Positions 1-31,428 of a DNA stretch of 31,428 nucleotides are shown here, piece after piece. The position numbers and the translations under genes are program-made. Source of the DNA: Candidatus Sumerlaeia bacterium (lineage in GTDB: Bacteria > Sumerlaeota > Sumerlaeia > SLMS01); contig JBBQYG010000030.1 in the NCBI GenBank assembly GCA_038208905.1, positions 1-31,428 of the forward strand, written 5' to 3'. Every line of letters starts with the position of its first letter. Position 1 is the first letter of the stretch. The notes under the pieces were generated by a model, which ran no database searches, was not told the origin of the DNA, and saw only the letters and a program-made list of their open reading frames with translations.

Positions 1-9
1 GGGGAGGGG

Positions 10-143
10 GGGAATGGGGAATTGGGAATGGGAGCAGTGGAGGAGTCGGGACATGGGTAACGCTCGGTCGCGGTTGGGAATCGTAACTACTGCGCCAATC
101 GCCTGGGAGTGTGCCATTGCCCATTCCCAGTTCCCTATTCCCT
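10..143. repeat. Inverted pair of GGGAAT(G/T/A) short tandem repeats forming an imperfect long stem-loop
   Basis: gggaatggggaattgggaatggg (from 10) pairs with cccattcccagttccctattccc (120-142). Confidence 0.6.
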
Positions 144-241
144 TCTTCCCCGCCGTTCCCCCTTGCCAGCCCGCGTTCCAGCGGCTTGCTTAGGGGGGAA
201 TAAATTGCGCCGTTCATCGCACTCTCCCCGGAGCATCGGTC

Positions 242-2050
242 ATGCCCCCCGCCGACCCCGCCGCGAAGTTGAAGGGAAAGATCGAGGAGTTGAAGCAGTG
301 CCTGTTTGCGCGCGATGGGGAGCGGCTGGGTATCATCTACTCGGAGATCATCCGCGCCGATCCCCAGTTCACGATGCGGGGTCCGGTGCAGTTTGACCTG
401 GCGCGGGCGCTGGAGGAGGCGGGCGACGACGAGTTGGCGCTGCAGGCGTTTCGCCTGCTGGTGGAGAAGCAGCCCGACAATCCATCGCGGGCGGCGTCGC
501 TGAGGAGCGCGGGGCTGATCGCGAATCGGCTGCACCGCCAGCGCGAGTGCGCCGCATATCTCGTGGAGTTCCTGGCGACGCGCCCGCCGGCCAGCGAGAA
601 GCGCGAGGTGGAGGCGATCCTGGCGGATTTGCCCGCGTCGCTTCGCCGCCAGGCCGAGGAGGCCCTCGAGCGCCGCAAGACCCCGCAGCCAGAGCGCGCC
701 CCCGCCAAGAAGCCCGACTCGGCCGTGTATGTGGAGTTCGAGGTGGGGACCGAGCAGAACACCGAGAACCCCAAGCGCAAGGCCGCCGACTGGCAGAAGG
801 CGCCGCGCCGCCCGGTGATGGATTCGGAGCCGTCGGGCTTTGTGCCCATGCCCTCTCCCGGGAAGGCCGCGGCGGGAAAGCCGCCCGCCTCCATAGATGA
901 GTCGGCGATCGTGCTGGAGGAGGATCGCTTTCCCTCGAAACCGCTCCCGCCGCCACCGGCGCGCTCCCCAAAGCATCTTGGCGATCGTCCATCGGCGATG
1001 CACCACGAGCCGGCACGCCACGCCGACAAGCAGGACCACCAGCGCACGAGCCCTTCGCGCAAGCTGGAACCGCCGCGCCCCGCCGTCCCGATCACGCCCC
1101 CGCCGGACGACATTCACGACGCGCCGACGCCGCTCGATTCGGCCCGCGCCAGCGTCCCCGCCCGAAAGCCCTCCCCGCCCGCGGAGATTCCCCGCGCACA
1201 TGGTGGCGTGGGCCTCCCGCCTGTCCGCCCTAGCCCCGGCGAAGGAGGGCCCATGCAGCAGCAGCCGCCGCCGCCCAAAGCGGTGCCTCCGTCCACGCCT
1301 CCCGCCGGCGCCGCGCATCGCGAGACGCCGGAGGAGCGGTATGACCGCCTGCGCGACGCGCGGTTTGCGATGCTGCTGCCGCTCGGGAAGAAGATCCATC
1401 TGGACGAGGTGGCGCGCTTCGTGTCGGAGGTGGAACAACTCACCGAGGTCGATGCCAAGAAGGCCGTCCTCTATCGCAAGGGGCTGCTCTACGACAATCT
1501 ATCGATGGACGAGGTGCTGGACCTCCACGCGAAGTCGCGCGTCTTCCGCCAGACGTTTCTGGTGGTGGCGGTCCCCGCGCGGCTGAGGCCCACGGCGTCG
1601 ATCGAGGTGCTCTCCGCCAGCCTGCACGACAAGGGGATCAAGCTGGCCTCGGAACACCGCCAGGAAAAGCTGCGCTGGAACGAGGTGAAGCTGGTCAACT
1701 GCGGCTGCATGGCCGGGACTTGGTTCGCGACGCTCACGGGTGGCGAGCCGCTGCGCGAGTTCCGCTTCGTGGAACGCGTCTTCGAGGTGGAGGAGTTCCT
1801 CCCCGGCGCCCCCACCGATTTTCACGCGGCGCTGCCGCAACTGCTCAAGGCGCTCTCCGACCCCGCGGCGCAGTCCGTCCTCGGCCAAACCGCCCGCGCC
1901 GTCTCCGAAGGCCGCACGCCCACCCCCCCCCAATTCGCCGACGCCAGGGAGTTCCACTTCTACACCCTGTGGAGCCTCTTCGCCGCCTTCGGCGAACCGG
2001 TCAGCCCCGAGGAGCTTGCGGAAGTGGCGAGGGTGGCGTCGAATTGGTGA
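242..2050 (+). CDS. Hypothetical protein: TPR-like N-terminus, long Pro-rich linker, globular C-terminal domain
   Basis: 602-aa ORF with GGAG upstream; helical-repeat segment 'ALQAFRLLVEKQPDNPSRAASLRSAGLIANRL' resembles TPR; residues ~145-360 are low-complexity Pro/Ala-rich. Confidence 0.75.
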   Translation: MPPADPAAKLKGKIEELKQCLFARDGERLGIIYSEIIRADPQFTMRGPVQFDLARALEEAGDDELALQAFRLLVEKQPDNPSRAASLRSAGLIANRLHRQRECAAYLVEFLATRPPASEKREVEAILADLPASLRRQAEEALERRKTPQPERAPAKKPDSAVYVEFEVGTEQNTENPKRKAADWQKAPRRPVMDSEPSGFVPMPSPGKAAAGKPPASIDESAIVLEEDRFPSKPLPPPPARSPKHLGDRPSAMHHEPARHADKQDHQRTSPSRKLEPPRPAVPITPPPDDIHDAPTPLDSARASVPARKPSPPAEIPRAHGGVGLPPVRPSPGEGGPMQQQPPPPKAVPPSTPPAGAAHRETPEERYDRLRDARFAMLLPLGKKIHLDEVARFVSEVEQLTEVDAKKAVLYRKGLLYDNLSMDEVLDLHAKSRVFRQTFLVVAVPARLRPTASIEVLSASLHDKGIKLASEHRQEKLRWNEVKLVNCGCMAGTWFATLTGGEPLREFRFVERVFEVEEFLPGAPTDFHAALPQLLKALSDPAAQSVLGQTARAVSEGRTPTPPQFADAREFHFYTLWSLFAAFGEPVSPEELAEVARVASNW

Positions 2051-2225
2051 GTGAAGGCAGGGAGAAGCAGGATAAGGGAGGGAAGGGCAGGGAACGGCGG
2101 GAATGAAAACGGATGGGCAACGCCCAATCGCCCGGAGGGCGCAACACGGAGAGCACCGGGTTGAAGTCCGTGTCATTCCCGAATCCCGAGAAGCGCCCTG
2201 CTACCCATCGGCAGCCGAAAAGCCA

Positions 2226-2477
2226 TTGCCCGCTTAAGCGGGCACCCTTTTGCCGCCGGCTTCAGTCGGCGGGACTTTGGCGACTGATTCCAAGCGCGCT
2301 TCAGCGTGCTTCTTCTTGGCTTCAGCCACCCTCCTGGGCATCGCTGCCGTGCAAGGATGGATGCGGAGAGCATGGCTAAAGCTCCGGGACAAGCACGCTG
2401 AAGCGCGCTCCAGAATTGATTGGGTTCCATCCCTCCGGCTAAAGCCGGAGGCAAGTGATTGCCCGCTGAAGCGGGCA
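2226..2477. repeat. Nested mirror-symmetric element of eight GCTNNAGC-cored palindromes (REPIN/MITE-like)
   Basis: Order A-B-C-D...D'-C'-B'-A'. A tgcccgcttaagcgggca / A' tgcccgctgaagcgggca; B ttgccgccggcttcagtcggcggga / B' tccctccggctaaagccggaggcaa; C agcgcgcttcagcgtgctt / C' aagcacgctgaagcgcgct (exact reverse complement). Confidence 0.85.
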
Positions 2478-2630
2478 GGATGGAAGGAGTTCCCGATGTC
2501 TCTTGCGGCGTTCTTGACGACATCTCCGTCAGTTTTTTCCATCTCAGGAGCGAAGCAGTAATATATGCTTCGGACAACGACGAACTCAACTTCTCGTGGG
2601 CCCTGCGGTCTCGCGGTGGCTCGCCACCGG

Positions 2631-2655
2631 CGCCAATCGGGAGATTGGCGTTCCC
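2631..2655. repeat. REP-like palindrome, copy 1 (CGCCAATC-GGGA-GATTGGCG-TTCCC)
   Basis: Identical 25-mer also at 4571 and 5977; 8-bp perfect stem with 4-nt loop. Confidence 0.9.
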
Positions 2656-2709
2656 GGGGGGGTGCGTTCCCGTTGCCGCTGTGGGTTGGGGTCCGTAGCG
2701 TCCTCGCCC

Positions 2710-4494
2710 ATGAGCGATTCCGTCGAGGAGCCCGGTGGTGTCCGCCTGTTTGATGGAGGGTGGCGCGCGCACGTATTATTTGCGGGGCTGACGGTTTTCA
2801 TGTCGGGCTCGTTGCCGTTTCATTTGGGCGGGTGCCCGCTGAGTCAGCCGGGGGGCGACATCGGGAACACGCAGTGGAATCTGTGGTGGGTGGGGGAGGT
2901 GTTGTCGGGCCGGGGGGGCGAGGGGGGCGGGCTGATGCATTCGCCCGGTTTGTTTTTCCCCGCGGGGGCCGACCTCGTGTGGAACACGACGGAGTACCTG
3001 TGGGGGATCGGGTTGTGGCCGGTGAGGCTGGCGCTGGGCGGGTTCGCGCAGCATAACGTGGCGCTGATTTTGGCGACGTATCTGACGGCGTGGTTTGCGT
3101 TCCTTGCGGCGCGTCAGGTGGGGGCGGGCTTTGCGGGCGCGGCGGCGGCGTCGGCGGCGGTGGCGCTGCATGGGTATCGCCTGATGGAGTCCTATCACCT
3201 GAACATCTTCACGACGTTTCCGCTGCCGGGGGCGATCTGGCTGGTGCTGAGGCTGGGGGCGAATCCCGGCGACCGGCGCGCGGCGCTTGGGCTGGGGGCG
3301 CTGGCGGTGGCGACGCTGCTGTCGTCGATCTTCCACGCGTTTGGCTGCGCGATTCTGGGGGTGGGGCTGGCGGGGTGGCTTCTGTGGAGGCATCGCGCGG
3401 ACGGTGTCTATACGCGGCGGCTTCTGGGGGCGGTGGGAATTGCATTGGGCATCGCGTTGCCGGTGCTCGCGTGGATCGCGTGGCACATGGCGCGGGCCGA
3501 TGCGCCGGTGGCGTTCACCGCGTTGGCTGTGGCGGAGAAGGCGGCGGACCCATGGCAGTTCCTGATTCCGGCGCGGGCGCGACTAGCGATGACGGGGCTG
3601 CCGACGGACGTGATGGATCTGATCGCGGCGGGTCAGGCCCATGCGGCGGTTTGGTATCTGCCGGGGTTCCTGTTGGCGGCGTGCGCGCTATGGGGCGTGT
3701 GGCGGAGCGACGCCGCACCGGCGGCGCGCGCAGTGCTTGCGATCGGGGGAGTCTTTGCCGTGTTGTCGCTGGGGCCCTACCTGCGGATGGGTCCGCCGTG
3801 GACGGCGAATCCGGAGCCGACACTGCTTCCGCTTCCGGGGTTGTTGATCCGGTGGATCCCGGGGCTGGGCACGTTGCGCTCGGTGTGGCACTTCGGGTTC
3901 CTCGCCACGATCTGCATGGCGGTGGTGGGCGGGGCGGGGCTGGAGCGCCTGTTGGCGGCGGCGGTGCTGCTTCCGCATCGGCGGGTGTTGGCGGTGCTGG
4001 CGGTGCTTGTGGCCGGGGCGGAGACGTATCGCGGCTCGCTCTTCACGCAGCCGGCCGTTCTGGGGGTTCCCACGGCCAACTACCTGGGCGACTCGGCCAC
4101 ACGGGACGATGCCGTGCTGGCGTATCCATTCGCCCTGTACGAGGTGCGGGGCTTTTTCATGTGGCAGCAGACGGTTCACCGCCGCCCGATGGCCACGGGG
4201 TACCTCTCCCGCGATCCCGCCAGCTTCGACGCGTGGCGCGGAGAGCGGGTGTGGCCCAACGAGCTGGAGGATATCTGTCACTCGCGAATCGACCGGTTCA
4301 CGCCGGCCGCCGAGGCCATGTTTCGCGAGGACGTCGCCGCGCTTCGCATCCGCCACATGATCTTGTTCGATCCCGAGGACGGAACCAACATGCGCTCCGC
4401 CAACGTAAGGCGCGAACTGGGCCGGATGGGGCTCGGGAGGCCGGTGGAGCGGGATGCGTATTTTGTGGTGTTCGAGGTGGGTGGGGAAAAGTAG
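2710..4494 (+). CDS. Multi-pass membrane protein, YfhO/GT-C glycosyltransferase-like
   Basis: N-terminal 'GGD...QWNLWWV...FFPAG', many TM helices, 'LSLGPY', 'LRSVWHF', and C-terminal 'MWQQTVHRRPMATGY'; start moved to the ATG downstream of the REP. Confidence 0.7.
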   Translation: MSDSVEEPGGVRLFDGGWRAHVLFAGLTVFMSGSLPFHLGGCPLSQPGGDIGNTQWNLWWVGEVLSGRGGEGGGLMHSPGLFFPAGADLVWNTTEYLWGIGLWPVRLALGGFAQHNVALILATYLTAWFAFLAARQVGAGFAGAAAASAAVALHGYRLMESYHLNIFTTFPLPGAIWLVLRLGANPGDRRAALGLGALAVATLLSSIFHAFGCAILGVGLAGWLLWRHRADGVYTRRLLGAVGIALGIALPVLAWIAWHMARADAPVAFTALAVAEKAADPWQFLIPARARLAMTGLPTDVMDLIAAGQAHAAVWYLPGFLLAACALWGVWRSDAAPAARAVLAIGGVFAVLSLGPYLRMGPPWTANPEPTLLPLPGLLIRWIPGLGTLRSVWHFGFLATICMAVVGGAGLERLLAAAVLLPHRRVLAVLAVLVAGAETYRGSLFTQPAVLGVPTANYLGDSATRDDAVLAYPFALYEVRGFFMWQQTVHRRPMATGYLSRDPASFDAWRGERVWPNELEDICHSRIDRFTPAAEAMFREDVAALRIRHMILFDPEDGTNMRSANVRRELGRMGLGRPVERDAYFVVFEVGGEK

Positions 4495-4541
4495 GGATGA
4501 GAATGGCAGGGATGAGGTATGAGGGCTGAGGGATGAACGGC
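4495..4541. repeat. GGGATGA-type heptamer tandem repeat
   Basis: gggatgagaatggcagggatgaggtatgagggctgagggatgaacggc; the 15-mer tgagggatgaacggc recurs at 23335-23349. Confidence 0.6.
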
Positions 4542-4570
4542 GGGTGTATAGTCAGGACCTGGGTAGCACC

Positions 4571-4595
4571 CGCCAATCGGGAGATTGGCGTTCCC
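4571..4595. repeat. REP-like palindrome, copy 2
   Basis: Identical to 2631-2655. Confidence 0.9.
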
Positions 4596-4686
4596 AGAGG
4601 GGGGCGCGTTTTTGGTTGGCGCCGTTGGGTTGGGGCCAACAAATTCCCGCGCGTTCCCGACCCCCATTTTCAGAGGCCACGACAGC

Positions 4687-5913
4687 ATGTTCTTCGATCT
4701 CGCTCGCAAGCCGGTTCCGTATATCAGGCTGTCGATCACTGGCGTCTTCATGGGGTTGGCGAATCTGGTTCCCGGGGTATCGGGTGGCACGATGGTGCTG
4801 GCGCTGGGGTTGTATGACGAGTTCATCGAGGCGATGTCCTCGATCTCGCGGTTCCGGCTGACGCTCAGGCCGCTGGTGGTGCTGGCGCTGCTGTTCGGCG
4901 TTTCCGCGGTCAGCGTGCTGGTCTTTGCCTCGGCGATTCAGTTCACGATGGAGATGTTTCGCCCTGGGATGCTGGCGCTGTTCATCGGCATGACGCTGGG
5001 CGGGGCGCCGACGCTGTGGAAGGAAATGCGGCCCCACGCGGGCTCCACCGTTGGCGCCGCGGTGGCGGGGTTTATCGTGATGGCGGCGGTGGCGTTGCTG
5101 CTGAAGCCCGGGACGCTGCCGATCACTTGGCCGATCCTCTTCATCGCGGGGATCATCGGGAGCTCGGCGATGATCCTGCCGGGGATCTCGGGAAGCTACC
5201 TGCTCCTGATCATGGGTCTTTACCTGCCGATCATCGGGGGGGTCAGCAACTTCAAGGACGCCCTCTCCGCGCGCGACATCTCGCTCGCGATCAGCGTGGG
5301 CATGGGGATTATCCTCCCCGTTGGGCTGGGCGTGGTCACGGGGATCGTGGCGTTCTCCAACCTGCTGAACTTCCTGCTCACGCGGCATCACAAGCTGACG
5401 GTTGGGTTCCTCTTTGGACTGCTGGTGGGGTCGGTGCTGGGGCTGTATCCGTTCCAGACGCAAAGCTTCGACAAGCTCCCGCGCCGCGGCGTCACGATGC
5501 CCGATGGCTCCACGGAGCTGCGTGTCATAGCCCACGGCTGGACAGCGACCGAGGGCGACGCGATCCTTGCGAAGCTGAAGGCGGTGGAGACCGCCAAGGT
5601 TTCAGTCAAGATCCTCGGCTCGAGCGATCAGATCCCGGCCGCGGCCAACATAGAGGCCGCCCGCGCCGCCGAGGCCGTGATCATCGCCTTTGACCAGAAC
5701 GTCCCCCGCGACGTGCGCCGTATGGCCGACACCAAGGACGCCAATGGCAAGCGCGTGGAACTGGTGATCGTGCCCGACACCCGCTTCAGCCCCGGGCGGG
5801 CGGGACTGGTGGTGCTTTTGGTTTTGGTTGGGTTCGCCTGCACGATCCTGCTTGGCAGGTTTGGCGGGGAAGAGAAGCCCAAGGAAGCGGCAATGGGAGC
5901 GCCGATCTCCTGA
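4687..5913 (+). CDS. DUF368 family membrane protein (undecaprenyl-phosphate translocase family) with an extra soluble insert
   Basis: Signature repeats 'MGLANLVPGVSGGT' and 'AMILPGISGSYLLLIMGLY'. Confidence 0.9.
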   Translation: MFFDLARKPVPYIRLSITGVFMGLANLVPGVSGGTMVLALGLYDEFIEAMSSISRFRLTLRPLVVLALLFGVSAVSVLVFASAIQFTMEMFRPGMLALFIGMTLGGAPTLWKEMRPHAGSTVGAAVAGFIVMAAVALLLKPGTLPITWPILFIAGIIGSSAMILPGISGSYLLLIMGLYLPIIGGVSNFKDALSARDISLAISVGMGIILPVGLGVVTGIVAFSNLLNFLLTRHHKLTVGFLFGLLVGSVLGLYPFQTQSFDKLPRRGVTMPDGSTELRVIAHGWTATEGDAILAKLKAVETAKVSVKILGSSDQIPAAANIEAARAAEAVIIAFDQNVPRDVRRMADTKDANGKRVELVIVPDTRFSPGRAGLVVLLVLVGFACTILLGRFGGEEKPKEAAMGAPIS

Positions 5914-5976
5914 TCGGCTTTTGTTGTCGTTGCCGTCGCGGCTTGTTTTATTGCCCGGGGCGCTGGTCGGCAACGG

Positions 5977-6001
5977 CGCCAATCGGGAGATTGGCGTTCC
6001 C
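5977..6001. repeat. REP-like palindrome, copy 3, abutting the thiE start codon
   Basis: Identical to 2631-2655; the next three bases are ATG (6002). Confidence 0.9.
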
Positions 6002-6616
6002 ATGCGGCTGCTTGCGATTACATCGCGCCATCTGGCGGGAGGCGTGGCGGCGCTTGAACGGCGTTGCGGCGAACTGCTGGACGCAGGGGTGCCGGCGATC
6101 ATGCTGAGGGAGAAGGATTTGACGGGGGCGGAGTTGCTCCTCCTGGCGATGCGGCTGCGCGAGGCGACGCGGGAGCGGGGGGCGCTGCTGATCGTGAACG
6201 GAGCGCCGGGCGTGGCGGCGGATGTGGGCGCCGATGGCGTCCACATCGGCGGCGGACCACAGGCTTTCGCGGCGGCGATGGGGCGGGGGTTCGCGGTGCC
6301 GATGGCGGGGGCGAGCTGTCATTCCCGCGCCGACCTGATTTCTGCGGAGTCGAACGGGGCGGTTTACGCCCTGTTGTCGCCGTTTTTTGATCCGTCAAGT
6401 AAGAAAGCCGCTCGCCCACCTCTCGGGGCTGTCGGCTTCCGTGCAGAGTCTTCAGGAATCGCCATTCCGGTGCTGGCACTGGGGGGGATCACGGCGGAGA
6501 ATGTGGCGGAGGCGCTGGCGGCCGGGGCGGCGGGAGTGGCCGCCATCGGGGCCTTCTTTTCCCCGGATGCCACGATGGAGTCGGTAAGGCGGCTGATCGG
6601 GCTACTCTCTCAGTAG
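6002..6616 (+). CDS. thiE: Thiamine-phosphate synthase (ThiE/TenI family)
   Basis: Motifs 'MLREKDL', 'LIVN', 'GADGVH', 'GASCHS', 'SPFF...SKK', 'PVLALGGI...GAAGVA'. Confidence 0.85.
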   Translation: MRLLAITSRHLAGGVAALERRCGELLDAGVPAIMLREKDLTGAELLLLAMRLREATRERGALLIVNGAPGVAADVGADGVHIGGGPQAFAAAMGRGFAVPMAGASCHSRADLISAESNGAVYALLSPFFDPSSKKAARPPLGAVGFRAESSGIAIPVLALGGITAENVAEALAAGAAGVAAIGAFFSPDATMESVRRLIGLLSQ

Positions 6617-7333
6617 CGCGATATGGTCCGGCGTCAGTTCCTTCACCTCGCCCTCGGCGATGCCGAGCTTTTGGAGGGTCAGGCCACCCACGCGTGTCCT
6701 GCAAAGTGTCATGACGCGTGCGTCTACAGCCTCGATCATTCGGCGGACTTGGCGATTGCGGCCTTCGCGGAGCACGATCTCATAGCGGGGGATCCGCCCG
6801 CCACGTCCGGTGGGGGCCATTGCTGTCATGGTACACGGCTGGACGGGCCCGTCGTCGAGTTCGATGCCAGAACAGATGCGGCCGATCTCGTCGGCCAAGA
6901 GTGACCGACTGGTGGCCACCAGATAGGCTTTCTCCACATGCCGCGATGGATGCGTCAAGTGATTTACCAGAACGCCGTCGGTCGTCATGATCAGAAGGCC
7001 GCTGGTCAGGAAGTCCAGCCGCCCCGCATAGACGAGTTCATTGGCTCGGGGCGCTGCCTCGGGGGGGAGCATGTCGTAAACCGTCCGGCGGCCTTGGGGG
7101 TCGCGGCGCGTGACCATGACCTCGGGCGGCTTGTGGAGGGCCAGGGTCAGGTGCTGCGCCGCCAGCATCGCGACGCGCCCGTCGATCTCCACGTGGTCGG
7201 CGCCGGGCTCAACCTGCCGGGCTAGGTCGGTCGTGACCTCGCCATTCACAAGGACGCGACCCTGCTTCACAAACTCCTCGCACTGGCGGCGAGAGCCGAA
7301 TCCGCATCGGGCGAGAAAGTGGGAGATGCGCAT
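6602..7333 (-). CDS. rRNA pseudouridine synthase, RsuA/RluB family with S4 domain
   Basis: S4 'SRRQCEEFVKQGRVLVNG', 'HKP', catalytic 'GRLDFLTSGLLIMTTDG', 'EGRNRQVRRM'. Confidence 0.95.
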   Translation of the reverse strand: MRISHFLARCGFGSRRQCEEFVKQGRVLVNGEVTTDLARQVEPGADHVEIDGRVAMLAAQHLTLALHKPPEVMVTRRDPQGRRTVYDMLPPEAAPRANELVYAGRLDFLTSGLLIMTTDGVLVNHLTHPSRHVEKAYLVATSRSLLADEIGRICSGIELDDGPVQPCTMTAMAPTGRGGRIPRYEIVLREGRNRQVRRMIEAVDARVMTLCRTRVGGLTLQKLGIAEGEVKELTPDHIALLRE

Positions 7334-7390
7334 GGCGGAAAGGGGACGGCTGTGGCGGTGGCGGGGAAAGGGGAATGGGGAATCGGGCCG

Positions 7391-7457
7391 GTACTGTCGA
7401 TGGCATCGACAGTACGGTTTCCTACTGTCGAAATTTGGGTGGAATTTCGACAGTAGG
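7391..7457. repeat. Two adjacent palindromes sharing TACTGTCGA arms at the Fic 3' end
   Basis: gtactgtcgatg-g-catcgacagtac (7391-7415); cctactgtcgaaatt-N7-aatttcgacagtagg (7421-7457). Confidence 0.9.
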
Positions 7458-8537
7458 GCTCGAAAGGAGCTCGATGAGCGCGTTGTTGCGAAATATCAGC
7501 GAAGGTCCACGCCCCTCCGAGGTTAGAATTCCAATCTTCTCGAGTTCCCGAAGATACAGCGATGCGGTTTGTCGCTTGGCGATGCCCGCCTCGACCAGAA
7601 CAGAGGACCGGCAGTAGGGCTGGGTAAAAAGTGTCTCCACCAGTTCCTTTGAATAGACGCGCGTTGGCAGCCCGAGGCGGCATTGGTCCAGCGTCCGATC
7701 CATCAATTCCCTGATCGCCCGGATCCTCCTTCCCGTTTTGATCGCCGTCAGCTCCACGCCGGCCAGCATGAACAGCACCCATTCTTCCCATTCCTGCCGC
7801 TCCGTGACGCCGCGCAGCAGCCTGTAGTAGTCCGGCTTGTTCTCGATAATATGGTGGCTGAGATACAAAACGGGTATGCGGAGGAGGTCGCGCTGGATCA
7901 GCATCAGAATGTTGAGAATTCGGCCGGTTCTGCCATTGCCGTCAATGAAGGGGTGGATCGCCTCGAACTGGTAGTGGCCGACTGCCATCCTAACGAGCGG
8001 GTCCAGTTGGTCGTGTCCATTGAGGAAGGCGATTAGGTTCGCCATCTTGGCATGAATAACGTCACTGCCGTGCGGCGGAGTATAGGTGATCGTCCCCGCG
8101 GCGCGGTTGCCGATATAGACCTTCTCCTCCGACCGGAGGGAGATCGGCTCGTTCCTGAGCGTTGCGCAAATCCCCCTGACAATATCCAGGTCGAGAGGTC
8201 GATCCCGCAGGGCCTCGTATCCGTATCGGAGTGCCTTCCGATAGCGGATGACCTCCTTGGTGGCGGGATCAGAGGCAAGGGTCTCGTCCAATTGGGCGCG
8301 AAAGAGGGCGTCCTCGGTGGTGACAATGTTCTCAATTTCCGAACTAAGCTTGGCCTCCTGAAGGGGTATGGAATTAATGAGGATGGCTTGGTTGGGTATC
8401 AGGTCGCCGGCGCCCTTGAGTTCGGCCAGCGCCCGGGTGGCGGAGAGGCACTTCTTGAGGACGGCACGGGTTTCCATCTCGCGGGCGGGTGGAAGCGGGG
8501 GGAGGTCGTCGTAGGGGGTCAGTGGATCGAATGTCAT
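7422..8537 (-). CDS. fic: Fic/DOC protein adenylyltransferase (class II, SoFic-like; Fic_N + Fic + C-terminal wHTH)
   Basis: 'HPFIDGNGRTGR' catalytic motif; 'SSEIEN' inhibitory motif; C-terminal 'RQTASLYLRELEKIGIL'; start taken at MTFDPLTPY. Confidence 0.95.
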   Translation of the reverse strand: MTFDPLTPYDDLPPLPPAREMETRAVLKKCLSATRALAELKGAGDLIPNQAILINSIPLQEAKLSSEIENIVTTEDALFRAQLDETLASDPATKEVIRYRKALRYGYEALRDRPLDLDIVRGICATLRNEPISLRSEEKVYIGNRAAGTITYTPPHGSDVIHAKMANLIAFLNGHDQLDPLVRMAVGHYQFEAIHPFIDGNGRTGRILNILMLIQRDLLRIPVLYLSHHIIENKPDYYRLLRGVTERQEWEEWVLFMLAGVELTAIKTGRRIRAIRELMDRTLDQCRLGLPTRVYSKELVETLFTQPYCRSSVLVEAGIAKRQTASLYLRELEKIGILTSEGRGPSLIFRNNALIELLSSPTVEIPPKFRQ

Positions 8538-8762
8538 CGGAGAGGAGCTTGGGCGATTCTGTTCCCGCCGCCCCCGTCCGCGCCACCGTTTTCCTCTCCC
8601 TTCCCCCCCCAAATGGTACTGCCCGCCGCCCTGCGTTCCACATTTGTGGGGTCTGCGCTAATTGGTGATTGACTTGCCGAAATTCCACTCCAACTGTCCC
8701 GGGCTAGTTGTCCGTGCATCCACTCAAGCGGGGGCGCGTTGGCCCCCAGGGATACCAAATCG

Positions 8763-9227
8763 ATGCTGAAAGTGAATACTCGTCTGGATCGTAGTCCGAT
8801 TCAGGGGATGGGGCTGTACGCCGCCGAGTTCATCCCGAAGGGCACCGTGGTGTGGGAGTTCGCTTCCGAGATCGACACGGTGTATCACCACGCTAAGCTC
8901 CGGTCGCTCTGCGACCAGAACCTGCGCACGTTCCTGTTCATCTACACCTACTACTCGCGGGGCCTGGGCGGCTATGTGCTGTGCGGCGACCACGCGCGGT
9001 TCGTGAACCACAACGAGGAAGCCAACCTCTACTGCGACGATAGGGAGCGCTGCATCGCGGCGCGCGACATCGCCGAGGGCGAGGAGATCACCGACAACTA
9101 CTTCCTCTACGATCATCCCGAGGGGGAGGAGTACATCCCCGAGGCATACGCCTTCGAGGCGGGCATGCGCACCACCGCCACGGCGGGCTCGGGAGCATCC
9201 TCGAACGGGAACGGCTCCACGTACTAG
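8763..9227 (+). CDS. SET-domain protein (putative protein-lysine methyltransferase)
   Basis: 'SPIQGMGLYAAEFIPKGT', 'ARFVNH', 'AARDIAEGEEITDNY'. Confidence 0.92.
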   Translation: MLKVNTRLDRSPIQGMGLYAAEFIPKGTVVWEFASEIDTVYHHAKLRSLCDQNLRTFLFIYTYYSRGLGGYVLCGDHARFVNHNEEANLYCDDRERCIAARDIAEGEEITDNYFLYDHPEGEEYIPEAYAFEAGMRTTATAGSGASSNGNGSTY

Positions 9228-9378
9228 GCCGGCCCGGAAGTTCACCGAATCAACCATCTGGGGGGTAGGGTCGGGGCGCGCGGCGCGCCGGGCCCTTCCC
9301 CCCACTGGCATATCCGGGCGGGGAAGCCTGTCCACCCCGGCGGCCAGTGGCACCTGCGCAACGGGCCCGAAGTCCTAG

Positions 9379-9555
9379 ACGCGCGACACGCTCGTCAACG
9401 GAGCGGGCGGCGCCACCTTCGACGCGGGCGAGGTCTGGACGGTCTCAGTGACGCGGGTGGATTCCCTCGGCGCAGAGGGTTCCACCGTTCAGCAGGGCCG
9501 CTTCCGCATCGAGTCCGACGGGACGGTGGTGTTCGAGGGGTGTAGCATTAACTAG
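9379..9555 (+). pseudogene. Start-less 3' gene fragment of a beta-rich (probably secreted) protein
   Basis: Open frame TRDTLVNGAGGATFDAGEVWTVSVTRVDSLGAEGSTVQQGRFRIESDGTVVFEGCSIN* with mostly G/C-ending codons, preceded by an in-frame TAG at 9376. Confidence 0.5.
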
Positions 9556-9698
9556 AGCGGTTCTCGAAAGTCCTGTCGCGATGGAGGACGCCGTAAAAGA
9601 GTATCGTGGGCATCATGCCCGCGTGTGGGGGCGACGAGGCTCGGGCGAGACGCCCAAGCTACGTTGGAATACGACAGGACTTTCGAGAGTCACTCTAG
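9552..9698. mobile_element. MITE, 147 bp, with 27-bp terminal inverted repeats ending in CTAG; contains a REP doublet
   Basis: Left ctagagcggttctcgaaagtcctgtcg; reverse complement of right ctagagtgactctcgaaagtcctgtcg (24/27 identical). Confidence 0.85.
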
Positions 9699-9791
9699 CG
9701 CGCGGCATTCGCCATTGCCGACTGGCGGGGCGTTCGTTTGGGATGGCGGCACGCGCGGCCGTTCTGGCGCAATCCCCGGCGGAAGCGGCTG

Positions 9792-10718
9792 ATGCATCCC
9801 ATTCTGTTTCAGGTGACGGACGGCTTTTTCATCGGGACCTATGGTCTGGCGATCGCGCTGGGCCTGCTCGTCGCCAGCGCGCTGGCGGCGTGGCGCGGCA
9901 AGGCGCGCGGTGTTCCGCCGGAGGCATTCTACGACCTCACGTTCATCGCCGTGATTTCGGGATTTCTTGGCGCGCGGGTGCTGTTCATCATCACGAATTT
10001 CGGGGAGTTCCTCTCCGACCCGGTTCCGTACCTCCTCTCGCGGACGGGCTTTGTGTTCCTGGGCGGCCTGATGGCGGCGGCGGCGTGTTGCTCGTGGTAT
10101 GTGATCCGGCGTCGGCTCGACTTCTGGACCATCGCCGATGTGATGGCGCCGTCGATCGCGGTGGGGCACGCCTTTGGGCGCATCGGGTGCCACCTTTCGG
10201 GATGCTGCTATGGCGGGGTCTGCGAATCGCCGCTGGGCGTGCGCGTGCCGCGCGTGTTGATGCCGATGGGAGAGCTCTGGCCCAACGCCTATGGCGACCA
10301 ATTGGCGGAGGGCGTGCTCCCTCCCGACGCCCTGTGGTCGCTGCCGGTGTGGCCGGTGCAGTTGATGGAATCCACCTCGCTGGCGGTGCTGGCGAGCGTG
10401 CTGCTGTTGATCGCGACGCGGAGCCACCGCAAGGGAACGATTTTCGGCGCCTACCTGGCGGGATACGCGGTGTTGCGGTTTGGGCTCGAGATGCTGCGCG
10501 GAGACGAACTGCGCGGCGTCTATTTCGGATTCCTCAGCACGTCCCAGATTCTTTCCATCGCGCTGCTGGGCACGGGGATCGTGATCCTCGCCACGGCGAA
10601 GCGACGCCCGCCCGGGATCATGCCGGGCACGGTTCCGCCGCCCCCCGCGGAGCCGACGGCGGATGATTCCGTCAAGTCGCGGGCCGCCGTGCGGTCGCGT
10701 TCGCGCGGCGGAAGGTAG
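9792..10718 (+). CDS. lgt: Prolipoprotein diacylglyceryl transferase
   Basis: 'MHPILF...YG', 'GARVLF', 'GFVFLGG', 'GRIGC...GCCYG', 'PVQLME', 'RFGLEMLRGD', 'STSQ'. Confidence 0.96.
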   Translation: MHPILFQVTDGFFIGTYGLAIALGLLVASALAAWRGKARGVPPEAFYDLTFIAVISGFLGARVLFIITNFGEFLSDPVPYLLSRTGFVFLGGLMAAAACCSWYVIRRRLDFWTIADVMAPSIAVGHAFGRIGCHLSGCCYGGVCESPLGVRVPRVLMPMGELWPNAYGDQLAEGVLPPDALWSLPVWPVQLMESTSLAVLASVLLLIATRSHRKGTIFGAYLAGYAVLRFGLEMLRGDELRGVYFGFLSTSQILSIALLGTGIVILATAKRRPPGIMPGTVPPPPAEPTADDSVKSRAAVRSRSRGGR

Positions 10719-10724
10719 CGGCCC

Positions 10725-11675
10725 ATGTCGTTTGGCGGACGTATTGGCATCATTGGCGCCGGGGCGCTGGGGGCGCTCTATGGCGCGCGCATCGCCCGCG
10801 CGGGCCACGACGTGCACTTCCTGCTGCGCGGCGACTACGAGGCGGTGCAGCGCGATGGCCTGAAGGTCTTCTCTCCACAGGGCGATTTCGAACTGCGCCC
10901 GCCTGTCTATCCGTCACCCGGGGCGATGGGCCGGTGCGATCTGTTGATCGTCGGGATGAAGGCGACCGACATCGCGGCGCTGGCACCGATCCTGGCGCAC
11001 ACCACCCATGCGGAGACGGTGGTGCTCACGCTGCAGAACGGCCTCGGCAACGAGGAAGCCATCGCGGCGATGCTGGATGCGCTGTATTCCGGCGGCACCG
11101 GGCGCGGGCGCGTGATCGGCGGCGTGGCGTTCCTGTGCAGCAACCGCACGGCCCCCGGCGTGATCCATCACATGTCCTATGGCCGCGTCCGCATGGCGGA
11201 GCTTGCGGGCCCCGCGCTCGACCGCACCCGCGCCATCGCCCAGCTTTTTCTCGACGCGGAGTTCGGCTGCGAGGTGTCGGACTCCCTGGCGACGATCCGG
11301 TGGGAAAAACTCGTGTGGAACATCCCCTTCAACGGCCTTGGCGTGGCGGCACATCACGCCGATTCGCAGGTGTGCGTCACCGACGACGAACTGCTCCGCG
11401 TGTCGCGGGGCCTGATGGAGGAAGTGGTTGCCGCCGCCCGCGCCGCCGATGGCGTGGAGATCGCGCCAGCCTTCATCGACCTGATGATGAAATACACGCT
11501 CGACATGGGGCCGTATCGCAGCTCCATGCAGCTCGACCACGAGGCGGGACGCCCGCTGGAGGTGGAGGCGATCCTCGGCGAACCAGTCCGCCGCGCCCGC
11601 GCCGCGGGAATCGCGGTGCCGCGCATGGAAATGCTTTATGCGATCGTGCGGCGCGTGGATGCGGTGCGGGAATAG
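10725..11675 (+). CDS. panE: 2-dehydropantoate 2-reductase (ketopantoate reductase family)
   Basis: 'GAGALG' Rossmann motif, 'TLQNGLGNEE', 'WEKLVWN', 'SSMQLD...GRPLEVEAILG'. Confidence 0.92.
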   Translation: MSFGGRIGIIGAGALGALYGARIARAGHDVHFLLRGDYEAVQRDGLKVFSPQGDFELRPPVYPSPGAMGRCDLLIVGMKATDIAALAPILAHTTHAETVVLTLQNGLGNEEAIAAMLDALYSGGTGRGRVIGGVAFLCSNRTAPGVIHHMSYGRVRMAELAGPALDRTRAIAQLFLDAEFGCEVSDSLATIRWEKLVWNIPFNGLGVAAHHADSQVCVTDDELLRVSRGLMEEVVAAARAADGVEIAPAFIDLMMKYTLDMGPYRSSMQLDHEAGRPLEVEAILGEPVRRARAAGIAVPRMEMLYAIVRRVDAVRE

Positions 11676-11719
11676 GCCGCTGGCGTGTGTGGCTTTCTGA
11701 TTTTTCGGGCGGCCCGATG

Positions 11720-11795
11720 GGTGGACGAAATTGACCTGGTTGACGATATCGACCCCATTGTGTCAATCACGTCGATTTGGTCCATTCAGGTGCCC
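11720..11795. repeat. Inverted array of 9-bp-period GAC/GTC repeats between convergent genes
   Basis: gtggacgaaattgacctggttgacgatatcgac ... gtcaatcacgtcgatttggtccat; GAC every 9 nt, then GTC every 9 nt. Confidence 0.6.
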
Positions 11796-11819
11796 GGTAA
11801 ACCGGATCTTCAGAATGCC

Positions 11820-13061
11820 TCAACGAATCCACACGCCGCTGACGCGGTGCTTCGCCTCGTACTGGCGCTTCATCGGGACCCATGCCAGATACGCAACCAG
11901 GGCGAATGCGCCGCCGATGCCGTAGGTCACGCGCAGCGCCATGGCGTCGGTCATGCCGATCGCGGGGCTCTCCAGAACAGCGAGGAGCCCCCAGATCGCG
12001 AGGTTGCCGATGAGGCCGCTCAGCACGGAGAACACGATGCCAAAGAGCGACTGTGCGCTGGACTTGAGCGAGGGCGGCGACTCCCGGTGGATGAACAGGA
12101 CACCGCACAGATACGCCAGGCCAAACGTGATCATGTGCAGCGCGTTGGACGCCAGAACCACCCATGGCACCGGCCAGAGCGAAATCATCGCACACCGAAC
12201 GGCCATCGCCACGGGAATTGTCGCCAGAAGCGCCATCAGCCTGACGCGGGCCAGAATCGCGTTGCCATAGAAGAACACCACCGTCTCCGCCAATGCCGCG
12301 AAGGAAAAGCACGCCATGATGAACAGGCTGGTGGAGCCGGCATCGCTCAGCAGCTTTGCCTGCAGGATATGAAACGGCTGGGCAACGGTGTGCACGATCA
12401 GGCTGAAGACCAAAAACCAAACCATCGTCGGGTTGCGCAGCAACAGCCCCTGCGCCGCGCGAAAGGAGAGCGGCCCCACCCCCGTGCGGCGGGCGCGCTC
12501 CCGCGGGGCGTGATCCTTCAGCATCAGGATCGTCGCGACGAAGAACAGCTCGAAGAAAACCAGGATCGGCCACATCACCGTCACGGTCAGCGCCGGGTGA
12601 TCCGCAAGCCGCCCGATCACCACCGTCAGAATCGCGAATCCAATCGAGCCCACCAGGCGGATGCGGCCAAACAATTCCTCGCCGCGGCGGCTCTCCAGCG
12701 CCAGCGCGTTCAGCAGGCTGATGCGCGGCCCCATGAAGACGGAGAGCGCCGCGACGCCGAGCGCCAGCAACGGCAGCGTGGGAGGGATCAGGGGAAAGAG
12801 GGCTTGCACCACACTGGCCGCGAGCGCCATTCCCACCATCATCGTGGTGCGGCGCAGTCGGCTATCGGCCAGCCAACCCGCGATCTGGCCCGCGATCAGG
12901 GACATGACCGCCTGAAGCGCGAGCAACAGGGCAATGACGCCCGAGGAAAGGCCGAGGTTGCCCAGATACACCGGCAACAACGGCATCAGCGCCGCCACCA
13001 GCGCAAACTGACTCACCATCCCCGCCGCCAACCGCGCCGGCGAGTTGGCCAACGGTTCCAC
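11820..13061 (-). CDS. MFS transporter (MFS_1_like / nucleoside-symporter-like)
   Basis: About 12 TM helices; 'GWLADSRLRR' motif A; 'FGRIRLVGSIGF'; 'LHMITFG'; start uncertain (GTG 13061 or ATG ~13019). Confidence 0.88.
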   Translation of the reverse strand: MEPLANSPARLAAGMVSQFALVAALMPLLPVYLGNLGLSSGVIALLLALQAVMSLIAGQIAGWLADSRLRRTTMMVGMALAASVVQALFPLIPPTLPLLALGVAALSVFMGPRISLLNALALESRRGEELFGRIRLVGSIGFAILTVVIGRLADHPALTVTVMWPILVFFELFFVATILMLKDHAPRERARRTGVGPLSFRAAQGLLLRNPTMVWFLVFSLIVHTVAQPFHILQAKLLSDAGSTSLFIMACFSFAALAETVVFFYGNAILARVRLMALLATIPVAMAVRCAMISLWPVPWVVLASNALHMITFGLAYLCGVLFIHRESPPSLKSSAQSLFGIVFSVLSGLIGNLAIWGLLAVLESPAIGMTDAMALRVTYGIGGAFALVAYLAWVPMKRQYEAKHRVSGVWIR

Positions 13062-13111
13062 ACCGCCAACCGGCTCCCTTGATTCCACCGGAAGAGAATC
13101 CCCAAGCGACG

Positions 13112-14137
13112 ATGAAGAAGCAGAAGCCAAAGACACCCTCGGAGTACCACGGCATCCTCCTCGTGGACAAACCCGAGGGGATTACCTCCCACGATGTCGT
13201 GGACCGCGTGCGCCGCATTTTCGGCACGCGGGCCGTGGGGCATACCGGCACTCTCGACCCGCAGGCGACTGGATTGCTTGTCCTGCTCCTTGGCGAGGCA
13301 ACCAAGATTTCCGAGTACCTCATGGGCGTCGACAAGTCCTACGAGGGCACCGTCAAGTTCGGCATCGTGTCCGACAGCTACGACATGGATGGCGACGTGC
13401 TCCCCGGCCCCGGCGGCGCGATCCCCACGGATCTGGCCGCGCTTCAGGAGATGGCCAACGCCTTCGTGGGGGAAATCTCCCAGATGCCGCCGCCGTTCTC
13501 CGCGCGCAAGGTGGGCGGGAAAAAGCTCTATGAATATGCCCGCAGCGGCGAGACACCGCCGCAGGTCGAAGCCCGCGTCGTGAAGGTGGGCGCGTTCGAG
13601 TTGCTCACGCTTGAGGGCGACCAGTGCGAGTTCGGCGTCGATTGCGGATCGGGAACCTACGTGCGTTCGCTGGCCCACGAGCTGGGCCAGAAGGCCGGCT
13701 GCGGCGGCGTGCTGTCCGAACTTCGCCGCACCGATGTGGGCGCCTTCGGCATCGAGGACGCCCGCACGCTCGAACAATTGGAGGCTCTGACCACGGCGGC
13801 GGAGCGCCGTGCCTGCCTGCTGCCGATTCGCCGCGCGCTGCCACACCTTCCCGCGGTGTTTCTGCTGGGCGGGGCGGAGCGGTGGCTGCGCAACGGCCAG
13901 GCCATCCCCAGCAGCATGGTCCACGCGGAGGACGACCGCCCCGCGCGCCGCGGGGTGCCCACGGTGCTCTGCCGCATCAACGGAGAGGCCATCGCCATTG
14001 CCAAGGCCGAGCCCGCGCCTCCCTCACCCCCGCCCCGCGCCATGGCCGGCGCGCCGGGGCCGTGGTTCCTCCCCGTCAAGCTCTTCGAGATCCCCGAAAC
14101 CCGCCCCCGCGAGGAAGAGCCCGAGGCCGACGAGTGA
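13112..14137 (+). CDS. truB: tRNA pseudouridine(55) synthase
   Basis: 'VDKPEGITSHDVV', 'GHTGTLDPQATGLL', 'QMPPPFSARKVGGKKLYEYAR', 'CGSGTYVRSL'. Confidence 0.97.
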   Translation: MKKQKPKTPSEYHGILLVDKPEGITSHDVVDRVRRIFGTRAVGHTGTLDPQATGLLVLLLGEATKISEYLMGVDKSYEGTVKFGIVSDSYDMDGDVLPGPGGAIPTDLAALQEMANAFVGEISQMPPPFSARKVGGKKLYEYARSGETPPQVEARVVKVGAFELLTLEGDQCEFGVDCGSGTYVRSLAHELGQKAGCGGVLSELRRTDVGAFGIEDARTLEQLEALTTAAERRACLLPIRRALPHLPAVFLLGGAERWLRNGQAIPSSMVHAEDDRPARRGVPTVLCRINGEAIAIAKAEPAPPSPPPRAMAGAPGPWFLPVKLFEIPETRPREEEPEADE

Positions 14138-14319
14138 CCGTCCGATTCGTCCACTGCGAATTCTGCCAACGGCTCGGCGATTTCCAGACGATGAACATGT
14201 GCCCCCTCTGCCGCAAGGTCATCTGCCGCGCCTGCAAGCACGATGGCGTGCTGCAATCCGGGCGCTGCGCCAAGCGGGTGGCATGCGAGGGGAAGGAAGG
14301 CGCGCCGGGCCAGAAGTAG
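14134..14319 (+). CDS. Small Cys-rich putative zinc-finger protein (61 aa)
   Basis: GTG overlaps the truB stop (GTGA); MTVRFVHCEFCQRLGDFQTMNMCPLCRKVICRACKHDGVLQSGRCAKRVACEGKEGAPGQK has three CxxC plus two more Cys. Confidence 0.75.
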   Translation: MTVRFVHCEFCQRLGDFQTMNMCPLCRKVICRACKHDGVLQSGRCAKRVACEGKEGAPGQK

Positions 14320-14350
14320 GGTGGCCGCCGTGGGCGTCACCGCCCGCGCC
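14319..14350. repeat. REP-like element (GGTGG..GTGGGCGTC..CGCCCGCGCC family) between convergent genes
   Basis: gggtggccgccgtgggcgtcaccgcccgcgcc resembles the reverse complement of 21801-21827. Confidence 0.6.
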
Positions 14351-14366
14351 GCCTTGAGTCTCCCTC

Positions 14367-14939
14367 TCAGGCCGACACGGGCTCCGGCTCGATGGCGCCG
14401 TGGATCAGGTCGGCGGCCTGCTGTTCCAGCGAGCCCTTCATCGACACGAAGTCGGCGGAGTCCAGCGCGAGGTCGGCGATCACGAAGGATTCGCCGAGCT
14501 TGGGGTGCAGGAACGCGAGGCGCTTCTCCGGCGTGCGGCCTGTATAGACAAGGACGCGGTACTTCATCAACAGGTGGGCGAGAAGGAAAAGCTGGGGCGC
14601 CAGGTCGGCGGATTCCTCGGAGGTTTCCTCCGTGGAGTACAGCGCGGCGAAGAGCCGCCACAGCGCCTCGTTGCGCTCGGACTTTTGCAGGCGGCGCTGC
14701 TCGGGAGAGAGCGCGGCGGCGCGCTTGGTCACCCAGAAGGAAAAGTACTGCTCCTCTCCAAGCCGCGACCAGCACGTGGGACAGAAGTCCTTGCGGACGA
14801 CTTCTTCCTTCTCCGTGAGCTGGATCAGCGACGGATGCTTGCCCGCCACGTTCAGTGGACCCGAGCACAGCAGGCACGTGTTTCCCGGCCTGGCGACCGC
14901 CAGGTAGTTGTCGCGCTCCGTCGCCAGCTTTGCCGCCAT
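14367..14939 (-). CDS. Hypothetical protein with an N-terminal Zn-binding motif
   Basis: 190-aa ORF; 'CLLC...RKDFCPTCW...FSFW', then helical 'LFLLAHLLMKYRVL'; GGGGAG RBS upstream. Confidence 0.8.
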   Translation of the reverse strand: MAAKLATERDNYLAVARPGNTCLLCSGPLNVAGKHPSLIQLTEKEEVVRKDFCPTCWSRLGEEQYFSFWVTKRAAALSPEQRRLQKSERNEALWRLFAALYSTEETSEESADLAPQLFLLAHLLMKYRVLVYTGRTPEKRLAFLHPKLGESFVIADLALDSADFVSMKGSLEQQAADLIHGAIEPEPVSA

Positions 14940-15032
14940 CGGTGAACTCCCCGGGAATTGCCGCCGATGGAGAGCACATGCCGGCGCCCCGTTGGTGGCA
15001 AGTGAATTGGGGGAAGCTGGGGAAAGCGCCTG

Positions 15033-17981
15033 CTACTGCACCTTCTCATCCTCGAAGATGAAGAACTTCTGGAGGGCGATGTGTTGTTCGAGCCCGCCGG
15101 GGGTGGGGCCGAGGGATTCGAGGTAGATCCAGCCGTCGCGGCTTTCGAAGGGGAGGGCGACCCAGGTGTACTGGGGGAGGGCACGGTCCTGGGGGAGCCA
15201 GAGGTCCTGGACGGCGACGAGGCGGCCCTCGCAGTCGCGGACGCCGACGGTGCCGCCGCGGGGTCCGTAGCCGAATTCGAAGCCGAAGAAGCGCGCGCCC
15301 TTGATGCGGTCGTCGTGGATGGCAATGCGCGAGCCGGTGTGGCGGGCGCGGAACTCCATGGAGTGGGACGGCTTGAGCCACGCGCCGCGGCGCGGCGGTT
15401 CGGCAAGGCGCCAGCCGAGGGGGCCCGCCTCCACGTTCTCCAGAAAGTCGGCGGGTCGGAGCAGGGGCTCGATCTGCTCGTCGGGCGCGTTCATCACCAG
15501 CCGCATCGCCAGGCGCAGCGCGTTTCCCGACAACATCGCTCGCGCGCGGGGCAGATGGAACACGTTCTCCGGCGACTCGACATAGGGGACGCGCTTCGTC
15601 CATCCGTCGGCCTTGGGATGCGGCGGACGTCTATACAGCGCGGCCCCGACGAACTCGCCGAGGTCGGCTCCGTCGAGGATGGGCTCGATGCCGATCGTGG
15701 AGGGATAGCCAAGCCAGCTCTGCCAGCGGCCAACGGGAAGTACGGCGCGCCGCGTTTCGCCGCGCGACGTGAGGGGGGCCGTCGTGACGCCATCGGGCGG
15801 CAGCAGCGGCGCGATGTCGTCGGCATAGCCGCGCGCGTTCGCGATCTGTCCGCGGGGGGCGTGGATGGCGCGGATCGTGGATTCGAGGAGGCGAAGCCTA
15901 CCGGTGGACATGCCGTAGGTATCGAAGGCGCTGAAGCCGGGGGCCCACTCTGCGACGAGGAGATCACCCGGCAGGCCCTGTACTCCCGTTGGCATTGTGA
16001 GGGTGGTGGCGCGGTCGCCCGACTGCACCGTGGGGGCGCCCGGGCGCCACTGTGCGATACGCTCTCCTGTCGGGTCCGACTCAATGGTGTACTGCTCGCG
16101 CGTCGTGAACTCCACGCCGCCCTTACGACTCGTCGCCCGGAACTGGATAATCGTGGTTCCTCCGGCGCCGTGTGCGGGCGGGGTGGCGGTCCAGAAAAAT
16201 CCGATGGTTCCCGTGGCCGGGCTCGCGAAGGCAAGGGGCGGCCATCCGATATCGAAAACCTCGACGCCCTCCCCGAGATGCCGCGCTGGATCGGCTCCGA
16301 GTGTACCTTTCCAACCAAGAGGCAAATCGAGCCGAACCTCCAGCTCGTCAAGACCTGGCTCCACGACATCCACCACGAACATGCCTTCGATGAAGGGTCC
16401 CACGGTGAAGTCCGATGCAGTCGGGGTAAGGACGGCAATGGGGTTGTATATATAGCTGCATGCGGGCAGCCCGGTGTCGTCGGTCCCTGCTGACACGATG
16501 CGATTGGCGACGCCGTGATCGACCGTTGGGGAATAGGCGGTGAGTTGGACCAGCTCGGCATCGTCGCCGAACGAATACCCGACCAGCACGATATCCTGCA
16601 GCGCGTGGGCAAAGACCTCGGGGGCCCAGCCTGGCTTCGGAACGACCTCCGCGGCGAAGGGGACGCCGATCCCGGGGAAGATGGCGAACGCGGCGGGAAA
16701 ATCCCCGCTCCGCCGCGCTGACAACGCGCAGGAGTAGTTGACGTTCGGCAGCGCCTTCGCGGTTCCGGCAAGATCGGCAAGACTCGAACTTGAATAGTAA
16801 TGGGGAGAGCCGTCGATCCTGAGGGAAAAATCCATCTCGTCGATGGCGCGGGGGTCGTGGGCTGATCCACCAATTGAGGCGAAGAGCACACGGCCCGCGC
16901 CACGGGTCCACGCTGGTTCCCCGATGCGTCCCGGTTTGCGCTCGCTTTGCGTCACCCACAGCCTTGGCAATAATTCGGGTGCGGCGCCCTCGGGGATCGG
17001 CTTGGTGCGTATCTCCGAGCGGCCAAGGGCCTCGCCCTCGGCGCCACCCCGCCATGCAAACTCAACGCGCTCGCCCGCTTTCAGGAGGAACGGTACGCGG
17101 AGCCAGGAGCGTCGTCCCGACCGCCCTGCATAGCGTGTCGCAAAGTCGCCCATGCCCGCGTGGGAGCCGCAGAGCTGACGCCAAGGCACCTCGATCCCGG
17201 CCAGGTGGATATACAAGTCGGCAGAGAGCGTTCCCTCCAACTGGGTCCACGCGATCTCCGTCACCAACTCGTCCTTCGCCGCCGTATAGACAACAGGCTT
17301 GCTCCCCGCGCTCAGCGACTGCGTTGGAAACGACGTCACCTCGCCGTCCGGAACAATAGCGGCAGTGTCCTCCCACGCGGTTGCCGCCTCTGTATAGACA
17401 CGGGGAACGCCCGCCGGGGGCTTCATGCGGGGGGTCCAGGTGGTGACGGGGGTTGCGGGGGCGAAGACGGCGGCGTCGGCGGACCACGCGCACCAGGTCT
17501 GGCCGGAGAGCGTGATCCTGAGTCCCTTGGCGAAGGGCATGGGGAAGTGCAGCGCCGTGCCGCCGGTGGCGGGCTGGACGAAGGGCGGCTCCATCGGCGG
17601 GAACCTGCCCGCGGCGAGGTCCGTCCAGAGGCATTCGAACTGGGGCTTGGCGGCGCCGTCGAAGTAGAAGCGCAGGTAGCCCATTGGCTCGTCGGCCCAC
17701 AGCCGCGTGAGGACGCCGGGGCCGCCGATGTCGAGCATGACGGACTCGATGCCCTCCTCGCGGAGGAAGCGGCCCGCGTCGAAGGGGCCGTCGCTGGTGC
17801 TGGAGAACCGCACGGCGCGGCGCGGCGGATCGGCGGGCGCCATCAGCGTCGCGGGATCATACATTTCGCGGAGCGCGTCCGCGAGTCCGTATGCCCCCGC
17901 AAGCGCGGGGAGGAGGATGAGGGCGAGGAGAAACGCCGCGAGGGCTCCCGCGCGAGGCCGCAGACAGGGGCGGCGGTTCAC
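15033..17981 (-). CDS. Large secreted protein with a DUF2961 (GH172-like) N-terminal region
   Basis: Signal peptide; 'LDIGGPGVLTRLW...LRFYFDG...PMPFAKGLRITL' typical of DUF2961; the remainder is divergent. Confidence 0.7.
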   Translation of the reverse strand: MNRRPCLRPRAGALAAFLLALILLPALAGAYGLADALREMYDPATLMAPADPPRRAVRFSSTSDGPFDAGRFLREEGIESVMLDIGGPGVLTRLWADEPMGYLRFYFDGAAKPQFECLWTDLAAGRFPPMEPPFVQPATGGTALHFPMPFAKGLRITLSGQTWCAWSADAAVFAPATPVTTWTPRMKPPAGVPRVYTEAATAWEDTAAIVPDGEVTSFPTQSLSAGSKPVVYTAAKDELVTEIAWTQLEGTLSADLYIHLAGIEVPWRQLCGSHAGMGDFATRYAGRSGRRSWLRVPFLLKAGERVEFAWRGGAEGEALGRSEIRTKPIPEGAAPELLPRLWVTQSERKPGRIGEPAWTRGAGRVLFASIGGSAHDPRAIDEMDFSLRIDGSPHYYSSSSLADLAGTAKALPNVNYSCALSARRSGDFPAAFAIFPGIGVPFAAEVVPKPGWAPEVFAHALQDIVLVGYSFGDDAELVQLTAYSPTVDHGVANRIVSAGTDDTGLPACSYIYNPIAVLTPTASDFTVGPFIEGMFVVDVVEPGLDELEVRLDLPLGWKGTLGADPARHLGEGVEVFDIGWPPLAFASPATGTIGFFWTATPPAHGAGGTTIIQFRATSRKGGVEFTTREQYTIESDPTGERIAQWRPGAPTVQSGDRATTLTMPTGVQGLPGDLLVAEWAPGFSAFDTYGMSTGRLRLLESTIRAIHAPRGQIANARGYADDIAPLLPPDGVTTAPLTSRGETRRAVLPVGRWQSWLGYPSTIGIEPILDGADLGEFVGAALYRRPPHPKADGWTKRVPYVESPENVFHLPRARAMLSGNALRLAMRLVMNAPDEQIEPLLRPADFLENVEAGPLGWRLAEPPRRGAWLKPSHSMEFRARHTGSRIAIHDDRIKGARFFGFEFGYGPRGGTVGVRDCEGRLVAVQDLWLPQDRALPQYTWVALPFESRDGWIYLESLGPTPGGLEQHIALQKFFIFEDEKVQ

Positions 17982-19285
17982 TCTCGGTTGCTATGGAATG
18001 GGGCGGTGGAACCATCGAGTTGATGGTTGTGGATCTGGTGCTGGATTACGACGGGCGAAACGGCGAATTCGCTGGCGATGTCCTCGATTTCCTCGGCGTC
18101 GAGGTGCCCGGCCGCGAGCCTCAGCCTGATCCCCGCGGCGGGGGCGAGAAACTCTGCGGCAAAGGCGCGATTCGCCTTCTGGCCGTCGGTGGAGGACTTG
18201 GTGGCAAGCTGTGCCCCGCCGTCGCCGCGAAGAATGGCGGCGGCGAGCAGGCGGCAGCAGGTGAATCGCTGTCGCTCTGGCCGGATCATCCAACTCGGGA
18301 TTGCGAATTGCGGGTTGGCTCCGACCACTGCGCCCTCGACTCCGGCAGGAAAATAGGGTCCGGCGGGTAGGCTCCGCACCCCCGCGAATCCGGGAATGGC
18401 GCCGCTTTCGATGGGCTCCGCGGGATCGAGCTTGAGCCTGGCGCGGAAGGCGACGGCGGCGCTATAGCCAACCTCCCACGGGCGAGCTCCGTTGCCGTTG
18501 GAGTGGGCGGGGGCGCCGCCGCGAAGTCCGGGGATCGACTCGGTCGCCTCTCCGCCGGTCTCCATTTTCTGGAGAAGCGCGCGGAGGCGGTGGGCGTCCT
18601 CGCGGAGAGTATGCAGCGTGGAAACTGGGAGGAGTTCGCGGAGGATTTCGGGAGGGGTTGAGTGCGCCGCTTCCACGAGCGCGTCGCGACCATCGTCGGC
18701 CATGGCAAAGGGGTCCTCGCCCAGCATGCCCGCCGCCTCGCAGAATTCCCGCTCCTCCGCGCCGAGATGGCGGATCGCGTTCCACTCCTCCTCCAGGGGG
18801 GTGCCGCGTATGCCGGTCTCTTGCAGGCGGCCCACCACGGATTCCACAAAGCGGCGCAACTCCCCTTCCACCTGGGCTCGGTCGAGGACGGCCTCCCCGG
18901 CGGTGAGGAACGCGATGCGGCAGTCGGGGCGTGGCTGTGCCTGCCACGCGGCCCTGACAGTGGAGCCCTCTGGCGAGAGAAGCACCGGGGGAAATGCGTA
19001 TCCATCGCCAACGCGGTGCAGCTCGTGCGCGGCGGCGAATCCCTCGCGGGCGGGGTGGCTGCCCTCCCACAGAAGCCGGAACCAGTTGGCGCAGATCCAC
19101 TCGGCCATCGGATAGAGCGGCGCGTGGATCCTGTCGCGAACGGTGCGGATCGGCAGGTCGAGCACGCGCGTGGGGATGCCATCGCCCACGCGCAATTCAA
19201 GGCTTCCCCATGTCGCGCGCAACTCCTCGCCGCGCGCCGCCTCTGGCGATTGCCAGTCGAAGAGGATTTGGAGCCGCTCGCTCAT
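17978..19285 (-). CDS. ImmA/IrrE (DUF955)-like protein lacking canonical HExxH, with an extended N-terminal domain
   Basis: C-terminal 'RQRF...ANRAFAAEFLAP...IASEFAVSPVVIQHQI'; ATG overlaps the upstream stop (ATGA at 19282-19285). Confidence 0.8.
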   Translation of the reverse strand: MSERLQILFDWQSPEAARGEELRATWGSLELRVGDGIPTRVLDLPIRTVRDRIHAPLYPMAEWICANWFRLLWEGSHPAREGFAAAHELHRVGDGYAFPPVLLSPEGSTVRAAWQAQPRPDCRIAFLTAGEAVLDRAQVEGELRRFVESVVGRLQETGIRGTPLEEEWNAIRHLGAEEREFCEAAGMLGEDPFAMADDGRDALVEAAHSTPPEILRELLPVSTLHTLREDAHRLRALLQKMETGGEATESIPGLRGGAPAHSNGNGARPWEVGYSAAVAFRARLKLDPAEPIESGAIPGFAGVRSLPAGPYFPAGVEGAVVGANPQFAIPSWMIRPERQRFTCCRLLAAAILRGDGGAQLATKSSTDGQKANRAFAAEFLAPAAGIRLRLAAGHLDAEEIEDIASEFAVSPVVIQHQIHNHQLDGSTAPFHSNRE

Positions 19286-19671
19286 AGTCCCGATGGGTGT
19301 TCCTCCGGTCGCAGTCGATAACCCTTGTATGCGCCTTGCCCGCGATTCACCAGGCGAGCCTCGAAAACGTCGTCGCCCTCGCGGTGCCATGCGTATCGCG
19401 GAAAATCGCCTTCCCATGGTCCGCCAACCCTGCCGTCCCGCAACGCGGCCTTGAGCCATTCGTTCATCTCGCCAAGTCGGCTGGCGAATTCGGGATCGCA
19501 AATGCTGGCGTCCGCGCGCGGAGCCGGTTGCCCGGCAAAGGTGGGGGCGTCCTTGTGCTCCGGGCTCCCCACATAGTGGACCCGCTCGGCAAGCGCGGCC
19601 AAGTCCGTGCCCGGCGGTGGGGAGGTCCCCGGGCGCCTGATCAGCGGCCTCTGTCTGCGCGGCGCCCGCAT
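19282..19671 (-). CDS. Small hypothetical protein (129 aa), possible toxin/RNase-like
   Basis: GGAGG RBS before ATG; motifs 'YVGSPEHK', 'FPRYAW', 'EARLVNRGQGAYKGY'; translationally coupled to the downstream gene. Confidence 0.8.
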   Translation of the reverse strand: MRAPRRQRPLIRRPGTSPPPGTDLAALAERVHYVGSPEHKDAPTFAGQPAPRADASICDPEFASRLGEMNEWLKAALRDGRVGGPWEGDFPRYAWHREGDDVFEARLVNRGQGAYKGYRLRPEEHPSGL

Positions 19672-19738
19672 GGGGTCCAACCTCCATCTTCAGTTGCCTA
19701 CAGGCTCACGCTCTCCCGTCTCCCGCTCGCGGTCAAGC

Positions 19739-21748
19739 TCAGCGCCGCTGGCGCTCCCTCTCCCGTGGGTTGTAGCCGGGATCGCCAGTGCCATACACCT
19801 CGTCGAAATCCAGAAGGCGGCGCGTCTTGAAGCGGATGCTGAAGGGAAGGTTCCTGACGCTGGAGCCGGTGATGGTGTCGGCGCCGCGGCGAATGGTCAC
19901 GGTGTAGCGCTTGTCGGGTTCCGCATAGCCGCTGACGATGAGCGTGGTCCAGCCGGTCTCTGGGTCGTTGCGGAAGTTGATGTTGGGCGAGCCCGCGAGC
20001 GCGGGACTGAAGCGGATGTCGTCCGCCGCGATCGACTCGCGGTCGATGGGGGCGTTGAAGTAGAAACGCAGGGGCTGGTCGAAATTCAAGCGGGCCTCGT
20101 TGTCGCCGTCTGCGGGGGAGGACCCGATCACCATCGCGTCGCCGGTGGTGAAGGCGAAGTCGAAGTCCTCGGCCATCTCCACGCCCTCCGCATTGGCGGC
20201 GGACTTGGCGATCTTGAGCTTGTAGTTGGTGCTGTATTTCAGGGGGCTCGCGCCCGATGCGCTGGGAATCGCGGCGAGGTCGATGGTCACGGTGTCCTGG
20301 GCGCCGCGCCCGGCGTCGCCCGCGGCGCGGGCGGTGAAGCCGACCTCCGGCGCGAAAGACAGCGCCGCCATCACGGTGTCGATTCGCATGGGCTGGGAGA
20401 ATTGCACGGTGAGCGTGGTGGGATTGCGAATCGCGACGCCGGCGGCGCCGTTGGCGGGCGACGTATAGACAACGCGGGGTCGGGTGACGCTCTTCTCCAG
20501 CGTCAGTTCCTCCGTCAGGATCGGATCGCCCGTCGTCACGCGGACATCGTTCAGCGTCGCCGTCAGGTAGCCCGTGAACATCGCCACCATGTCATAGTTG
20601 CCGGGCGTGATGCCATAGATCACATACTCGCCCGCCGCGTCGGTAAAGGCGATCATGCTGGTGCCCGCCAGCGACACGGCGATGCCCGCGTTGCTTTCGG
20701 CGTCCTCCAGCGTGACGCGGCCATAGAGGGTTCCCGAAGTGGCGAGCGCGGTGGTGTCCTCCACCAGGGAGAACGTCACCTCGGCGGCGGGGACGAAGTC
20801 GAGTTCGAGGAGGAACTTCTTCTCCAGCAGATAGCCGGGCGCGGCGGCGGCGGCGATGTAGCGCCCCGCGGGAATCCCGCGCAGCTCGAAGGCGCCGCTG
20901 GCGTCGGGCGTGGTGCTGTGGCTGGTGCCCTCCAGCACGACGCTGACGCCCGTGTAGTCGCGGACCGTTGTGCCGTCGGCGGCGAGCAGGTCCACGCGGC
21001 CATAGATGGTGCGGTCCTGCGCGGTGGCGGCGGCGCCGTCGCCCAGGCGCATCTCGCCCAGATCGGTTTCCTTGCCGCCGGTCACCGTGGCGGAGCGCCG
21101 TAGCGGCTCGAATCCGGCGAGCGTATAGTTCACGGTGTACGTGCCCGGCTCCGTGTTGAGGAGTTCCCATTCGCCGGTGGCGATGGTCACGGTGCGATGG
21201 CGGGTGCCCTCCAGCGAGACGACGACGCCGGGCGATGGATCGCCGCCGGTGCCAAGGACCTTGCCGCGCAGATTGCCGAGGGAGCCCGGCGGCAGCCCCG
21301 CGCCCGTGATGCCGCTGCGCTGCTCCATCAACACGCGGAGGAACTTGTGAAAGGGCTGGGCCTTGCGGAGGTCGGTGGCGGTCACCTCCAAGGGCTCGAA
21401 GGCAAGGCTCTCCAGGTCGGCGCGCATCGCGCGGATCTGGTACTTCCCCTCCGCGAGCCCGCTGAGCGCGAAGCGCCCGTTGGCGTCGGTGAGCGCCATC
21501 AGGGAGGTGCCCTCGGCAAAGACCATGACGCCGAATGCGTCGTATCCCGTGGGAACGCCGATCTCTCCCGCGGCGCTGGCGGTCTGGCCGGCGGGCGCCT
21601 GGGGCGGCGGCTGCAGGACGACGCTGCCCTCCGGCTTGCCGTCGTCGTCCTTGCCGCACCCTGTCGCGAAAAACGCAGCGAGGAGGATCATGCAGGCGAG
21701 GCGGGCCAAGCGGAGGCGCGGCGCGGGCGACCAAGGCAGCTTGGGCAT
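19739..21748 (-). CDS. Lipoprotein with three carboxypeptidase-regulatory-like domains and two bacterial Ig-like (Big_5-type) domains
   Basis: Lipobox 'FATGC'; repeats 'V.V.LEGT...T.TD..G.F.L..I.PG.Y'; 'PRVVYTSPANGA...VQFSQPM'; start uncertain (21748 or 21781). Confidence 0.85.
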   Translation of the reverse strand: MPKLPWSPAPRLRLARLACMILLAAFFATGCGKDDDGKPEGSVVLQPPPQAPAGQTASAAGEIGVPTGYDAFGVMVFAEGTSLMALTDANGRFALSGLAEGKYQIRAMRADLESLAFEPLEVTATDLRKAQPFHKFLRVLMEQRSGITGAGLPPGSLGNLRGKVLGTGGDPSPGVVVSLEGTRHRTVTIATGEWELLNTEPGTYTVNYTLAGFEPLRRSATVTGGKETDLGEMRLGDGAAATAQDRTIYGRVDLLAADGTTVRDYTGVSVVLEGTSHSTTPDASGAFELRGIPAGRYIAAAAAPGYLLEKKFLLELDFVPAAEVTFSLVEDTTALATSGTLYGRVTLEDAESNAGIAVSLAGTSMIAFTDAAGEYVIYGITPGNYDMVAMFTGYLTATLNDVRVTTGDPILTEELTLEKSVTRPRVVYTSPANGAAGVAIRNPTTLTVQFSQPMRIDTVMAALSFAPEVGFTARAAGDAGRGAQDTVTIDLAAIPSASGASPLKYSTNYKLKIAKSAANAEGVEMAEDFDFAFTTGDAMVIGSSPADGDNEARLNFDQPLRFYFNAPIDRESIAADDIRFSPALAGSPNINFRNDPETGWTTLIVSGYAEPDKRYTVTIRRGADTITGSSVRNLPFSIRFKTRRLLDFDEVYGTGDPGYNPRERERQRR

Positions 21749-21800
21749 CCTGCCCCAGCCCGGTTGCCCGATGGGTTCCATCGTGCCTAGACGTTTGACC

Positions 21801-21827
21801 GGCGCGGGCGAGACGCCCACGCCACCC
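21801..21827. repeat. REP-like palindrome GGCGCGGGCG-AGA-CGCCCACGCC-ACCC
   Basis: Imperfect hairpin; core cgggcgagacgccca shared with 9642-9656 inside the MITE. Confidence 0.75.
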
Positions 21828-21878
21828 TCCGCGCCATGCGATCGCGTTGTTGTATATCTCGCCGCCATCCCGCGTTCC

Positions 21879-23246
21879 TCACTCGTAGAGTAAGATCCCC
21901 TTCCTCGTTGCCAGGAACGCCGCGATTTGCGGGGTTCCGGCTATCAGGTCGTGAATCTGCCGCGGCTTGAGGCCGCTCTTCAGCGCCTCCACCACGGAGG
22001 CGTCGCCATAGGCGCCCCCGCGCGCGGGCAATTCCATACTATCCGGGCGGGGCTCCCCGGCGAGCCGAAAAGCAAGGCTCAGCGCCAGCGGGCTGATCGG
22101 GGCGGCGCCGGTGGCGTCCACCGCCAGAAGGCGGCGTGCCTTGCCGTGAACCTCGCCATCGACTGGCTGGACCTTGACGCCCTCGGGGGCGAGGGTTGTC
22201 AGCCGCTCGGCCACGGTGAAGGGGTCGAGCTCAGATGGTTCCAGCAGAAGGCGTACCGCGCCGGCCTCGTTGCGCGCCATCGCCATGTGGCTCCAAGCGG
22301 GGCCAAGGGCGAGGCGCCCCGCGGCGGCGAGGGCGGCGCCGTGGTCGGCCACGACGGGAAGGGCCAGCACCTCCGCGATGTGGGCCTTGCCGTCATCTGT
22401 CAGGTTGGCGGCGTCGGGGCTGGGCGGCCATTGGGCGCGCGGGGCGGTGCGTTTCCAATTCGCCATTGGCGCCACGTGGAGGTCCGCCTGGATGCCGTAT
22501 ATCTTGTTGTACAGGAGCGCCAGTTCCCCCGCGGTGAGGCCGGGGAGGAGGGGGATTGGCCGAAAGGCGTCGCGGCTCCCGGGCTCGGCGCTGACGGCGA
22601 CGGGGCCCTGAACAATGGCGGGATCGGCGAGCGAGGGGCGGTCGAACACGACAAGGCGCTTCCCCTGGATGGAGGCCTCCTCCAGCGCCGCGCCGAGAAC
22701 TGCCGCGTCCAGCGCCGTGCGCGGGCCCTCCAACGCCACGTCGAAGACGATGGTGTTGGCGCTGGCCAGCATGTCGCGCGTCGGGCGAAAGGCGTCGGGA
22801 GTCAGGTATTCGACGGGGAGCCCTTCCCTGACACGGAGGGCAGCCTCCAGCCCCGCCGTGGCCGTGGTAATGCCGTCGGCCACCACCAGGACGCGGTCCA
22901 GCGCCACGTTGTAGGCGCGGGCCAGATGCTCCGCCGTGTGGGTGCCCGCGGTGTCGATGGCGGTGGAGTTGGTGACGAGGACCACGCGGCGCCCGCGCAG
23001 CTCGGCGAACTCGGCCAGCGCCGCGCTCTCCACGCCAAGGAGGAAGCCGCGCTCCGGCGCGAGGCTCTTCAGCGCCGCATCGTCTAGGGTGAGGGCCGGG
23101 CCCTCCGCGCGCGGAACCGGCAGCGGCGGCGCAACGACCGTGCTCCTGGCCGAACCGCCGCCACACGCCGCGACCAGCGCCCAGAGTGCCAGCACCCCCC
23201 ACACGCGGAGCATTTCCGCCATCGTGATCAACCTGCGTTGCGCCAT
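21879..23246 (-). CDS. DUF1343 / NamZ-like lipoprotein, divergent
   Basis: Lipobox 'LVAAC'; 'LRGRRVVLVTNSTAID', 'VVFDRP', 'GLTAGELALLYN', 'PMANWKR', C-terminal 'FLATRKGILLYE'. Confidence 0.8.
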   Translation of the reverse strand: MAQRRLITMAEMLRVWGVLALWALVAACGGGSARSTVVAPPLPVPRAEGPALTLDDAALKSLAPERGFLLGVESAALAEFAELRGRRVVLVTNSTAIDTAGTHTAEHLARAYNVALDRVLVVADGITTATAGLEAALRVREGLPVEYLTPDAFRPTRDMLASANTIVFDVALEGPRTALDAAVLGAALEEASIQGKRLVVFDRPSLADPAIVQGPVAVSAEPGSRDAFRPIPLLPGLTAGELALLYNKIYGIQADLHVAPMANWKRTAPRAQWPPSPDAANLTDDGKAHIAEVLALPVVADHGAALAAAGRLALGPAWSHMAMARNEAGAVRLLLEPSELDPFTVAERLTTLAPEGVKVQPVDGEVHGKARRLLAVDATGAAPISPLALSLAFRLAGEPRPDSMELPARGGAYGDASVVEALKSGLKPRQIHDLIAGTPQIAAFLATRKGILLYE

Positions 23247-23330
23247 GCCGCGTGCCTTCCCTCAAAGGAAACTGTGGCCGTCACAGCGAGGTTTGCCCCG
23301 CCCCGCCAAAGGGCAAGCGCAAGAACGCCA

Positions 23331-23413
23331 GGGATGAGGGATGAACGGCAAGAGCGGCAGGGGGACATGTGGGGGGTGGCCCATCCGTCCCATCGCTCCC
23401 ATTCGTCCCATCC
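23331..23413. repeat. Low-complexity tandem repeats (GGGATGA heptamers and CCCAT 9/10-mers)
   Basis: gggatgagggatgaacggc; cccatccgtcccatcgctcccattcgtcccatcc. Confidence 0.55.
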
Positions 23414-23498
23414 ACGCCGTCTGGTCTCCCTTGACGCCCAAGCACATATTCCGATACAAGAAAACAGGAATGACAAGAACTCCAGAAGGAGGCTCGCC

Positions 23499-24698
23499 AT
23501 GAAAACCAATCACAAAACCGACGTACTGATTGTCGGGGCTGGTCCCACGGGTTTGACGGCGGCGGTTTGTCTATCGATGGCGGGCTTTCGGGTGCGGGTG
23601 GTGGACCGGGGCCCGGGCCCCGTGCAGGAGAGCTATGCGACGATCTTGCATCCGGCGACGCTGGAGATTTTGGGGCGGCTGGGGCTGCTGGAGCCGCTTC
23701 TCGCGGAGGGGCACCGCATCAACCGCGTGGTGGTGCGCGATGCGTTGCGCGTTCACGCGGTGGCCGACCTGTCGGTGGTGGATGGTCCCTATCCGTTTGC
23801 GTTGTCGCTGCCTCAGGACCGGCTGGAGCAGGCGCTTTCCACTGTCCTGCGCCAGATGCATGTGCCGATCCACTGGAATCGCGACCTGATCGAGTTACAT
23901 GCGGAACCGGGTGGCGTGAAGGTCACAGTGGTGGAGATGCAGGAGATCGCCCAAGGCTATGCCGTGTCGGGGATGAGGCGCGTCGCGGGGAGCGAGGACC
24001 ACGTGGAGGCGAGCTATGTGATCGGCGCCGACGGGATCAACTCGACGGTGCGGCGCTTGATGGGATTCGCGGTGGAGAATCGCCGCGGCGGGCACACCCA
24101 CGCGCTCTATGAGTTCGAGACGCGCGATCCGATTCTGGATGAGATTTTGATGATCGTGGGCGAGTCGGGTCGGTCCTCGTTGATCCCCGTGGGAACCAAG
24201 CGCGCCCGTTGGACGTTCGAGCTGGCGGAGGACGAGGCTGCGGAGCCGACGGCGGAGGGGCTGCGCAGAATGCTCACGTCGCGCGGAATCGGTTTGTGGC
24301 CGCAGATCGAAAAGCTTCACTGGGCGGACCAGATGGTCTTTGGCGAGTGGTTCGCGACGGAGTTTGCGCGGGGTCGCGTTTGGCTTTGCGGGGACGCGGC
24401 CCATCAGGTTGGCCCCTTTGCGGCGCAAAGCATGAACGCGGGCATCGCAGAGGCGGCGCACGTGGCGTCGCTGCTTGCGGAGCTCGCCGCCGATGGCGAT
24501 CCCGGCGGCGCGGCGCGCGCCTACGACGCCGACCGCCGGGCACACTGGCGCGGATTTCTGGCGGATGCCGCATGGGGCCTTGTGCCCGGGGCGGAGGAGC
24601 CGTGGGTCCGCGCCCACCGCCACACCATCACCGGATGCCTGCCGGTCTCGGGCCGTTCATTGGAGATGGTGGTTCAGGGAATGATGGCGGTCGTGTAG
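23499..24698 (+). CDS. FAD-dependent monooxygenase (UbiH/PheA, FAD_binding_3 family)
   Basis: AGGAGG RBS; 'VGAGPTGL', 'VIGADGINSTVR', 'GRVWLCGDAAH...AQSMNAGI'. Confidence 0.92.
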   Translation: MKTNHKTDVLIVGAGPTGLTAAVCLSMAGFRVRVVDRGPGPVQESYATILHPATLEILGRLGLLEPLLAEGHRINRVVVRDALRVHAVADLSVVDGPYPFALSLPQDRLEQALSTVLRQMHVPIHWNRDLIELHAEPGGVKVTVVEMQEIAQGYAVSGMRRVAGSEDHVEASYVIGADGINSTVRRLMGFAVENRRGGHTHALYEFETRDPILDEILMIVGESGRSSLIPVGTKRARWTFELAEDEAAEPTAEGLRRMLTSRGIGLWPQIEKLHWADQMVFGEWFATEFARGRVWLCGDAAHQVGPFAAQSMNAGIAEAAHVASLLAELAADGDPGGAARAYDADRRAHWRGFLADAAWGLVPGAEEPWVRAHRHTITGCLPVSGRSLEMVVQGMMAVV

Positions 24699-24828
24699 GT
24701 TTACCGCGCGGAACTCGCCCGCCGAAAAAAAACCGAGGCGCGAAAAGGCGAAGTGGCGTTGCCCCCCGGCGCGCGCGCGGCGACGGATGCTTCATTGATG
24801 CTGCAATCGCCACGAGGGGCTTTGCCAT

Positions 24829-27800
24829 TTGAAGGTTCGGGATCTTGCCACGGCGCTTGGCGTCTCATCCGATGAGGTGATTCGCCTTTTGGAGAATGAC
24901 CGTGCGGCGTTTCGCAAGCGCGGGTTTCGCCTGCCCACCACGCTGACCGCTGGGATGATGATCGAGGCGAAGCTCTATCGCGAGTGCCACGACCGCTATG
25001 TGGCGCCGCCCAAGGGCGCGCCGCCCGCCAAGGCACCCAGCGCGAATGGCAGCGACCTGCTGGACGATCCGAATTTCGACCCGCAGGAACTTGAAGCGAA
25101 CTTCGCGAAGGCGGTGTCGCCGGAGATCAGAGACCTGCTGACGATTCTGGGGCTGGCGGGCGGCGGCATCAAGCGCTCCGTGCTGTTCGACGCGATGCAG
25201 CGGGGATGCAAGAACCTGCCCAAGAACTTCCCCTCGCTCGCGCCCAAGGGTCCGTTCAGTTCGGCCATCGAGTTGTTGTCCAAGAACGACTTGATCATGA
25301 ATATCGACGGCAATATCGAGTCCCACCCCGAGCTGGGCGAGATCATGGCGCGGGATGCGGTGCTCGATGGCCGCGCGGAGCCGTTGATGGCGGCGCTGAC
25401 GGCCGCGTTTCAGGCGGACTCGGCCACCCCGGCGAATCGGCGCGGGGCCCCGGTGTTCTCCATGGAGGAGCGGCGCGCGCGGTTCCGGTTCGCCGCGTTT
25501 CGCGGAGAGATGGAGGAGTTCCTCAAGCTTCACGACGCCCGCGAGCGGGCCTACGATAGATTGGATTTCGAGGAGCAGGAGCGCCCCCCGGCGATCGGCA
25601 GCGTGGTGGCGTATCCCTTGGATGCGAAGTGGCTGGCGCGCTTTCCCCCTCGGGCGCGGGCGTTGGGTCTCATGGGCATCTACGCCTATGAAATCAATAA
25701 CGGCACCGGCAACGGCCACGTGTATCTGGCGCCGCTGGAGGAGAATCTTTCGGCGCTGAAGCCGCTTCCCGTATCGCCGGTCTTCCTGCTGTTGGACGCG
25801 GCGGTGCTCCACGGGCGGGCGGGGCTGGCGGAGGCCGTGGCGACGCTTCAGGGCAGGAGCGAGCCGGGCGGCATTCTCGCCGCCGGCGTTTCGCGCTTCA
25901 TCGCCATTGGCCCATCCAGGGAAGCGGGCGACCTGATGCTCAAGGGATACCGCGCCATCGACAAGGACCGCTCCCTCCGCCTCCCGCTGGAGTCGCTCCC
26001 CGATTTGCTCGTCTGGGTGGCGTTCCTGTGTTCGCTGCGCATGGACGAGCGGACCGGCAAGTCGCTGCGCAAGCTGGTAACGTTCCCCCGGCGCCAGGCC
26101 TACCTGAACGATCTGGGCGCGGATGTGGCCGCGCGGCAGCTCATGGCTGCGACGGAGAACAATGCGGCGTCGCGGCAGTTGAGGTATTTGGTGCCCCACA
26201 TGGAAAACTTCGATCCGTTCCTGTCGCTGGTTTGGTTCTCCGCCGCGTGGGCCTTCGGGCCGGAGGCGGTCAAGTCGCTGCCGCAGACCCTCCCCGCCCT
26301 GGAGAAGCTAAGCGACACCAGCCGATGGGAAGGCATCGGGCCCCAAGTGGTGGCGTTGATGGGCGACTTGGGTATCCCGGTGATGTCGCGCTTCGCGCCG
26401 GCGGCGGAGCCGTGGCACCGCGCCATCTCCATTCCCGCGCCGTGGGAAACCGCCATGCGGGAGATCGAGCGCCTGGCCGCCCCCCACGCCGCGGGCGATG
26501 GCGAGCCCGCCCCAGTCGTCGACCGCCGACTCTCGTGGGAGGTCCACGTCTCGACCGCCAACGGGTTGATCTGGGTCAATCCCCTGGAGCAGCGCGCGCT
26601 GAAGTCGGGGAAGTGGAGCAAGGGCAAGCTGTGCTCGATCGGATCGATGCTCACGGGGGATACCGCGTGGCAGACCGAACTCGACCGCCGCATCCTTGGC
26701 TCCGCCGTGAAGGACGCGTCGTACTATGGGCGCGCGGATTACATGCTCGACATCGTCAAGGCGCTGCCGCTCTTGGCCCGGCATCCCAGCCTCGTCGATC
26801 CGCGCGATGGCGAGCCCGTCTATCTGGAGATCGCCCAGCCGCAGTTGTCGGTGGTCGGCGCGGAGGGCGGCGAGCTGGAGATGCGCCTCGATCCGCTCCC
26901 GCCCGAAAAGGGGGATTTCCACATCTTGGAATTGTCCGCGGGCCGGTATCGCGTTTTCCATTTCGACAAGACGGCAAAGGGGCTGGCGGCGGTGCTGGGC
27001 GCGAAGGGCCTCCGCGTGCCGCCCGCCGCGCGGGAGCGCGTCGAGCGCACCGTCTCCGCGCTGGCGAGCACGCTGACGGTTCAGACCGACAGCCAGGCAT
27101 CCATCGCCGCGGAAGCGCGCCAGTCGGACTCCACCCCGGTCCTGCAATTGCAGCTGCGCGGCGGCAACGTTCTGGCGTCGATGCTTGTGCGCCCGCTGGG
27201 CGAGGGCGGCCCGTCGCTCCCGCCGGGCGATGGCGCCGCCCACATCACCGCGCGGCTTGAGGGAAAACTCGTCCGCACGGAACGCGATCACCCAGCGGAA
27301 TCCACGCGCGCCCAGGCATTCGTCGATTCGTGCCCGTGCCTGCTTCTGGAGCAGGAGGAAGGTTCGCTCTGGCACTGGACGCTGAGCCTGGACCACGGGC
27401 TGGAGGCGCTGAGCTGTGCGCGCGACGCGGGCGACGCCGTCCGCGTGGAGTGGCAGGGCGACCGGCGCATGAATGTCGCCGCGCGCGCCGGGATGCAGCA
27501 AGTCCGCGCGTCCGTCCATTCCGCAAGCGACTGGTTCACCCTCAGCGGCGAAGTGCGGGTGGACGAGGGGAAGGTGATGGAGCTGCAGGACTTCGTGGAT
27601 CTCCTCTCGACCGCGACCGGGCGCTTTGTGCCGCTGGGCGACGACCGCTTTCTGGAGGTGAGCGAGGAACTCCGCCGCCGCGCCGACGACTGGCGCGCGC
27701 TCAGCGAGCGGACCAAGGATGGCCTGCGCTTCCATCCACTTGCCGCCGGCGCCATCGACGCCTCCATGGAGGGGGCCGAGGAGGTGCAGGCCGACCGCAA

Positions 27801-29244
27801 GTTCCGCGACGTGCTGGCGGGCTACGCGCGCGCGCAGAAGCTCAACCCGGAGCTTCCCTCCACCATGCGCGCGGAGCTGCGGCCCTATCAGCTCGATGGC
27901 TATGTCTGGATGATGCGCCTTGCGGAGGCGCGCCTGGGCGCGTGCCTGGCCGACGACATGGGCCTGGGCAAGACGGTGCAGGCGCTGGGGATGCTGATCG
28001 CGCGCGCGCCGCTCGGCCCCGCCCTCGTGCTTGCGCCGATGTCGGTCTGCCTCAACTGGGAGTCCGAGGCCGCGCGTTTCGCGCCCACGCTGCGACTGCG
28101 CCAGCTCGTCGGCCCCGACCGCGCAAAGATCATCGCCGACGCCGGGCCGTTCGACGTGGTGGTGGTCAGCTATGGGCTGCTCCACATCGAGGCCGATGCG
28201 CTCGCCGCGAAAGTCTGGAGCACCGCGATCCTGGACGAGGCCCAGGCGATCAAGAACGTCGCCACCAAGCGGTCCCAGGCCGCCATGTCCATCCAGGCGG
28301 GATTCCGCCTCGCGATGAGCGGCACGCCGGTGGAGAACCATCTGGGCGAGCTGTGGAACCTCTTCCGATTCATCAACCCCGGGCTGCTCGGTTCACAGGA
28401 ACGCTTCAACGCGCGCTTCGCCGTACCCATCGAGCGCGATCACGACCGCATGGCGATGGCGCGCCTGCGTCGGCTGGTGTCGCCGTTCCTCCTGCGCCGG
28501 ACAAAGCAGGCGGTGCTGGAGGACCTGCCGCCGCGCACGGAGATCACGCTGAAGGTGGAGCCCGACGCGGAGGAGATGGCCTTCTACGAGTCGCTGCGCC
28601 GCAAGGCGATGGAAACGCTCACCAAGCCCGAGGGCGCCCCCACGGAACAGCGCATCCGCATCCTGGCGGAGCTGATGAAGCTGCGCCGCGCCTGCTGCAA
28701 TCCGGAGCTTGTCGCCCCCGGCGCGGGCCTTCCGTCGTCCAAGCTCGGCGAGTTCACGCGCATCGTGGAGGAGCTTCGCGACAACCGCCACAAGGCCCTC
28801 GTCTTCAGCCAGTTCGTGGATCACCTGACGATCCTGCGCGCGCGGCTGGACAAGCTGGGCATCAAGTACCAGTACCTCGATGGCTCCACGCCCCAGGAGG
28901 AACGCAAGCGCCGCGTGGACGCCTTTCAGGGCGGCGAGGGCGACTTCTTCCTGATCAGCCTGCGCGCCGGCGGAACGGGCCTCAACCTGACCGCCGCCGA
29001 CTATGTCATCCACATGGACCCGTGGTGGAACCCCGCCGTGGAGGACCAGGCATCCGACCGCGCCCACCGCATCGGCCAGAACCGCCCCGTCACCATCTAC
29101 CGCATCATCCTCAAGGGCACCGTCGAGGAAAAGATCGTCGCGCTCCACCGCGAAAAACGCGACTTGGCGGAGGGCCTCCTCGAAGGCGCCGAGGGCGGCG
29201 TGAGGATGAGCGTGTCGGAGCTGCTGTCATTGATGGAAAAGTAG
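24829..29244 (+). CDS. SNF2-family ATP-dependent helicase/translocase with an IF2-N-like N-terminal segment
   Basis: 'LADDMGLGKT', 'DEAQAIKN', 'SGTPVENHLGELW', 'LVFSQF', 'SLRAGGTGLNL', 'DPWWNP...RAHRIGQ'; TTG start with GAGGGG RBS. Confidence 0.95.
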   Translation: MKVRDLATALGVSSDEVIRLLENDRAAFRKRGFRLPTTLTAGMMIEAKLYRECHDRYVAPPKGAPPAKAPSANGSDLLDDPNFDPQELEANFAKAVSPEIRDLLTILGLAGGGIKRSVLFDAMQRGCKNLPKNFPSLAPKGPFSSAIELLSKNDLIMNIDGNIESHPELGEIMARDAVLDGRAEPLMAALTAAFQADSATPANRRGAPVFSMEERRARFRFAAFRGEMEEFLKLHDARERAYDRLDFEEQERPPAIGSVVAYPLDAKWLARFPPRARALGLMGIYAYEINNGTGNGHVYLAPLEENLSALKPLPVSPVFLLLDAAVLHGRAGLAEAVATLQGRSEPGGILAAGVSRFIAIGPSREAGDLMLKGYRAIDKDRSLRLPLESLPDLLVWVAFLCSLRMDERTGKSLRKLVTFPRRQAYLNDLGADVAARQLMAATENNAASRQLRYLVPHMENFDPFLSLVWFSAAWAFGPEAVKSLPQTLPALEKLSDTSRWEGIGPQVVALMGDLGIPVMSRFAPAAEPWHRAISIPAPWETAMREIERLAAPHAAGDGEPAPVVDRRLSWEVHVSTANGLIWVNPLEQRALKSGKWSKGKLCSIGSMLTGDTAWQTELDRRILGSAVKDASYYGRADYMLDIVKALPLLARHPSLVDPRDGEPVYLEIAQPQLSVVGAEGGELEMRLDPLPPEKGDFHILELSAGRYRVFHFDKTAKGLAAVLGAKGLRVPPAARERVERTVSALASTLTVQTDSQASIAAEARQSDSTPVLQLQLRGGNVLASMLVRPLGEGGPSLPPGDGAAHITARLEGKLVRTERDHPAESTRAQAFVDSCPCLLLEQEEGSLWHWTLSLDHGLEALSCARDAGDAVRVEWQGDRRMNVAARAGMQQVRASVHSASDWFTLSGEVRVDEGKVMELQDFVDLLSTATGRFVPLGDDRFLEVSEELRRRADDWRALSERTKDGLRFHPLAAGAIDASMEGAEEVQADRKFRDVLAGYARAQKLNPELPSTMRAELRPYQLDGYVWMMRLAEARLGACLADDMGLGKTVQALGMLIARAPLGPALVLAPMSVCLNWESEAARFAPTLRLRQLVGPDRAKIIADAGPFDVVVVSYGLLHIEADALAAKVWSTAILDEAQAIKNVATKRSQAAMSIQAGFRLAMSGTPVENHLGELWNLFRFINPGLLGSQERFNARFAVPIERDHDRMAMARLRRLVSPFLLRRTKQAVLEDLPPRTEITLKVEPDAEEMAFYESLRRKAMETLTKPEGAPTEQRIRILAELMKLRRACCNPELVAPGAGLPSSKLGEFTRIVEELRDNRHKALVFSQFVDHLTILRARLDKLGIKYQYLDGSTPQEERKRRVDAFQGGEGDFFLISLRAGGTGLNLTAADYVIHMDPWWNPAVEDQASDRAHRIGQNRPVTIYRIILKGTVEEKIVALHREKRDLAEGLLEGAEGGVRMSVSELLSLMEK

Positions 29245-29256
29245 GGTGGGGCGAAG

Positions 29257-29292
29257 CTACTAATTTACTACTAATTCCTTCAGAATTAGTAG
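29257..29292. repeat. 36-bp AT-rich motif downstream of Fic gene 2 (copy 1)
   Basis: ctactaattta-ctactaatt-ccttcag-aattagtag. Confidence 0.92.
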
Positions 29293-29350
29293 CGCGGTTT
29301 CTCAAATGCCATTCTTCGCCAATATTTCGCCAATTTGAGGCTTCGGAAGA

Positions 29351-30697
29351 CTATGTCTCCAATTCCTTTTCAAGTTGGAGCATTCGGTCCGCAAGATCGT
29401 TGGGGGCGATGAATACAAAGCGATTTCCGGTTTTTCGCTTCTCCAAGAGGTTCTTGTCCTCCAGTTCGAGGATGTCGGCCCGTGCCGTCTGATACACCAC
29501 GCCGTGGCTCTTCTTGTGGCTTTCGAACGTGTACTGCCCACCAGGGTGCTTGAGAGCGTTCAGCAGGAGCTGCATCTGGCGATGATTGAAGAGGGACAAA
29601 GACCGAATCCTCGATTCTACATCATGTAGCTCCTTGGTCTTGCGCGTGATATAGGCATGAAGCTGGACGATCGCCCGGCGAATCACCTTCATCTGCGCGA
29701 TCAGGAAATAGGTCAGATCATTGTCGTCGGTTTCCGTGTGGAGGAAGGAGCGCCCATACTCCGAGGGCGCCTTTCTCAGGATGCTCGAAATGGAGATGAA
29801 CTCGAACAGCCAGTAGCCGTTTCGCAGCATCGCCCAATAGAACAGGGCGCGCGCGGTGCGCCCGTTCCCGTCCACGAATGGATGATCATAGGCGAGCCAG
29901 AAGTGCAGGATGATCGCCCGCACCGCCGGATGGACAAAGTAGTCGGGCGACTCGCCGTTGGCGAAGGCACACATGGCCTTCATTCGTTCCGGCAGTTCCG
30001 CGGCGGCGGGTGGCTCGTGGAATACTTGCCCCTCATTGTCCATGACCGCCAGCTTTAGGCTGGCATCGCGAAAGCAGCCAGCGGCCTTGGGGTCTTCCAG
30101 AGTCTCCTTGGTCACCATGGCGTGGATCTGGAACAGCAGCTCCGGGGTGAGCGGGGCCGATCTTAGCTCGCGGATCCTCTGCATGGTCGCATAGTTGTTC
30201 AGGATCATCTGCTCGCTGGTGTCCCGCGGCTTACGCCCTGTCCGGATCATCTCCTTGGCGACTTCGCGCGTTGTCACGGCGCCCTCAAGCTGGCTGGAGG
30301 TGATTGCCTCCTCCATAAGCGAACTGACGATGTACTGGTCCCGGGTCTGTGGGTTCGTGATGGGGGCGGCCACACTCACAAGGCCGCCAGCGCCCATGTC
30401 GATCTGGTGCAACCCCTCGATCGCCGATCCCGGGACCGCGAACTTGAAGGGCTGTCCGACCTTGTCCTTGAGGCCGATGGGCCGGAGAGCGGGGAGCCGT
30501 GCCAGTTTGATGGCGAGCCACCACGCAGGGTGCGTGATCCCCTCGGGCGCTGGATGTCGCCGCAGGTCATCCCAGTGCAAGTACCTTTCATCCCGACCCA
30601 ATTTGCCTACCTGCGGACCAAAGACCAGAAGTCTTTCGGGGTCGGTCAACTCGCCAAGGACTTCGCTCAAAACGGGGGGTGGCTCTGGGACGCGCAT
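29351..30697 (-). CDS. fic: Fic family protein (class II) with C-terminal wHTH
   Basis: 'HPFVDGNGRTAR', inhibitory 'SSQLEG', C-terminal 'YQTARADILELEDKNLL'. Confidence 0.95.
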   Translation of the reverse strand: MRVPEPPPVLSEVLGELTDPERLLVFGPQVGKLGRDERYLHWDDLRRHPAPEGITHPAWWLAIKLARLPALRPIGLKDKVGQPFKFAVPGSAIEGLHQIDMGAGGLVSVAAPITNPQTRDQYIVSSLMEEAITSSQLEGAVTTREVAKEMIRTGRKPRDTSEQMILNNYATMQRIRELRSAPLTPELLFQIHAMVTKETLEDPKAAGCFRDASLKLAVMDNEGQVFHEPPAAAELPERMKAMCAFANGESPDYFVHPAVRAIILHFWLAYDHPFVDGNGRTARALFYWAMLRNGYWLFEFISISSILRKAPSEYGRSFLHTETDDNDLTYFLIAQMKVIRRAIVQLHAYITRKTKELHDVESRIRSLSLFNHRQMQLLLNALKHPGGQYTFESHKKSHGVVYQTARADILELEDKNLLEKRKTGNRFVFIAPNDLADRMLQLEKELET

Positions 30698-30704
30698 GGG
30701 TCGC

Positions 30705-30740
30705 CTACCAATTTACTACTAATTTACTGCTAATTAGTAG
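30705..30740. repeat. 36-bp AT-rich motif upstream of Fic gene 2 (copy 2), same orientation as copy 1
   Basis: ctaccaattta-ctactaatt-tactgct-aattagtag; also reads as three tandem 11-mers. Confidence 0.92.
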
Positions 30741-30750
30741 TTGGTGTCAA
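30721..30750 (-). promoter_or_regulatory. Sigma70-type promoter of Fic gene 2, overlapped by the palindromic motif
   Basis: Minus strand TTGACA-N18-TAAATT, 23 nt upstream of the ATG. Confidence 0.7.
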
Positions 30751-30831
30751 GTGCGATCCTCAAGCCTCGGTTGGCCCGGCCTGCGCTGGCACAAACCTTG
30801 GTCAATTCGCCTCCCGAAGGAGTATCCACCC

Positions 30832-31428
30832 ATGTTTTTGCGTCAGATTGCCGTGTTGCTCGCCCTTGCTGTGCCGTTTCTGCTGGTCGGCTGTCTGCAC
30901 TCGCCCGGAGGCGGGAGGCTGCCGCCGGCATGGCAGATCGTGCCGGAGCCCATCGGAGACGCGCCGCTCCTCCGCTTCGGGTTCCCTCCCCCGTTGGAGC
31001 ACTACGGTGGCACCGCTTCGTCGCTGCGGGGCGAGTTGCGCCTGGGTGCCGGAGGCGTCCTCGCGGGAAGCTCCGGCTATGTGGAGGTCGCCGCCAGCGA
31101 GCTCGACATGGGGGAGAAGTATCTGACAATGACCATGCTGGACGAGTTGCTTGCGGCGGAGAATCCGGTCGCGAGGTTCGACCTGCGCGAGGTGTCGGGC
31201 GTCGACGCAACGCTGCCACTGCGCCCCGGGGAGGAACGCGCCTTCGCCGCGCGGGGCGATTTCTCCATGAAGGGAATCACCATTCCCGCCGCCGTGGCGG
31301 CGACGGTGCTTCCCACCACCGGTCCCGACGGGCAACCGCGGCTGGTGGCCCGCGTCACCTTTGCGGTGCGACTCAAGGAGTCTTTCAACATCGACGGCCC
31401 GGTGGGCCCGCTCCCCGCGCGCGATACG
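30832..31428 (+). CDS. YceI-like lipoprotein, truncated by the window end (absent from the ORF track)
   Basis: AAGGAG RBS; MFLRQIAVLLALAVPFLLVGC lipobox; 'GYVEVAASELDMGE...ARF...GDFSMKGITIP...F' YceI barrel pattern; frame open to the end. Confidence 0.75.
   Translation, partial: MFLRQIAVLLALAVPFLLVGCLHSPGGGRLPPAWQIVPEPIGDAPLLRFGFPPPLEHYGGTASSLRGELRLGAGGVLAGSSGYVEVAASELDMGEKYLTMTMLDELLAAENPVARFDLREVSGVDATLPLRPGEERAFAARGDFSMKGITIPAAVAATVLPTTGPDGQPRLVARVTFAVRLKESFNIDGPVGPLPARDT

Follow-up and report, generated by a model that had tools for sequence, protein, structure and literature searches.

The closest described systems are Fic enzymes that carry a DNA-binding domain. CccR of Yersinia pseudotuberculosis was reported to repress its own promoter through palindromes close to the -35 and -10 elements, and its inhibitory motif is given there as S59ARIEG (PMC9755527). 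Dimers of SoFic from Shewanella oneidensis were described as binding the first 100 bp upstream of their own gene (bioRxiv 10.64898/2026.07.09.737422). For the Fic-HTH protein CbFic2 of Coxiella burnetii, DNA binding was reported to drive dimer formation and to switch the enzyme from AMPylase to deAMPylase (PMC10628234).

The gene analysed here lies in a 31,428-nucleotide stretch of DNA from a Candidatus Sumerlaeia bacterium (hereafter the window) and is flanked by two 36-bp sites, copy A downstream and copy B upstream. Its product resembles CccR, which is dimeric, in being of class II with an N-terminal S-x3-E-G inhibitory motif and a C-terminal HTH (PMC9755527). However, CccR is a T6SS effector of 380 aa without the N-terminal region of about 110 aa present in the window protein; its site consists of 10-bp inverted repeats 26 bp apart, whereas the window sites combine a 9-N7-9 palindrome with a third half-site; and the available text on CccR describes no downstream site, whereas the window has copy A (PMC9755527). 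With SoFic, which was described as an anti-phage defence gene and is the best structural match, the window shares the union of Fic and winged-helix domains and the single-gene organization (PMC12249575), but the sequence similarity is low (41.4 bits against a cut-off of 550 in the NCBIfam SoFic equivalog model), and the available text gives no operator sequence for SoFic. E. coli SoFic was reported to be accompanied by a small downstream antitoxin gene, AS1 (bioRxiv 10.64898/2026.07.09.737422; PMC12249575), whereas 58 bp separate the Fic stop codon from copy A in the window. CbFic2 was described as binding DNA largely non-specifically and as targeting a host histone, with no defined operator in the text available (PMC10628234), in contrast to the defined palindrome of the window. 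By analogy, its reported DNA-dependent switch suggests that extra binding sites could serve a purpose other than transcriptional control.

Operators beyond the promoter are known outside the Fic enzymes, as lac O2 and gal OI are downstream auxiliary operators, 50-400 bp away, that act through tetramer or dimer-dimer contacts. The window is similar in that a putative second operator, sharing the specificity of the first, lies past the promoter, within or behind the gene under control; it differs in the distance (1448 bp) and in the lack of conservation of the downstream operator in relatives. Integrase-less elements with att-type flanking repeats are also known, as is insertion-duplication by single crossover of a circle. 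Members of the Fic family resemble such elements in their direct repeats of a tRNA or host-gene 3' end, but the Fic cassette comprises one gene in 1.5-2.4 kb without fixed ends, and the repeat in the window is a putative operator rather than host sequence.

Fic protein and flanking sites

The gene occupies 29351-30697 on the minus strand and, from its translation, its Pfam Fic match, and its predicted structure, encodes a class II Fic protein of 448 aa with a C-terminal winged helix. The Pfam Fic core was matched with E = 3.9e-19, and the PADLOC SoFic model with E = 2e-41 over residues 109-431. The active-site motif HxFx(D/E)GNGRxxR was present as H272-PFVDGNGRTAR-283, of which H272, P273, F274, and G277-R283 were invariant and D276 nearly so among 35 aligned family members. 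The same chain carried, ahead of the Fic core, the inhibitory motif (S/T)xxxE(G/N) (S134-SQL-E138-G139), which was invariant among the aligned members. In the structure model, pLDDT was 74.4 overall and 80-93 in the C-terminal winged helix, which consists of three helices (372-383, 391-398, and 402-414) and two strands (419-423 and 426-430). The best Foldseek matches of this model were SoFic, Coxiella Fic2, and 7xux, and the comparison with SoFic (3zec and 3eqx) gave about 360 aligned columns with E values of about 1e-9 to 1e-10. The two motifs, the predicted winged helix, and the SoFic-type structural matches bear out the Fic-wHTH assignment made by the first-pass annotation.

Judged by its sequence, the window protein belongs to a separate subfamily and is not an ortholog of SoFic. 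Neither Pfam Fic_N nor SoFic-like_C was matched in the protein, the Fic core being the sole match, and the N-terminal 125 aa and C-terminal 99 aa gave no Pfam match when each was scanned alone. The 448-aa subfamily is very large and very conserved, with at least 8000 hits in the homolog search. One protein, P0004, was 97% identical to the window protein. A second close Fic copy was absent from every locus searched, where only distant paralogs were encountered (in the window, L040, and L043), and tandem Fic arrays were thus rejected as the origin of copy A.

A homodimer model of the protein scored 0.52, compared with 0.00 for the best control, and passed a mark that 20 of 30 proteins with same-chain pairs in their solved structures and one of 23 solved as single chains had also reached, although this pass may mirror likeness to solved dimers because those of SoFic and CccR have already been solved. 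At least 72% of the contacts agreed between model runs, and the pLDDT of the partner was at least 80. The modelled interface was helix 88-105 of the N-terminal domain.

Copy A was located at 29257-29292 and copy B at 30705-30740, both read on the plus strand in the same orientation. Each copy starts with an 11-bp unit, CTACYAATTTA (29257-29267 and 30705-30715, respectively), followed by a palindrome of the form CTACTAATT-N7-AATTAGTAG, which reads CTACTAATT-CCTTCAG-AATTAGTAG in copy A (29268-29292) and CTACTAATT-TACTGCT-AATTAGTAG in copy B (30716-30740). The palindrome, which is AT-rich, makes up 25 of the 36 bp, and the other 11 bp form a third half-site that is a direct repeat one helical turn away. 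With up to three mismatches allowed, the palindrome pattern had exactly two matches in the window, each without a mismatch, whereas none was expected from 100 shuffles. The 11-mer with up to two mismatches was matched seven times (shuffle mean of 1.0), and six of these matches were inside copies A and B. The two copies differed at seven of 36 positions, six of which were in the 7-bp spacer and one in the other 29; the arms were identical at 18/18 positions and the spacer at 1/7.

Copy A sits between the convergent SNF2 and Fic genes, 12 bp from the SNF2 stop codon (29242-29244), and on the other side of the unit, next to a YceI gene, 7 bp lie between the extra half-site of copy B and the Fic ATG. 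A putative sigma-70-like promoter for the Fic gene was found on the minus strand at 30721-30750 (-35 TTGACA at 30750-30745, -10 TAAATT at 30726-30721). This TTGACA-N18-TAAATT match (10/12) was the sole promoter-like match in 29100-30950, by consensus only, and the promoter type of the host may differ. The palindrome of copy B occupies the spacer and the -10 element, and no promoter match accompanied copy A in the same scan. The GC content fell sharply from about position 29250, with values of 0.597 (GC3 of 0.771) in the Fic gene and 0.680 (GC3 of 0.882) in the SNF2 gene. The first-pass annotation had therefore been right about two same-orientation copies flanking the gene, their 28/29 identity outside the spacer, the distance of the downstream copy from the SNF2 stop, the overlap of the upstream copy with the promoter, and the lower GC content of the unit relative to its neighbours. 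What it had called a 36-bp palindromic site is indeed a site of 36 bp, but the palindrome covers only 25 bp of it.

Conservation of the site and co-variation with the Fic protein

Homologs were sampled at 79 of roughly 586 detected loci, with protein identities of 48-67%, from Verrucomicrobiota, Planctomycetota, Chlamydiota, Cyanobacteria, Binatia, Methylobacter, and others. The 140 bp preceding the start codon contained 78 sites with at least 14 of 18 positions matching the window palindrome, spread over 54 of the 79 loci (7.1 per kb), whereas such sites numbered zero in 106 kb of coding sequence and four in 717 kb of other flanking sequence (0.006 per kb). Generic 9-N7-9 palindromes were enriched 17-fold upstream of the homologs, and the architecture of copy B recurred at the same position. 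Two upstream operators were present in 23 loci, in 15 of which they were spaced 43-49 bp apart; across the 23 loci, the arms were 79% and the spacers 40% identical.

Paired flanking sites, which the first-pass annotation had proposed to look for in homologs, were rare. An operator-like site within 300 bp downstream was found in only three of the 79 loci (L020, L065, and L078), and the half-sites of the one in L065 differed from those of its own operator. The nearest relatives of the window gene (L001, L006, and L008) had a single upstream operator and none downstream. As so few homologs have a downstream site, the downstream copy is not part of the design of the family. More distant relatives, retrieved by a protein-mode search, comprised 16 plasmid records with less than 40% identity and three phage records, and at the DNA level the 1.6-kb unit had no match among plasmids. 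One Vibrio plasmid locus inspected by eye had no recognisable palindrome upstream or downstream, so that the operator cannot be followed to relatives with about 38% protein identity.

When 657 reading frames flanking the Fic gene, at 80 loci and in the window, were clustered, neighbours proved to be shared only among close genomes, such as six Pirellulales loci. A conserved partner gene was rejected, as no neighbour family accompanies Fic across loci, and the Fic protein is thus the only candidate binder. Its residue 403, with which the third helix (the recognition helix) of the winged-helix domain begins, followed the bases of the half-site: in the automatically typed loci, xxACT occurred with Q or E (36/36), xxACC with D (6/6), and xxATC with A or G (7/7). 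With the C-terminal domain left out of the tree, residue and half-site changed together in 6/6 independent pairs (p = 0.031); the tree was a FastTree tree in which 25 of 76 inner branches were unsupported. The half-site class was assigned by eye for 15 loci, and the automatic subset alone gave the same result. On this comparative evidence, the palindrome is very probably the operator of the Fic family itself. The upstream conservation and the co-variation with the recognition helix also agree with the preference of the first-pass annotation for operators over attL/attR.

Mobility of the Fic gene

Comparison of the genomes indicates that the Fic gene moves between them as a one-gene cassette, and the lower GC content of the window copy relative to its neighbours marks it as foreign. 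Between L071 and L074, DNA identity of 92.7% was limited to -111 to +18 around the gene. The cassettes were 1.5-2.4 kb in size, and their ends differed between loci.

Direct repeats bracketed the Fic gene in 10 of the 79 loci, compared with inverted repeats in none of the 79. Of 83 control genes, four reached a score of 16, and the top score was 31. At a score of at least 36, flanking direct repeats were found in 7/79 loci and 0/83 controls (p = 0.006), whereas the lower threshold gave a weak enrichment (10/79 and 4/83, p = 0.096). Some bracketing repeats were the 3' end of a tRNA or host gene, others were terminators or the operator itself, and because they are heterogeneous in kind, they may have several causes. 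In seven of the 10 bracketed loci they did not consist of the operator but of host or other sequence (ends of tRNA, ClpB, MFS, and MutS genes, as well as terminators and IS-type fragments); the ClpB copies in L063 differed at synonymous sites only (3/3 mismatches). The repeat in L040, a locus with three operator copies, was long and merely included an operator copy. In L020, which has two upstream operators, a fresh 42-bp duplicate of the distal operator (95% identical, same spacer) brackets the unit. A diverged operator copy was found downstream in L078, a full operator unit followed by TTGAC, with different half-sites, downstream in L065, and, some 500 bp upstream in L047, a further promoter-like copy.

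No recombinase family was detected by Pfam in 22 different reading frames of the window, nine of which were without any Pfam match. A Phage_integrase gene lay within 4.5 kb in only two of 16 repeat-bracketed or tRNA-adjacent loci. Inspection of the repeat junctions by eye revealed no common motif, and we found no literature linking the Fic family with direct repeats and a mobile cassette. A recombinase-less mobile cassette had been suggested by the first-pass annotation; a one-gene cassette does move and is bracketed by repeats in some loci, but the palindrome is mostly not the repeat. Because the repeats in most bracketed loci are host sequence, the palindrome does not serve the family generally as a site of recombination.

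Proposed roles of the two copies

The reading we favour, with somewhat more than even confidence, is that both sites are operators of the Fic gene enclosed between them, copy B serving self-repression and copy A being an extra operator at the cassette edge. The winged-helix domain would bind both 36-bp sites, most likely as a dimer. Self-repression through copy B is very likely. Copy B covers the spacer and the -10 element of the promoter, so the protein bound there would shut off its own transcription, as was found experimentally for CccR and suggested for SoFic. Autoregulation at copy B is well supported by the upstream conservation of the site and by its co-variation with the recognition helix, and its agreement with the published self-repression by CccR and promoter binding by SoFic makes it a probable further case of known self-repression.

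Selection for protein binding has probably preserved copy A. Under an even spread of mismatches, the placement of six of the seven A-B mismatches in the 7-bp spacer would have a probability of P = 2.4e-5, and perfect arms with a diverged spacer are the pattern of working operator pairs, which suggests that copy A is still bound. The extra operator may aid repression by looping, block transcription entering from SNF2, which is convergent with it, or keep the enzyme on the DNA in dimeric form. As to its origin, the leading candidate, put forward tentatively, is a repeat-forming insertion or duplication like those around other family members.

A stricter form of looping, in which the protein on copies A and B encloses its own gene in a 1.45-kb loop that is required for tight repression, appears unlikely. 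The 43-49 bp spacing in 15 of 23 two-operator relatives suggests cooperative pairs, and the window has one operator upstream and a second downstream, both perfect and with spacers diverged as in working pairs. An auxiliary operator would be expected to be conserved in relatives, however, and a downstream site was found in 3/79 homologs and in none of the nearest relatives, which have one operator; one of the three, L020, has two upstream operators besides the downstream one. Moreover, nothing points to tetramers of the Fic protein, which was modelled as a dimer, and no literature joining Fic and AMPylation with DNA looping was found. The first-pass annotation had combined autoregulation with looping around the whole gene, and the autoregulation stands at copy B, whereas the looping does not fare as well.

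Copy A could also be an operator left behind by a previous or adjacent Fic cassette, with no present function. Stray operator or promoter copies do occur near family members (L065, L047, and L040), but neutral decay should be even, whereas the arms here are identical at 18/18 positions, the third half-site is perfect, and the spacer has changed at 6/7, and we regard a functionless remnant as quite unlikely.

It is very unlikely that the two sites are att-like ends through which the cassette excises and integrates by means of a recombinase acting in trans or of the Fic protein itself. The cassette is mobile and has no recombinase gene, direct repeats bracket 10/79 loci, and operator copies lie at the far end in L020, as the 42-bp duplicate, and in L078, as the diverged copy. 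However, strand exchange by a tyrosine recombinase takes place between identical overlaps, and a spacer matching at 1/7 positions is incompatible with it. Most bracketed loci (7/10) have host or other non-operator repeats, that of L040 only includes an operator, and the ends vary by locus, with a site at the downstream end in 3/79. An enzyme encoded elsewhere in the genome could act in trans, but none of the 22 window frames matched a recombinase family, and an integrase gene was near in just 2/16 loci.

Sites unrelated to Fic, either hairpins (a terminator or RNA element) or sites of another regulator, are highly improbable: the palindrome can form a 10-12-bp stem, and copy A lies between convergent genes with no other terminator-like hairpin there, but the stem is AU-rich without a proper T-run, the fold z-scores are weak (-0.79 on the plus strand and -2.06 on the minus strand), the sites of homologs lie upstream of the start and not past the gene end, and the sites co-vary with the Fic recognition helix while no other gene co-occurs. 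The terminator reading was rejected on these fold scores and the lack of a terminator-like site between the convergent genes.

Self-repression by Fic-HTH proteins was previously known from two or three model proteins. In the 448-aa subfamily, the operator is legible from genomes as three half-sites, often paired about 47 bp apart, and residue 403 tracks the bases read. This amounts to a candidate recognition code, which could predict targets for a class of defence or toxin enzymes about whose control little is known. A single Fic gene with its own switch is found between housekeeping genes in many phyla, and 14 of the 16 repeat-bracketed or tRNA-adjacent loci have no adjoining integrase. A speculative and rather doubtful extension is that Fic-wHTH and its operator form a self-silencing mobile unit of 1.5-2.4 kb that crosses phyla without a recombinase gene of its own, a circular form inserting at host-gene or tRNA 3' ends by insertion-duplication and leaving direct repeats. 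Where the operator is the repeat (the window, L020, and L078), protein bound at the ends may synapse them or be kept as a harmless DNA-bound dimer, and the site would be operator, antidote, and cassette border in one. If one mechanism underlies the repeat-bracketed insertions, genes would have a simple way of inserting that has been overlooked, and copy A, if functional, would provide the first example of a Fic enzyme that uses a site beyond its promoter.

Paired sites and the protein encoded between them

The paired sites claimed in the first-pass annotation were present as described. They lie in the same orientation at 29257-29292 (copy A, downstream of the Fic gene) and 30705-30740 (copy B, on its promoter side), and in each a perfect palindrome, CTACTAATT-N7-AATTAGTAG, is preceded by the 11-bp unit CTACYAATTTA. 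The window (31.4 kb) has only two such palindromes, where shuffles gave an expectation of none, and of its seven loose 11-mer matches, six fall within the two copies. The Fic gene (448 aa, minus strand, 29351-30697) is the sole gene between them. Copy B ends 7 bp from its start codon and occupies the spacer and -10 element of TTGACA-N18-TAAATT, the only promoter-like match in the region around the gene (score of 10/12); the divergent gene with its start at 30832 encodes a YceI-like lipoprotein. Copy A is placed between the convergent stop codons of the Fic gene and an SNF2-family helicase gene (1471 aa, plus strand, 24829-29244, stop codon 29242-29244). The unit is also poorer in GC than its neighbours, as had been proposed: GC and GC3 were 0.597 and 0.771 for the Fic gene versus 0.680 and 0.882 for the SNF2 gene, and the fall sets in sharply at copy A. 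The C-terminal half of the helicase matched PADLOC models of DpdE (E = 3.6e-183) and of ZorD; the window showed no further defence-system genes.

The Fic motif HPFVDGNGRTAR corresponds to residues 272-283, and S134-x3-E138-G139, N-terminal to it, has the same form as the inhibitory motif of the class II Fic protein CccR. Pfam recognized the Fic core only. The PADLOC model named SoFic covered residues 109-431 (E = 2e-41), and the curated NCBIfam SoFic model gave 41 bits against a cut-off of 550, which is far too low. In the AlphaFold model (from 35 sequences; mean pLDDT of 74.4), the C-terminal end comprises helices 372-383, 391-398, and 402-414 and a beta hairpin (419-430), a predicted winged helix. 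The best solved-structure matches were SoFic, Mycobacterium marinum Fic, Coxiella Fic2, and entry 7xux (E about 1e-9 to 1e-10, about 360 aligned columns). A homodimer model passed its controls (score of 0.52 versus 0.00 for the best control) at a mark met by 20 of 30 proteins solved as one-chain pairs and 1 of 23 solved as single chains; because related dimers had already been solved, this score indicates a likeness and does not prove a dimer. Contact agreement between runs was at least 72% and partner pLDDT at least 80, with a predicted interface formed by helix 88-105 and residues 253-257. The family is very large and uniform, with at least 8000 homologs, and the best 120 share 63-97% identity and are mostly exactly 448 aa long.

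A second Fic-wHTH gene (7422-8540, minus strand; Pfam Fic_N, Fic, and SoFic-like_C) encodes a distant relative of the first protein (24% identity). A perfect palindrome, CCTACTGTCGAAATT-N7-AATTTCGACAGTAGG (7421-7457), spans its last 12 codons and stop, and the next palindrome, GTACTGTCGA-N5-TCGACAGTAC, lies about 58 bp upstream of a pseudouridine-synthase gene; both fall within 7391-7457. They contain all four occurrences of the half-site TACTGTCGA in the window; none lies upstream of this gene.

Conservation of the proposed operator and co-variation with residue 403

A pattern scan of genome contigs matched 599 stretches, 586 of which encode relatives, and the best 80 of these were kept as homolog loci (numbered with the prefix L). 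They span Verrucomicrobiota, Planctomycetota, Chlamydiota, Lentisphaerae, Cyanobacteria, Binatia, Gemmatimonadota, Rhodothermales, Methylobacter, and others. Sites matching the window palindrome at 14/18 or better were counted in the 79 loci where the gene is complete. Within 140 bp upstream of its start codon there were 78 sites in 54 loci (7.1 per kb), and the 106 kb of Fic coding sequence held none. Apart from the 300 bp downstream of the gene, the remaining 717 kb of flank contained four sites, in L034 and L047. The L034 gene is apparently broken near its 5' end, and its sites therefore probably fall in the true upstream region. In L047, a second promoter-like copy (5470-5560), with at least one site within it, precedes the real one by about 500 bp.

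The 9-N7-9 geometry was kept with other half-sites in many further loci (for example CTACCAATT, CTATCAATT, CTCCTAATT, GTGCTAATT, or ATTCTAATT). The 36-bp architecture is also common to the homologs: a third half-site is set 11 bp away from the palindrome, directly against the start codon in many loci. Two palindromes were found in 23 loci, with starts 43-49 bp apart in 15 of them. As no companion flanking gene family accompanies the Fic gene across the loci beyond close relatives, the Fic protein is the only constant candidate for the binder.

Residue 403 scored among the highest of the alignment columns for association with half-site class, and it separated the classes most cleanly. It occupies the second position of the third winged-helix helix, flanked by the invariant Y402 and T404-A405-R406. 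In the automatically typed loci, residue 403 was Q or E with xxACT half-sites (36/36), D with xxACC (6/6), and A or G with xxATC (7/7); a further 15 loci were assigned by eye. In a tree that excludes the C-terminal domain (a FastTree topology in which many branches are weak), the class with T at position 4 originates in at least six separate places, and residue 403 shifted in the same direction in all six independent pairs (p = 0.031). For the ACC/D class, three of four independent pairs agreed and one was without change. The upstream conservation and this co-variation strongly support, at the level of sequence comparison, the proposed reading of the palindrome as an operator of the Fic family.

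Self-repression has published precedents. CccR of Yersinia pseudotuberculosis, a class II Fic protein with a C-terminal HTH, represses its own promoter as a dimer via two inverted 10-bp repeats near -35 and -10 (PMC9755527), and SoFic binds, as a dimer, to the first 100 bp upstream of its own gene (bioRxiv 10.64898/2026.07.09.737422). In Coxiella Fic2, DNA binding induces dimers and a switch from AMPylase to deAMPylase (PMC10628234). SoFic is also listed among single-gene anti-phage systems (PMC12249575) and carried as such by PADLOC. Given CccR and SoFic, control through copy B would belong to a kind already known.

The downstream copy

Of the 36 positions, 7 differ between copies A and B, and six of these lie in the 7-bp spacer, a clustering with a probability of 2.4e-5 under an even spread. 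Paired operators in homolog promoters carry the same signature, with arms 79% and spacers 40% identical; in L014, L020, and L041, the arms were identical at 18/18 positions and the spacers at 2-3/7. Copy A therefore resembles a site that has been retained for protein binding and not a new or decaying duplicate. No promoter match was found beside it, and a role as a terminator was not convincing from the terminator scan and fold analysis. Looping, a roadblock, and dimer docking are possible roles. The 58 bp between copy A and the Fic stop contain tandem 11-bp units, TTCGCCAATAT and TTCGCCAATTT (29315-29336), which are loosely similar to the half-site unit and keep to the same 11-bp phasing; decay of former half-sites or chance could account for them.

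Within 300 bp downstream of the gene, 3 of 79 homolog loci had a site. L020 has a recent 42-bp duplicate of its distal operator (95% identical, same spacer) 93 bp past the stop, and a convergent GDSL-lipase gene has its stop 43 bp from the end of this duplicate. In L078, the unit found 58 bp past the stop is a diverged operator, and L065 has a complete three-half-site operator-like unit with TTGAC after the gene (7430-7470), with half-sites unlike those of its own operator. The nearest relatives (L001, L006, and L008) have a single upstream operator and none downstream; a downstream operator is thus neither required nor typical in the family, and its placement past the gene, at the border of the cassette, is a rare variant.

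Mobility of the one-gene cassette and its bracketing repeats

Locus comparisons show clearly that the Fic gene moves as a minimal unit. L071 (Hahellaceae; approximately 5890-7368) and L074 (Oleiphilus; approximately 3500-4978) share 92.7% DNA identity over the cassette in unrelated surroundings, the similarity being confined to the stretch between 111 bp ahead of the start and 18 bp past the stop. Other close locus pairs had only about 40-80 bp upstream in common, and a tRNA gene lay at most 450 bp from the Fic gene in 6 of 80 loci. Six Pirellulales and other Planctomycetota genomes (L018, L019, L021, L029, L044, and L054) have the same Fic neighbours on both sides; in that lineage, the gene is vertically inherited and not moving.

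Flanking repeats were sought by comparing 600 bp upstream with 1000 bp downstream for the window and 78 homologs (79 loci in all; L026 and L072 were left out for missing flanks). Direct repeats scoring at least 16 were found in 10 loci and inverted repeats in none (sign test p = 0.002). Among control genes of similar size in the same DNA, 4 of 83 reached this score, a weak contrast (p = 0.096); the top control score was 31, and the contrast was clear at a score of 36 (7/79 versus 0/83, p = 0.006). The bracketed units are 1.5-2.4 kb and contain the Fic gene only, except in L040 (Gemmatimonadaceae; 2839-8186), where a 684-bp direct repeat (91% identical) surrounds about 4.6 kb including the Fic gene. 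L040 also has three operator-region copies and two more Fic_N/Fic genes downstream.

The direct repeats in L006, L012, L016, L031, L056, L063, and L070 measure 26-113 bp. They correspond to the final 28 bases of a tRNA-Arg gene (L012), 79 bp of the clpB 3' end with three of three mismatches synonymous and a separate tail for each copy (L063), a sugar-transporter gene's last 20 codons with two of three mismatches synonymous (L031), gene ends with terminators (L006 and L016), and, as identified by eye, a MutS-like C-terminal tail (L056) and fragments resembling IS-type transposase ends (L070). In the window and L020, the repeat is the operator itself.

Synonymous-only differences suggest that the two repeat copies evolved as coding sequence in different lineages, which fits insertion-duplication, where an integrating circle brings a piece of the previous host's gene. 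Insertion of the cassette by a site-specific enzyme fits equally well, as the repeats are short and sharply bounded. Of the 16 loci that were repeat-bracketed or tRNA-adjacent, only 2 (L070 and L078) had a Phage_integrase gene within 4.5 kb, and the other flanks were mostly housekeeping genes; in the window, no recombinase family was found among 22 different reading frames scanned with Pfam, 9 of which had no match. That the palindrome itself is an att site, as the first-pass annotation had also considered, is unlikely. The repeats are of mixed kinds and may have arisen in more than one way, and the family-wide one-gene cassette with its repeat brackets is the more interesting lead.
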